Below are positions 1-64,000 of a stretch of DNA of 64,000 bases, in pieces; position 1 is the stretch's first letter; each line of letters opens with the position of its first letter. Under the pieces are notes generated by a model, which saw only the letters and a list, made by a program, of their open reading frames with translations, had not been told where the DNA came from and ran no database searches. A program made the position numbers and the translations under genes. Source of the stretch: Schizochytrium sp. TIO01 (lineage: Eukaryota; Protista; Bigyra: Labyrinthulomycetes); the NCBI GenBank assembly GCA_004764695.1, contig SMSO01000031.1, forward strand, positions 5,184,436 through 5,248,435. The letters run 5' to 3'.

Positions 1-2652
1 AAATGTTAATTCTATAAACATATATGTATTTGCATGTGCCACTTCTGTTGCTACAGCTTAGGCAGCGAGCGATGAATAGTTTGTTAGTTACCCACGGACT
101 CCAGGCGGCTCAGGAACGAGCAAGAGGCAGCGCCAGGTCCAGCGCTCGACGCAGTGACCCTTGCACGCATGCGCTGACCAGGCCGCCTCTGCCGACCGAG
201 GCTTCAGCGCCGCTCTCGCCGCACCGCGAGTGCGCTGGCGGAGTGCCCACACTAGAGGCGCTTGCACTCCGGAGTGCGACGATGGATGGATGATTGACGA
301 AAGTAACTCACTGCGCAGCACTCAGCCGTGGCGGTCCTTCGTGCGTGCGTGAGAAGCCACTCGGCTCCACGGACCCCCGCGCAGACGTCCAGAGGCGCTG
401 GCAGAGCGGAGGCGGGCGTGGCCAGCTTGGACTCTTCGGCTGCTCGTGTCGAGGTCGCTCATTCATTGGCGCTCCCAGAACAAGAGAGAGGCAAGCAACT
501 AACTTCTACTGAGATCGACGTGAGCAATCGCACGCTGGGCAGTGCGACTCGCCCGCTCTCTCGCTCGCTCCCTTCATCACCTGCAATGAAGGCCAGAGCT
601 GCGCAGAAGAGAGGCCTCGACTCAGAGAGTGCGTGCAATCAATCATTCATTCATTCATTCGCCGTCGCAGTTTTTCGCTGTATAATTTTCTTTGCATCGC
701 AAAAAGGGTTGCTCCATATTGGCCCTGGAGCAGTAGTCACTTAGTTACGACTCGGTTGCTGGGGCAAAGAACCTGGGAAGCGAAATCGCAGAGAGGACCG
801 ACCTTCCTTCCTTCGTGAGATGCGGATGGAGAGGAGCAGAGGCTGTGGCGGAGGCACTGCTCGCGCGAGACGACGCCGCCTCGCCACGTACTTTGCCAAA
901 GCAGAGCAGCGACGGCGTTGAACTCTTTTTATGAACTCTCTTGTTCTCTCTCTCTTGAGAGTCTTCGTTTCTTCTTATTAATTATCTATGTATCTTCCGG
1001 CGTCTGTGTTTTGTGTTCGTAGCTTCTGGTACTTTTTCTTTTTCCCTTCTTCTCAGACAGGTCTCTTGAATTAATACAATATCTGGAGGAGTCATTTTTT
1101 AATCAATCCTTTGTAGCCTTGATTTTTTTTTTTTTAAATCAATATATCGACCACTTTTTTCTTCTTTCTTTTTACGTATGTTAAATTAATTTGCGAAAAT
1201 TGTATCCCCTCTCTTTAAAATAAAATTAAATGAAACAAAAATAAACATTCAACTCAAAAGTGAAAACTTGATTTAGATTTAAAGAAAGTGAAGAAGCTAT
1301 TTCATAAAACTTTTCGTGCTTTTGAAGTGAGAAAAAAAAAGTGTTATTGTCAACAAAATACTTAACAATTCTATTGAAAGTCGCACTTTCTCGCCCCAAC
1401 TCTCGTGTTATTAATCAACGATACAAGAAACAATGAAAAAAAAAAGGACCTTTTGAATGCGCGTTCTCAGACTCCCCAATTTCTTTCTGCTGCCGTCGAA
1501 GCGATATCACTTTCTTCTTTTATGGTCACACGCTCTTCTTCTCTCGCTCTCTTTTCTTTTGCTTTCTCTCTTTCTTTTCCTTCCACCTTTGCGCGCTGGT
1601 TTTTTTCTTCCTTCACCTTCTTTCTTTCTTTCCTTTTCTTTCCTTTTCTTTCTTTCTTTTCTTTTCTTTGAGATCATTTCTAATATGCTCCTGCTTCCTC
1701 TTCTTCTTGCTTTAACGCATTCACTTTTCTATTACTTTAAAAACATTCTTTTTCGTCAGGTGATGTTGAGTGATTCATTCGAAGAAACTTTTATTTTATT
1801 TATTCACTTTTTTAAACATACTTTTTAAATGAAATACAAATAATAACATATAAACCTCACTGTTGATGTTCAATTTAAACATAATTATCACCTTCCCTGC
1901 TAGCTCGCTAGACATTTCGTTAGTTAGCTTTAAAAGTTTTTTAGTTAGTTGGGAAGTTGAGCATAGAGTTCGTGGGTAGAAAAAGAGCAGAACAGCAAGC
2001 AAGCAAAAGCAGTACGGGAACGAGGCGGCGACTGAGTCGGCGGCGCATTCATTCCTTCATCGCTTGCCAGCTTAGCTTGCCTGCGCCCCCCCCCCCCTCT
2101 CAGCTGTCGCACGGCTTGCGCGCAGTGCAGATCTCATAGCTGCGCTGATCTCCTGCCTCTTCGGCTGTTGGACGTTCGTTCGCCACAGCTAAATTGCTTT
2201 CTTGTTCATTGAGTCGAGTCATTCACTCACGAGAAGCAAACCAATAATAACAGCGCCAGCAGCAGCAGCAGAAGCAGAAGCAGAAGCAGCAACAGAAGTA
2301 ATATCTGAAGAAGCGACGCTCGACGCTCGAGAAGGCAGTGGACCAGTAGACTCGCTGTCGAAGAGGTCGACGCGGTGGTGTTGGCTACAAGGAAAGCACC
2401 GACGAACAAAGCTGGCAGCGACGCCACGCTCGCGACTACTTGGCTCAGGAACAGTAGCAGTAGAGGCAGCAGCAGCAGCAGCAGAAGCAGAAGCAAGAGC
2501 TGAGAAACTCCACAGGTGTAGAATACGCCAAGCGTCAAGGACCTGCTTCAGAGGATCGAGGGCCTGCACGTGTTGCGCGAGATAATCGCTTGTGGCATTT
2601 AGCTGGTTCTTCTCTCTTGGGCAAGAGGGGAGAAATTCACAATTTCGATTGA

Positions 2653-3993
2653 TTGATGACACGGCTTACCCTGTCGCATCAGCAGCTAGAAACTCTCAAA
2701 ATCAAGGCCACCAGCAACGGTATGGTCAAGAAAGAAATGGGATCACCGTCCTGCAGTGAAGACGAAGAAAACGCCGCCGCACTCTTGTCCAAACGCATGC
2801 AACTCCCACCTGTCGGAGCCCACCGTAGTGATTGTACAGACGTGTCCACACAGGCTTCCAACCCCCAACAGAACCAGAAGCAGAAGCCCCAGCAGCAACT
2901 GCAACAACAGCAGCAGCAACAACAACACAACATGTCCATGCCCATCCAAATGCAGATGAAGATGCAAATGCAGCAACAGCAGCAAACCACTCCGCTCTCC
3001 CCCGGCAAGCGCAAGCTGCCCGAAAGCGACGAGAACAACGCACAAGCATCATCAAATACATCGACGCCCACTGGCACCTCCTCAGACTCCATTGGCGTCG
3101 AAAACAAACAAAAGAAACTACGAGCTACCATGTCTAGCGGATCTGCGTCCAATGCAGCGCTTTCCACAATCAGCGTCGGCAAATGCCCGCCCCGTGACAT
3201 GAAGCGACTCAAACAGCATATTGCCTACAAGGTCACGCGCGTCGCGAAATGGGGCGAGAAGCTTGCAGTCTTCCTCACAAACCCAGAGGACGCCCGAGAC
3301 AGCGGCTTCTACAAACCTCCCGAAGCCTACCGTGACCACATTTTTCACGTCGGCGACATGATCACGCTCGAATCAGTAGGATACTCCCAGAGCCGCAATC
3401 GTGTCGCTCGCAAGATCGGCATTGACACATCAAACTCCGTCTGCATGACCACGTGCGAACGTCGCTACGGCATTGATGGAGGGTGCTGCAGTCGCTCTGT
3501 GGTCTCCGCAGCAGGCGCTGATCAGGACGGAAACGGCCTTGTAAACCCCCAACCTCAAAGTAGATCATCTTCGCCGCAGTCCGTCTCCAGTAATGCGAAT
3601 GCACTCCGCGGAGCTGCAGGTTTGCCAACTCCTATGCATGCGTCTCTTGCACAATTTCAGAATGGTGTCAAGGCAATGCAGTCGCAGCACGCACAGCACC
3701 TCAACAATAACGGCAATGGCAACATGGGTCCCGCAACAGTCTCCTCGGCAGCGTCCCTTGCAGCCAGCAAGGCCGCTTCAATCACAGCCTTTTTGCAGCA
3801 CTTCATGGGGTCGCCAACCTCGCCAACTTCCTCGGTGTCTTCAACACTCACCGCAACCGCACCATCACCTACATCTTCTCCGGTGCCGGCGATTGGTTCT
3901 GCCAATTTTGCGCACGCATTGGGAAACATGCCCCCAAGTGCCATGAATGAGATGCTCCTGGCTAGCATTCTCAACATGCAGCAGCAACAGCAG

Positions 3994-4059
<66 letters not shown>

Positions 4060-4635
4060 GGCGTCCGCTCGGGAGCCAATGTACAGATGAAAGTCGAGCA
4101 ACCCCACCCTCAGCAGCAGCACCTCCAGCTGCCTTCATGGCAGCATAGTTCATTATTAGCACAACAACAACAACAACAATCTCGAGACCAACAGCAGCAG
4201 CAACAACAACAGCGCAGCAACAGCAGCAGCAGCAGCAACTTTCCCCCTCAGCAACAGCTCTTTCAACAGCTGCAGATGCCCTTCAACTTTCCTCAGCTTG
4301 GAGGCATGCTCAATGCGTTCGCACAGCAACAGCAATCTTCACCCTTGACGTCGTCGCTCGGGTCGGCGCAAGTGCCGTCATCGGCAAGTCGCACGTCGCT
4401 CCAGGGGAACAATGGTGAGTCCTCTTCATCTTCGTCCTCCTCAACCTCCTCCACAGCAGCATCATCACAACAGCGACCGCCGCAGCAGCAGCAGCAGCAA
4501 CAACAACAACCATCTCTTGAGAGTCTTTTGGCACTCAGCCAGCTCAACAACTTGCAACAGCAACAACAGCAGCAGCAACGGGAATCGCTGCTCCAGTTGC
4601 TCGCGCAGCATAGCAAAAACGGTTCATCTTACTGA
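2653..4635 (+). CDS. Glutamine/serine-rich protein (~640-660 aa) with one ~100-aa ordered domain; possible transcriptional regulator
   Basis: Long ORF with several CAG/CAA polyQ tracts, basic NLS-like motifs (PGKRK, KQKKLR) and one complex segment (KCPPRD...GGCC). The ORF track starts at a non-ATG codon; the true start may be ATG 2722 (MVKKE) after an AG near 2682. Confidence 0.75.
3979..4059 (+). repeat. CAG/CAA trinucleotide tract encoding about 27 Q
   Basis: Directly visible; further polyQ tracts occur elsewhere in the same ORF. Confidence 0.95.
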
Positions 4636-5099
4636 TGAGGAGTCAGTCTGATGAACACAACCCACACCACACTTGGACAGATTATCTTTGATTCACCCTT
4701 TGCACATCATCTTTATATCATCGTCTTATTATTATCAACCCACCATCAATATCATCTTCATTCTTTTTTATAATCCTCCTCAAAACCTCTCGCGAACCCC
4801 GCTCCTCCACACCCGCCCCTCGAGGACAGGTGCCTTGCCTGTCCAAGCAAGCAAGCGTGTCTCATCTTCGCTCCCTCCCAAGCTTCGTCTCGCTCGTCCG
4901 ACTGACGTAACGGACCAACCCCACAGAAACGAAGCGGACTTCGTAGCACTCCGCTACAACGAAGCGTAGGAGTTCTACTAGTACGAGCTCAGCTACGAGT
5001 CCTAGCGTTAACGCTGGCTAGCCGGCCCTAGCCGAAGTAGGCCCGTGTGTTCTTTAAGTGTTACGTATGTACGTACGTACGTATTCCTTGTTTCGTTCA

Positions 5100-5326
5100 C
5101 CATCAATCAAACAATCAATCGACCAATCGATCAATCGATCAATCAATCAATCAATCAATCATTCAATCAATGCACGTGAGAGACCCCGCTCCCTCGCGGA
5201 GCGAGGCCTCGGGCCGAGGTGGAATGGCCCTGCGAGAGAACGCAAGGGGCGGCGCGAGAGGAAGAAGACCGGCGTCGTCAGATGCGAAGTGAGGCTCTTT
5301 GTTTGTGGCATCGTGAGTGCTGGCTG

Positions 5327-5364
<38 letters not shown>

Positions 5365-5495
5365 TCACTAAGGAGACAGATAACGAACTAAGCAACTAAG
5401 AATAAAGGAACTAAGGAAGTAAGAATAAAGGAAGTAAGAATAAAGGAACGAAGGAATGAAGGAATGAAGGAATGAAGGAATTAAGGAATTAAGGA
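5100..5495. repeat. Microsatellite cluster: (TCAA)n, (GAA)n, (AAGGAAT)n-like
   Basis: Directly visible simple repeats. Confidence 0.9.
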
Positions 5496-7487
5496 AGGGG
5501 CTTTTAGGGCCAGGGAGGACCTTATGCACTGCTAGGCAGGCAGGTAAGTACGGGCGAATGAGAGTGCGAAGTTTGGACATTAGGTTTATGTGGGCAGGAC
5601 TCACGAAGCGTGAATGGATGAATTGTTTGAGGAGTGATCAATGTGAATGAATGTACAGAGAGCTTGGTTGCTGATACGCACTGCTTGAAGAGCGCAGGGC
5701 AAAGGCACGGAGGAGAAGCGAATGAGATCTTGATTCACTTGGGGGGCTTGGAGTGCGTGCATACTGGGGAAGAAATGACGTAAATGGTGGATTTGATTGA
5801 CGGAGTGGTTCTGTTTGATTAGGTTTTTATATTAGTTGTTTAGGCTTGTTGTTCTTTAAGGGTTTTCAGGTTTCTTTTTTTTAATATATATAACTCGTCA
5901 GGGTCGTGGAAAAAGTAACCGGGTTCTGAAGGGCTCTTTAAGTTTGGGTTGGATGAAGTGCATTGGAAAGGAGCTGGGAGGCCAAAGTAGTCGTGGGTTT
6001 AGCACCGTTGTTTGGATTTCATTCCGCTTTCGCGAGGATTACTCTACTCTGAAAGTAGCGCTAACACCGAATTAGCTGTAGCGACAGCTACCAGCTGGCT
6101 AGCCAGGCTACAGGACATTCTTTTTAATTCTTTATAGATAAACTTTTGTCTTGGGTAGGGAGGATGACGTGATTGATTGATACATCCATATATGGAGTAG
6201 CAGAGCTAAGTACGATCATTTGCGCTTTTTATTTAGAGATACGTGAAGTGGGGGGAAACCTCTTTGAAAGAAATAGGTAATGCAGGTATTCAATCTACCT
6301 CTAGCTAGGTAGGTAGGTACGTACTACCTACGTCAGCCATTGAAGAGGAGGTTCAGGTTCACGGCTCTGTTATTCGTTTTTTTATATAATACGATTTTGT
6401 CCGATTTGCTGTTTTTGATATGATCAAATGGAAGTGGAATGACTTTCATGACTGTGCGGATAAGTGAGAGGTGAGTATTACGCATAGCAACCACGGCCAT
6501 AGTAGGTGTGTCTTGTTGCTCGAGGGGAGCAAGGAGCTAAGCTGGCTCAGCCCACCGTCATTGATAAAGTTTCTGAAGGACTTTCTTCTCGCACAACACT
6601 TCCTAAAAAGTTCTTCACTCCTTTCTCTCTCCCTGTTTCTTTCTTTCTCTGCTCTATTATTCCGAAATCAATCAATCGTTCCTCGAGGATAGTTTAATAA
6701 GTTTTTTTAACTTAGTGATACTTAATTACTTTCCAACTCTCGCAAGCGGTCAAGAGCCCACATCCATACTTATTAACTTCTTGAAAATAGTTTTTGAAAT
6801 CTTTTGTGAATTTTTCAAGCAGGTAGGTAGGTAGGTAAGTAGACCTTGTGTTTTAAAATTAAAGTATTGTCATGGCCATTTTATCGTCATACCTGTTTAG
6901 GTTTCTTTTTCTTTTCATATCGTTTTATGAGATAAAAGTGCGTCAGCAATACGCGGTTTCGGATGACTAGGAGAACCACGTTCTTTGCGAAACTAAGAGT
7001 TCGATGGAGTGACAAAACGTGCTAATTCAGCCACAACGCGTGCACAAAGTAATAATGATCGGAAGCAGATATAATGAAGCTGTTCATTTCTTTCTTTTTT
7101 AGAATAGTTTTATTTTTTGCAACACTGCCGTTATCTCTCTACGACGTAAAATTGCGCGTCTCCACCGGGAATTAACAACTTAAATTTCCAAAAAAAACAA
7201 TGTGGAAAAAGCAACGGTAGTTTTCAAGGTCAGATTCGGGCTTGCACAAAGCAGGAGGAACCTTATGCACTCGTACATTCACGGTAAAGGACTTAGAGGT
7301 GAGAACTATTAGGGTAAGAACCCCAGACTCAGCTGATTTGTTTCTATGAGTATTAGACGAGACGTCCATGGCACAAACGCGCTGATTCCAAGAACTCGTC
7401 GTCGTTGAGTCCACTGTATTCTTGGCTTGCTCTTTTGTTTATTTCTGCTTTTTTCTTTAATGTTACAGGCCTCTGTAAACTTACAAA

Positions 7488-7520
<33 letters not shown>

Positions 7521-8613
7521 TTTCTTTTTTCAATAGAAGACCCATTATGGACTTAGAGGAACGAAACTAATGACTCGTTTTACAGGGACAAAAGCTTTTG
7601 ATACTGTTTTTTAATCAACACATTCAAAAGGGAAAGAGACTTCCATTTTGGTCATTCCGGGTCCACACAATTTGGAGGTACTGTACTACCTGTCTACTAA
7701 ATATTACGTACCGCGTCCATGAGTGATTCTTGAGTTTTTACCCCAAGTTGTTCTACCTGATAAATAACCAATTATTTCGGGATGAATATAGAAAATACCT
7801 TATGTTTCTCGGCTTTCTGTCACTTTACTTTTTTCCTCATCCTACTTAAGCGACAATGATTGATTAATAAATTAATTGCCTCTGCCTAATGAGAGGGCGT
7901 ACTCAAAGACCAATATTACAAGGTACTAGTGTCGGAGGCTTGAGGAATCGTTTTACTCCAGTTCCAATTCAGATTTCAACAGCAACTACAAACTACAGGG
8001 AACAAGAAAAACGGTAGGTAAGAAGGTCGGTCCTAGGTAGGCAATCAGTTTAAAGCTTTTAGCTAGGATAATAATTCAAGCGAAAATGACGAATTGCCTA
8101 CTCAGTATTCTCTGACTCGTCAGACTGAGTGAAGGATTTTCGTATCCTTACGTATGGCCGGTTTTGCAAAAAAAAACACCTCAGCAGTTAGTGGCTAATC
8201 CTTTCATCTCTTTTGCTTCGGGTAAAAGCAACGCCTTAGCGAAAGCAGATATAGAGGGATTCGCTTCTACTTGAGTTTCATTTATCCAAGTGAATAAAGC
8301 TGTATACAAGTGTAGCCTCTGCTTTGTGAGCGTGAATTTGACGATTGGCTGAACAAAATGAGACTTCATTTATAGTTAGTTTTGTGCAGGGCAGGCACAC
8401 GACTCTAAACGTCAGACATTCGTAAGACTAAACCGATAAGCATAATCATGTTTGAACGAAAGGCTATTTTTCAAAGGAAATAGAATTGGTAAAATTTGAC
8501 AGACATCAATTATGTATGTATTATATGGGCCAGGACTAAAAGGCCAAAATGCATGGTTTTGTGCAGCGCAAGACAAAAGCGCAAAGACAGGTTTAGTTTG
8601 AAGGAGAGTGTAT

Positions 8614-11600
8614 TTACTTGTTCTTGAGGGACTCAGAACGCAAGGTACCATCCTTGAGGTGCCAGAGCTCGTTGGCCACAGCATCGACAAATCCTTGGTG
8701 ATGGCTAATAAGCACCACAGAGCCACGGAAGGTCTTCAATGCGTAAGTCAAGGCAGCAACGGTATCCTGATCCAAGTAGTTAGTCGGCTCATCAAGAATG
8801 ATCATGTGCGGGCATGTCCACATGGCGGCAGCAAGCACAAGACGAGCACGCTGACCACCAGACATCCAACGAACCTTACGCTGAGCAATATCAGCATCAA
8901 TACCGAACTCAGCCAAGTGCTTGATGAACTCAGGGGTAGTGGTGGGGCGAATATCAGCACCAGAAGCAGCAAACTTGAGCTCCTCATCAAAGAGGCGGAC
9001 CATCTTCATGATGTACGGGCGATCCTTGGAAAGACGCTCGAGCTCCTCAAGAGAGCGAATATCACGGTTGGCTCCCTTCTCAGCACGACCGTTCTTGCGA
9101 ACCTCGTAGAAGAGCTTCTTGGAGCGGACAACACGGGAAATGATCTCAGCAAACTCACCAGTTCGCTCCATCATAGCCTTGTCCTCCTCGGTCAGCTTTA
9201 CAGTGATCATCTTGGAGGCCTCCTTATCACGACCCTCGAAGAAACGATCCTGAATGTATTGGCAAGGGGTAGACTCCAAGTGACCCTCCAAGTGGTGGAG
9301 GGAGTGCTGGCTAATGTATGCAGTACGCAAGTTGTGGTGCTTCCAGAACTTGCCACTGTGGCCTTCGTTCTCGTCAAGAATGAGCTCACCGACGAGAAGC
9401 TTGAGCAAAGTACTCTTACCAGCACCGTTGGCACCAAGAATAGCCACACGACTGTTCAAGGTCAACTTCACAGTGACATCAGAGAAGATCATGCGTTCCG
9501 TACCAGGGTAACGGTATGAGACGTGATCGAGCTGAACGATGGGCTTACCACGGTGAGTGACACCCTCGAGCTTGGAGCCCTCAGGGAAGCGGATGGGCTT
9601 GATACCGGAGGTGAGGGCAGCCGCACTCTCGTCAGTGGCAGCCTTGGCCATGAGCTCAATGGCGGAGAGGCCCTTGTTGCCACCCTCTTCGCCTTCGCCG
9701 CCGCTCTCCTTCTTGTTGTCGTCCTTCTTGGGCAGAGCAGCCACAATTTCGGGGCGCTCCTGCTGGAAGCGAGAGAAGCCAAAGGGGTAGTAGGCGAGCT
9801 TCTGGTCTGCAAGGTGGATAATATCAGTGGCGACGTAGTCCACAAAGTCGTAGTCGTGGGAAACAAGGACAATGGTGGTCTTGTCGAGGCCAGCGAGGTA
9901 CTTCTGGAGCCAGTCCAAGGCGGCGGCATCCAAGTGGTTGGTAGGCTCATCCAAAAGAAGGAGATCCGGCATGTAAAGCATAGAACGAGCAATAGCCAGA
10001 CGCATCTTCCAACCACCAGAGAGAGCAGACACCTGCTGGGCCAAGAGGGCATCGGTGAAACCAACCTCACGGAGCACTCTGTCCATGTTCTCGAGACTCA
10101 AATCGTAAAGCTCCTCGAACTTCTTGCCACCCTTCCGCTTCTTCGTCTTGTTGCTAGAGACCTGCTCCTTAACGTCGTGCTGCATGTAATCAAGCACATT
10201 AAGGGCTTGCTCGTCCTCAACAATCTCGTGCTCAACAAAGTACACGGTGATGTCATCAGGGAAGCCATCAATATCGCGTGCCGCCACGCGAGTAAGGAGA
10301 GTAGACTTACCAGTACCGTTGAGACCCACGACGGAGTAGCGGTGACCACGCTCCAAGAAAAGTCCAGCACGCTTGAGCAGCACGCGGGAGGCAAATGCAA
10401 GAATGATACTCGGAATAAAGACAATGTAATCCTTCTCGGCCTCGGCAAGAGCTCCCTGATCATCATGAGCCTGCTTGCCCTGAGCAACCCAGAGGGCGTC
10501 AATGATGGCAACGGCGGAACCTTCAAGAAGGTCATCCTTGTTGGCAAGACCGTTGCTGAGGAAGGGCTCGACACCCTCAGCGACCTGGTCACGAGCCTTC
10601 TTGAGCACAAGCTTACGCGGCATGTCCTGGTCGACATCCTCCAGAAGATCGAACATAAGCATTCTGCAGGTGCTGAGCACGTACTCAAAGGCAACGTGTC
10701 CGAGAGTGGACTCGAGTCCAAGCTCACGAAGCTTAGATGCAAGAACCTCACCAGCCTGAGCATCACCAACATCAGCAGGGTCTGCACCAGAGCCGCCGAC
10801 ACCAACGGCAGCGACGGCAGCAGCAGCGGCAGCGGAAGCTCCGCCGTTTCCGCTGTTCTGCGAGCTGCGACGACGAGTCATGCTGAGATCCTCCTGAAGC
10901 GAGTTCTTTGCACGGAGTGCCATCTCGCGCACGCGGGGGCGGGAGTGGTCAGTGAGTTTCTTGAGCTCAGGCATGAGCAGCGTGTAGTAAGGGCGCATAT
11001 CGTGCACATCTGCAACGAGGGAGCAGACGTTTCCAGCGGTAATGGAACCCTTGAGTTTCATCTCTGCGGTACCATCGCGGAGACCACGGAGTACGACGGG
11101 GATGATGAATGCAAGACTCTGGGCATCAACGGAGTTGACAAAGGTGGTGTCCATAAGCTCATCGAGGCAAGGATCGACCTTTTGTTCAGGGTCCTTAAGA
11201 GCCTCAAGGATCCACGGCATGAGCTTGATAGTCTCAGCGTTAGTCACGAGCTCACCAAGGTTGTCGAGAGCCTCACTGGCGGCGTCGCTGACCTGTTTCT
11301 TGGTGTCACGGTTGCACTCCATGACGGCAGGAATAAGAATTGGCAACTCACGGAAGAGCTGAGACATGTGGCGCTTTCCGAGGGCTCCCACGCACTGCAG
11401 TGAGAGAGCCTTGATGCGCCATGATCCGCTCTCAAGACCGTCCATAAAAACCGGCACACTGAGACGCACTCCGCGCGGTCCCATCTTGTCTACAACCTGC
11501 AAGATCGTCTTCTTTGTCGCAGATCTGCTGCTCGAAGCGGTGTTATCGTACACATTGAACAGAGCCTTTTGCAGAAAATCAACGGGCATAAGGTACGGCA

Positions 11601-12603
11601 TGATTCCGGTACCCCACTCCTTTGTCAGCACAAACACAATACGCATGCAGGAAAGGATGGCAGCGGTATTTTTGGGGTCCTCCACAAGGGGAGCGAGCTT
11701 TCCATCAACCAGGGGCTCACCAGCAGAGTTTGCACCACAACCTCCAGCAATTCCGGCGACACCGTAAGCAAGACCGTTGCGCTGGGTATCGGCATCCTCG
11801 GGGAGGCCAAGGATCTCGTCAACAAGGCTGCAAAGAACGGGCCAGCAACCAGACTCAAAGTCCTTGCCCTCAGCCCAGCGAGCCTTGGCGGCGCGCTTGA
11901 GAACGTCGTTGCCACCAGCCTTGGCGAGCTTCTCGAAGTTAGAGTGCACGAGGTCAAGACCAAGCTTGAGGACAGCCTCGTCGGAGGCCTTGGACTCATC
12001 TGAGTCAAGAGCGAGGCCATAAAGGGCGGCAACGCTGACGGCGCGCTGCTCTTCGGAGGAGCTGAGCTTCTTTGCGGAGGACTGATCGCGAAGGAACTTG
12101 GAGAGCGAGGCAGTGAGTTTGTCGAGGTCGCCCTGGCTAGTGGCAGTCTCAATAAGTCCCTTGCCGACAGCACCGGAGAGGGTCTTCTGAATGGACTTGG
12201 ACTCGGAAGAGAGCGCTTGAACAGCGATGGAGGACTCGTAGCGAGCGGAAGCCGCACCAAAGGAGAGGAGGTCCTTGAGAAGTTCCTCGCTGCTGGTTGA
12301 CACGAGCTTACTCAAAAGCTCTTCATCGCGTGCCTCAGCCTTGCGCTTCTCCTCCTCGGAAGCCTTGTCGTTTTTCTTAGACTTGCCAGAGACGACGGTA
12401 AGACCTCCGGCGGCAGCGGCCTTGGGAGCGCTCTTCTTGCACACGTGGTCAGTAGGGTACTGGTGCTGCTGGCACACGACAATGCCGCAGGTGCCACACT
12501 TGGCGATGTTGTCGCCCTGAAGACGGTTCTTACAGTTGTCTACGGGGCAACGGGGGGCGGCCTTGGTGGCATCCTTCGTGCCGGCGGCTTTCTTCTTACC
12601 CAT
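8614..12603 (-). CDS. eEF3/New1-like ABC-F ATPase (HEAT + ABC1 + ABC2 with chromodomain-like insert) with N-terminal AN1 zinc finger, 1329 aa
   Basis: Walker A motifs GLNGTGKST and GANGAGKST; signatures LSGGW and MSGGQ; LLLLDEPTNHLD and IILDEPTNYLD. eEF3-type segments TTFVNSVDAQSLAFIIPVVLRGL and AYISQHSLHHLEGHLESTPCQYIQDRF. N-terminal C-x4-C-x12-C-x2-C-x4-C-x2-H-x5-H-x-C. Strong codon bias. Confidence 0.9.
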   Translation of the reverse strand: MGKKKAAGTKDATKAAPRCPVDNCKNRLQGDNIAKCGTCGIVVCQQHQYPTDHVCKKSAPKAAAAGGLTVVSGKSKKNDKASEEEKRKAEARDEELLSKLVSTSSEELLKDLLSFGAASARYESSIAVQALSSESKSIQKTLSGAVGKGLIETATSQGDLDKLTASLSKFLRDQSSAKKLSSSEEQRAVSVAALYGLALDSDESKASDEAVLKLGLDLVHSNFEKLAKAGGNDVLKRAAKARWAEGKDFESGCWPVLCSLVDEILGLPEDADTQRNGLAYGVAGIAGGCGANSAGEPLVDGKLAPLVEDPKNTAAILSCMRIVFVLTKEWGTGIMPYLMPVDFLQKALFNVYDNTASSSRSATKKTILQVVDKMGPRGVRLSVPVFMDGLESGSWRIKALSLQCVGALGKRHMSQLFRELPILIPAVMECNRDTKKQVSDAASEALDNLGELVTNAETIKLMPWILEALKDPEQKVDPCLDELMDTTFVNSVDAQSLAFIIPVVLRGLRDGTAEMKLKGSITAGNVCSLVADVHDMRPYYTLLMPELKKLTDHSRPRVREMALRAKNSLQEDLSMTRRRSSQNSGNGGASAAAAAAVAAVGVGGSGADPADVGDAQAGEVLASKLRELGLESTLGHVAFEYVLSTCRMLMFDLLEDVDQDMPRKLVLKKARDQVAEGVEPFLSNGLANKDDLLEGSAVAIIDALWVAQGKQAHDDQGALAEAEKDYIVFIPSIILAFASRVLLKRAGLFLERGHRYSVVGLNGTGKSTLLTRVAARDIDGFPDDITVYFVEHEIVEDEQALNVLDYMQHDVKEQVSSNKTKKRKGGKKFEELYDLSLENMDRVLREVGFTDALLAQQVSALSGGWKMRLAIARSMLYMPDLLLLDEPTNHLDAAALDWLQKYLAGLDKTTIVLVSHDYDFVDYVATDIIHLADQKLAYYPFGFSRFQQERPEIVAALPKKDDNKKESGGEGEEGGNKGLSAIELMAKAATDESAAALTSGIKPIRFPEGSKLEGVTHRGKPIVQLDHVSYRYPGTERMIFSDVTVKLTLNSRVAILGANGAGKSTLLKLLVGELILDENEGHSGKFWKHHNLRTAYISQHSLHHLEGHLESTPCQYIQDRFFEGRDKEASKMITVKLTEEDKAMMERTGEFAEIISRVVRSKKLFYEVRKNGRAEKGANRDIRSLEELERLSKDRPYIMKMVRLFDEELKFAASGADIRPTTTPEFIKHLAEFGIDADIAQRKVRWMSGGQRARLVLAAAMWTCPHMIILDEPTNYLDQDTVAALTYALKTFRGSVVLISHHQGFVDAVANELWHLKDGTLRSESLKNK

Positions 12604-13502
12604 GGTTTCTAGTTGGATTCGAGAAAAAGAAAAGGTTTAGGTTGGTTTTTCCTTTGATGGACTTTAGATCAGCGGTCGATTGATCGCTGCTCTTGACGTC
12701 TGTGGTAGAGAACTACAAGAGTTCAAATTGTCGTCGTTTGTAGGTTTGTTTGTTTGTTGTGTTATTTCAAGAGTCCACGCCAAACCACCTCTTCAGATGG
12801 AAATGGATCGAGACGGATGAGAACTCAGCGACGGAAGCCGACGCCTTCTAGTTGCAGAGAAAGTCAAGCGGAACCCGGACCTAGCTGAGCGGACCGAGCG
12901 TATCCGCAACAGATCTCCTCGCAGCTGCGCTGAGATCGCGCAGGAGGTGGAGTCCAATTCGGTTCTGCTCTCCCTCACCGCCTCAACGACGAGTCATCGC
13001 AAAGTGGTCTAACGCGCCTCCCGACCAATTGAACCATTTAATCACTGGCGCATCCGCTAACCATGATTAATCAAGGCCAACCATCTCGCCGCTGTCTTTT
13101 ATTCCCCCCTAACTACGCACAAGCAGGCGTATTTTATTCCTCAAGCGCCATTTTGGACGCCGCCCCGCACTGCATTACCGCATGACGAACTTGAGTTGGT
13201 TCACGCCAGTTCGCTCTCCTTGTGAATCGCTGACCACCTGAGCGATCGCAGAGCCTAGAGCAGGGACTCTCGTGCAGGTCTCACCTCCCTCACGGAGAGC
13301 TCAGCTAGCTAGCGAGCGAGCTAGCTGCCTGCCTGTGACATGTATGGCACGGGTGAAACCGCTTCTTGGCTACCTTTTGTTCATCATCATATTTGAGGTG
13401 GTAAAACTTTACTTTCTTCTTTCTTTCAGTCTTTTCTTTCTCATCCTTCGATGATGTTTTCATTTATTTATTCATTTATTTAGTTATCTATTCGCTTGCA
13501 AA

Positions 13503-13660
13503 CTGTTGGCTCAAGTTTGTTGGCTCAAGCTTGTTTGCCCAAGCTTGTTGGCTCAAGTTTATTTGCTCAAGGTTGTTTGTCCAAGGTTATTTGCTCAAGG
13601 TTGTTTGTCCAAGGTTTTGCTTGTTGGCTCAAGTTTGTTTGTTGGCTCAAGTTTGTTTAG
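13503..13660. repeat. Degenerate ~14-bp minisatellite (GTTTGTTGGCTCAA / GTTGTTTGTCCAAG-like)
   Basis: About ten imperfect tandem units visible. Confidence 0.8.
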
Positions 13661-14244
13661 CTTGACTGAAAGAAAGAAAGAAAGAAAGAAAGTAAAGTTT
13701 TACCTCCTCGAAAATGATGATGAACGAAAGCCGCCACCAGCACTGCTAAATTGCACCCAAACAAACCGTGCTTCTTTTGCCAACCAAAGCAAGCAAACTA
13801 CCCCAAATGGGTGTGTCAAAGCATCTCCGCCCCACCTGCTGCGTCGGTGACGTGGCAAACGGCCCCAATCCATCCATCGCCAACGGGACTCCGCCCAAGA
13901 AAGCAAAGCAAAGCAATCACTCACTCACTCAATCGCTAACTCAACTCACACAAAGGCGAAGGCGGAGACTCTCTCTCTCTCAGTGTGAACTGCTCTTCTC
14001 TAACCCCCCACCGAAGGTCTCGGGTGCCTAGGCGGCCAGTAAGGAGAGGGGTAGGCGCCGAAAGTAGGCGGAGCCCAAGGAGGCCTTCCTTAGGGATCGT
14101 CACTGTCGATCCATAGAACTATCCCATCCTTAAGTTCGTTCGCTCTCACAACAGACTTTCGAGCTCATCAAAATAGGCATTTATGAATGCAGGAATGTAT
14201 GAGTGAATGAATGATTGTGTGTATGAATGTATGTAATTGCGTGT

Positions 14245-14400
14245 ATGAATCTATGAATGAATGAATCTATGGATGAATGAATGAATCTATGAATGAATGA
14301 ATGAATGAATGAATGAATGAATGAATGAATGAATGAATGAATGAATGAATGAATGAATGAATGAATGAATGAATGAATGAATGAATGAATCTGTGAATGT
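14245..14400. repeat. (ATGA)n microsatellite; second tract near 14672-14705
   Basis: Directly visible. Confidence 0.95.
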
Positions 14401-16215
14401 ATGGTGGCAAGACTGGAGAGACAGCGACTGAAGAGGAGAGAGCTTGGCTTGTGAAGCTGGGGAATCGAGGGATCTGCAGACGAAGCGACGAAGTGCGAAG
14501 CGAATGAGTGATGGATGAATGAACCATCGAATGATTTGTGGACACATGAATGATGTCAGGCTGATGCAATGCGTGTGCGAATGAATGCGTTAAGGTGTGG
14601 AGGAGCGAGCTTCGCGACGGAGAGCCCTCGTGGAAGCACGAGGAGCTGAAGCATCGAGCAACGCCGCTGAGTATGAATGAATGAATGAATGAATGAATGA
14701 ATGAAATTAGGTCTCAAGCACGAGACCCGCGAGTCGGAGCGGGAGCGCAGGGAACGAAGCCGGCTGCCAGTGATTTGTTGGATGACTGACTCACTGTGGC
14801 AAAAATGACACAACCGATAGAGCAAGAATCGAACAGCGCATGGCGAGAACTTGAAGAGATGCCGGCAACGGCAGCGCAAGCAAAAGGCCACAAGCAAAAA
14901 AGGCAGCAGCAGCTGAGGCTTTACGAAGTCGTTGGAACAACAAGCACTAACAGCCGGCGAATCTTTCGCGGTCCATCAGCAGATGCCACGAGCTTGGAAA
15001 GGAAGAACTGGAATGAATTGATGTGAAAGGAAGAGATGCGAACCTATCGTTGGAGAACTCTTAGAAGAGGCTGCGTGGCATTGAGATGGATGAATGAATG
15101 ATTGAATGCATGCATGCACCCTTTTGTGCGGCGCACCGTTCATTGTGGCGATGATGGCGATAGCGCCGCCAGTCTGTACACGCCGGGGCGGAGACTGGAG
15201 GCAGCTCGGCTCTGCAACGCGAGACCTTGAAGAGGAGCTTGACAACTCGAGCAACTTGAAACTGGCAGGCTGCCAAGTGAGTTAGTTGCCAACCACAGAA
15301 GAAGGGGCAGTTCGACGATGACGCCGCTGAGCTGTAATCTACCCAAAGAGACTGTGCACCACCGTAGTACAGCGTAATACGCCATGATACTTGGTGCCAG
15401 AGGCAGCAGAGACAGCAGTAGAGCAGTGTAGTAGAAGGTGTCTGTCTTCTAAAGCATGGCTGACGGAGTGGACATCCCTGACGAAGCTACCTGCCTCCAC
15501 TATGGAATGGTCGGTTCTGTAAAACCTTGCAGTCGAGCTATATGATTTGGACCAAGCGTCGCACCTTATCAGCTGCCAGCCAGCATGGAGCAGGTAGTAG
15601 TGCCAGCACGCCAAACCCGCGTGAAGAAATGGGAAGCGCCCATCCACCCATACGGAAACCTCCTAACTCGCAACCCCGATTCCATTGCATGGATGACACA
15701 GTGTAAATGTTACCAGATTTTGGACCAATCCACCGGATGCTGCTGATCGTTACGCTCAGGACCGTGCCAGGAAATTCTTCCTTAATCAGGTCTCGAAACC
15801 CCTCTTGCAGAACCTGCAAGCAGCCAGTTCCATGGGGCTCTGCAAAAATGGCTGCGCCCAATTCCAATTCCTTAAGTCATTCATTCACTCCTTATTTTAC
15901 AAATCATTCAATCACTCACTCACTCTCACTCATCTCACTCACTCAAAGGGGTGGGTACTACTTGGTAGTACCTATTGGTAGGGTACTCAGTGCGCGGTTA
16001 GCCATGATTAAGTAAGGCCTCAGTAATCATGAATAATCAGGGCCACTGCCGGAGCCACTCCTCAGTACATCAAGTCAACTCTCGGCCAAGAAGCCCGGGT
16101 TGGAGACGACCGGAGCAGGCGCAAAGTCCAAGCACAGGCCTGACGCAGAGCACGCTGAGACAGAGTCAAGCGCGAGAAGACTTTTGGGCAAAGTGTTACC
16201 TGCAGAACTTTGAAA

Positions 16216-16937
16216 ATGTCAGGACGACTGGTTCGGGAGCATCTGCAGCGCCAGCAGGAGGCATTGCAGGCAGAACTCGAGCGCGAGAAGCGCCAAGAGC
16301 AAGCGAGGCGTGCAAATGAAAACTCGCTCAAGCGTAAACGCCGCCGCCCTGTGCAGAGTGAGGAGACTCGCAAACTTGCGGAGGAATTCTCCAAAGATCA
16401 GTCCTCCAAGAAGTTGAAGAGCAACAAGGCGCAAACTAAAGACCTGAACTTGTCAAAAAAACAGCGCCGCCAACTCGCGCAAAGCACCTTCGCGCAGGAA
16501 TATGGTAAGTGAATACATGTGCCTAGGATTAAATTGGTGCGGCGCACATATGCACTGCGCATCACAACTTCGAAAATGTCCTAAATTTCTCAAAGGAATT
16601 ACGTCTATGTTGTAATTTAGAGAAACGCCAGGGTTTACGATTCTTACACATCTTAACATGCATGACTAACTCGATGATATGTATTGATGAATCACTGTGA
16701 CTTTTTAATTCTGCAGAATCTTTTGTCAACGAGGAGTCCCGCAACTATGAGCACGCCAATGAGCGTATTCTGAAAACTGGCCGTAAGGTCTCTACGAAAA
16801 CAAACAAGCAGGCATCCAAGCTTCTGTCCCGCCTTGCAAAAAGTGAGACTCCCTCGCACCACAGCCTCACGGCAAAGCAGCGTAGAGTGCGTAAACCCTA
16901 CACGCTGTACGGTGACGGTGCGCGCGAAGAGCTGTAA
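16216..16937 (+). CDS. Small basic K/R-rich protein (~169 aa), two exons; weak resemblance to AROS/RPS19BP1-type ribosome-biogenesis proteins
   Basis: Exon 1 16216-16504, intron 16505-16716 (GTAAGT...CTGCAG), exon 2 16717-16937 stays in frame (ESFVNEESRNYEHANERILK...GAREEL*). The family resemblance is from memory only. Confidence 0.7.
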
Positions 16938-17819
16938 ATCTTCAGAGCTTTCTCTTTGTTCCTATTGTTCTAATCCCCGCTATCTTTTTTTCTTTCATTA
17001 TGTTTCTCTGTGAATGCATCACTATAAAATCTTTGGACGGACGTATCTTGAATCCTCCGGGCAAGTAAGTACCCATCCCACTGATATCTCCTATTCTGTG
17101 CTTCATCCTTTTGAAAATTTTCGAAAATAGAATTTATATTTTTTAATGAAGCGTTGTGAGACTCATTTTGCTTTGACATTTGGCATTGGCAAAGGTGCCG
17201 ATTTCTTGTTTGATCGCACACAAGAGTCTCTAGAGAACATATGCGAAAGTTCGATTGTAGTGCATTCCTGTACTCTCGCCAGGCTACGAAAGCTAGTTTC
17301 TAAACAAATTGGTTTTCTTCCCTTTTTTGTTTTTGGTAATAAAAGAAAAATCCGAAATGTAAGACTGATTAGACCTAGTTTAACAAAATTACATCTTCTT
17401 CTTACTGATCTCGCCTTGTGACATACCAGTGACAAGCTATTGTAACAGTTAGTACCCTCGTTTAGGTCAGATTGGGGTCTTATCAGCATAGTAACTGTCC
17501 TATCCAAGTTCTGTGTAGGACTAATACGTAGCAGTAGTGCCTAAGGTTGCACTTACACGGTACACACCTTTTCCTCTTTTTTTACAAAATAGAGATTCTC
17601 ACTCACTTTGTCTCAAGAATACGATCGTAACACAACACAGATTGAAAAATTGCTGCGGTGAGAACACAACCGCGGGAAGCCGTTCCTAGGACGCTAGACG
17701 TTGTTACAGCAGAACATCTGTAGCTCGCCAACTAGCGAGGCAGGAAGGCAGTAAGATAGTCAACAGATATCAAACGGGCAGGATACAACCTTGAGCTTCT
17801 TTACATTTACGCTGTGACG

Positions 17820-19901
17820 ATGGAGACCGCTGAATATGAGGAACCTTACGTTCGTTTGCTCAAGGAATTTCTGCAAGGAGCAGAATGGCAGCAGAGCTTG
17901 TCGATTTTCGCCGCGAGCCATGCTAAGAAGTTTGCCGGCTTACAACTAGAGCAAAACGATGCTATGCACCATCATGTGCGAGCTCCAGAAGGGTGGCAAG
18001 AAGGTAAATGGGAGGAATCCTACCAATCCCCACGCATTTCACCCGAATCAAAAAGTACAGAATATAGTAATGATCAGTATGAACTATTTCGAAGTTTCCA
18101 GCATTGGGCAGACAAAATGCTCAGTCGCTTCGTAGGACAGTTGGGCGTCAGTGAAGAGGATCTTGTCGATATGTTAGAGACACGGCTACAAAATTCGGAC
18201 GTGGGTACCGATGCAGACCTTCGCGGGGATATTGAACAACTTCTTGACCTAGTCGATTCCTTACAGAGCTTTGAAAACTTTGCCCGGTGGATGGAGCATA
18301 CCTTTGCCCGCCTTTGTCGTGATGACGATGCACAAGCTCAGTTCTTACGCGCGCAACTCGACTTGAAGGAATGGGACCTTCAAGTTGCCCTCGCAAACTC
18401 ATTCGTTCAAAGTCGCCAGTCTGGGGTCCTTCCTGAGCGAGATCATGTGTTGCTTCCTTGGGCAGAAGCTGTAATTACGCTTCGTGAAGCACTAGAAGGT
18501 TTGGAGCATGGTGTTACAGATGAAAGTGAGATTGATGAGCTGTATGAAAGACTCACTTACGAACGGATCAATGTAGAATATCTTGTTGCCGAGCGGTTAC
18601 GAGACAATGACTCTGTGGAATCTCAGCCTATTGCCTCAACCTTGGCATCTGCTGGAACTACAGACCACGACGAAACTACACTATCTCGATTACTAGATAC
18701 CAGTGGAAAAGTTCAGCTTGCCATTTCTCGTCAGCGAGCACTCTTTCTCAAAGACCATCCACTGCTTGCAGACAGTGATTATGAAGCTATTTACTTTCGA
18801 ATTCGGGAAGAGTTGGAAAAAGAAGAAGTGGGGTCGTCTCTATCGCAAGATGGCCGCCTCATGTTACAGACAGAGTTTGCAATTCTACATACAGACTGGA
18901 CAGTGCTCGATGGCCTCATAGAAATTGTGCTACTTGAAAATGCGCTTCAACGCATAAACCAAGATATTCAACAAGAGCTTCAGACGCCTGGTTCTGTCGA
19001 ATTTCACGACTATAACATGCCTTCTATTATTTTGTCTGCAAACGCGCAACAACAAGGTATGCATCGTAAGGGCTCTCGTTTGCACATTCTCACCGCCGAT
19101 GACGACCTTGCTACCATGCGTGAAGTTTCACAGTTCATCCAGTCCAAAGGGGCACCTGGATCTCCGAAGCACCCGTTGTCTCCCGGTAAGCTTGTGACTA
19201 CACCCAAAGAGGCGCGTAAGGCAATTGACGAGATGCAAGCCAAGCTCCGACGTATTACACAGCAGCGCGAACTTGACAATATGCGGAAGCGTCTCGAAGA
19301 GGAGGTGCGAAAGGCTGGTGCTGCCGACATGCGACTCATTAACCGCCTGGCTTCCAAAGTTGCGCAAATGGAGGCAATGATGCTTGCTGAAAATGGGGAG
19401 CCACTTAATCTCGATATCGACAGCTTTGCTACATCTTCCAAGGGGTCCAACACACAGCATAAAGGCAGCGGGTTTAAAGGTTACCGCGATGATTTTGATG
19501 ATACCATGAGCGATGCTACCGTTGAAGACAACGATGATTTTGATCAAGAGCACCAAGACACTCAAAATATAGCCTCAGCAAATGCGAAAAGTGGCAAGGC
19601 TCGTGTGAGTCGTTTGCAAATTGAGGCCCATGAACCCACCGATCCTGATAAGCTTTTGGAAGAGACCGAAAGAATGCGGAAAAAGCTTTTGCTTCGTGCT
19701 GCTCCAACTCCATACAGAGTATCTCCTTCGAACGATGGACGTCGGTCACAGATTCTCCTAAATTCACCCAAATCCTCGAGTTTTATGGGCAGAAGTCCGT
19801 CCGGGAGCCTATTTGCTGCAAACCCCAAACGGGAAGTTATTGTTAATCCTACAAGTCTTCGTTTTCTTGCCACCAACGTGTATTCTCATCAAAAGGCATG
19901 A
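17820..19901 (+). CDS. BART (ARL2/ARL3-binding) domain protein with coiled coil; CFAP36/ARL2BP-like N-terminus
   Basis: N-terminal pattern EFLQGAEWQQSLSIF...EYSNDQYELFRSF...LGVSEEDL...SFENFARWM matches the BART domain. ATG at 17820; single long ORF. Confidence 0.75.
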   Translation: METAEYEEPYVRLLKEFLQGAEWQQSLSIFAASHAKKFAGLQLEQNDAMHHHVRAPEGWQEGKWEESYQSPRISPESKSTEYSNDQYELFRSFQHWADKMLSRFVGQLGVSEEDLVDMLETRLQNSDVGTDADLRGDIEQLLDLVDSLQSFENFARWMEHTFARLCRDDDAQAQFLRAQLDLKEWDLQVALANSFVQSRQSGVLPERDHVLLPWAEAVITLREALEGLEHGVTDESEIDELYERLTYERINVEYLVAERLRDNDSVESQPIASTLASAGTTDHDETTLSRLLDTSGKVQLAISRQRALFLKDHPLLADSDYEAIYFRIREELEKEEVGSSLSQDGRLMLQTEFAILHTDWTVLDGLIEIVLLENALQRINQDIQQELQTPGSVEFHDYNMPSIILSANAQQQGMHRKGSRLHILTADDDLATMREVSQFIQSKGAPGSPKHPLSPGKLVTTPKEARKAIDEMQAKLRRITQQRELDNMRKRLEEEVRKAGAADMRLINRLASKVAQMEAMMLAENGEPLNLDIDSFATSSKGSNTQHKGSGFKGYRDDFDDTMSDATVEDNDDFDQEHQDTQNIASANAKSGKARVSRLQIEAHEPTDPDKLLEETERMRKKLLLRAAPTPYRVSPSNDGRRSQILLNSPKSSSFMGRSPSGSLFAANPKREVIVNPTSLRFLATNVYSHQKA

Positions 19902-20947
19902 AGTACTCTGTACCAGTATCATTCTTAAAAGCTAGTTACTACCCGCCTAGTCATCAACAAAACGCATCAATTGTAAGCCGAAATACATAGATAAATATAG
20001 ATAGAAATATCTGTGAGGGGAAAAACACATTTGTATGATTTCTTATGTCAGTATCTTCTTCTGCTGTGACGTGTTTCATGTAATACAACTAAGCAGTATT
20101 CGATATCCTTAACCTTATAGCTGCGTACCTCAGTTTCCAAGCAATCATCAATGTCCTCCCTAAATTCGCGAATAACTCCAAACTTGTGGATCCAATACTC
20201 TGAAGGTACTACCTAGGTGCTATATCATAGCATTACAAGTAACACTAATTGCTGACTGACCACAATCCACACTTTAGTTTTACAAGAACTGATTGACGCG
20301 TGCAAGTAAAGTGAAGCAAGTCAAGATCAGGTGTACACAAACTGCGGAAATCCTTTTTCGAAAGGAACATCACCCGAAAAAGGTCGAACGTGAATAATGA
20401 TGAATACACACATTAGCAAGCGCAGAAAGGATTAAGTGAATAATTGGATGAAGCAATGTCAACAGTTTCAAGGGTGATTTGCTGTCTTCTTAAGCTTTGG
20501 TCGCCTATACCTTTCCATAAGACCTCTTAGCCTGGCCCATTCTTGACAGGGCTTCGGGAACATAGCGTTCTCGTTCTCAATAATGCGCACTATTTCGGTC
20601 GCCGCTCATTTCTGTTTTTCCCTCCACCCTCTCTACCCACTGTGTTCTATTTTAAGCCTATCTATTCATAATTTTGAAAAAACAGTCTCAGTGTGTAATC
20701 CTCTCAATCCACTTTGGAACACTCCAAGCTTTACTCACATAACACTACCTCTAAATGAAGATTAAAGTGCATTTGAATAGAGAGGAAAAGGGGCTCGTGG
20801 GCAAAAATTAAGCTCCAGTGGGGTTTTGGAGGCAGAGTGAGACAACCTGGAGGTGGATTGCCAAAGTGGCACTGTTGAGCGCTGTTGAGACTTATTCATT
20901 CTGCTTATCGCCGCTCGCTACTCGATCCGAGTGCGTGCGCTGACGTG

Positions 20948-21256
20948 GTAAGTGGCGCCCCGCGCCGACGCCTGTCGGTCAGGAATGTCATATCGTGATA
21001 CCTGGCCGACCCGTCCCGCCGCAAGGCCTTACGGCAGAGTTGGCGAGGAAGGGTTGAAGATGCGGTGAAGAAGATTGATTTTTTCTTCTTCTCCTTCTTC
21101 TTTTGTTTCTATCTCTTTGTTTCTGTTTATTTGTATAGTAATAAGAAGAAGAGGAGAGAAGAAAGAGCGTTGTTTTGATATGATATGATATGTATAGAAT
21201 GGAATGTAGATTGCTAACGTGTCTCGGTCGATCGCCGTGGATTGTGGACTGTGCAG
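20948..21256 (+). other. Probable 5'-UTR intron of Sec61-alpha
   Basis: GTAAGT donor at 20948, GCTAAC branch site at 21213, TGCAG acceptor at 21256, about 40 nt upstream of the ATG. Confidence 0.55.
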
Positions 21257-21298
21257 TCAAAGGCCTTCGCTTAGGAAGTCTTCAACCCTCCTGCCAAG

Positions 21299-23104
21299 AT
21301 GGTGCGCTTCTTGCAGCTCATCAAACCGATGATGTTCATCATCCCTGAGGTCGAGCAGGTAAGTCAAGGTTTTTTTGGTCTATATTTTTTCTCATGGCTA
21401 GCTCGAAAGAGCCGAAGATGAGCTACCTGGATTTGATCGTGAAGCAAGCGTATGCACAGCCACCAATGGTTGCTGCCTTGCGGAATGTGCAAGGACGAGG
21501 AGCAGTGCACAGCAGCTGCATCTTGTCTGCAAACAAAAACGTACCTGAAGGAGCTAGACAACTAACTGACTTTGATGATGAAATGCGTCCTCTAACCGCA
21601 ATTTTTCAAATATACCTGACTGCAACTTGATCGCCGCGTGTCGACAACTCGTGTGTCTTCTTGCTCATGTTCGATGCATGTCTTCTTTTGTCCATCTTTG
21701 ACGCTCTTCATTGCAAAACGTCATAAAAACAGCCCGACCGCAAGGTGCCCTTCCGTGAGAAGATGCTCTGGACGGCCCTTACCCTCTTCATTTTCCTGGT
21801 GTGCTGCCAGATTCCCTTGTACGGTGTAAGCCTTGGCAAGGGTGGTGACCCTCTTTACTGGGTTCGTGTGATTCTGGCCTCCAACCGTGGTACTCTTATG
21901 GAGCTCGGTATCAGCCCCATCGTGACCAGTGGTATGATCATGCAGCTCCTCGCCGGCGTTCGTCTCATTGAGGTTGACCAGTCCGTCAAGGAGGACCGTG
22001 CTCTCTTCGGTGGTGCTCAAAAGCTCTTTGGTATTCTCATCACCATCGGTGAGGCCGTTGCCTATGTTCTCTCTGGTGCCTACGGTGATGTCTCCGAGAT
22101 CGGTGCAGGTAACGCTATCCTCATCATCATGCAGCTCGTTATGGCTGGTGTGATTGTTATCATCCTTGATGAGCTTCTCCAGAAGGGCTACGGTCTCGGC
22201 TCTGGTATCTCGCTCTTCATTGCCACCAACATCTGTGAGTCCATCGTTTGGAAGGCCTTCTCCCCGACCACCATCAACACCGGTGCTGGTACCGAATTCG
22301 AGGGCGCCATTATTGCTCTTGGTCACCTTGTGCTTACCCGCCCCAACAAGTTCCAGGCTCTCAAGGAGGCTTTCTACCGCCAGAACCTCCCGAACCTCAT
22401 CAACCTCCTCTCCACTGTGGTTGTCTTCCTCGTGGTCATCTACTTCCAGGGATTCCGTGTCGATATCCCGCTCAAGAGCCACCGCGTCCGTGGCCACACC
22501 AGCTCTTATCCGATCAAGCTCTTCTACACCTCCAACATTCCCATCATCCTTCAGACTGCTCTCGTCTCGAACCTGTACTTCCTCAGCCAGATTCTTTACA
22601 AGCGCTTCAGCCACAACATTCCTTGTCCGTATGCTCGGTCGCTGGGAGGCTGTGGCTTCTGGCCAGAGCAAGCCTGTTGGTGGTCTCGCGTACTACATCA
22701 GCCCACCGGGAAGCCTTGCCGATCTTATCTGGGACCCGATCCACACTATCTTCTACTTTGTCTTCATTGTGGGCTCCTGCGGTCTCTTCTCCCGCACCTG
22801 GATCGATATCTCTGGCTCCTCCCCCCGTGATGTTGCCAAGCAGCTCAAGGATCAGGGCCTTGTCATTGGTGGCTACCGTGAGACCTCCACGGTTTCTGTC
22901 TTGAACCGTTACATCCCCACTGCGGCGACCTTTGGTGGCATGTGCATTGCCGCTCTCAGTGTCTTCGCTGATATGATGGGTGCCATTGGCTCTGGTACTG
23001 GAATTTTGCTCGCTGTCACCATTGTGCACCAGTACTTCGAGACCTTTGCCAAGGAGCAGATCGCCAACGGCGGCAACCTTGGCATTATGGGCATGATGCA
23101 GTAA
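21299..23104 (+). CDS. SEC61A: Protein transport protein Sec61 subunit alpha (2 coding exons; apparent +1 frameshift near 22618-22620)
   Basis: Exon 1 21299-21358 ([20 protein letters not shown]), intron 21359-21732, exon 2 from 21733 ([10 protein letters not shown]). Motifs [34 protein letters not shown] and, in the next frame, [21 protein letters not shown] and [13 protein letters not shown]. Confidence 0.95.
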
Positions 23105-23449
23105 CTGCAAATGCGCTCGTCCCCGTAAACAACATATAGAAAGAACCTAAAAATTACTATAAATAGCGCTTAAATATATCTACCAGCTACGTCGCTTTCC
23201 GAACTTCATCCTCGGTCGCTTATTACTTAAAATTAACGAAGCTACCCTAAGAAGAATGTTGAGCAGACTTCTGTAATCGCTTGATAAAATTTTACTGTAT
23301 TCCCTGATGCATTCTTCGTATACATTGCTGCGATACATCTGAAACGAAGTCTTTTAAATTATTATTTGTCTTCTTCTTTTCTAAAGGATCGACGATATCT
23401 TTCCCTTCATCAGTTTGACTAGAAAATGCAAACCCAAGCACTATTAAAG

Positions 23450-23905
23450 TCGCTGTTCTACCTACCTACGCTGTTCTCCAACAACTTTCGACTTGCCTTA
23501 GCTTCAAGCTTTACTACATGAAGAAACAGGGACTGTTCTACTAATGGAACAGCTTTACTATCACTTACAGAGTAATAGAACAGCGTTTGTATTACTTAAT
23601 AGTAGTACAAATATGCTCACCTTGAACAGAACACCTAATTTAAACAGCTGTTCTGTTCTAGCTATAGAACAGAGACGTATATAAGAGCTAGGTTCACTAT
23701 GAAGGAACAGTAACGCCGCTCGAGTAAGACGTTCCACTCTGGTTACAGAAAAGCCCTACTACTAATTATTGACTCCTTAAATGTTCTGTTCTTCACCATT
23801 TTACTAATCTGACACTTTTCCTTTGCTACTCTGATGCGTATTTAATCCTAGTATGTTCTTTTCTTTTGCTACGAAAGAAATCTGTATGAACGTTCTGTTC
23901 TCATT
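23450..23905. repeat. Cluster of CTGTTCT/AGAACAG-like motifs in both orientations
   Basis: More than ten exact or near copies in ~450 bp of AT-rich DNA, including the inverted repeat CTGTTCTA-gcta-TAGAACAG at 23653-23672. Confidence 0.65.
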
Positions 23906-24328
23906 TAGCTTAATATAAGGTAAATGAGTGAAGGCTATTCCTAGTCGCAAGCACGGTCACAGTATCATGCAAAGAATGGGACTATTTAGATCATGTTTTA
24001 ATTTGGAATTTGGCCATTTACTACCGACGTAACGGAAACAAATACTGAAAATTGAATACAAAAAGAGGCTTCAAATCGTCGGGTTTCCCGACTATTCACT
24101 ACTCTAGCTAGCAAAAAACAGCTTTTCTTTAACAGTTTATTACTTTATTATCTTAATTTTTAATTTTTCAAATTATATTTTAATTAAAAGCTAAAAACTA
24201 AAAACTAATACCAAATCAGCAGCGTTTTCATTATGTTCGAACATGCGCGCAATTGTATCAGAAGTCCAAGATCAACGGCGCTCTATATCTTCGTAGGTCA
24301 ATCATGATTGTTTTGGTTTGTTGATCAT

Positions 24329-24685
24329 CTACAGGAGTTCTATACAAAGTAGCTTGCCTTCTTGACCGTGTGAACTAGGTATAGATACCAAGATTTCACA
24401 GGCACTTAAATAGTCATAAAAGCGAGGGGAAATACCTGGCTGGCTACGGTGGGTTTCATTATTTGTTATCACTTGTTGTAGCTTTGCGAAAGTTCGCTTA
24501 TAAGTTCTTTGTGACGGAAACCTTTGATGTGCATCCAAAACAGACTCACGTGCACCCGCATTGATACAAAACTGAAAGACTGCACAAGCGAAGGCTCTAT
24601 TACGCAATGCCACTATACGCGCTTTCTGCCACATCTGCATTTGTTTGACGTGTGCTTATAGCGGCCACCATCTCTGCGCCCACAT
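24329..24685 (-). pseudogene. Frameshifted final repeat and probable C-terminal cap of the ARM-repeat gene
   Basis: Restoring a 1-bp loss near 24706 gives ILGQDLNVGAEMVAAISTRQTNADV. Removing 1 bp near 24630 continues QKARIVALRNRAF...NAGARESVLDAHQRFP, which is in the same frame as the main ORF. Confidence 0.6.
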
Positions 24686-27600
24686 TCAAATCTTGTCCCA
24701 GGATCTTTTGTTGCGATTGTTGAGACCAAGATTCCGCAATACAGCACATGCTTGATTTTGCAAATCTTCATTCGTTTGATGCACGCGCATGGCGACCACA
24801 ATCTCTGCGCCAACGTTCAAATGTTGTCCCAGGATCTCTTTGTTGCGATCATTGCTGGCAGCAAGATTTGCCAATGCACCACATGACTTTTCTTGCACGT
24901 CTGCATTCGATAGATGCGCGCGCATGGCGGCCACAATCTCTACGCCCACATTCAAATCTTGCCCCAGGGTCTCTCTGTTGCGATCATTGTTGGCAGCAAG
25001 ACTCCACAATGCCCTACATGCTCTTTCTTGCACGCCTGCATTCGTTCGATGCGCGCGCATGGCGACCACAATGACTGCGCCAACGTTCAAATCTTGCCCC
25101 AGGATCTCTTTGTTGCGATTATTGCTGGCAGCAAGAATTGCCAATGCACCACATGACTTTTCTTGCACGTCTGCATTCGATAGATGCGCGCGCATGGCGG
25201 CCACAATCTCTGCGCCCACATTCAAATCTTGCCCCAGGGTCTCTCTGTTGCGATCATTGTTGGCAGCAAGACTCCACAATGCCATACATGCTCTTTCTTG
25301 CACGCCTGCATTCGTTCGATGCGCGCGCATGGCGACCACAATGTCTGCGCCAACGTTCAAATCTTGCCCCAGGATCTCTTTGTTGCGATCATTGCTGGAA
25401 ACAAGATTTGCCAATGCACCACATGACTTTTCTTGCACGTCTGCATTCGTTAGATGTGCGCGCATGGCGGCCACAATCTCTGCGCCCACATTCAAATCTC
25501 GTCCCAGGATCTCTCTGTTGCGATCGTTGAGACCAAGATTCAGCAATGTACCACATGCTTGTTCTTGCACGCCTGCATTCGTTAGATGTGCACGCATGGC
25601 GGCCACAATCTCTGCGCCCACATTCAAATCTTGCCCCAGAGTCTCTCTGTTGCGATCATTGTTGGCAGCAAGTCTCCACAATGCCCTACATGCTCTTTCT
25701 TGCACGCCTGCATTCGATAGATGCGCGCGCATGGCGGCCACAATCTCTGCGCCCACATTCAAATCTTGCCCCAGGATCTCTCTGTTGCGATCATTGTTGG
25801 CAGCAAGACTCCACAATGCCGCACATGCTGTTTTTTGCACGCCTGCATTCGTTAGATGTGCGCGCATGGCGGCCACAATCTCTGCGCCCACATTCAAATC
25901 TCGTCCCAGGATCTCTCTGTTGCGATCGTTGAGACCAAGATTCAGCAATGCACCACATGCTTGTTCTTGCACGCCTGCATTCGATAGATGTGCGCGCATG
26001 GCGGCCACAATCTCTGCGCCCACATTCAAATCTTGTCCCAGGATCTCACAGTTACGATCATTGTTGGCAGCAAGACTCCACAATGCCGCACATGCTTGAT
26101 TTTGCACGTCTGCATTCGATAGATGCGCGCGCATGGCGGCCACAATCTCTGCGCCCACATTCAAATCTTGCCCCAGGATCTCACAGTTGCGATCATTGTT
26201 GGCAGCAAGACTCCACAATGCCACACATGCTTGATTTTGCAAATCTTCATTCATGAGATGTGCGCGCATGGCGGCCACAATCTCTGCGCCCACATTCAAA
26301 TCTTGCCCCAGGATCTCTCTGTTGCGATCGTTTACAGCAAGATTCCGCAATGCACGACATGCTTGTTCTTGCACGCCTGCATTCGATAAATGCGCGCGCA
26401 TGGCGGCCACAATCTCTGCGCCCACATTCAAATCTTGCCCCAGGATCTCTTTGTTGCGATCGTTTACAGCAAGATTCAGCAATGTACCACATGCTTGATT
26501 TTGCACGTCTGCATTCGATAGATGTGCGCGCATGGCGGCCACAATCTCTGCGCCCACATTCAAATCTTGCCCCAGGATCTCTCTGTTGCGATCGTTTACA
26601 GCAAGACTGCACAATGCCCTACATGCTTGTTCTTGCACGCCTGCATTCGATAGATGTGCGCGCATGGCGGCCACAATCTCTGCGCCCACATTCAAATCTT
26701 GTCCCAGGATCTCACAGTTACGATCATTGTTGGTAGCAAGACTCCACAATGCCCTACATGCTCTTTCTTGCACGCCTGCATTCGTTAGATGCGCGCGCAT
26801 GGCGGCCACAATCTCTGCGCCAACGTTCAAATCTTGCCCCAGGATCTCTTTGTTGCGATCATTGCTGGCAGCAAGATTTCGCAATGCACCACATGCTGTT
26901 TTTTGCACGCCTGCATTCGATAGATGTGCGCGCATGGCGGCCACAATCTCTGCGCCCACATTCAAATCTTGCCCCAGGATCTCTCTGTTGCGATCATTGT
27001 TGGCAGCAAGACTCCACAATGCCCTACATGCTCTTTCTTGCACGCCTGCATTCGTTAGATGCGCGCGCATGGCGGCCACAATCTCTGCGCCAACGTTCAA
27101 ATCTTGCCCCAGGATCTCTTTGTTGCGATCATTGCTGGCAGCAAGATTTCGCAATGCACCACATGCTGTTTTTTGCACGCCTGCATTCGATAGATGTGCG
27201 CGCATGGCGGCAACAATCTCTGCGCCCACATTCAAATCTTGTCCCAGGATCTCACAGTTGCGATCATTGTTGGCAGCAAGACTCCACAATGCCACACATG
27301 CCTGATTTTGCACATCTTCATTCATTAGATGTGCGCGCATGGCGGCCACAATCTCTGCGCCCACATTCAAATCTTGCCCCAGGATCTGTCTGTTGCGATC
27401 ATTGTTGGCAGCAAGATTCCGCAATGCACCACATGCTTGTTCTTGCACGCCTGCATTCGATAGATGTGCGCGCATGGTGGCCACAATCTCTGCGCCCACA
27501 TTCAAATCTTGCCCCAGGATCTCTTTGTTGCGATCATTGCTGGCAGCAAGATTTGCCAATGCCGCACATGCTTGTTCTTGCACGTCTGCATTCGTTAGAT

Positions 27601-30600
27601 GTGCGCGCATGGCGGCCACGATCTCTGCGCCAACGTTCAAATCTTGCCCCAGGATCTCTTTGTTGCGATCATTGCTGGCAGCAAGATTTCGCAATGCACC
27701 ACATGCTGTTTTTTGCACGCCTGCATTCGATAGATGTGCGCGCATGGCGGCCACAATCTCTGCGCCCACATTCAAATCTTGCCCCAGGATCTCTCTGTTG
27801 CGATCATTGTTGGCAGCAAGATTCCGCAATACACCACATGCTTGATTTTGCACATCTTCATTCATTAGATGTGCGCGCATGGCGGCCACAATCTCTGCGC
27901 CCACATTCAAATCTTGCCCCAGAATCTCCCAGTTGCGATCGTTTACAGCAAGACTGCACAATGCCACACATGCTGTTTCTTGCACGCCTGCATTCGATAG
28001 ATGTGCGCGCATGGCGGCAAAAATCTCTGCGCCCACATTCAAATCTTGCCTCAGGATCTCTCTGTTGCGATCGTTTACAGCAAGACTGCACAATGCCACA
28101 CATGCTGATTTTTGCACGCCTGCATTCGATAGATGTGCGCGCATGGCGGCAACAATCTCTGCGCCCACATTCAAATCTTGCCCCAGGATCTCTCTGTTGC
28201 GATCGTTTACAGCAAGATTCCGCAATACACCACATGCTTGATTTTGCACGCCTGCATTCGATAGATGTGCGCGCATGGTGGCCACAATCTCTGCGCCCAC
28301 ATTCAAATCTTGCCCCAGGATCTCTTTGTTGCGATCATTGCTGGCAGCAAGATTTGCCAATGCCGCACATGCTTGTTCTTGCACGTCTGCATTCGTTAGA
28401 TGTGCGCGCATGGCGGCCACAATCTCTGCGCCCACATTCAAATCTTGTCCCAGGATCTCTTTGTTGCGATCATTGCTGGCAGCAAGATTTGCCAATGCCA
28501 CACATGCTGATTTTTGCACGCCTGCATTCGTTAGATGTGCGCGCATGGCGGCCACAATCTCTGCGCCCACATTCAAATCTTGCCCCAGGATCTCTCTGTT
28601 GCGATCGTTTACAGCAAGACTCCACAATGCCGCACATGCTTGATTTTGCACATCTTCATTCATTAGATGTGCGCGCATGGCGGCCACAATCTCTGCGCCC
28701 ACATTCAAATCTTGCCCCAGAATCTCACAGTTGCGATCGTTTACAGCAAGACTGCACAATGCCACACATGCTGATTTTTGCACGCCTGCATTCGATAGAT
28801 GTGCGCGCATGGCGGCCACAATCTCTGCGCCCACATTCAAATCTTGCCCCAGGATCTCTCTGTTGCGATCGTTTACAGCAAGATTCCCCAATGCACCACA
28901 TGCTTGTTCTTGCACGCCTGCATTCGATAGATGTGCGCGCATGGCGGCCACAATCTCTGCGCCCACATTCAAATCTTGTCCCAGGATCTCTTTGTTGCGA
29001 TCATTGCTGGCAGCAAGATTTGCCAATGCCACACATGCTGATTTTTGCACGCCTGCATTCGTTAGATGTGCGCGCATGGCGGCCACAATCTCTGCGCCCA
29101 CATTCAAATCTTGCCCCAGGATCTCTCTGTTGCGATCGTTTACAGCAAGACTCCACAATGCCGCACATGCTTGATTTTGCACATCTTCATTCATTAGATG
29201 TGCGCGCATGGCGGCCACAATCTCTGCGCCCACATTCAAATCTTGCCCCAGAATCTCACAGTTGCGATCGTTTACAGCAAGACTGCACAATGCCACACAT
29301 GCTGATTTTTGCACGCCTGCATTCGATAGATGTGCGCGCATGGCGGCCACAATCTCTGCGCCCACATTCAAATCTTGCCCCAGGATCTCTCTGTTGCGAT
29401 CGTTTACAGCAAGATTCCCCAATGCACCACATGCTTGTTCTTGCACGCCTGCATTCGATAGATGTGCGCGCATGGCGGCCACAATCTCTGCGCCCACATT
29501 CAAATCTTGCCCCAGGATCTCTCTGTTGCGATCGTTTACAGCAAGATTCCCCAATGCACCACATGCTTGTTCTTGCACGCCTGCATTCGATAGATGTGCG
29601 CGCATGGCGGCCACAATCTCTGCGCCCACATTCAAATCTTGCCCCAGGATCTCTTTGTTGCGATCGTTTACAGCAAGATTCAGCAATGTACCACATGCTT
29701 GATTTTGCACGTCTGCATTCGATAGATGTGCGCGCATGGCGGCCACAATCTCTGCGCCCACATTCAAATCTTGCCCCAGGATCTCTCTGTTGCGATCATT
29801 GTTGGCAGCAAGACTCCACAATGCCGCACATGCTGTTTTTTGCAAATCTTCATTCATGAGATGTGCGCGCATGGCGGCCACAATCTCTGCGCCCACATTC
29901 AAATCTTGTCCCAGGATCTCACAGTTGCGATCATTGTTGGCAGCAAGACTCCACAATGCCGCAAATGCTGTTTTTTGCAAATCTTCATTCATGAGATGTG
30001 CGCGCATGGCGGCCACAATCTCTGCGCCCACATTCAAATCTTGCCCCAGGATCTCTCTGTTGCGATCATTGTTGGCAGCAAGCACCCACAATGCCGCACA
30101 TGCTTGATTTTGCACATCTTCATTCATGAGATGTGCGCGCATAGCGGCAACAATCTCTGCGCCCACATTCAAATCTTGTCCCAGGATCTCTCTGTTGCGA
30201 TCATTGTTGGCAGCAAGACTGCACAATGCCCTACATGCTCTTTCTTGCACGTCTGCATTCGTTCGATGTGCGCGCATGGCGGCCACAATCTCTGCGCCCA
30301 CATTCAAACTTTGGGCCAGGATCTCTTTGTTACGATTGTTGAGAGCAAGCATCCACAATGCCCTACATGCTTGATTTTGCACGCCTGCATTCGTTCGATG
30401 TGCTTGCATGGCGGCCACAATCTCTGCGCCCACATTCAAACCTTGTCCCAGAATCTCACAGTTGCGATAATTGTTGTCAGCAAGACTCCACAACGCCCTG
30501 CATGCTTGATTTTGCACGCCTGCATTCGTTCGATGCGCGCGCATGGCGACCACAATCTCTGCGCCCACATTTAAACCTTGTCCCAGAATCTCTTTGTTGC

Positions 30601-31112
30601 GATCATTGTTGGCAAGACTCCACAATAAACCACATACTTTTTCTTGCACGCCTGCATTTGTTCGATGCGCGCGCATGGCAGCCACAATCTCTGCGCCAAC
30701 ATTTAAATCTTCTCCCAGGAGCTCTTTGTTGAGATCATTGTTGGCAGCAAGATTTCTTAATGCCCAAATTGCTTGAGTTTGCACGTCTGCATTCCTTCGA
30801 TGCGCGCGCATGGCGGCCACAATTGCTGCGCCCACATCCAAACGTTGTCCCAGGATCTCTCTGTTGCAATTGTTCTCAGCAAGCCTCCACAATGCCCTAC
30901 ATGCTCTTTCTTGCACGCCTGCATTCGTTCGATGCGCGCGCATGGCGACCACAATGTCTGCGCCAACGTTCAAATGTTGTCCCAGGATCTCTTTGTTGCG
31001 ATCATTGTTGGCAGCAAGATTTGCCAATGCACCACATGCTGATTTTTGCACATCTTCATTCGTTAGATGCGCGCGCATGGCGGCTACAATCTCTGCGCCC
31101 ACATTCAAATCT
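24640..31112. repeat. Coding tandem array of 132/135-bp units (48 + 1 degenerate) with higher-order duplications
   Basis: The anchor GGCCACAATCTCTGCGCCCACATTCAAATCTTG recurs every 132 or 135 bp. Duplicated blocks of 531 bp and 270 bp are visible. Confidence 0.97.
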
Positions 31113-31576
31113 TTTGCTAGAGTACTCGCGCATTCCGAGCTACTGTACGCGAGGGTTCCGACGCAAGCACATGCTGCAGCCTGCACTGCTGATTCGCTCG
31201 CTTGCTCTTGCAGAATACCAATCAGTACAGGGCCTAGACGATAGGTGTTTATTGCAGCCTTCGTATATTCACCGGTAGCTTCACGATGAAAGGCGAAATG
31301 AAATATCCAAAGCGCTTCAGAAATCACTTCGGCATCATCGTGTTGCTCTTCCTTTACGATTCGTTGCAAATGAACAAGAATACCCTCTTCACGAACAACT
31401 CTTCTCAGCTGATCATGACCACCTGCGGTCTCAGCAGCTTTGAATTCAGCTTCCAAAGCATTGCGCAGGATTCGTAGTGTTCGTAGCAGATCACTCCGCT
31501 CGCCTCGATCAGCCAGAACTCGAACTAGACCCCGCGCAGTTTCAACATTGACCTCTTCTCGTGGAATTGTGGCCAT
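24686..31576 (-). CDS. Giant armadillo-repeat protein (2296 aa): ~155-aa divergent helical cap followed by 48 highly conserved 44/45-aa ARM repeats
   Basis: Intronless ORF. Repeat consensus DLNVGAEIVAAMRAHLxNxxVQxxACxALxxLA(A)xNDRNxEILGQ has the ARM helix-2/helix-3 pattern. Repeats counted by hand from the translation. Confidence 0.9.
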   Translation of the reverse strand: MATIPREEVNVETARGLVRVLADRGERSDLLRTLRILRNALEAEFKAAETAGGHDQLRRVVREEGILVHLQRIVKEEQHDDAEVISEALWIFHFAFHREATGEYTKAAINTYRLGPVLIGILQEQASESAVQAAACACVGTLAYSSSECASTLAKDLNVGAEIVAAMRAHLTNEDVQKSACGALANLAANNDRNKEILGQHLNVGADIVVAMRAHRTNAGVQERACRALWRLAENNCNREILGQRLDVGAAIVAAMRAHRRNADVQTQAIWALRNLAANNDLNKELLGEDLNVGAEIVAAMRAHRTNAGVQEKVCGLLWSLANNDRNKEILGQGLNVGAEIVVAMRAHRTNAGVQNQACRALWSLADNNYRNCEILGQGLNVGAEIVAAMQAHRTNAGVQNQACRALWMLALNNRNKEILAQSLNVGAEIVAAMRAHRTNADVQERACRALCSLAANNDRNREILGQDLNVGAEIVAAMRAHLMNEDVQNQACAALWVLAANNDRNREILGQDLNVGAEIVAAMRAHLMNEDLQKTAFAALWSLAANNDRNCEILGQDLNVGAEIVAAMRAHLMNEDLQKTACAALWSLAANNDRNREILGQDLNVGAEIVAAMRAHLSNADVQNQACGTLLNLAVNDRNKEILGQDLNVGAEIVAAMRAHLSNAGVQEQACGALGNLAVNDRNREILGQDLNVGAEIVAAMRAHLSNAGVQEQACGALGNLAVNDRNREILGQDLNVGAEIVAAMRAHLSNAGVQKSACVALCSLAVNDRNCEILGQDLNVGAEIVAAMRAHLMNEDVQNQACAALWSLAVNDRNREILGQDLNVGAEIVAAMRAHLTNAGVQKSACVALANLAASNDRNKEILGQDLNVGAEIVAAMRAHLSNAGVQEQACGALGNLAVNDRNREILGQDLNVGAEIVAAMRAHLSNAGVQKSACVALCSLAVNDRNCEILGQDLNVGAEIVAAMRAHLMNEDVQNQACAALWSLAVNDRNREILGQDLNVGAEIVAAMRAHLTNAGVQKSACVALANLAASNDRNKEILGQDLNVGAEIVAAMRAHLTNADVQEQACAALANLAASNDRNKEILGQDLNVGAEIVATMRAHLSNAGVQNQACGVLRNLAVNDRNREILGQDLNVGAEIVAAMRAHLSNAGVQKSACVALCSLAVNDRNREILRQDLNVGAEIFAAMRAHLSNAGVQETACVALCSLAVNDRNWEILGQDLNVGAEIVAAMRAHLMNEDVQNQACGVLRNLAANNDRNREILGQDLNVGAEIVAAMRAHLSNAGVQKTACGALRNLAASNDRNKEILGQDLNVGAEIVAAMRAHLTNADVQEQACAALANLAASNDRNKEILGQDLNVGAEIVATMRAHLSNAGVQEQACGALRNLAANNDRNRQILGQDLNVGAEIVAAMRAHLMNEDVQNQACVALWSLAANNDRNCEILGQDLNVGAEIVAAMRAHLSNAGVQKTACGALRNLAASNDRNKEILGQDLNVGAEIVAAMRAHLTNAGVQERACRALWSLAANNDRNREILGQDLNVGAEIVAAMRAHLSNAGVQKTACGALRNLAASNDRNKEILGQDLNVGAEIVAAMRAHLTNAGVQERACRALWSLATNNDRNCEILGQDLNVGAEIVAAMRAHLSNAGVQEQACRALCSLAVNDRNREILGQDLNVGAEIVAAMRAHLSNADVQNQACGTLLNLAVNDRNKEILGQDLNVGAEIVAAMRAHLSNAGVQEQACRALRNLAVNDRNREILGQDLNVGAEIVAAMRAHLMNEDLQNQACVALWSLAANNDRNCEILGQDLNVGAEIVAAMRAHLSNADVQNQACAALWSLAANNDRNCEILGQDLNVGAEIVAAMRAHLSNAGVQEQACGALLNLGLNDRNREILGRDLNVGAEIVAAMRAHLTNAGVQKTACAALWSLAANNDRNREILGQDLNVGAEIVAAMRAHLSNAGVQERACRALWRLAANNDRNRETLGQDLNVGAEIVAAMRAHLTNAGVQEQACGTLLNLGLNDRNREILGRDLNVGAEIVAAMRAHLTNADVQEKSCGALANLVSSNDRNKEILGQDLNVGADIVVAMRAHRTNAGVQERACMALWSLAANNDRNRETLGQDLNVGAEIVAAMRAHLSNADVQEKSCGALAILAASNNRNKEILGQDLNVGAVIVVAMRAHRTNAGVQERACRALWSLAANNDRNRETLGQDLNVGVEIVAAMRAHLSNADVQEKSCGALANLAASNDRNKEILGQHLNVGAEIVVAMRVHQTNEDLQNQACAVLRNLGLNNRNKRSWDKI

Positions 31577-32682
31577 CTCAGGCTCTTGGGTTTCTCGCAG
31601 TGCACTAATAAACTCTTGTCGCGCTCGTCGCTGGCTGCGCGTCCCAGCACGACCCTATATCTGTGAGGCTGATGTCAGGATGGTCTTTGAGCAATACAAG
31701 TATGGTTTCACGACCTTGGTCAGTCTGAACATCCTGTGCAACAGGATGTACCTGCTAACTACTGACTGCCTAAGCAGAAAGGGAAATGAATCAACACAAC
31801 GCATTGCCTTTGAGAGCCTTAGAGGGATGCCCTGTTGACTTGCACATGACAATCCATTGGCCAATCCATTTACATGGTACTCCACCTGCACAGTAGTTCG
31901 TTTGGAAGTGAGTGACCCTTTAGGGAATAATGGCAACGAGGCAAGTCACAAGATGAGTTTGCAAGGCTATCAGACAGCAGATCCAAATCAACCCGAATCG
32001 ATCCAGGTCGATTCAACTAGCTACCCAAGCCAAGCACCAGCACGAGCTTTAACAACAACCAAACACAACAGTCTCCGACAATCTTCAACCATCTCTAAGC
32101 AATCATAAACGTGTCATTCAGTTTGTCAGCCATGACTGATTGTCATGACTAAGTGGACTGCCTAATGATGGGATGGACTACTATGGTTACTCATAATTGC
32201 CACTTATGGCGTTTGTTTTTTTTCAAATAAAGAAAATATTCAAATTAGTCCACTCTCAATATGGTTTCTCACTGATAGGAGTAGAGACTGCTAGAAGTAA
32301 TGCATGCAAGATTTTATGTTTCAGAGTAATCTATGGTAACGCTATTTAGTACGTTATAATTTAGGATGTTTCACAATATTTAAATTTGCGTTCCGCAGGT
32401 CTAACCGCGGGTCTCTCTAACTTCGCAAACTTTGTTGTTAAACAGGAAAACTCGCGCTCGCGCTGTCCGGAAGGCCCCTCTCGGCCTCTGTGCGCAGGTT
32501 TCGTGGAGCTAACTCCGCCAAAACTGCGTCGCAAGTTTTGCTTGAGCGGAAAAGTGCTAGGTTTTCAACGAACCTGACGCGGTTTGAGGGTTTCTGGCGC
32601 ATTGCGATCGAAAGCGAGACTATACAGTTGTGGACTTTCCGAAGCTTGAGCTGTACCAAGGACCAGCCCCAAAACTCTCAAG

Positions 32683-34944
32683 ATGGCAACAGCGTGGGAC
32701 GATGTGCCTGCATTCTACTCAAACCAGAACCTCGGAGGTGAGGACCGCGAGGCCAATCCTAATGCCGAGAAGCGTATTAAGGGTAGGTTTCGAGAGTTCA
32801 TTCGCAACTACCGTGAGGCCTCGACACAGGTTTTCCCATACCGTGTGCAACTGTTAGAAAGATTCCGTCGTGGAGAGTTTAAGCTTGTTGTGGAGCTTGA
32901 ACATTTGAACAATTATGATGAAGAACTTCTAGATTTGTTGCTGCAAAGACCCACGCAGTACCTCGCGATTTTCGAGGATGCTGCAAAACAAGCCCTTGTC
33001 CAGACCATGCCTGGCCACTCAGAGGAGCGCGACGGGGAGATTCCCGATATCCAGGTGCTACTTTCTAGTCAACAAAAACCTACGCCGTTGCGGACTGTGT
33101 CCGCTAATGACATGAACAGACTTCTCATGGTGCCTGGCATTGTTACCCATGCGTCCAGAGTGTCAGCACGGGCTGTAGAGCTCAAATTTATCTGCACATC
33201 GTGCCGGCACATCAAGACAGTTCCATGTGCAAACTTTCTGAAACCACCCAAAGCCCCACGCAACTGTACAATGGAGACCTGCGAAAACAAACAAGACTCC
33301 TACAAAGTTCTTCCGGACCAGAACAAATACGTCGACTCTCAATGGCTCAAGCTGCAAGAAGCACCTGAGGCTGTTCCTACGGGTGAAATGCCACGTAGCA
33401 TCAATCTTGCCGTGACGCGGAATCTGGTAGACCAGGTATCCCCAGGTATGCGTATCAAAGTCATGGGCATTTCGTCGGTTCGTCAAGCATCTGGCGGCAA
33501 GAGTGCCAAGGGTGGCTCACGCATGCCCTCATCAGTCAAGGACGGCTTCCTTACAGTGGTTGGAATTGAAGTTATGGATGACGAGTCTGGTCGCTCTTCT
33601 TCTCTGTTTACCCCAGAAGAGGAGCAAACCTTCCATAATATGGCGAGATCTCGGGACATCTACGGCCGCGTCGCACGCTCCATTGCACCAGCTATCTCTG
33701 GTGACTATACGCATGACATAAAAAAGGCTATTGCATGCCTTCTTTTTGGTGGCTCGCGTCGAATCTTACCCGATGGAATGAAATTGCGCGGTGACATCAA
33801 CGTACTCATGCTTGGTGATCCGTCAACTGCAAAGTCACAGTTTCTAAAGTTCGTCGAAAAGGTTGCACCTGTTGGCGTGTACACCTCTGGCAAAGGTTCT
33901 TCTGCAGCTGGTCTTACAGCTAACGTTATCAAGGACTCCCGCGGAGAATTCTTCCTTGAAGGTGGTGCAATGGTTCTAGCTGATGGTGGTGTAGTATGCA
34001 TTGACGAATTTGATAAGATGCGTGAGCAAGACCGCGTGGCTATTCATGAGGCCATGGAACAGCAGACTATTTCCGTAGCAAAAGCAGGTATCACAACAGT
34101 TCTTAACTCACGTTCCTCTGTTCTTGCAGCTGCTAACCCAGTGTTTGGTACATATGATGACATGAAATCAGCTGCCGAAAACATTGACTTTCTCCCAACC
34201 ATTCTTTCTCGTTTTGATCTTATCTTCATTGTACGTGATATTCGCGATGAGGTAAAGGATCGACAGATTGCTCGACATGTTATTGGAGTGCATGTGGATG
34301 CTTCTACCGCAGTCAGCAACTTCGATCGGGACCATGGGTCTTCAGATACTGTTGGTACGGAGGAAGAGCGAACTCAGGGCGAGATTGATCTCTTGATGAT
34401 GAAGAAATACATCAAGTACTGTCGCCTCAAGTGTGCTCCTGTTCTCTCGACAGCAGCCGCTGAGCTTCTGCGTAACAACTACGTAGGTATTCGTGAGGAC
34501 CACCGTAAGCGTCAGCGCGAGGGGCCTGCAGCAAGCGGAGGCAATGCTACTGTGCCGATTACTATCCGTCAGCTAGAGGCTGTTGTTCGTATTGCAGAGT
34601 CCCTAGCCAAGATGGAGCTCGCTTTTGAAGCTACGCCTGCGCATGTTACTGAGGCAATCCGCCTTTTCAAGGTTTCAACTCTTAATGCTGCAAATAATGG
34701 AGCTGCGCCTGGAGACCTGTCCTCTCTCGGACGCGATCAAGTTCGTGAGGTACAGGCGGTGGAAGACCAGATTAAACGCCGCGTCCCAATCGGGTCTACT
34801 GTCCCCCAAAGAAAACTAATCGACGAGTTTGTTTCGTTGCAGGGCTATAGTCAGTTTGCTGTGCGCAAGGCCCTCCAGATTATGCTTGAGCGTGGTGAAA
34901 TCAAACATGCCTCACAACAGAAACTTGTACGCCGTGTCAGGTAG
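32683..34944 (+). CDS. MCM5: DNA replication licensing factor MCM5
   Basis: LRGDINVLMLGDPSTAKSQFLK, YTSGKGSSAAGLTA, VCIDEFDKM, AIHEAMEQQTISVAKAGI, ENIDFLPTILSRFD, PITIRQLEA; zinc-finger cysteines CTSC...C...C. Confidence 0.96.
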   Translation: MATAWDDVPAFYSNQNLGGEDREANPNAEKRIKGRFREFIRNYREASTQVFPYRVQLLERFRRGEFKLVVELEHLNNYDEELLDLLLQRPTQYLAIFEDAAKQALVQTMPGHSEERDGEIPDIQVLLSSQQKPTPLRTVSANDMNRLLMVPGIVTHASRVSARAVELKFICTSCRHIKTVPCANFLKPPKAPRNCTMETCENKQDSYKVLPDQNKYVDSQWLKLQEAPEAVPTGEMPRSINLAVTRNLVDQVSPGMRIKVMGISSVRQASGGKSAKGGSRMPSSVKDGFLTVVGIEVMDDESGRSSSLFTPEEEQTFHNMARSRDIYGRVARSIAPAISGDYTHDIKKAIACLLFGGSRRILPDGMKLRGDINVLMLGDPSTAKSQFLKFVEKVAPVGVYTSGKGSSAAGLTANVIKDSRGEFFLEGGAMVLADGGVVCIDEFDKMREQDRVAIHEAMEQQTISVAKAGITTVLNSRSSVLAAANPVFGTYDDMKSAAENIDFLPTILSRFDLIFIVRDIRDEVKDRQIARHVIGVHVDASTAVSNFDRDHGSSDTVGTEEERTQGEIDLLMMKKYIKYCRLKCAPVLSTAAAELLRNNYVGIREDHRKRQREGPAASGGNATVPITIRQLEAVVRIAESLAKMELAFEATPAHVTEAIRLFKVSTLNAANNGAAPGDLSSLGRDQVREVQAVEDQIKRRVPIGSTVPQRKLIDEFVSLQGYSQFAVRKALQIMLERGEIKHASQQKLVRRVR

Positions 34945-35927
34945 ACAAGACAAGCGCTTGTAGTTTTTCAACAAGCCCTTACAAATTTGATCTAGCAGGT
35001 CCATTAACACGCCTTTCGAAGCAAGACTTGCTATTCTTACAACTCTCTCTCTCTTCCATTTGCTCAATTCATGCATAAGACGACCTGTACGAAACCTCTA
35101 CTAACAAAAGTTCGCACGCAAGCTTCTTTTAACGCTAACATATGCTTGGGACTGCTTCTAAACATTACTTCTCAAGTGTTCAATATCCCAGTCAAACATG
35201 CGCGGGCAAACATTATGGCCAAACTTTGTCTTCTCTTCTACTCTCTCCCATGTACTGCTGCATGAGCATGCAAAACCTTACTTAGATTTTAAAAGGTCGT
35301 TCGCGACATACATATGTGAAACAGAATTTCAAAACGAAACTTAAACGTTCATCTGAACTGTGTCTTATTTTATCACGCAAGAAGATATTGAATTTTAAAA
35401 CAACAACTCTAAGGGAGGAATGAAAGTTGTAATTTGTCTCCAATCGGTTGGAACCAGGCGAATCAAAATACAAAACCAGGCTGACCAAGTGCTACTACAT
35501 ACCAACCACAGCGCACTGCGCTTTGCTATGCATTGCTACATGAAAATGTAGCATCGAATCCACGCATGCTGGTGTAACAAGGAATGGACCAGGTAAAATA
35601 TTTCTAGGCAAATATATATGTGCCAACAGTCCAAACACACAGGGCTAGTTTGATGTTGGTCAGAAAAAAGCCAAGTCCCCAAGTTCGAATCGTGACTTCT
35701 CTCTCGATAACAGCTTATATATTGACAAACAAGATTGTTTCGGTAAAATTTAAACAGAAGCACTATATTGCAACTTGTATCACATGCGTGGGTTAGGAGA
35801 GACAAAGTATTCCTTACGAAAAGTGTCGCAAGAAGAGTCTACCTGCAGTATGAGAGCACACTTGCAGGCAAGCAGGAAGGAAGGCTATGGGATTCAACAG
35901 AATCAGGCAAAATTGGGAATCAACCTT

Positions 35928-37055
35928 TTACAACACAGTAAGCGGCTGCATAAAGTTACCTTCAATCAAAGAGCACAGAATGCCACCCATGAACATACCG
36001 CAGACAGAGACAACGGATCCAGCCGAGAGAGTGGCCATACCGCTAATTCCATGTCCACTAGCGCATCCACCGGCAAATCTAGCGCCGAGAAGCATCACCA
36101 CACCACCAATAAAGGCGCGTACAGGTCCACCGCAGCCGTTAGCAGCCAGGGATGTCAAGTCAGGCTCACCAGCAAGGTAGTTGGAGAGAGCTGCACCAAA
36201 CATGATACCAAGCCCTGAAAACACCTGGAAAGCATCATACTTGTCATTTAAAGAGCGGTGCAGGTAAGGGCTGTTGATATGGAGATTGGAATCAATAAAG
36301 CTGGTTACCTGGCTAGCAATCTTCACATAGCCACTGCTTTGTCCGATCGCGTAGCCAGTAAAGAGCTTCACAGGGAGTTGCAACATACCAAGCAAAAAGC
36401 CGCAGACCATTGGGTCCCAGCTCTTGGCAGTGAGATCAAAGAGGGGGCGACCGTGGTCCGGTTTGGCGATGAGTTGAGCTTGGCCATCCTCCCAGGGCAT
36501 GTACTTGTCAAAAGCAACGAGACCACCGAGGCAGACAGCTAAGAATCCGACAGAGGCAACCTCGAAGGGAACACCAAGCTTTAGGGCGAGGTCAGAGGTA
36601 GCAGGCTCATGGCGAACGTGAAATTTTTCGTTGCTAGCGCGAATGTGCTTGTCCATGTATCCAAAGAGAACCGTACCTACAATGCCACCCACAAACGTCA
36701 GCCAAGCATAAGGTACGTTTGCACCAAGCATTGCAAACACAGTTCCGGGGCATGCACCCGAGAGGTAAAGTCCAACGCCGAGCACCATGCCACCTACAAG
36801 GTTAGCTCCATAGCCGCCGAAGAGGTTAAATCCGAGTGCAAGACCGCCCTTTGAGGAGCGCTCCTTGATCCCAAGTTTATGCAGCGCGAGAATTACCAAA
36901 GCACTCGCACTGGAGGCAGCCAAAAACATTCGCATCATAGTGAAGTTGGTCATGTTCATCTGCGTGATGATGCTTGCCGGGATGTTATTGTGGGCCTTGT
37001 CCAGCACCAGTCCAAAGACTGAGCCCACGCCAAAGGCAAGAACAGGTTCAAACAT
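35928..37055 (-). CDS. YeeE/YedE-family (TsuA-like) sulfur/thiosulfate transport membrane protein
   Basis: Multi-TM and Gly-rich, with two family motifs: GGMVLGVGLYLSGACPGT and GGVVMLLGARFAGGCASGHGISG. Likely ATG at 37055; a splice acceptor lies at 37095, so an upstream exon is possible. Confidence 0.85.
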   Translation of the reverse strand: MFEPVLAFGVGSVFGLVLDKAHNNIPASIITQMNMTNFTMMRMFLAASSASALVILALHKLGIKERSSKGGLALGFNLFGGYGANLVGGMVLGVGLYLSGACPGTVFAMLGANVPYAWLTFVGGIVGTVLFGYMDKHIRASNEKFHVRHEPATSDLALKLGVPFEVASVGFLAVCLGGLVAFDKYMPWEDGQAQLIAKPDHGRPLFDLTAKSWDPMVCGFLLGMLQLPVKLFTGYAIGQSSGYVKIASQVTSFIDSNLHINSPYLHRSLNDKYDAFQVFSGLGIMFGAALSNYLAGEPDLTSLAANGCGGPVRAFIGGVVMLLGARFAGGCASGHGISGMATLSAGSVVSVCGMFMGGILCSLIEGNFMQPLTVL

Positions 37056-37752
37056 GATTTCTAAGACTTCAGTCAGGCACCCTTCAACGTTCACCTACAA
37101 CAACCGTGTACGCACAGACACACGCACGTACGCACGCACGCACGCAGGCAGACAGGTATGTATGTATGTATTCCTGCAAGTCGTGGTCGTTCTTGAGTTG
37201 AGGTTTTGCTTGCCTGTTTGTATGTTTGCTTCAATCCTCAATGATCTTTCGCGATCATCACCAAGAACTGTACTACGTAACCCTCAGTATTATTCTCCAT
37301 AAAAATTCCATCAATCATCGTTCACTTCGCCAAAAGAAATACCCCTTCCTACGATAAAGGTTAGGCGGCATCTAGCACCCCTCCGGAGAAGTTGTCCGGG
37401 CCTTTTCCACGCAAAAGATATACATAAATACATACATTGATCTCCATTTCCTTCTGCCAATACTTTCAACCCTCGAATCGATCAAATCGCTCGTTCTCAG
37501 GGTCAGTCGCCCGCCATGGCCAGCCGCCGCCACACACCTCGTGAGTTTCACAGCTCCGGAGAGCGCTTTCAGCAGTTGGTGCGGTCTTGCCTTTAATCCG
37601 AGTCGCCGAGCCCGAGTTTGATTGGCTTCCTCGCGAATGGATATGGATTGATTGATTTATTGATTGATTTATTGAATGATTGATTGATTGATTGATTGAA
37701 GCCAGCGAAGACGAAGCAATAATTGGCACGCGACGAGTGAGAAGAAGAAGAA

Positions 37753-37784
<32 letters not shown>

Positions 37785-39675
37785 AGAGCAACAGGAGCAA
37801 CGAGAGACAGCAAGCAAGCAGCAGCTTGAGCTCGCGTGTTTGGCCCGTGAGGTCGTTTGGCAACCAACTTCTTTCGGGATAGATGCCATGAGATTGCTTT
37901 TGATCAGTTCTGCACTTATCGCAGAGCAATAATATTAATGGCCTTGCTTTACTTTATTTGTTTATTTGCTTTATTTTTTGTAGTTTATAATTAAGATAAT
38001 AAATTGAAAATAGAATATGATTATAACTATGATTATAAATATACAAATCGATGTGGTTCAAGCTGAGAATATCATGTAAACGATGAACAGATTCCTGCAT
38101 GAAGAGGGACTATAAAGGCTGAAGATACGAGGGACCTAATGGCTGCGAGTCCTGGAGACCTGGAGACCTGGAGACCCTCGCGTTGACCCTCCCGTGACAG
38201 GGACTGAGGGTGAACTGCAGCACTTCTGACCGCCTAAGTAGCAAGTTTTGCTTCAAGGAAAAGGCTTTTTGTAATAAATCGATTACAATTTTACAAAAGA
38301 TCGATTGATTCACGGATGATGATCATTGCTTATTATTTCTCTTTTCTCTTTTCTCTTTTTCTTTGTATATATCAGCATTACACGGCATTTAGAGAAGGAC
38401 TGCTTTACCCCGGCCCCGCAGCGAGGCCACTTCGACCCCACAGCTTGCACTTGATGCGGAGGTGAAAACCAAATTCATCCCCTCAGGTCCCAATTGATAG
38501 GGAGCCGCCTATCGTAAAGTGTAGAAGCTACCCCAGGGGAAGCTGTGTCCGAGCTGCGGGGGAAAGAGAGGACTTTCCAACACTGGTCATCAATCGAGAC
38601 AGCTTCAAGAAGAACTTGTCATGGAGTAGGTTGAAGATGGGCAGCATAGCTCAGGCACATGCCTACGCAGAAGACATAGATCAGAACTCTCCCATTTGTA
38701 GGCATCTATCGATGAAAATCGGCCCCAAATGGCTTTGGATTAGGCTTTGTTGTGGCAATAGGATGAAAGCTTGGGGAAAGAAAGTCGGGTCAAATTTGGG
38801 TCGCGCGCACGTCGCACGGAGACGGATGAGCCATTTGTCCGGTAAACCCCTTTTCGTTTTTTTAATACCTTGATGCCTCCCTACTACTACTGCTACTTTC
38901 ATCTAGGTGAGCAAAGGCGTTCGTTTCGCTGGGAAGGACTTGACATTGCCGTTGTGCTGTTGCTATAGCACCTTCTGTTTTGACCCCTTCTGCTTAGAAA
39001 GCTCAGGGGTCGTGCTGAGTTGGTGTATATATTTTTGCATGACATCTTGCCTTTCTTTTTTTGATAAGTTACCAGTGGGTTATTTTAGAGAGTGGAATCG
39101 AACACGGCGTCTTAAAGCTCAAGACCCAATTGATTTTTGTCTTTTTGCATATGCGGAAAAAAGTGTTTTTACTCCCTTGTGCTGTACCAGAAGATCACAG
39201 AAATACTGCTAATCGATGATTTCTTTCACAAATGCGCCAAGTTGAAAGTCTTGCGGCGCGCAGAATTTAATTCCAGGCATACACGAGAAGAACACGCAAC
39301 TGCCAGGATTACAAATTAAGCTATATGGAATAATCTTCTACCACATGACAGATAGCAAAGATCATTTGGGGCTGTGGAGATATTTTGTGTTCGCCAAGTA
39401 CAATAATAGATAGGTTTAGGGCAGCAAACAAACAAAGGCGTAAGCTGGGAACACGAGTTCGTTCAGTCGAGAACACACTATGCAGAATCAGAACTTTGGA
39501 CAAACGACACCATGCAGAACCAGTCCAAAGATATAGAATACGCTGAATGACGGCGTTCATCGTGGCTAGATCGTGAGCGCTGATACAGGCTTCACCAAGG
39601 CCGTGCCTCGCACCGAGGAGGCCGCTGGAGCGTCTCGACCAAAGGATATAATCGTACAGTAAAAGTGGTTTCGAC

Positions 39676-40743
39676 ATGTACCGACTCTGCGTGGCAGAGG
39701 CAAGGCTGGCAGCACAAGAAGCTGAGGAAGCGCGTGCAGCTGCGCAGGATGAAACTGCACGTGCCGAAGTTTGTTTTGAAGCATACGGGCGCGATCCATT
39801 GGAGCTTGCCAAGCGAGCTCGCCGCAGAGCAAATCAATGGGTGTTACGGCAGCGATCTGATAAGTCTTTTATGCAAGACCTTGCGCCTCTATGCAATGTT
39901 GATGCCATTCCTACAGAGGGAGGCTTCCGCGTTGTGGAGAAGTTAAAGCACAAAGGCCCTCAATTTATCTCGTCTTTTCATGCATCCACAGCACGGGCAT
40001 TTTATCGAGGTGGAGGCGAACTTGATGAACAACGTTCGAAACCTCTGCGCAAAGCTTATGAGAAAATTTTGTCAAAAAGTTTGGACTTGCCACCCGCACC
40101 TCTTGACGAAGCTCCCTCACGACACATTGTCCATCACTCATTTCGCGATCGTGATGCTGAAAAAGATGTGGCTGGCCTTTGGAAGGCAAGCCCACCCTCA
40201 GAGATTGAACCAGCTATCTCGCAATTCAGTCCCCGTAAGCATCCTTCGCATTTCTTCAAATCTGATCTCCGCCCTGAAGGCGCACCATTCAGTACTTCTG
40301 TAGATTTTAACCTGTACTCTCGCCCAGGTGCAACAAATGCGTATGAACGCCGCGTTATCCCAGGCTCAGATCGACGTCGGCTTTGCCGGCGCCTCTCCTC
40401 CTCCCAAGGCTCGGATCTAACCAGCTCTACCTCAGATCTACCACGTTCAACATCGTCCATGTCACTTCACCAATCTGAGTTCTCAGGACTGCTACAAGTG
40501 CATGATAACCAGAGCCAACAGCGAATGGAAGAGGCCCGCAATATTCCACGACCCTCAACCTCTCAGTCCATATTGCGCCGATCTTCATCGTCGCTTCAGG
40601 CTCCGTTCAGTAGCTCCTTTCCACGTCGTCGCTTGAGCGAACTTGAAGTTCGACCTCGAACTTCGCCAACCCCACTTTCTGCTCAGCGAGACCGTAAGTA
40701 CTCAGTTACAATTCGCTCGTTGGATCTACCTTCATCTCGTTGA
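39676..40743 (+). CDS. Hypothetical protein (355 aa) with N-terminal coiled coil and S/R-rich tail
   Basis: 1068-bp ATG-initiated ORF followed by an AT-rich 3' region. No family recognised; 5' end uncertain. Confidence 0.6.
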   Translation: MYRLCVAEARLAAQEAEEARAAAQDETARAEVCFEAYGRDPLELAKRARRRANQWVLRQRSDKSFMQDLAPLCNVDAIPTEGGFRVVEKLKHKGPQFISSFHASTARAFYRGGGELDEQRSKPLRKAYEKILSKSLDLPPAPLDEAPSRHIVHHSFRDRDAEKDVAGLWKASPPSEIEPAISQFSPRKHPSHFFKSDLRPEGAPFSTSVDFNLYSRPGATNAYERRVIPGSDRRRLCRRLSSSQGSDLTSSTSDLPRSTSSMSLHQSEFSGLLQVHDNQSQQRMEEARNIPRPSTSQSILRRSSSSLQAPFSSSFPRRRLSELEVRPRTSPTPLSAQRDRKYSVTIRSLDLPSSR

Positions 40744-41327
40744 AATAAATCTTCATCATTGCTCTTTAATAAATCCTCAAACATCTTCAAAAAAATTTCC
40801 TGGCATGTACATATTTATTTCGTAGAACAAGGTTTTGTCCTTTTTCTTTGTCTCAGCCTCCACACTTCAAGCAATCGAGGTTCACAAGTTTATATCGCCA
40901 ATATTCTGTCCATATGTCAATATTTGCCTTTTCTTGTTTTTAAATCTGAAAAAAAAAAAAAAGATGAATAGAATAAAAGACAAAAGTACTCTTTGCACTG
41001 CATTCAACACAAGATTCTACTGTGTAGATATAAAGAAAAGGATAGTTCAAGAACACAAACGCACATATCATATGTCCAGTTGTTTTCCCTCGAGAGTTCA
41101 TTTCTTTTCTTTTATATTTTACAGCATTTTACACAAGTGTTCACTAAAATTATTGCGAATGAAGAAAAGATTAATGAGAGATTAAACTATGCAAGGAATC
41201 GAATAGTGCAAGCAGACAACAGAAAAAAACAAAACATAGGACTAGGGCGAGAAAGTAGTAAAGATTGGTCACAAAGGAAGAGTCAATGTATGGAAAAAGT
41301 TAAGAGAAGATGAGCAGACAGGTGTGC

Positions 41328-44300
41328 TCACTTACCGTGGTAAGACATGGAACGGGCACCACTGCCACCAGTGCGCCCTCTATATTGCTGCTGTTGTTGT
41401 GTTTGGCCTCCACCCGAGGAAGACGCTGAGGAACGACCTCCCCGCGTGGAATTGGAATTTGAGCGTCCTCCAGCGTTGCTAGCAGTGACCTGGGAGTAAC
41501 TAAAGTTACCCGAAGCGGCTGCAGCTTGTGCATAGCCATATAGGTGGCGAGGCTGCGAAGAGCCTTGTTCGTTGCTGTTGTTATTGGCGTTTACAGGTCT
41601 TCTCTTGGGTGAGTTGGGAGGGTTACGACGTCCACGCTTCTGCGTCGCAGATGAAGTCTTGCTGCTGGTGGCGAGTTTTGCATTATTGCTGCTGCTAGTG
41701 CCACTGCTACCTGCACCCGAAGTGCTCGCATTAGAAGCAGCATTGTTGCTTGCATCAGCGGCTCCACTGGCAGCTTCTGCGCTCGCGCCAGCAAGGTGCG
41801 CTGGCTGTTCGGGTGCGCCTTCGACGACAAGTGAGGGTACCGGTTTGCTTACACCTTCGACCCAGCCGATGTCCCTCATAAACTCTATTGCGTCGTCTCC
41901 TGCACCCTCCATGTCATTGTCTTCATCCTTGCCACGGCGCCGTGTCGATATGCTTCCAGAGTCTGATGCTGCGCTCGAAATTGTGTGCGCAGTGCCCGCG
42001 TTATTGCCAGCATTGCCGCTTGCAATAGATGCATCGTCGTTTGCAGTGCGCGAAGATTTACGAGGTGCCGAGGAGTTATCGTCCTTGAGTTTCTTCTTAT
42101 CCTTGTTGCGTTTGCGGTTACGGTTGGAGATGCGGTAGATCTCAGCCATGGATCGCGGAATATCCTCGCTCTCCAGCGCATCAGCGTCTGCGGGCGTATC
42201 AATATCAATGACGGCATCTTCGGCTCCTGTTGGCCCCCCAACAGAAGTACTGCCAGCCTCCACGCCTTTGCTACCAGCACCAGCACTATTAGCTGATACC
42301 ACACCATCTGCTGCTGCTGCTGTTGTCACTGCTTGAGCCTTCGTCTTCTTCTCCGCGCCGTCCATCGACACGGAGGCTCCGCGTGCTCCGGAAGACATTG
42401 CCGTCGCCATCGCCGCAAAGGGCGTTTTGTGCGGCAGCGCTCCAAAGCTGGCTCCGGATTTGATCTGCTCTTCGCCAATCTTTGTTTTCGCAGCAAGTGC
42501 CAATCGGTAGTTCTCCGTGCGAGGCGTCTCAGCAGCCTGGGTCTGAGCTGCTACGGGAGGTCTTGCGTTCGCGATTGTGTTATTCCGCACGATTGCCTGC
42601 GCCTTCCACTGCGGATCCGCGAGGTCCTGCCATCCGGCAGTATCGTATAGCTGTTCAGTCGTCAAAACAGGACTCGGAGTCGCGCGGCTCTGTGCACTGT
42701 CTCTCATAATAGTGCTGCGCCGGGAGCTTGACATTTGTTGCTGCGTCTGAAGGCCGCTCTTGGCAGCTTGGGCAAAAGTCACAGAGCCTTTAGGATGAAT
42801 TGGTACGAAGGAGCTACGTGATGAATTCAAACCCATGTGGACGGCACCTGAAGATGAGTCCGTAGCCTCTTGCGGCACGCTTGAGGCTGCTACGATTTTG
42901 TTTACTTCAGCATCAACTTCCATGTCATCGTCATCAGCAGAAACATTAGCATTGATATTAGAGTTGTTCACGTTGGCATTGACTGATTCACGAGCTGATC
43001 TGACGAGTGCAAGAATCTCTGTGACGCGGGTCTGCACAACAGCTGGTAACGGGTTGCAGCAGTGTTCAAGATCTGCTGCCGATGGCGGTACCTCTTGTGC
43101 AATTCGAACGAGCATGCGATCTGGCAATACGTATTGCAGAGACTCATCTTCACGTCTAGCAACTGTGTCTCTCCACCTGTACACAGCAGCGAGCACTGCT
43201 AGTTGCTCTCCGTTAAGATCCAAATTCTTACGTTCCAGAAGTTTCAGGTACCCGTCCGCTTTGAACGTGTCCTTTACGTACACCGCAAGAGCGACCTCAG
43301 CACTTCGTCTCAGGACCATTCGAACCATATCAGATCCTCCTTCTTTAATGAGCTCGTTACGCTGCTTATCAAAAACGTGTAAAAGGTAGTGAGTATCTTC
43401 TCGAGCGTAGCGAAACATGTCTTCAGGCAGGGGTCGAACGCGCCAGTCTGCGAGCTGATACGCTTTGTTCACGCGAATATCCACATGTTTTTTGAGAGCG
43501 TATGCGAGACCTGCGGACGGGTACTCGAGGACTCTTGCAGCCTGACCTGTGTCGAATAGGGATACGAGGTACAGTCCAAAGTCGCGTTGGAGCCAAACCA
43601 CATCAGAATCTGCGCCGTGGAAGACCTTGACAATATTCGGGTTTGTGAAGTGCTCGTTAAGGATATGGAGATGGCTTCGCAGAGCTAGCGTATCGACGAG
43701 GAAGTCAGCAGACCGTGTAGAAACCTGCATCAAGCAAACGAATCCTTGAAACGACCTGTACGAGTGGTTCTCAAGATCGATTGCAACTACAGCTTCTCCT
43801 GCAAGAGCAGCGCTAAGTTCCTGGAGTTTCTGCGGTGTATCTACCCACGTGCACGGCACTTCGTTAAGCTTACGAACGGGCTCCACAGGGTCTGCGGGCT
43901 CCAGAAGCCAGGCGGGCGGCGCACCCAGCGCCGCTTGGATCTCAGGTTCATAGGGGTTTGGGTATGTACCGTCCTCACGCAGAGCAATCATGCCTCCGTC
44001 TGGGAGTGGCACGACGGCATGTGGTTTGCTGCGGAGGATCGGCTGAAAAGGTTTCCTGAGGTTATCTACGCGCTGCTCAAAGTTTTTCTGCGGACGGTCC
44101 ACCTTTGCGTGGGTAATGACGCCATGGAGACCTGCACGAACACCCCGCACAAGCTCACTCTTTGCCGCCGCCGCCGCGGCTCCTGCGGCTGAGTTGGCAC
44201 CACCAGAACTGGAAATCATTCCCCGTCCAGGTCCACGTCCCTCGAGGGCTTCGTCAACGTTTTCGAGCAACATGTCGATAATTTCTGACACAGGCTCAAA

Positions 44301-44552
44301 GGTCTCCATGGCCCCAGGGTTGGACCCACGAAGAGCCTCAAGTTTGAAGACCTGGTCGCTGTTGTCTGCGTTTTCAGCAAGGTCCATGATCAACCTTACA
44401 ATGCGGTCCCTGAACCCGGCAATACGAGACTGGAACTCAGGGTGCGTTGCGAAGTACTCCAAGTCGTCGGTCTCGCCCGGGAAACTGTTTGAGGCCTTGG
44501 TGCCGTGGATAAGCGCTTCGTAAAGCTGCGCCTCATCCATTGGGCTGCCCAT
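41328..44552 (-). CDS. RRP6: Exosome-associated 3'-5' exoribonuclease RRP6/EXOSC10
   Basis: PMC2NT-like N-terminus; DEDDy motifs AIDLENHSYRSFQGFVCLMQVST, KVFHGADSDVVWLQRDFGLY, YQLADWRVRPLP and YAREDTHYLL; HRDC WRDTVARREDESLQYVLP; disordered basic tail. Confidence 0.95.
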   Translation of the reverse strand: MGSPMDEAQLYEALIHGTKASNSFPGETDDLEYFATHPEFQSRIAGFRDRIVRLIMDLAENADNSDQVFKLEALRGSNPGAMETFEPVSEIIDMLLENVDEALEGRGPGRGMISSSGGANSAAGAAAAAAKSELVRGVRAGLHGVITHAKVDRPQKNFEQRVDNLRKPFQPILRSKPHAVVPLPDGGMIALREDGTYPNPYEPEIQAALGAPPAWLLEPADPVEPVRKLNEVPCTWVDTPQKLQELSAALAGEAVVAIDLENHSYRSFQGFVCLMQVSTRSADFLVDTLALRSHLHILNEHFTNPNIVKVFHGADSDVVWLQRDFGLYLVSLFDTGQAARVLEYPSAGLAYALKKHVDIRVNKAYQLADWRVRPLPEDMFRYAREDTHYLLHVFDKQRNELIKEGGSDMVRMVLRRSAEVALAVYVKDTFKADGYLKLLERKNLDLNGEQLAVLAAVYRWRDTVARREDESLQYVLPDRMLVRIAQEVPPSAADLEHCCNPLPAVVQTRVTEILALVRSARESVNANVNNSNINANVSADDDDMEVDAEVNKIVAASSVPQEATDSSSGAVHMGLNSSRSSFVPIHPKGSVTFAQAAKSGLQTQQQMSSSRRSTIMRDSAQSRATPSPVLTTEQLYDTAGWQDLADPQWKAQAIVRNNTIANARPPVAAQTQAAETPRTENYRLALAAKTKIGEEQIKSGASFGALPHKTPFAAMATAMSSGARGASVSMDGAEKKTKAQAVTTAAAADGVVSANSAGAGSKGVEAGSTSVGGPTGAEDAVIDIDTPADADALESEDIPRSMAEIYRISNRNRKRNKDKKKLKDDNSSAPRKSSRTANDDASIASGNAGNNAGTAHTISSAASDSGSISTRRRGKDEDNDMEGAGDDAIEFMRDIGWVEGVSKPVPSLVVEGAPEQPAHLAGASAEAASGAADASNNAASNASTSGAGSSGTSSSNNAKLATSSKTSSATQKRGRRNPPNSPKRRPVNANNNSNEQGSSQPRHLYGYAQAAAASGNFSYSQVTASNAGGRSNSNSTRGGRSSASSSGGGQTQQQQQYRGRTGGSGARSMSYHGK

Positions 44553-46656
44553 TGTGCCAACTACTAAGCAAGCTTGCTAGCTAACAATGAAGGACTACCA
44601 CCTGTTCAGGCCACAACAGAATTGAAACACCAAGATACTCTGTATAAAGGCAAAAACGAAGTTCACACTCCGATTACCAAATCACCACGAAATGGATGAA
44701 TAACCCTTCTTTTAAAATCCCACGTCAGCCTTGAGAGCGACGACAGTTTCTGCAACAACGACAACGACGCCAAGACTGTGACGATGCTGGCTGACTGGCA
44801 ATCCTCGGCAACGAATCGCTTAATGAAAGAAAAAAGAAAACCTCTCGGCGTACGGGAGCTAGGTCTCTGAATGCAGTCGATGCAATCAACGCAAACTTCA
44901 CACCAACGCAACGCAGAAAACCACGCCTCTGCACGCGTCAAATTAAACAAGCCAACCTATACCCCAAATCTACTCCCCAATGTCGCTCAATCTCACAATT
45001 TCGAAGATGACCAATTCCACAGACTAAGAGTCCCGCAATTAGACTCTAATATGGATGGCTCCGGAGTCTTGTGAGCGGCAGCAGCACGAGTTGCGGCGGT
45101 GGTCCGGCGCGGTGGCGGAGGCGTGCGTCGAGGCCTCTGGGTATCCAGGTTTTTCTTCGTTGCGCGCGTCCCCGAGCAGGCACGGCCGAGCGATATCGCG
45201 CGAGAGCACGACTGGCTATGGTCGCCTGAGCGAATGAGTGAATCAACGAATGAATGAATGAATGGGCGCAAATGAGCCAAAGAAAGCGGCCGTTGGTCGC
45301 AGCAAACGGCCTTGGCCTCTCCGTCGGGAGCGGCGGGAGGCGAAGCGGGTCGGCGGGGCCGGTCTCGCGTCGCGGCGGCGGTCCGCCTCTGCCGCAACGA
45401 GCGTGCGGAGCCCTGAAGGCACTGGTTGCCGCCTCAGAGAAACAGAGAAAGAAAAGAAAACAGAAAAAACAGAAAGAACGCGAGAAAAAGAGGAAACCGG
45501 AGAGTTCCGGCTGCCGGGGAAACTTTTGCGCCCGCCAATTTTCCCTTCCCTGCTTATCTCTATTCAACCCGCTGGGCATGGAAAAACAAGTCCACCTTAA
45601 CCATTGGTTTTCTGCTATTGGAGATAGACTTCGGTGAAACATTCATTTAAGGCGGAATTGAAACGGCATACGCGGTGGTTAGGTGGGTAGGAGTAGGGAG
45701 TAGGGCCAGCTACGGGAAAAGATAGGGATGGCGGTTTTCTTGTTATTTTGTTTTCTTTCTTAGGTTTTGTTCTGTTTTGGAATAGTTCTCAGTTTGCTTT
45801 TGGGATGTTGGGTCGAGAAAGCGGGACAGAAACTGATTCCGAGGATGAGAATGCACATTCAGAGCGAATGAGATAGGCTCGATCTGGATGCTCGTACTGA
45901 CGTGACAGAACCTCGACTCGCTGTGGAAAGCAGGATAACGTGAACATTGGCGAATTTGGGCCCGGCGTGGTCACGCGTGAAGATGGTCAACGGTAATTTG
46001 AAGAGCAGCTTCGCTAGCTGGGACTTTTCCTCACGTTCTTGTGAAAAGTGATTGCTGCTGCATTCATAATCTTGCGTATGCACTTGGCAAGCTGCCAGGA
46101 TGGAGCAGCAGGCATATAAAAAGGGTTTGTACAAGCAGAGTATGAATGAACGGGGGTCAGCCTAGAGAACAACATACTAGGAGAAGGAGAAGAATTGGTG
46201 TGGTATTCGTATGGCTGACCTTTAGAGTGAAAGCAGGATCGTTTCAATCTATGTAGAATTTGTGTATGGTTCCAGAGCTCCTTTAGATTTCCTTTGTGCA
46301 GCTGTGAGGCGAACGATCTTTTTGATATCGGGTTTAAGACTTAGTGTAAGAATTAAAAGCAAGAAACCCGTCGCTTCTTTCATAACAAAATATCGCTGTG
46401 TAGTATTGACCCCCTTGGTTTCTTTAGCATAGCTACTTACATTTGTAGGCACTACAAAGGTAAACGCATTCTTCCAGTGAACATCGTTCATGGTAGTCCC
46501 TTTTGAAAATAGCAGCTATGCTTCTATTCTTAATCTTTCACACAACCTTTTTGTAAATACAACAGAGGATGAGTTGGTTGCACAGCTTTTGCAAACTCAG
46601 AGACAGCTTCATATAGCTAGTGCTTGAAATGCGGCACATTAAATTGATTTTAATTG

Positions 46657-46691
<35 letters not shown>

Positions 46692-47148
46692 GATAAGGTT
46701 TAGAATATTCCTACCGTCTATTTTAAGTTCAACCTATATATATCTCTTACTGACTTAACAAACTGCCCAAAATATCGATCATTCGTTGAAGTGCGTCTCT
46801 TTTTTATTGGCCTGAAGTAGATAAGTTGATTAATTGAATTCGCCTCGACTAGATTTTCTATGTCTTTACTCTTGCTATAATTCAGTCAGGATTATCGGCC
46901 TCTTCCAGCTCAATTAACTTTAGAAAAGTTCATGATTCAAACCTTTTCTTTTCTTCTTTTTCCTGTTTCCAAGTCCAGGTTTTTGATGAGTGAAAATTCC
47001 AAATCTGTTTTGAGAGAAAACAACTTTAGACTATATTTTCATATGCAGAAAGTGTTCATCCATTCCTAAGTATGTACAGTATTTGACCTGACAGGAGCTG
47101 TAAAAATCACTCCAAGCATTCATCTCTTACTCCAGCAAGGTACAATTT

Positions 47149-47837
47149 TCACTGCGGAAAGAATTTGTACCGGTCTTCATGAAGCTGTCTCAGACGCTGC
47201 AAATCATTTGTTGAGATACGCGGTTCTGCTTGAATAATCCCGCGGATCATTGTGTCGATTTGTTTAGAAAATTTGCTAAGGGGCATATCGGCAAGATGTC
47301 GACTAAAAATGACAAACTGCGGCCATGTCACCCGAGCAGCTGTGTCAGAGCGTGTTTCCTGGTCACAGGTATCCTCAGTTCCATTCGATAACGATCCTAG
47401 GTACTGGACAACTAAACTTGCACATTCAATGTGCACGCGCTCAATCTCCCGTCTGCTCAAATAGTGAATATCCTAAAACAGTCAGTATAACAAGGAAAAA
47501 AGGCTTAACCTCGGATGAGCACAAACCACCCAGTGGATACTTACATCGTTGACACGAATGAAGGAACCTTGCCTGTCACAACATAACCCAGAAGCTGGAT
47601 ATCCTTATGTGACTTCGTACCACATCAGTTGTGCATTATATTGTAAGTCTCTAGTTTTCTAACCTAATCAATCACGCATATAGCTCAAACCAAGCCACTT
47701 GGCCGTTCTCGCGAGCATCCAAATGCCACATTGCCACGTACTAAGTAACCATTATGATTCTGGTCGAGCGTGTCGAAGAGCTCGCGCAACTTGAGACGAT
47801 ATTCCTCAGCAACAGCAGCTCGCGCAACCTCGTCCAT
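47149..47837 (-). CDS. Small EF-hand-like protein (~139 aa), two exons
   Basis: Exon 1 47837-47742 (MDEVARAAVAEEYRLKLRELFDTLDQNHNGYL), intron 47741-47473 (GTACGT...CTGAC...TTTAG), exon 2 47472-47149 in frame (DIHYLSRREIER...). The join forms the loop DQNHNGYLDIHY. Confidence 0.65.
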
Positions 47838-47959
47838 GTCTATCTAACCTAACTTTAGTTGCTTATCCCAAAGTACCGGCATCTACGTCAGAACGCCAGT
47901 GTTCGACTCCAACACGGTATCTGCTCAGTCACCTCAACCAGTTTTCATCCAAATGATAA

Positions 47960-47999
47960 ATCAGCTGCACGAAGCAGAATTGACCTTCGTGCAGCTGAT
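47960..47999. repeat. Perfect 15-bp inverted repeat with a 10-nt loop in a divergent promoter region
   Basis: ATCAGCTGCACGAAG-cagaattgac-CTTCGTGCAGCTGAT. Confidence 0.9.
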
Positions 48000-48296
48000 G
48001 AAGATGTTTGTTTATATCGTAAATGGCTTTGAGCTATCTATGGTCATATAGCATTAACGTTAGTATAGAGGCAATGATTGTGAAGAGGCCCTCATCAGGA
48101 TGTCTTATGAAAGCACTTAAGAAGAGCCTATGAGGATGTCCAAAAGTTCTTGAGCAACTTGAAACCAGCAATTCTGGTGGGGGAGCATTTTTATTACTGA
48201 AAGATAATTGCAGTGCCAGAGGTTCTTCAGGGCTCTGTGACATCTGGGCAGCATCTGGGGAGGCTTTGCTAAAGCTGCTTGGAGGTCGAGTACGTT

Positions 48297-49553
48297 ATGG
48301 CGTCGCGGCGATGGCTGTTTCTGTCGCGTGTATGGCCAGAAACTGATAGCAGTGCAGCAGGCGTGCGCAGCTGGGAGTTCTTGAGACTCGCCTCGCAGGT
48401 GTGGCAGGAACATGTGAGTTTTGGGACAATTTCAAAGCATAAAGAGAAATATGCAAGGCCTCTAGGAAGGGATTTAGGTGTTGAAGTTGTAAACTGCGCT
48501 GCCAACCGAGCGGCAGAATTTCGCATTATGCTTGAGGAGGTCCAGCCCACGATTGTGGTTTTCGACACCTTTGTCACAGAAGAGGTGTTCTCTTGGCAGG
48601 TCCAACAAGCTTTTCCAGAGTGCATGCGAATCGTTGACACACAAGATATGCACAGCCTACGACGCGCGAGGGAGGTTGCACTTTCAGAGGCCCGAAGCAT
48701 GGAGGAGGTGATGTCTGCACGTCCTGATGCAAGCGACCCAACCTTGCAGCGGGAGCTTGCATCGTTACACCGATCTGACCTCAATCTGTTCGTTAGCAAG
48801 GATGAAATGGAGTCATGTGCGAGCACATATGGCATTCCATCATCAAAACTTGGTCTTGCACCGTTGCTAGGATTTGAGCGTGATGCAAATGTGTCGAATC
48901 GAAAGTACGAGGCCACTCAAGATTTTTACACTATTGGAAACTTCAAGCATGCCCCAAATAGAGATGCGGTGCAATGGCTTGCGGAGGATATTTGGCCACG
49001 TATTCGTCAGCGCTTGCCCAATGCAAATTTGCATATTTTTGGTGCTTATGCTGATGCACCCATGATGAGCTTACACAACCCAGATCAGGGCTTTCACATG
49101 CGCGGGTACCTTCGAGATGTGAAAAAGTTGTCCAAGTTTCGTGTTTGTTTGGCACCGCTGCGATTTGGAGCTGGAATTAAGGGTAAGATTACCGAGGCTT
49201 GGAGTCTCGGGGTGCCTGTAGTAACTACGCCTGTCGGCGGCGAAAGTTTAGCCATGGAGTCTGATCTCTGTTCCACTGCAGATGAAATTATTGACCGTGC
49301 TGTAGATCTTTATGAACATTTGGAATCATGGGATGAAGCACGAAACAAGGGCTTTTCAAATCTTGCAGGCCCTTTCTCTCGTGAATCAATGGCTGACAAC
49401 CTTCGCACGCTTATTCTCGACACTGAATCACGTCTTCTGGAGGCCCGCAAGCATGATTACTTACAACATATCTTGTTTAGCCAAGGCCAACGCGCAACTG
49501 AGTTTTTTGCTCGCTGGGTGGAAATGAAAGAGCTTCTGCGTAAGCAAACATGA
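48297..49553 (+). CDS. GT-B fold glycosyltransferase, family 4-like, bacterial type
   Basis: VWPETDSSAAGVR, IVDTQDMHSLR, IGNFKHAPNRDAVQWL..IWP.IR, RVCLAPLRFGAGIKGKITEAWSLGVPVVTTPVGGE. Intronless; ATG at 48297. Confidence 0.88.
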   Translation: MASRRWLFLSRVWPETDSSAAGVRSWEFLRLASQVWQEHVSFGTISKHKEKYARPLGRDLGVEVVNCAANRAAEFRIMLEEVQPTIVVFDTFVTEEVFSWQVQQAFPECMRIVDTQDMHSLRRAREVALSEARSMEEVMSARPDASDPTLQRELASLHRSDLNLFVSKDEMESCASTYGIPSSKLGLAPLLGFERDANVSNRKYEATQDFYTIGNFKHAPNRDAVQWLAEDIWPRIRQRLPNANLHIFGAYADAPMMSLHNPDQGFHMRGYLRDVKKLSKFRVCLAPLRFGAGIKGKITEAWSLGVPVVTTPVGGESLAMESDLCSTADEIIDRAVDLYEHLESWDEARNKGFSNLAGPFSRESMADNLRTLILDTESRLLEARKHDYLQHILFSQGQRATEFFARWVEMKELLRKQT

Positions 49554-49847
49554 TTGTGCAATTGTTTGGTCGACAGTTTTTGTATGTGCGATGCCTTTTT
49601 AAATATGGTATGTGTATTGATTATAAATTTATCGCTTGCTTTTAGTATCATAGTATCATTTTATTTTTCTCAAATGTTGACCTTGACTGCGTAGTCAAAG
49701 GGTGAGATATCTATATTCTGTATAGATAGATTGGGATATCTTACGATTGTAATTGTGTGAGTTGAGATAATTCGCTTACAGCTGGTTGGAGCAAAACAAT
49801 AGAAATAGAAAATAGACATTGAAGGGTATAACTTTGAGAGGATAGAT

Positions 49848-51989
49848 TTACAGATCGTAGGTGAGACGGACCACGCCGGCGAAAGAGGCTTTAGTTTCAG
49901 CCTCAACGCGCTTTTGCTCTGCATCAATTCTGGCATCGTAAAAGTCTCTGGCAAAGCGTGATTTTCGCAGGCCGCGTAAGCCTACGATGTACTGATGTTG
50001 ACGCGGAGGATTTGTGCCACGTTGGATGCCAGTCTGTGTAGAAGAATCACGAGGAAGGTAAACTTGTGTCTCCGTCTCCCGACGAAAGTGTGACGATACC
50101 GTCTGTACGGACCTTGTCTTTGCATGACGCAAGTTTACAATCTTGATAGCCCGCCGCCGAAGCTCCCACTCATTCCAGTGGTAATTTGGGTCAATATGTT
50201 TCTCCACAAAGTGAGTTGGAGTCGAAGTACTTGCATCAACTTTCTTTTTGCGAACCGTCGGGCCTTGCACGCCTTTCGTCGTGCGTAAGACGGTACCCAT
50301 TGCAACCTGTGGGAAAAATTGCTCCAGTTGCAAGAGATGAATGAGCTCTGGGCTTGCCCGGGCTGCATCGATTACACCTTGTAAAATGGGCACAGGGTCT
50401 TTTATAAAAGCATCGCGAGCATGTTTATCCTGGAATACATAGTACTGCTCTCGAAACTGCACAACGCCGAGCTGGGCATCACCTAGTAGAAGAAGGCCAT
50501 TTCGTTTCGCAAGAGTGTAGGGGCAAAATGCTTGCAGTGCCAGTACCAAGTCACCAAATCCAGGGGTGGAAGGTGGAATCAGTACGCTCTTGCGTGAGTC
50601 TTGTTGCCCTTGCTTCGATTCAATGTTTTTGGAGCCTGCATCATACCGAGACTCTTGCGAATCCATATTTTTCGACTCGGAGTATTTTGACTCCTCGTAG
50701 TTGCGACTCTTTCCATTGTCAATGCCATCACCACTGTTAGACAACTTTTCGGTTGCAGACCTGGAGAACTGAGCTGCCTTGCGTCCTTCTCCTGCGGTTG
50801 GTGAATTGTGCGAATCGCTACTTTCGGCAACCAGGAAGTCCCCATCCTCTACTTGGTCTGGCTGAGCAGATGCAGCCGCATGGAGGAATGCAGGGTCTAT
50901 GGTATCTGGGCATGTATCATAAAATTCTTGAAGACAATCCCAAATCAGTTTGCGGGACCGCACAATAGCAAGCTCGTGCTCTAGCTCGCTCCACACTGAG
51001 CCACCAAGCTCATCAAACAACGGGTAGACGGTGGTTTTGGGCAACGTGGTGTTCTGGCCAACAAGCTCATCGAGCTGCGCACAAATCTCATGCATTTTTG
51101 TTTCCAAATTATCTACCATCTCACTTGAATGGTATGCATCATCGAGGAGACAAGAGAGGTACGCAAGGAGCTGACGGCGATTGTTGTGCTCGTCTTTCCA
51201 GTTTTGCACAATTTCTTTGTCAGGGAGTTTCTCTCCTGCACGCGCGAGGCGATGGACATGCACAAGAACAGCACTGTATTTGTCACAGGTGTCTTGAATT
51301 TCAGAATGCTGTTTATTGAGTAACTTTGTAAGTTCTTCAACGCGCCGGCGTGTGATGGCGACAAGATCCTTAATGCCAGCTCCCCCCTTTCCAAGAGACT
51401 GATTGAAAAGTCGAATACCCATGACGATGCGACGCAATTCGTCAAGGTGCGTCTTCTTATCCTCCAATGGCATAGTCACAAATGTTGTAAGGCCAGCTCT
51501 GGGGAAGACAGATTCAAGGGCCGCAGCAATCTCACGATGTGCTGCAGCTTGGTTTTTGATGTCACTATCTGCATTTGCTGCTGTAACAAGGAAGTTGAAG
51601 ATCTGGCGGTAAAGAGCTTTAGCCGTGTCGTAATCAGCCTCCTCAACGTTTGCAATACTGGACATGATACCTCCGAGCTTCTGCCTGGTGTCTGCTCGTA
51701 TGGCATCTAGATCTCTTTCTGTTTCGAGAAATGTCTCGTCAAAGCCAACCTGCATTCGAATCGTTTGTGTACTTGCTTTATCATCACAGAGGCGATCTAC
51801 GACCAAGTGGATGAGTTTGTCAAGATCTTCTTCAGTAAGCATTTTATCTGGTCGGAATTCATTGGACATTTCCAGGACAGTCGCCTTGGTCATGAACGCA
51901 GCCAGCGTTTCGCTCACAGGCCGTCGCCCTTCAGTTCGAGCCGCATAATGCGACAATATTTCTTGTACGATAGTTCCAACATCGTCCAT
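49848..51989 (-). CDS. CFAP206: Cilia- and flagella-associated protein 206
   Basis: VSETLAAFMTKA, EIAAALESVFP, IVMGIRLFN, FCPYTL...GLLLLG, TPTHFVEKHIDPNYHWNEWELRRRAIK. Likely ATG at 51989. Confidence 0.9.
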   Translation of the reverse strand: MDDVGTIVQEILSHYAARTEGRRPVSETLAAFMTKATVLEMSNEFRPDKMLTEEDLDKLIHLVVDRLCDDKASTQTIRMQVGFDETFLETERDLDAIRADTRQKLGGIMSSIANVEEADYDTAKALYRQIFNFLVTAANADSDIKNQAAAHREIAAALESVFPRAGLTTFVTMPLEDKKTHLDELRRIVMGIRLFNQSLGKGGAGIKDLVAITRRRVEELTKLLNKQHSEIQDTCDKYSAVLVHVHRLARAGEKLPDKEIVQNWKDEHNNRRQLLAYLSCLLDDAYHSSEMVDNLETKMHEICAQLDELVGQNTTLPKTTVYPLFDELGGSVWSELEHELAIVRSRKLIWDCLQEFYDTCPDTIDPAFLHAAASAQPDQVEDGDFLVAESSDSHNSPTAGEGRKAAQFSRSATEKLSNSGDGIDNGKSRNYEESKYSESKNMDSQESRYDAGSKNIESKQGQQDSRKSVLIPPSTPGFGDLVLALQAFCPYTLAKRNGLLLLGDAQLGVVQFREQYYVFQDKHARDAFIKDPVPILQGVIDAARASPELIHLLQLEQFFPQVAMGTVLRTTKGVQGPTVRKKKVDASTSTPTHFVEKHIDPNYHWNEWELRRRAIKIVNLRHAKTRSVQTVSSHFRRETETQVYLPRDSSTQTGIQRGTNPPRQHQYIVGLRGLRKSRFARDFYDARIDAEQKRVEAETKASFAGVVRLTYDL

Positions 51990-52709
51990 GGTTGTAGATC
52001 CTCCTGAGGTAAACCTATCGCAGGACAAGCTTCACTCGAGAGTTGAACTACAGGTCTAGAGATTCGCACCCACTCTGCGTACAGTGTCGCTGCAAACCCG
52101 CGTGGAGAAGGCCACGGTACCACTGGTTAACGCAATTTAGCCACCACCAAATTTGTATTGCCTAGAGTTTGACGTTGCTCTTTTTCAAGCCTACTAACTT
52201 TTAAGTTCCCGTGATCTTTCTCACACGTCAAAAACCCAGTCACAAGTACCTTTGCACCTTCAACTGTCGCTTTTAGCAAGTTTATATAATATGTTCCTCC
52301 GTGCTCCTCGCACTATTCCTTCACCCGATCCACGTCCTCCTCAGCTTGAGCGTCTTACGTATTCAAAGTCCTTGCAAACCACACAAGCAATGCATTGAAG
52401 CCATGCGAACCCCAGCAATGAATTGCAAGCGCACACTTAACAATCTCAACGGATCAAAGCTAATTAGGCCACTTTCAGATAGGCCCTTTAGGGACAACCG
52501 CCGTTCTTTTCTTGAGGGCCTGTCTGAAAACAAAAAACAAAAAACAATCGTCAATTAATTAATCAAGAGACAGAATCGGTTTTGTGAAGCGGGCACAGGT
52601 GCTACGCAGAGGTCTTCAACTCGACCAATTGGTGCTGACACGGCTTTGGCGGGTTCCTGGTGCCTAGGGAGGGCTCTGGATCAGCCGGTGCCGGCGAGAC
52701 TAGGCTAGA

Positions 52710-54109
52710 ATGACGCAAGAAGGAACAGAGACTATGATGGAGATTGACGATGCTGGCGCCGCGGCAGTGGTTGCAACTCCGTCGAGACAACGCAGAAGAT
52801 CTTCGTTTGGGGGGTCTGCGAAGAAACTCGACTCAGACGCTCGTGTGGAGGCGTTTTTTGGTATGGATCCCACGAGGTTTATTGATGACTGTACGTGATA
52901 AAGTGTAGAATGTTATGGCTTGGAAAATGCAGAATGAAGAAAGGCTAACGAAACTCACTTTAATGCACGTGTTTGTTGGTTTCTGGCTTGCTAATAACGG
53001 TTCACAGGCTGCAACACGATTGATGACTACATTTCGGACGGCCTGGATGTGATGGAGAGTAGTGTTCTTAAGGTACGTTTTAGTTTTTATTTGGTCAAAA
53101 ACTGTTCTCCCATAAAAGAAGCTGACATAGAGGTAATCGATGCTATGCGCGGATCGGTTGTGGGCATGGGAATCACAGAAATCAAAGGGAGATGTCCCTA
53201 AAGAAGTTGTACGTTTTAATCCATAGTCTGGATCAGATCACTGGTCTGCAAGGATATTTTTTCTCACGTTGTTTGTTTGGTATTTGTTGTTGTTGTTGTA
53301 AATATGATTTTTTTCTTGCACAGGTAATCGCTTGCATCAACCGACTGCAAGCAAAATATAGATCTGTATCCGATGTGAACTTTACCAAATTTGAGGAGTA
53401 CCTGCGACGCAATATCCTCGATGTCCCGGCATGGGTAGCCGAGGAAGAGGAAGAAGCCAACGTAAGTTCCCAATTATAATCTCTATGCAGCGCATAGGCC
53501 TTCAAAGGTTATACTGACATTTGGCAAGGTGATCAATAATATAGAAACCAGGAAATTCAACAAAGGAGGTGGTGACTCGTAGTCCTGAAGAGACCGCTTT
53601 GGACACTGAATTGGCGGAAATGGAAAAGCAACTTGAAGCAGTCGCAGCCAAGAAACGAACAGTGAAGCACGAGATCAACGAAGCTCGAGCTCGCATTCGC
53701 CGTGGCGCGCAAAAGTACAGCAATGTCGCTTCCATGCTTGAGTCGACCGGCTTGAATGAAGGTAAGTATTTTTAGTTTGGGATTGATTAGAAATAAAACA
53801 CACTCCATCGACGCGCATGAGTACTAATAAATTCAACACTGATGATCAATTTACACAGTGGACCATCTCTTTTCTCAAGCTAAAGCTCTGGAGCCAGCAG
53901 TTCGCGAAGGAAGACAATTGTTATCGACTCTAGCAGCAGCACCACGAGGTGGTGCCAACGAAAACAGTGGTGTATATGCTAAGCATGGGGAGTTTGGACT
54001 TCGTGGGAAAAGCAGTCTTGATGACTTGCAACAACTCAATTCACGAATTCTTGCAAATCTCTCTAACACATCGTCTTCGTCTTCGTCTTCGCAAGCAAAC
54101 CTGAAATAA
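52710..54109 (+). CDS. MIS12: Kinetochore protein Mis12 homolog, five exons
   Basis: Exons 52710-52890, 53008-53072, 53324-53461, 53545-53761 and 53859-54109 join in frame through GT-AG introns. They give EAFFGMDPTRFIDDCCNTIDDYISDGLD and DVNFTKFEEYLRRNILDVP (the two Mis12 blocks) followed by a coiled coil. Confidence 0.82.
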
Positions 54110-55171
54110 ACCTGACAACTTTTCTCTCACATTCACATACGCAATACACTTTTCTTCACAATAACGTTTACTTTACTTTAATTTACTATCCAGGCTTTTG
54201 CTATTGTTTGCTTTACTGGGATTGAATATATTGACGCTTGGAGTGCCTTCAACTCCATAAGTGCCAGGATGTAAGGGACTTCGTCTAACAGGGAACTTGA
54301 TCAGAATAAACACTAGGATTTGGTAAAGACCTGCTATCAGCATACTATTTATGAGCTCTTGCATACCAAATTTATCATTTATGTTTCTTATGTATCTTGT
54401 TGATTTTCGTACTTTAGATTTATCGCGCCATCATATGAAATTATGAATGAGCCCTTGTAGACAATTTTCCCTTTCCAGGCATAGATCTTGACCCTCGGTA
54501 TTCCCTACCTTTAGTCATGATCTGTTACTATTTGAAGGTTGTCACAAAATTAAGACAGAGCATCTCGAGGCTCAGCATGTGCGCACCATGTTGTACGCAT
54601 TAAACTCATAAAAGTCCATCCTTCGTGATTTCAATATTCCGTTCTGAAAGATAGTAGGAGTCAAATCAAAGGTCAACCTATCAAACCTTCTAGAGTTTCT
54701 TTGCGTTTATACCGCCTTGTATACCCTTCATCAGATTCTATTCTGATGTAGGGGGTGGCGATCGCTTTTCACAGGTTTGAGAAATTCCGTCGGAAGCAAA
54801 GAAAAGTGCTCCCTTCATCTCGCTAGTAGGTATTATTGTACTACTATAAGCTAGTGGGTGCTAGGTGATGAATGGAATGAAATGAATCAGAAAAGACAGC
54901 AAGATCTAAAGCTACTCGGCGCTTGATCCTGGCAGCGGCAAATCGCAAATCCGGGGCCGGTGACGGACCCAGGCTCGGTCCTTGCGGCGCCACGGCTCGC
55001 TGTGGTCACCTCTGGGCTGCTTGCAGTTGGTGTTTGCCTTCTTAATCGCTACCAAACAAGCACGGAGCCAGCGGGACTCGTGCCAATTTCTTCTTGGTGG
55101 CTTTGAGGCTTTTGCGGCCTTCTTCGTAGTTTCAGGACGGCGTCGTTTTACGCAGACTATAAGAGAATACA

Positions 55172-56623
55172 ATGGCAGTAGTTGGCCAGGATAGCTTGTG
55201 GTGGGTAGGCGTGCTGTTGTCGATCTTTGCTGCTTTTTTTGGTTCTTTGGGTGACAACCTTATTAAATTGAGCTATACGACAAATGATATTGCTGTAGAA
55301 AATGGCGAGAAGTATACGCCACTGGCGTGCCGCCCGTTGTGGTGGGCAGGAATGCTCTGTCTTGTGGTGATTAACACGGTTCTCACACTGGTAGCTTACA
55401 CGCTTGCTGATGCGGTACGTGCGAAATAAAATTCGAGGAGAGACATTTTTTCTTAGATTCAGTGATTGGATGATCAGCTTTGCTAAAGCCATTAGCTTCT
55501 CAAAATCGAATTTGTGATAATAGTGACAACAGCGACCTTGAATGAGGAAACCTTGTTTAAGCGAGGGAAGATCCAAACATTTTAATACTAACGGTTGATC
55601 AATACGGCCTTTCGCTTGCGACGTTGTGGAATTGTTTTTCCAAATTTACAGTCTTTAACGATTCCATTTGCGGGTCTCCATATTTGTTTTAATATTGGCT
55701 TTGCGCGGCTACTTAATCGAGAGCAATTTACTTCGCGACAGGTGGGTTTTACATTTATTATCCTGGTTGGCGTGACTGTGGTTCTTGTATCTGGAAACCA
55801 TGATACTGTGACGTTCTCCGTAAGCGAAATGGAGGATCTCTTTCGGGAGACTCCATTCATCCTTACAACTTCGATCATGTTGCTAATTATTATGATCCTA
55901 GCGCCTATTGCATTTATGCACCCAGACCCTCGTGCAAGATGCTTGTGTACGTCTGCTTTGGTTGGTACAATTGGTAGCTGTACCCAGGTGTTTGCAAAAA
56001 CGATGGCTGAAAGCTTTGATGAGGCCGTTGACAATCGGTCAACATCCATCTTTCAAAGCTTTGTCCCAGGTGTAGCGATTGCAGCTACAACTGTGTGTGC
56101 CTTAACGCAGTTGACCATGTTAAACATTGCTCTTGCACGCTTCAACGCATTTGTGGTAGTACCAATTGTGAACTCGACCATGATTGTGTTAGGATCATTA
56201 TATGCAGCAATATTTTTCCAAGAATTTAAGCGTTTCGACCTGGAGAGTAAGATCCTCATGCCCGTCGGTATTCTGACGACTTCTGTAGGTGTTGCGCTGT
56301 TGGCTTGGGATCATGATCCCGAGCAAGCAAGCGAGTTGGTGACTGGATCACCAACGAATGAGCACGGAATTGCTATGATGGAGCGTTCGCATTCCTTTGG
56401 CGGGTTTCATGACTCATCTCACTATGACGAGCTCCGTTTGCCATTCCAGCGTTCACCAACGCACCCGGGTCCTCTGCGAAGCTCGATTAGTTCCCCAGGT
56501 GGAAGTTATCAAGGTCTTCAAGAGCATGAACACTTTCAACGAATTCAGCCATCAACGCAGCTCGAAACTGAGGACGAAGATGATGAAGAGTACCACCGTG
56601 AGACGTCAATGACGTTGAGCTAG
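55172..56623 (+). CDS. NIPA-like (DMT superfamily) Mg2+ transporter-like membrane protein, two exons
   Basis: Exon 1 55172-55414, intron 55415-55651 (GTACGT...TACTAAC...TTTACAG), exon 2 55652-56623. Motifs PLWWAGM, QLTMLNIALARFNAFVVVPI and AIFFQEF; about 9 TM segments. Confidence 0.87.
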
Positions 56624-59600
56624 ACCTTAAAAGGCTCATTGGAACAACGGAGGCTACTATAGGGTATGAGATGAGCCATTAATTGTGTTCATTTCTTTTT
56701 GACCAATGTTACTGATAGATGTTTCACAAATGACAGTGCCTGAGATTTCTTTCTCTTACGAAGAGCGACACATGCTGTCGAATAAAGGTAGTCGTTTGTT
56801 CACAGGTGCAAAGCAGGATCAGGGTTACTTTGCTCCTCAATTCTTGCTGAAAGTGGTTAGTTAGGACTAGCCACTGATAGTTTCGAACACGTTAGGAATA
56901 TTCATTCCTAACCCCTATACATATTCTTATCTGGTGGCATTAGAATATCATAGGCATCCACCATACAAATTAAAAAAATATTGTTGCATGGTAACGATTT
57001 CGACCTAAATCAAAGGTCTAGGCATGTTTAGAATCGAGATCCTTGGATGAATACGACGCCCTCCTTGCTTAATTTTCCTACTAATTATGGTGGAATGATT
57101 TGATTGTTGTACTGAAAAGCTGCGATTCGATGAAGTAGTCACGATGCTTATGTTGACTAGATTTTATTAGACAGAATTGATCGGTATCATGTTCAAGAGC
57201 CTTGACAAGGCGATCATGTTTTCCTGCTGCTCCTAAGGGTTTATGCAGCAAAATCTAAGTGAGAGAATTTGTGTTACAGAGGGTAGACAAGGCAGATGAG
57301 TTTGTTCCTACCTATAAAATGCTTTTCTTGAGAAGGTTTGACAAATATTAATAAATTTGCTTTATGAAAATTACGTTGAGGACTTCTCCAATCAAAGGAA
57401 CTAGCGGACAAGGCATTGCTAGAGTTCTTGGCGTCCCTTTGTAAAACCCTCGCAGACATAGTGCTTACAATAGAGTAGGAGTAGGCAGCCAGAGTCAAGA
57501 GCCAACAGTGTGACTGACTACACGTTACCTACATCTAAGCATGCTGTAATTTGACTCGATGGCTGAGGAGGTTGAATTGACCTAACTTCGGCGAGCGAAA
57601 TCAATTTAAGCTCAAGGAATCTTTGCAATTTTTTTTTAAACATCAAGAGTCTCTACACCGTTCAAGAATGTCTTAGCCTCCTTAATCACTGCATGAATTC
57701 ATTTGCCCTGGACATTCTCCAGGACAGCAGTTCGCAAAAATCTTAAAAGCAACCTTCTTAGAGCCTTCATCAAGACCTTGTCTTCATCTTACAGTCAACC
57801 TCTAGCTGACCAGAATCATCTTTCAGCAGTTGAGGAGTTGTGAGAAAAACGAGTTCATTTGTTGCCTCTATAGGCTCATTATGTACAGTTCTGGCAAGAT
57901 AAATGTACTTTGGATGCTACCTCTATGGGGATCATAATGTAGAGGTTTGGCAAGCTAGACGAATTTGCTGTGAAGAAATTATGGAGTTTTGAGGAATAAA
58001 TTTGTTTGATATCTCGAAGGAATTCATGTTCAGGTGGGTGCTTTGATGAAACAAGTGTACTTTGTTGTCACCTCTAAGATGCTTGCGCTTAAGAACTTTG
58101 GTAAGACAGAACAAGCTTCTAAGAAGTTTATGTGAAGGAGGTTTTACCAACACCTTTGTCTTCAGAAGCTCTTTCAGAATATCTTGGAGTTACGAAATAT
58201 GTTTATTTGCTGCTTTTAAAATTTGCTGTTGTGGAATGATTTGGCATGACTGGAATTTGGTTCGTGAGTGGAAAGGATTATGTAGATTGAAATGCTTTGA
58301 GGATCTCTCCAGAACATACGGCAATACCGTCATGGGCAGGAACTTTTAGCATGTGTAGAAAGTATCTCCATGCTGTTGGTAATTCGGGGTATCTAGACAA
58401 CCACCGCAACGACAGAGCCATCTTTTAATCTGAGAATTGGATTCTTAGGCTCATGCTCCTCATAATAAGCGCCCATGCGAGTGTCACCATTCTTTGCTAC
58501 GGCCCATAGTGATTTATGGATTGGGCCGCAGCAACTTTGAATCGCATTGTTCATGCACTTTCATGAAGCGAAGAAGCAACTTGATGTTTGTCAAGAGTAA
58601 AAAATCATATCCTCACCATCGCAAGTGCTCAGAGACGCCCCTCAAGTTTATTTTCTTGTTGCTTCGAATCGTGTCCAACTAGAACCTTCATCATCATCCG
58701 TCCCAGAAAACTCTTCTCTATATTTTCTTCAGAAAGATGAACCGGTCGTCCCCTGGCGAAAGATATGACCCTCTAAGTTTCCACAGAAAAGCCAAGCTCT
58801 GGACTGGTTCTTGCGATCTTGAAAAAGAAATAACTTTCTAAAGTTCCTGGCCGAAAGGAAGTATAATTACCGGGCGGGCCGAACGCTGACTTTATAACCA
58901 TACTTCGACGGAGGTACTTAGGTACCTACCTACCTGGTAGCCCAAAGGCCTACCTAGGTTATCTTGATTGAGAGGTTAGGTTTTGAAGAATCGCAAAAGA
59001 AGCAAAAGAAGGAATCGAGAATACTAGAACTGTCAGCCTTCCAAAAGGCTTCCGAAATCTATAAGAAGGCAATACGCGACTCTTAGTGCAAGGTAACAAG
59101 CATCACCTTAGTAATGGTAGTAGCAGCTTATAGTGATTATGTACAGCTGATAGCAGCTCTTACTGCGTTGATTACCGTGTGAATTACCCTTTTATATCCT
59201 CGGAGGCTTTGGCGTTAGTAGCGCGATCATCTTCCGAGTCTGGACACAATTTGACTTGCAGAGAAACTTATATAAACGCTCTCCGAAGAGAGGGCTGTGG
59301 TCTTATAATCACATTTGTTGATGCCCAGTTTCTCGAGACTTCTCTGATATAAGGCAAGCCCACAACTTCGCATCATAGGAAAGGAGAATGATACATAAGT
59401 GATTGTTTCTTGATTTTGTTTTTGCTTCTTGATTTTGTTTTTCGACAACAGTTTTCTTTACTCTAGAGCACATTTTTTTTTCGCACTGCGTGGTGCAAAG
59501 GCTTTCAAGCTCGAGGGTGAATCAAAACTTTGCGAAACGCTGCTTAGAATAAATGAATAAAAATAAATAAATAAAAAAGCGGAACGGAGTACAAAGATAG

Positions 59601-61190
59601 ATAAGTTTAGGTAAATATAAATGCTGGAGACACACTGCCATGATCAAAATGTACCATGCTTGAGCAAGCTGGAGGCAAAGAGAGATAAGAAAACTTTGGA
59701 AGGCGACCATGTCGTAATCGTCATACCGAGGGAGTCTCCTTTTCAATTTCATTGAAGCTTCGAGGTCAGAGAAATCCGCAGTGACAGAGAACAGAATGTC
59801 GTGGCAGAGGTGATGGCCAATTCGCTCAGATTGAGATTGAGCACTTCAAACGCGGCCTCATCGTTCGTTCTTGGGCGAAATTCTTCGGAACTGACCTGGA
59901 TTATGCTCTTTTGAGTCCACAGTCTACGAATTTAATTGATTCATGATTATAATACAACAAATAAATCAACGTCTAGATCACCTTCGTCTGTCGTATTTAA
60001 TGCTGTCACTCGCATTGACGCGCACCGAGGTCGTGTGTGCGTGTGCATACCGATTCACTATGGCCTAACGCATTTGTTTTACAGAGCGTGCTATACTCCA
60101 GGTTGTAAACGTCGAAGACGGACAATCTCGATAGTCTGCATCGAATTTCAGACTCCACCACGGTGTCTTAATATAAAATTTCATAACTTGCAGAAATCAA
60201 AATAAGAAGCGACGCAGGGAGGGTGACTTTGGGCTTTTATGCACAACCTCATCATTAGCATCCATGCGTTCTCGCTGTCTTGGCAAGTATCGTCTCTTGT
60301 GCAGTTGCACCGCTGCTGTTAATCACGATGATGATCCTCGCTTGCGTGAGGATTTTGAGATCGAGGTCTGTCTCGCAACACCGGTAGGATGTCCTAGGGT
60401 CTACCTACGCCGCCATGAGGCTATGGGCATTTCACGAGCGTGCGCCAAGAGAACATTTGTCGAAAGGTTGACGAAGACCACTCCAAGTTCTTCGCGAGAA
60501 GCCGCCCTGAGCGGCTGATTACGCACGTTTCCACCGCTCTTCGGGACCCCGAGGTCGGTTGATAGAAAAACGGACTTCGCGGAGGTCGCCGATAGAGAGC
60601 GTTGAAGCTACGCGGTTGTTATGCAAAGGGCGACTTCTTCGGCATTGGAGCACCCATGCGTGAAGAACACACTAAAGAAAGCAACGATGACCAAAAAGGA
60701 AACAAACAAAGAGAGAGAAAGAGAGAGAAAGAGAAAGATGTCTTCAATGCCTTTCTTTGCGGCACTGTTTGATGAAGATAGAAGAGTCGCAAAGACGAAG
60801 GCCGTGGAAGCAGAGCTTTTCAGAAGCTGCGCCAAACTTACTTACACCAGGCGTGGCTCGCCGAAGGAGCGGCATTTGACGGACCGCGGAGTTTTCCACG
60901 GAGCGAACGATGCAATAGCCAATGAACGCTTCAAGCTTTCGCTTTGCAATGCGGTTTTCATTTGGTGCTGCCAAAGTCAGTCGTGATAAACGCTGCACAG
61001 CGAGCTTGATATAATCAACGCATAAATCGTAGACCGAACTGCATCAGAGTCAAAGCTGTCTCGTCGGCTGCAGGCAGTCAGGTAAGAACGAGACGACCGA
61101 CCGCTCGAAGAGGCCAGGGCCAGCTCAGCGCAAAATTTCAAGTGCCTTCGATCGTGCACCAGCACATTGAACCGGCGATAAAAGCGTAGT

Positions 61191-61224
61191 AGCTCTTCAG
61201 GGCACCTATGTGCCCTGAAGAGCT
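61191..61224. repeat. Perfect 15-bp inverted repeat with a 4-nt loop
   Basis: AGCTCTTCAGGGCAC-ctat-GTGCCCTGAAGAGCT. Confidence 0.9.
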
Positions 61225-61968
61225 TTATGTACGCCTATGGAAAAATCTGCCAAACTGAACACGGTCAACGGGTAGATCTAGAGTAGCTCCTATATGGCCA
61301 CTAGTGCAATCGTTTTGTGTTTTACAAGTGCCCTTCTCCGTTCTACAAGACCAAGATGATAAACTCGCTTTGCGCTCTCTGCTACAAGCTGCCATAGTCC
61401 GGCTGGCTCGGCGTAGTCGGCCAATAAGAAGATCAGCAAGGCCTCCGTCATTTTAGCTTCGAGTTCGATGCTCGTGGAGGTCTTCTTGCCTGCTGGCTTG
61501 CTTAATTTGCAATTCAAGTCAAAGTCTACTGCTTAGCAAGGAGCTTCTCATCTTTAAAAAGACCAATAGATCTCTAAGCAGCCGCCGCGATGTGCTTACA
61601 TGGCAGGTGAAGAAGAGCTTGCTTGCTTGCATGTTCTCTGGGGCCTCGTTCTTCTACTCTGGTGCTGACTGACTGACTGATTGGTTTGCTGGCCGACCGG
61701 CTGACTGACTGATATCTCGACCGACTTGGCGTCGTTCATTTGTCGAGGGCGAGTGCAATCGATTGCTCTTAAATGGCGACGATCGATCGCTTTATCTGCA
61801 GCACAGCGCAGCAAAGCAGAGCAAAACAGAGCAAAGCACACTCACTGAAGCGAAAGAGAGGTTTCGTGTGAAGGTTATGAAACGCCATAAGCATTTGCAT
61901 TCAGCGGCGCCAGGCCTTGGACCACGAGCGAGAGAGGGTGCGCGAAGGATCGAATGAGTGAGGGAGTG

Positions 61969-61971
<3 letters not shown>

Positions 61972-62025
<54 letters not shown>

Positions 62026-62094
62026 AGCTTAGCGTTGCCCAATGCCAGTTTGAGTGCACAGAGGTCAGGTTTCCTGCGGCCGAGACCCTACTTC

Positions 62095-62125
<31 letters not shown>

Positions 62126-62132
62126 CAATCAA
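61972..62132. repeat. (AG)n microsatellite followed by (TCAA)n
   Basis: Directly visible. Confidence 0.95.
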
Positions 62133-64000
62133 TTAATTATTAAAAAGTCGTTCATTGCGTAACTAATACTTAGCAGGTACTAGTATCAAAATGTACTATA
62201 TTTCATTTAAAAAACACTTTTTTTCTTCAAATAGGAAAGAAAGTTAAAAAGAAAGATTGTGCTCGAGAGACCTTCACTTCAAAAAAGGGGCTTCGCTTAC
62301 ACTAATCAATTTACGTCCTTAGACAGCTACATCTTTGCTTGGCTCAAGCGCTGCTTCCAATACTTATTTATATATATGGTATCATCTAAGTACATAAAAT
62401 AGATAATTGTCGATTTCTCGTTTCTTTGAGGTGTCCCATGGGCCTTGGAAATTAAATCGGGCTTGCGTCCCAATCTAAGTTTTTCATGTCAAATTCTTAT
62501 TAAATAAAACGCCGCGTGGTTCTTTTGAAGAGAAACAATTAAATGTTGAAAAGGTCAGGAGAATGCTCGAGATCTAAGTATTTGGCGTTTTCTCGCAACA
62601 CTCATCCAAGGTTGAGTTTCTTGCCACCTTTTAGCTGCTCTCCGTGTCTTGCAGGCGTCCTTCGCCGCCTATTCGTGCGCTTTCTTATTTTCCCGGCCCT
62701 GTGGCAATGGTGCTTTTGTTTCTTCGTCCTGCCAGAGTCTCGTCGCAGTTAGCGAGGGCCCCTCCTTACACCGTTGATGAAGGGATTGCGCTCATTACGG
62801 CTATACACTACAACTGGTCCAGGAAATGATTAAACCGCCTTTGGAGATAAAAATCAATTAAGTATCTACAACTTTGGTTAAAAATTCAACACAAAACAAT
62901 CGCTGCTCTCTCAGAGTAGCAGGACCTGCTTCTCAAAGCTCGAGGGCGATATCTTTTGAAGCAGCTCCAAGCTGTCCGCGGCTGCTGCAGAGACAGGTCG
63001 ACCCGCTCCTTGCTTGAAAGGCGGCGGCGCCTGGGGAGGATGGGTTTTTTCAAGATCTGGAGTTACGGTCGCGAAGATATCGATCGAATGCGGTGCTGCA
63101 ATTCTCAATAATGAATGCTTCAGGTCAATTTTTCTTTTGCGCCATATCTTCAAACTATAAAAAATAAAATCATTCAAAAGAAAAAGAAGAGAAAGGAAGA
63201 CGAGACTGAGTTTATTTACCGATTTGAAATTTTTGATAGAAGTACCGTGACTGACATGGTCAATTAAAAGTAAACTTACGTACTATACATAATATATAAA
63301 GAAAAGGAAGACGAGGAGAGGCGATGAGAACTTAATGTAAGTTTAAAAGAATTAAGAAAACTTAATAAACTTAAAAGGTTTATTTGCTAGCGAGGACAAC
63401 CGTTCCTGCGAAGGCGGCGGTGGGGTACGTAGAAGACTTCGCGCAGGTTGCCGGAGGTTCGTCGTCCCACCACGTTCAGAGGGGCGCCTTCACGTTCCTG
63501 CCTGGAGCACCTCTGCTGCGATTCTCCACGCTCCACGCTTTCTTGGCGCCATCCGGCTGGCGGTAATGACGGCTCAAGCGTGCATTTCAAGAACACCACC
63601 CACGGCTTCCAAAGGGATAGTCAATGAATGAATCAGTGAATGAATGAATCAGTGAATCAATGAATCAATGAATCGATTCTTCAATTTAATGAACTAATCA
63701 AATGAACGAACAAAAGCTTACGTGGAAAAGCGCACACGCAGAAGGACGACTCACGTTAATCCAGGCGATTGTTTGCATGCAATTGGACGACGTCGATGCC
63801 GTGTACTTGAGGAGGTCAAGATTGAGATTAATCTTCGCTTTGAATTAACAAACATAAATTGGATTGAGCCGTCACTTGCCAAAGAAGGCAGCTTCTCACG
63901 AATCTACGATCCTCGCTCTTCAAGTCCGCAGATGGAGGATGGCTAAGCTGCTCTAAACCCACGAGGTTTCTTGCCGCAAAAGGAGTAAAAAGAAGACTGT

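What the first reader, a model, noticed from the sequence alone, without database searches (positions are those of the whole stretch)
24686..31576. Hypervariable armadillo array: candidate natural diversifying receptor
Seen: 48 repeats whose framework (DLNVGAEIVAAMRAH...NDRN.EILGQ) is nearly invariant, often even at synonymous sites. A fixed set of positions varies heavily: the dipeptide after VQ (EQ, NQ, KS, KT, ER, EK, ET, TQ), the residue after AC (G, R, V, A, M), the dipeptide after AL (WS, AN, RN, CS, GN, LN, WR, WM, WV, AI), A/E-G/D before VQ, and the loop after LA. Established: aligned by eye to the 42-aa ARM consensus (N24...Q29 E30 A L W33 A L S36 N37 I A S40 G41), these are positions 26, 29, 30, 33, 36, 37, 40 and 41. 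That is the helix-3 face forming the peptide-binding groove in importin-alpha and beta-catenin, and largely the set randomised in designed ARM libraries. Inference: a conserved scaffold with variable binding face resembles fungal HET-E/NLR high-identity WD40/TPR/ANK arrays and TALE repeat codes. This could be an ARM-based non-self sensor or modular binder in a protist. No enzymatic or NLR effector domain is visible, so function is unproven.
Basis: partly seen in the sequence, partly recalled or inferred. Interest (0 to 1): 0.88.

Follow-up and report, generated by a model that had tools for sequence, protein, structure and literature searches.

The report
Truncated gene with hypervariable armadillo array
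A protist gene encodes 48 near-identical armadillo repeats that differ almost only on their ligand-binding face; it is a cut-down copy of a receptor-like kinase family that has lost its kinase and both end caps, so it shows how such arrays diversify but may itself no longer signal.

Summary
One 2296-aa ORF (24686-31576, minus strand) holds a 155-aa N-cap and 48 tandem ARM units of 44/45 aa. Ten of 45 codons carry most of the variation. They lie on one face of helix 3, the flanking loops and one helix-1 site. Their non-synonymous divergence (0.36) is about three times the framework's synonymous divergence (0.12).

The same columns vary fastest in about 20 paralogous arrays in this genome. This scan had already noted that family on other DNA of the genome.

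New here: this locus is a truncated family member. Close paralogues carry a helical, weakly MLKL-like N-domain, a protein kinase, the same N-cap, an ARM array and a conserved C-cap. In this copy:
- the N-domain is absent;
- the kinase is cleanly deleted, and a second, frameshifted locus shares the junction;
- a frameshift in unit 48 cuts off the last unit and the C-cap.

The 6.9-kb array ORF is nevertheless intact, its framework is under constraint, and most amplification post-dates the kinase loss.

My reading is a sensor-only derivative (binder, decoy or regulator), possibly starting to decay. Transcription, repeat number in long reads and strain variation could not be tested.

The parts
24686..31576 (-). 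Intact ORF of 2296 codons plus stop: N-cap followed by 48 ARM units
31112..31576 (-). N-cap (aa 1-155): about three degenerate ARM-like units. It is shared at 54-85% identity with the post-kinase region of the paralogues. Residues 1-9 (MATIPREEV) derive from the pre-kinase linker.
24689..31111 (-). Array of 48 ARM units (44/45 aa; 135/132 nt). Units 8-42 are a young core (framework nt divergence 3.6%). Units 1-7 and 43-48 are more divergent.
28397..29509 (-). Exact tandem duplication of a 531-nt four-unit block (units 13-16 = 17-20). It is a 582-nt exact repeat and the longest in the array.
31541..31709 (-). Remnant of the pre-kinase linker of the parental gene type. The kinase-deletion junction lies at about 31549/31550. 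A 5-bp deletion that creates a stop lies at about 31655-31660, so the ORF can only start at M1.
24476..24715 (-). Decayed 3' end. A frameshift at about 24706-24709 in helix 1 of unit 48 gives RSWDKI-stop. Behind it lie a 49th unit out of frame with stops and the family's conserved C-cap remnant at 24476-24565.

Best explanation
The locus is a truncated, sensor-only member of a multigene family in a thraustochytrid-like protist.

Full-length family members have this order: a helical, weakly MLKL-like N-domain, a protein kinase, an N-cap, an ARM array and a conserved C-cap. In this copy the N-domain is gone and the kinase was removed by a clean in-frame deletion. A frameshift in unit 48 has cut off the last unit and the C-cap.

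What remains is an N-cap plus 48 LRRK2-type ARM units. The array grew in place by unequal crossing-over. It contains an exact four-unit block duplication and several identical units that are far apart. Short-tract exchange or recurrent mutation then reassorted the variable codons.

Variation is concentrated on the solvent-exposed face of helix 3, the adjoining loops and one helix-1 site. In ARM solenoids these positions line the concave ligand groove. These codons change faster than synonymous sites, whereas the framework is under purifying selection.

Inferred, not shown: if translated, the product is a very long cytosolic ARM superhelix. It would bind extended peptide or protein ligands as its paralogues' sensor domains do, but it could not signal by itself. 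It would therefore act as a free binder, decoy or regulator, or it is in the first stage of decay.
For: Array and fold. The AF2 model of aa 1-378 has pLDDT 91.7 with helices at unit columns 4-14, 19-33 and 37-46. The best structural matches are designed ARM proteins (TM 0.68-0.78), beta-catenin, importin-alpha and LRRK2. By sequence, the LRRK2 ARM domain is the best solved relative (E 2.6e-11).

Selection pattern:
- Variable columns have pN 0.36, against framework pS 0.12 and pN 0.038.
- Counting events on a minimum spanning tree (MST) of the units gives N per site at variable codons about 2.0 times S per site overall.
- With the columns fixed from this array, pN(var)/pS(all) is 1.2-2.3 in every other array with pS below 0.37.
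- Across 487 units of the family, these columns hold 17-19 different amino acids.

Family context:
- At least 25 paralogous loci exist.
- Pkinase lies upstream of the homologous N-cap in L014, L016, L017, L019, L021 and L024.
- The paralogue N-domain gives MLKL executioner domain as top Foldseek and VIA hits, with Z 10.1-8.7, and Pfam MLKL_N at E 0.076.

Truncation:
- The pre-kinase linker is joined directly to the post-kinase N-cap, with a 5-bp deletion and a stop upstream of M1.
- The same junction occurs at C31 at about 4.1965 Mb (locus L020).
- An independent public run has a 610-nt contig across the junction with 9 differences (record 15).
- The 3' frameshift and C-cap remnant are shown.

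Maintenance of the array:
- Interior units have framework pS 0.095 and pN 0.018, while dS between the two kinase-less N-caps is 0.16. Most amplification therefore post-dates the kinase loss.
- There is no stop or frameshift in 6.9 kb. P is 1.8e-4 for 278 MST substitutions under neutrality.
- 28 distinct H3 words occur among the 48 units, and almost none is shared with paralogues.
Against: - Both gene ends are decayed, and the sister kinase-less locus is frameshifted. This fits a pseudogene on its way out.
- The most recent (singleton) framework changes give omega of about 0.6, which cannot be told apart from 1 (8 N: 4 S). They include core replacements V9F, C26F and G44R.
- The variable columns were chosen after the fact for this array. 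MST counts are inflated by recombination.
- Variable codons also show raised synonymous-type differences (pS 0.32). Part of the diversity may therefore be old variants that have been reshuffled rather than new mutations.
- Some unit frameworks are identical to units in distant paralogues. Ectopic gene conversion could therefore mimic purifying selection.
- There is no evidence of transcription. All public runs available were short assembled contigs, and the 'RNA?' labels were guesses.
- The repeat number was not checked with long reads.
Confidence: 0.6

Rival explanations
1. It is a young pseudogene: a dead relic of a kinase-ARM receptor gene. The array ORF survives only because it was amplified recently from stop-free units, and because units are still exchanged with intact paralogues.
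For: - The N-domain, the kinase and the C-cap are all lost, and there is a 5-bp deletion upstream of M1.
- The sister locus L020 is split over three reading frames.
- Singleton framework changes have omega of about 0.6, not significantly below 1.
- Other family members are also broken (stops inside matches; split ORFs). This suggests birth-and-death turnover in the family.
- Some frameworks are identical to units in L014 and L016.
Against: - The array has no stop or frameshift in 6888 nt, whereas the roughly 430 nt of flanking remnants carry at least 4-5 disabling lesions.
- Framework omega in the interior units is 0.19.
- Amplification appears younger than the kinase loss, so a kinase-less array was under constraint for some time.
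- The interior units carry their own signature (Leu at column 16), which L014 and L016 lack. They are therefore not simple converted copies.
Confidence: 0.33
2. It is a silent or weakly expressed reservoir of ARM units. It would donate segments by gene conversion to the kinase-linked receptor paralogues, in the way that cassette archives feed expressed loci in other variable gene systems.
For: - It is ARM-only, it has the largest array among the close paralogues, and family members lie on the same contig.
- Paralogues show mosaic relationships: the L020 N-cap resembles this locus at its 5' end and L019 at its 3' end.
- Unit frameworks are identical or within 1% across loci.
Against: - Of the 28 helix-3 words in this array, essentially only the consensus-like EQGRN recurs in paralogues. 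No recent transfer of the variable parts is visible.
- No mechanism or directionality is shown.
Confidence: 0.07
3. The array is an ordinary structural or scaffolding ARM protein. Its variable positions are simply unconstrained surface, with no recognition role.
For: - Long ARM-only arrays of 47-49 older, diverged units exist elsewhere in the genome (L025, L026).
- The closest named homologue outside the genome is annotated 'Protein aardvark', a beta-catenin-like name, in Hondaea fermentalgiana.
Against: - Exposed residues of helix 2 on the convex side (for example E7, R13, H15) are almost invariant, while the helix-3 face varies.
- pN at the variable codons exceeds pS here and in 13 other arrays.
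- The same columns sample 17-19 amino acids across the family.
Confidence: 0.08
4. The array length or order is an assembly artefact, that is, an expansion or stutter of a shorter repeat.
For: - There is an exact 582-nt repeat at offset 531.
- Short-read contigs from four public runs cannot span the array and show many conflicting joints.
Against: - 40 of the 47 full units are distinct at nucleotide level, and all other exact repeats are 214 nt or shorter.
- The frame is kept over 6.9 kb.
- The genome is in 37 contigs of up to 9.8 Mb, which implies long-read assembly.
- At most the one four-unit block is in doubt.
Confidence: 0.03

Closest known systems
Fungal NLR repeat domains with high internal conservation (HET-E/HET-D WD40, ANK and TPR arrays; PMC4986451)
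   Same: - Tandem solenoid repeats that are nearly identical even at DNA level.
- A few hypervariable positions under diversity-enhancing evolution, mapping to the concave binding face.
- Evidence of unequal crossing-over and unit shuffling.
- Membership of a large birth-and-death gene family linked to cell-death-type domains.
   Different: - The repeat type is armadillo, which that survey does not report.
- The host is a stramenopile protist rather than a fungus.
- The family uses a kinase and a helical N-domain in place of a NACHT/NB-ARC NTPase.
- This copy carries no signalling domain at all.
Designed armadillo repeat proteins (dArmRP) and importin-alpha peptide binders (PMC4756613, PMC11228518; PDB 5MFD, 5AEI)
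   Same: - Same fold (Foldseek TM 0.68-0.78).
- The naturally variable columns coincide with the exposed helix-3 positions 29, 30 and 33 and their neighbours, which form the peptide pockets and are randomised in libraries.
- The conserved columns match the buried positions 27, 32, 34 and 38.
   Different: - The Trp33 ladder is absent, and Asn37 is kept in only about half of the units. The importin-type mode of gripping the peptide backbone is therefore not conserved.
- No ligand is known.
LRRK2 N-terminal ARM domain (Pfam PF23744; PDB 7LHT, 8TZB)
   Same: It is the best sequence relative among solved structures (E 2.6e-11). The two share the motif AM..H..N..VQ..AC.AL..L. Like the paralogues here, LRRK2 combines this ARM type with a protein kinase in one chain.
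   Different: - There are no ANK, LRR, Roc-COR or WD40 domains here.
- In the paralogues the ARM array lies C-terminal to the kinase.
- LRRK2 repeats are diverged and not hypervariable.
MLKL (four-helix-bundle executioner domain plus pseudokinase)
   Same: Close paralogues have an N-terminal helical domain followed by a kinase domain. The top structural matches of that N-domain are all MLKL executioner domains (Z 10.1-8.7).
   Different: The match is weak for a helical bundle, with the next unrelated hit at Z 8.3. The locus under study has neither domain.

Membership tests
Armadillo repeat fold (Pfam Arm PF00514 / ARM_LRRK2 PF23744) | Pfam models matched above their curated cut-offs | tested here: met
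   ARM_LRRK2 scores 438 bits against a cut-off of 26.2, and Arm scores 154 bits against a cut-off of 20.6.
Armadillo repeat fold (Pfam Arm PF00514 / ARM_LRRK2 PF23744) | A three-helix unit of about 42 aa (H1-H2-H3) stacked into a superhelix | tested here: met
   The AF2 model has pLDDT 91.7 and pTM 0.90. Each 44/45-aa unit has three helices. Foldseek top hits are designed ARM proteins, beta-catenin and importin-alpha.
Importin-alpha / dArmRP-type peptide binder | A conserved Trp33 and Asn37 ladder on helix 3 | tested here: not met
   Column 27 (equivalent to Trp33) is G18/R10/A9/V8/W1/M1. Column 31 (equivalent to Asn37) is N22/S20 plus others.
Repeats with high internal conservation and hypervariable sites (fungal NLR type, PMC4986451) | Units about 85% identical or more over at least 100 aa | tested here: met
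   Interior units have mean aa identity 83.5%. Many pairs reach 90-100%, including an identical block of 177 aa. Nucleotide identity is 87%.
Repeats with high internal conservation and hypervariable sites (fungal NLR type, PMC4986451) | Variable sites on the binding face evolving faster than neutral | tested here: inconclusive
   pN(var)/pS is 1.1-2.9 depending on the yardstick, and the excess is replicated in 13 other arrays. No recombination-aware likelihood test could be run.
Repeats with high internal conservation and hypervariable sites (fungal NLR type, PMC4986451) | A NACHT or NB-ARC NTPase domain in the same protein | tested here: not met
   Neither this ORF nor the paralogues has an NTPase domain. 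The paralogues have Pkinase instead.
Repeats with high internal conservation and hypervariable sites (fungal NLR type, PMC4986451) | Repeat-number polymorphism between strains | not testable with these tools
   Only short assembled contigs were available, and none spans the array.
N-domain / kinase / ARM family of this genome | Homologous N-cap and the same ARM unit consensus | tested here: met
   The N-cap is 54-85% identical to at least 12 loci, and the unit HMM matches 24 paralogous ORFs.
N-domain / kinase / ARM family of this genome | A protein kinase domain upstream of the N-cap | tested here: not met
   The kinase is deleted. The pre-kinase linker is fused to the post-kinase N-cap at about 31549/31550.
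N-domain / kinase / ARM family of this genome | A conserved C-terminal cap (LGARExV..A..RFPS) | tested here: not met
   The cap is present only behind a frameshift and stops, at 24476-24565.
Diversity-generating (adenine-directed) mutagenesis | Variation restricted to adenine positions of a template | tested here: not met
   All substitution classes occur at the variable codons, with no bias towards A.

The most novel reading that the evidence does not exclude
The kinase-less 48-unit array is an expressed free sensor or decoy. It would work together with the N-domain/kinase/ARM receptors of the same family in an immune or allorecognition system that does not use NLRs. Each ARM unit would read a short stretch of an extended ligand through its variable helix-3 pocket. 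That would make it a natural counterpart of designed modular armadillo binders.
Probability: 0.15. Interest if true: 0.9.

Novelty: new variant of a known kind. Interest (0 to 1): 0.62.

Why it matters
Hypervariable, internally conserved solenoid repeats are known as the sensor parts of fungal NLRs (WD40, ANK, TPR) and of LRR receptors. Three full-text searches found no description of an armadillo version, or of the thraustochytrid family it belongs to.

This array is the largest and youngest among the close paralogues. It therefore gives the clearest view of which ARM positions nature diversifies. Those positions coincide with the ones protein engineers randomise.

The kinase-deletion junction and the decayed caps add a concrete example of birth-and-death turnover in such a family. 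They also raise a testable question: are sensor-only derivatives used as decoys or regulators, or are they simply dying copies?

Tried and rejected
The organism could therefore not be identified by that route. Affiliation rests on the best named homologues being from Hondaea fermentalgiana at 45-47% identity and on earlier scan notes.
There was no proven RNA run and no piece spanning the array. The joints could not be interpreted because of the repeats. Transcription, repeat number and strain polymorphism therefore stayed untested.
- The loose end seen at 31710 in all four runs is explained by contigs from kinase-bearing paralogues that share the linker sequence.
- DGR-like adenine mutagenesis was rejected.
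- A Tajima relative-rate test on the N-cap showed no acceleration in this lineage and does not discriminate between readings.
- N-cap omega is 0.4-0.66 in all comparisons, intact or broken, so it does not discriminate either.
- Pfam on the N-cap alone gave only a sub-threshold Arm hit.
- The repeat finder output added nothing beyond TRF. Exact repeats were computed separately.
- Three literature searches found no prior description.
- No likelihood site-model test was run, because PAML and HyPhy are not available.
- Complex prediction, the protein atlas and the representative-protein search were not used, because no binding claim or wider-distribution claim depended on them.


Full report
**What is there.** The minus strand of the window carries one uninterrupted ORF, 24686-31576, of 2296 codons. 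Tandem Repeats Finder reports a single array at 24661-31113 with period 135, 48.3 copies and 87% matches. Splitting on the L[ND]VG motif gives a 155-aa N-terminal region followed by exactly 48 units of 44 or 45 aa. Pfam scores the protein as ARM_LRRK2 (6e-131) and Arm (4e-46).

The window is eukaryotic and intron-poor. Its neighbours are single-ORF genes for MCM5, an EF3-like ABC protein, Rrp6 and FAP206. It lies on a 9.8-Mb contig of a 64-Mb, 37-contig assembly. The best named homologues are from the thraustochytrid Hondaea fermentalgiana at 45-47% identity. That agrees with earlier scan notes on the organism.

**The variation pattern.** I built a codon alignment of the units, counting columns from the D of DLNVG.

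- Ten columns (17, 20, 23, 24, 27, 30, 31, 34, 35, 40) have amino-acid entropy of 0.94-2.3 bits. Columns 16 and 19 are weaker.
- Eight columns use one codon in all 47 full units.
- Framework pS is 0.12 and pN 0.038. At the variable columns pN is 0.36 and pS 0.32.
- Counting changes on a minimum spanning tree (MST) of the 40 distinct units gives 5.4 non-synonymous events per site at variable codons, against 2.7 synonymous events per site overall. Framework omega is 0.34.

Because the columns were chosen after the fact, I fixed them and tested the other arrays of the family. In every array with pS below 0.37, pN at these columns exceeds pS by 1.2-2.3-fold. Older arrays are saturated. Across 487 units from 24 ORFs, these columns hold 17-19 different amino acids, while core columns hold 4-7.

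Three caveats apply:
- Recombination inflates the MST counts.
- The variable codons also differ at third positions, for example GGT/GCG/GTG/AGG at column 27. Part of the diversity is therefore probably old variants reshuffled rather than new point mutations.
- No likelihood test that allows for recombination could be run.

**Where the variable sites sit.** An AlphaFold2 model of residues 1-378, built with 14 paralogue sequences, has pLDDT 91.7 and pTM 0.90. Each unit has helices at columns 4-14 (H2), 19-33 (H3) and 37-46 (H1 of the next repeat). Columns 20, 23, 24, 27, 30 and 31 form an i, i+3, i+4, i+7, i+10, i+11 stripe on H3. Columns 17, 34 and 35 lie in the flanking loops, and column 40 is the fourth residue of H1.

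The Pfam Arm match places HMM positions 25-41 on columns 18-34. In designed-ARM numbering, columns 23, 24, 27, 30 and 31 are therefore positions 29, 30, 33, 36 and 37. Published structures describe Glu30 and Trp33 as exposed peptide-binding residues, and Ile27, Leu32, Thr34 and Ile38 as buried (PMC4756613). Selected pockets use residues 29, 30 and 33 (PMC11228518). The buried positions correspond to the conserved V21, C26, A28 and L32 here.

Foldseek's best matches are designed ARM proteins (TM 0.68-0.78), beta-catenin, importin-alpha and LRRK2. By sequence, the LRRK2 ARM domain is the closest solved relative. The importin-type Trp/Asn ladder is not conserved, so the binding mode need not be the same. 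I had no access to model coordinates, so the assignment to the groove rests on helix periodicity and on established ARM architecture.

**How the array was built.**
- Units 13-16 and 17-20 are identical. This is a 582-nt exact repeat at offset 531.
- Units 11 and 35 are identical, as are 26 and 32, and also 12, 13 and 17.
- Interior units 8-42 differ by 3.6% at framework nucleotides, against 9-10% to units of other arrays. The core was therefore amplified in place.
- The three H3 blocks occur in 27 combinations of 8 x 6 x 10 states, with all four-gamete classes present over distances of a few codons. This requires short-tract exchange or recurrent mutation.
- Of the 28 H3 words, only the consensus-like one recurs in paralogues.
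- There is no adenine-directed mutation bias.

**The family, and what this copy has lost.** A six-frame search of the genome finds at least 25 paralogous loci. In close paralogues the region homologous to this N-cap follows a protein kinase domain. In L014, L016, L021 and L024 the kinase is preceded by a helical domain of about 215 aa. I modelled that domain (pLDDT 81.8). Its best Foldseek hits (E 0.04) and its best six VIA hits (Z 10.1-8.7, against 8.3 for the next unrelated fold) are all MLKL executioner domains, and Pfam MLKL_N scores E 0.076. This is suggestive but weak for a helical bundle.

The upstream and downstream remnants at this locus show what was lost.

- *Kinase deletion.* Upstream of the ATG, the sequence still encodes the pre-kinase linker (ETILVLLKDHPDISLTDI ... 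GRAGTRSQRRARQEFISALRETQEPE-MATIPREEV). It runs directly into the post-kinase N-cap (NVETARGLV...). About 295 codons of kinase are therefore cleanly deleted.
- *Start codon.* A 5-bp deletion creates a stop just upstream, so translation can only begin at the Met of 'EMATIP'.
- *A second copy with the same junction.* The same junction occurs at C31 at about 4.1965 Mb (L020, 88% nucleotide identity). That array is split over three reading frames.
- *Independent support.* A 610-nt contig from an independent public run crosses the junction with nine differences, so the structure is not an assembly artefact.
- *3' end.* A frameshift in helix 1 of unit 48 yields RSWDKI-stop. Behind it lie a 49th unit, out of frame and with stops, and the C-cap conserved across the family (LGARExV..A..RFPS) at 24476-24565.

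**Gene or relic?**

For a functioning ARM-only gene:
- There is no stop or frameshift in 6888 nt, while the roughly 430 nt of flanking remnants carry at least four or five lesions.
- 3.05% of possible substitutions in the array would create a stop, giving P = 1.8e-4 for none in 278 MST events.
- Interior framework omega is 0.19. Interior pS (0.095) is lower than dS between the two kinase-less N-caps (0.16). Most amplification therefore happened after the kinase was lost.

For a relic:
- Both ends are decayed, and the sister copy is broken.
- Singleton framework changes give omega of about 0.6 (8 N: 4 S, not significantly below 1) and include core replacements.
- Some unit frameworks are identical to units of intact paralogues. 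Gene conversion could therefore mimic constraint.

The relative-rate and omega tests on the N-cap do not discriminate. I put roughly 0.6 on a sensor-only protein that is, or very recently was, functional, and roughly a third on a young pseudogene.

**What could not be tested.** The public runs that hold the stretch are short assembled contigs. The 'RNA?' labels are guesses, and coverage looks DNA-like. No piece spans the array, and the joints cannot be interpreted. Transcription, true unit number and strain polymorphism therefore remain open.

**Comparison and novelty.** The closest known principle is the highly internally conserved WD40, ANK and TPR arrays of fungal NLRs, which have hypervariable concave-face positions and undergo concerted evolution (PMC4986451). 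This array differs in three ways: the repeat type is armadillo, the associated domains in the family are a kinase and a helical N-domain rather than a NOD, and the host lineage is different. Three full-text searches found no description of it.

This scan had already noted the family at other loci of this genome. New here are the truncated nature of this locus and the replicated test with columns fixed in advance. I class it as a new variant of a known kind.

Noticed in passing
L020:2139-5085 (G000:C31, about 4,196,100-4,199,100): A sister kinase-less copy with the same deletion junction and about 13-16 ARM units. It is split over three reading frames. Its N-cap is a mosaic: the 5' part resembles this locus and the 3' part resembles the kinase-bearing L019.
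   Followed up: partly
L013:6360-9998 and L014:1658-5707 (G000:C30, about 181-191 kb): Two tandem N-domain/kinase/ARM genes whose 15-unit arrays give identical per-column statistics. This looks like a very recent whole-gene duplication.
   Followed up: no
window:31710 (all four runs): Contigs of every run leave the window sequence at the same base. The loose sequence matches the linker of kinase-bearing paralogues (…GHDQVE…). These contigs therefore come from paralogues, not from a structural variant of this locus.
   Followed up: partly
window:8614-12603 (-): An EF3-like protein (HEAT_EF3 plus two ABC domains) carries an N-terminal AN1-type zinc finger. This is an unusual fusion.
   Followed up: no
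L021:2703-8974 (G000:C34, about 4.355-4.361 Mb); L019 3' end (G000:C31, about 3.718 Mb): Other family members are interrupted by single stops or frameshifts inside their arrays. This suggests frequent pseudogenisation (birth-and-death) in the family.
   Followed up: no
window:21721-23104: Long ORFs of 316-361 aa overlap on both strands in the same 1.4 kb. This may be a compositionally biased or repetitive stretch.
   Followed up: no
window:2653-4635 (+) and window:39676-40743 (+): ORFs of 660 and 355 aa with no Pfam match at E <= 0.001.
   Followed up: no
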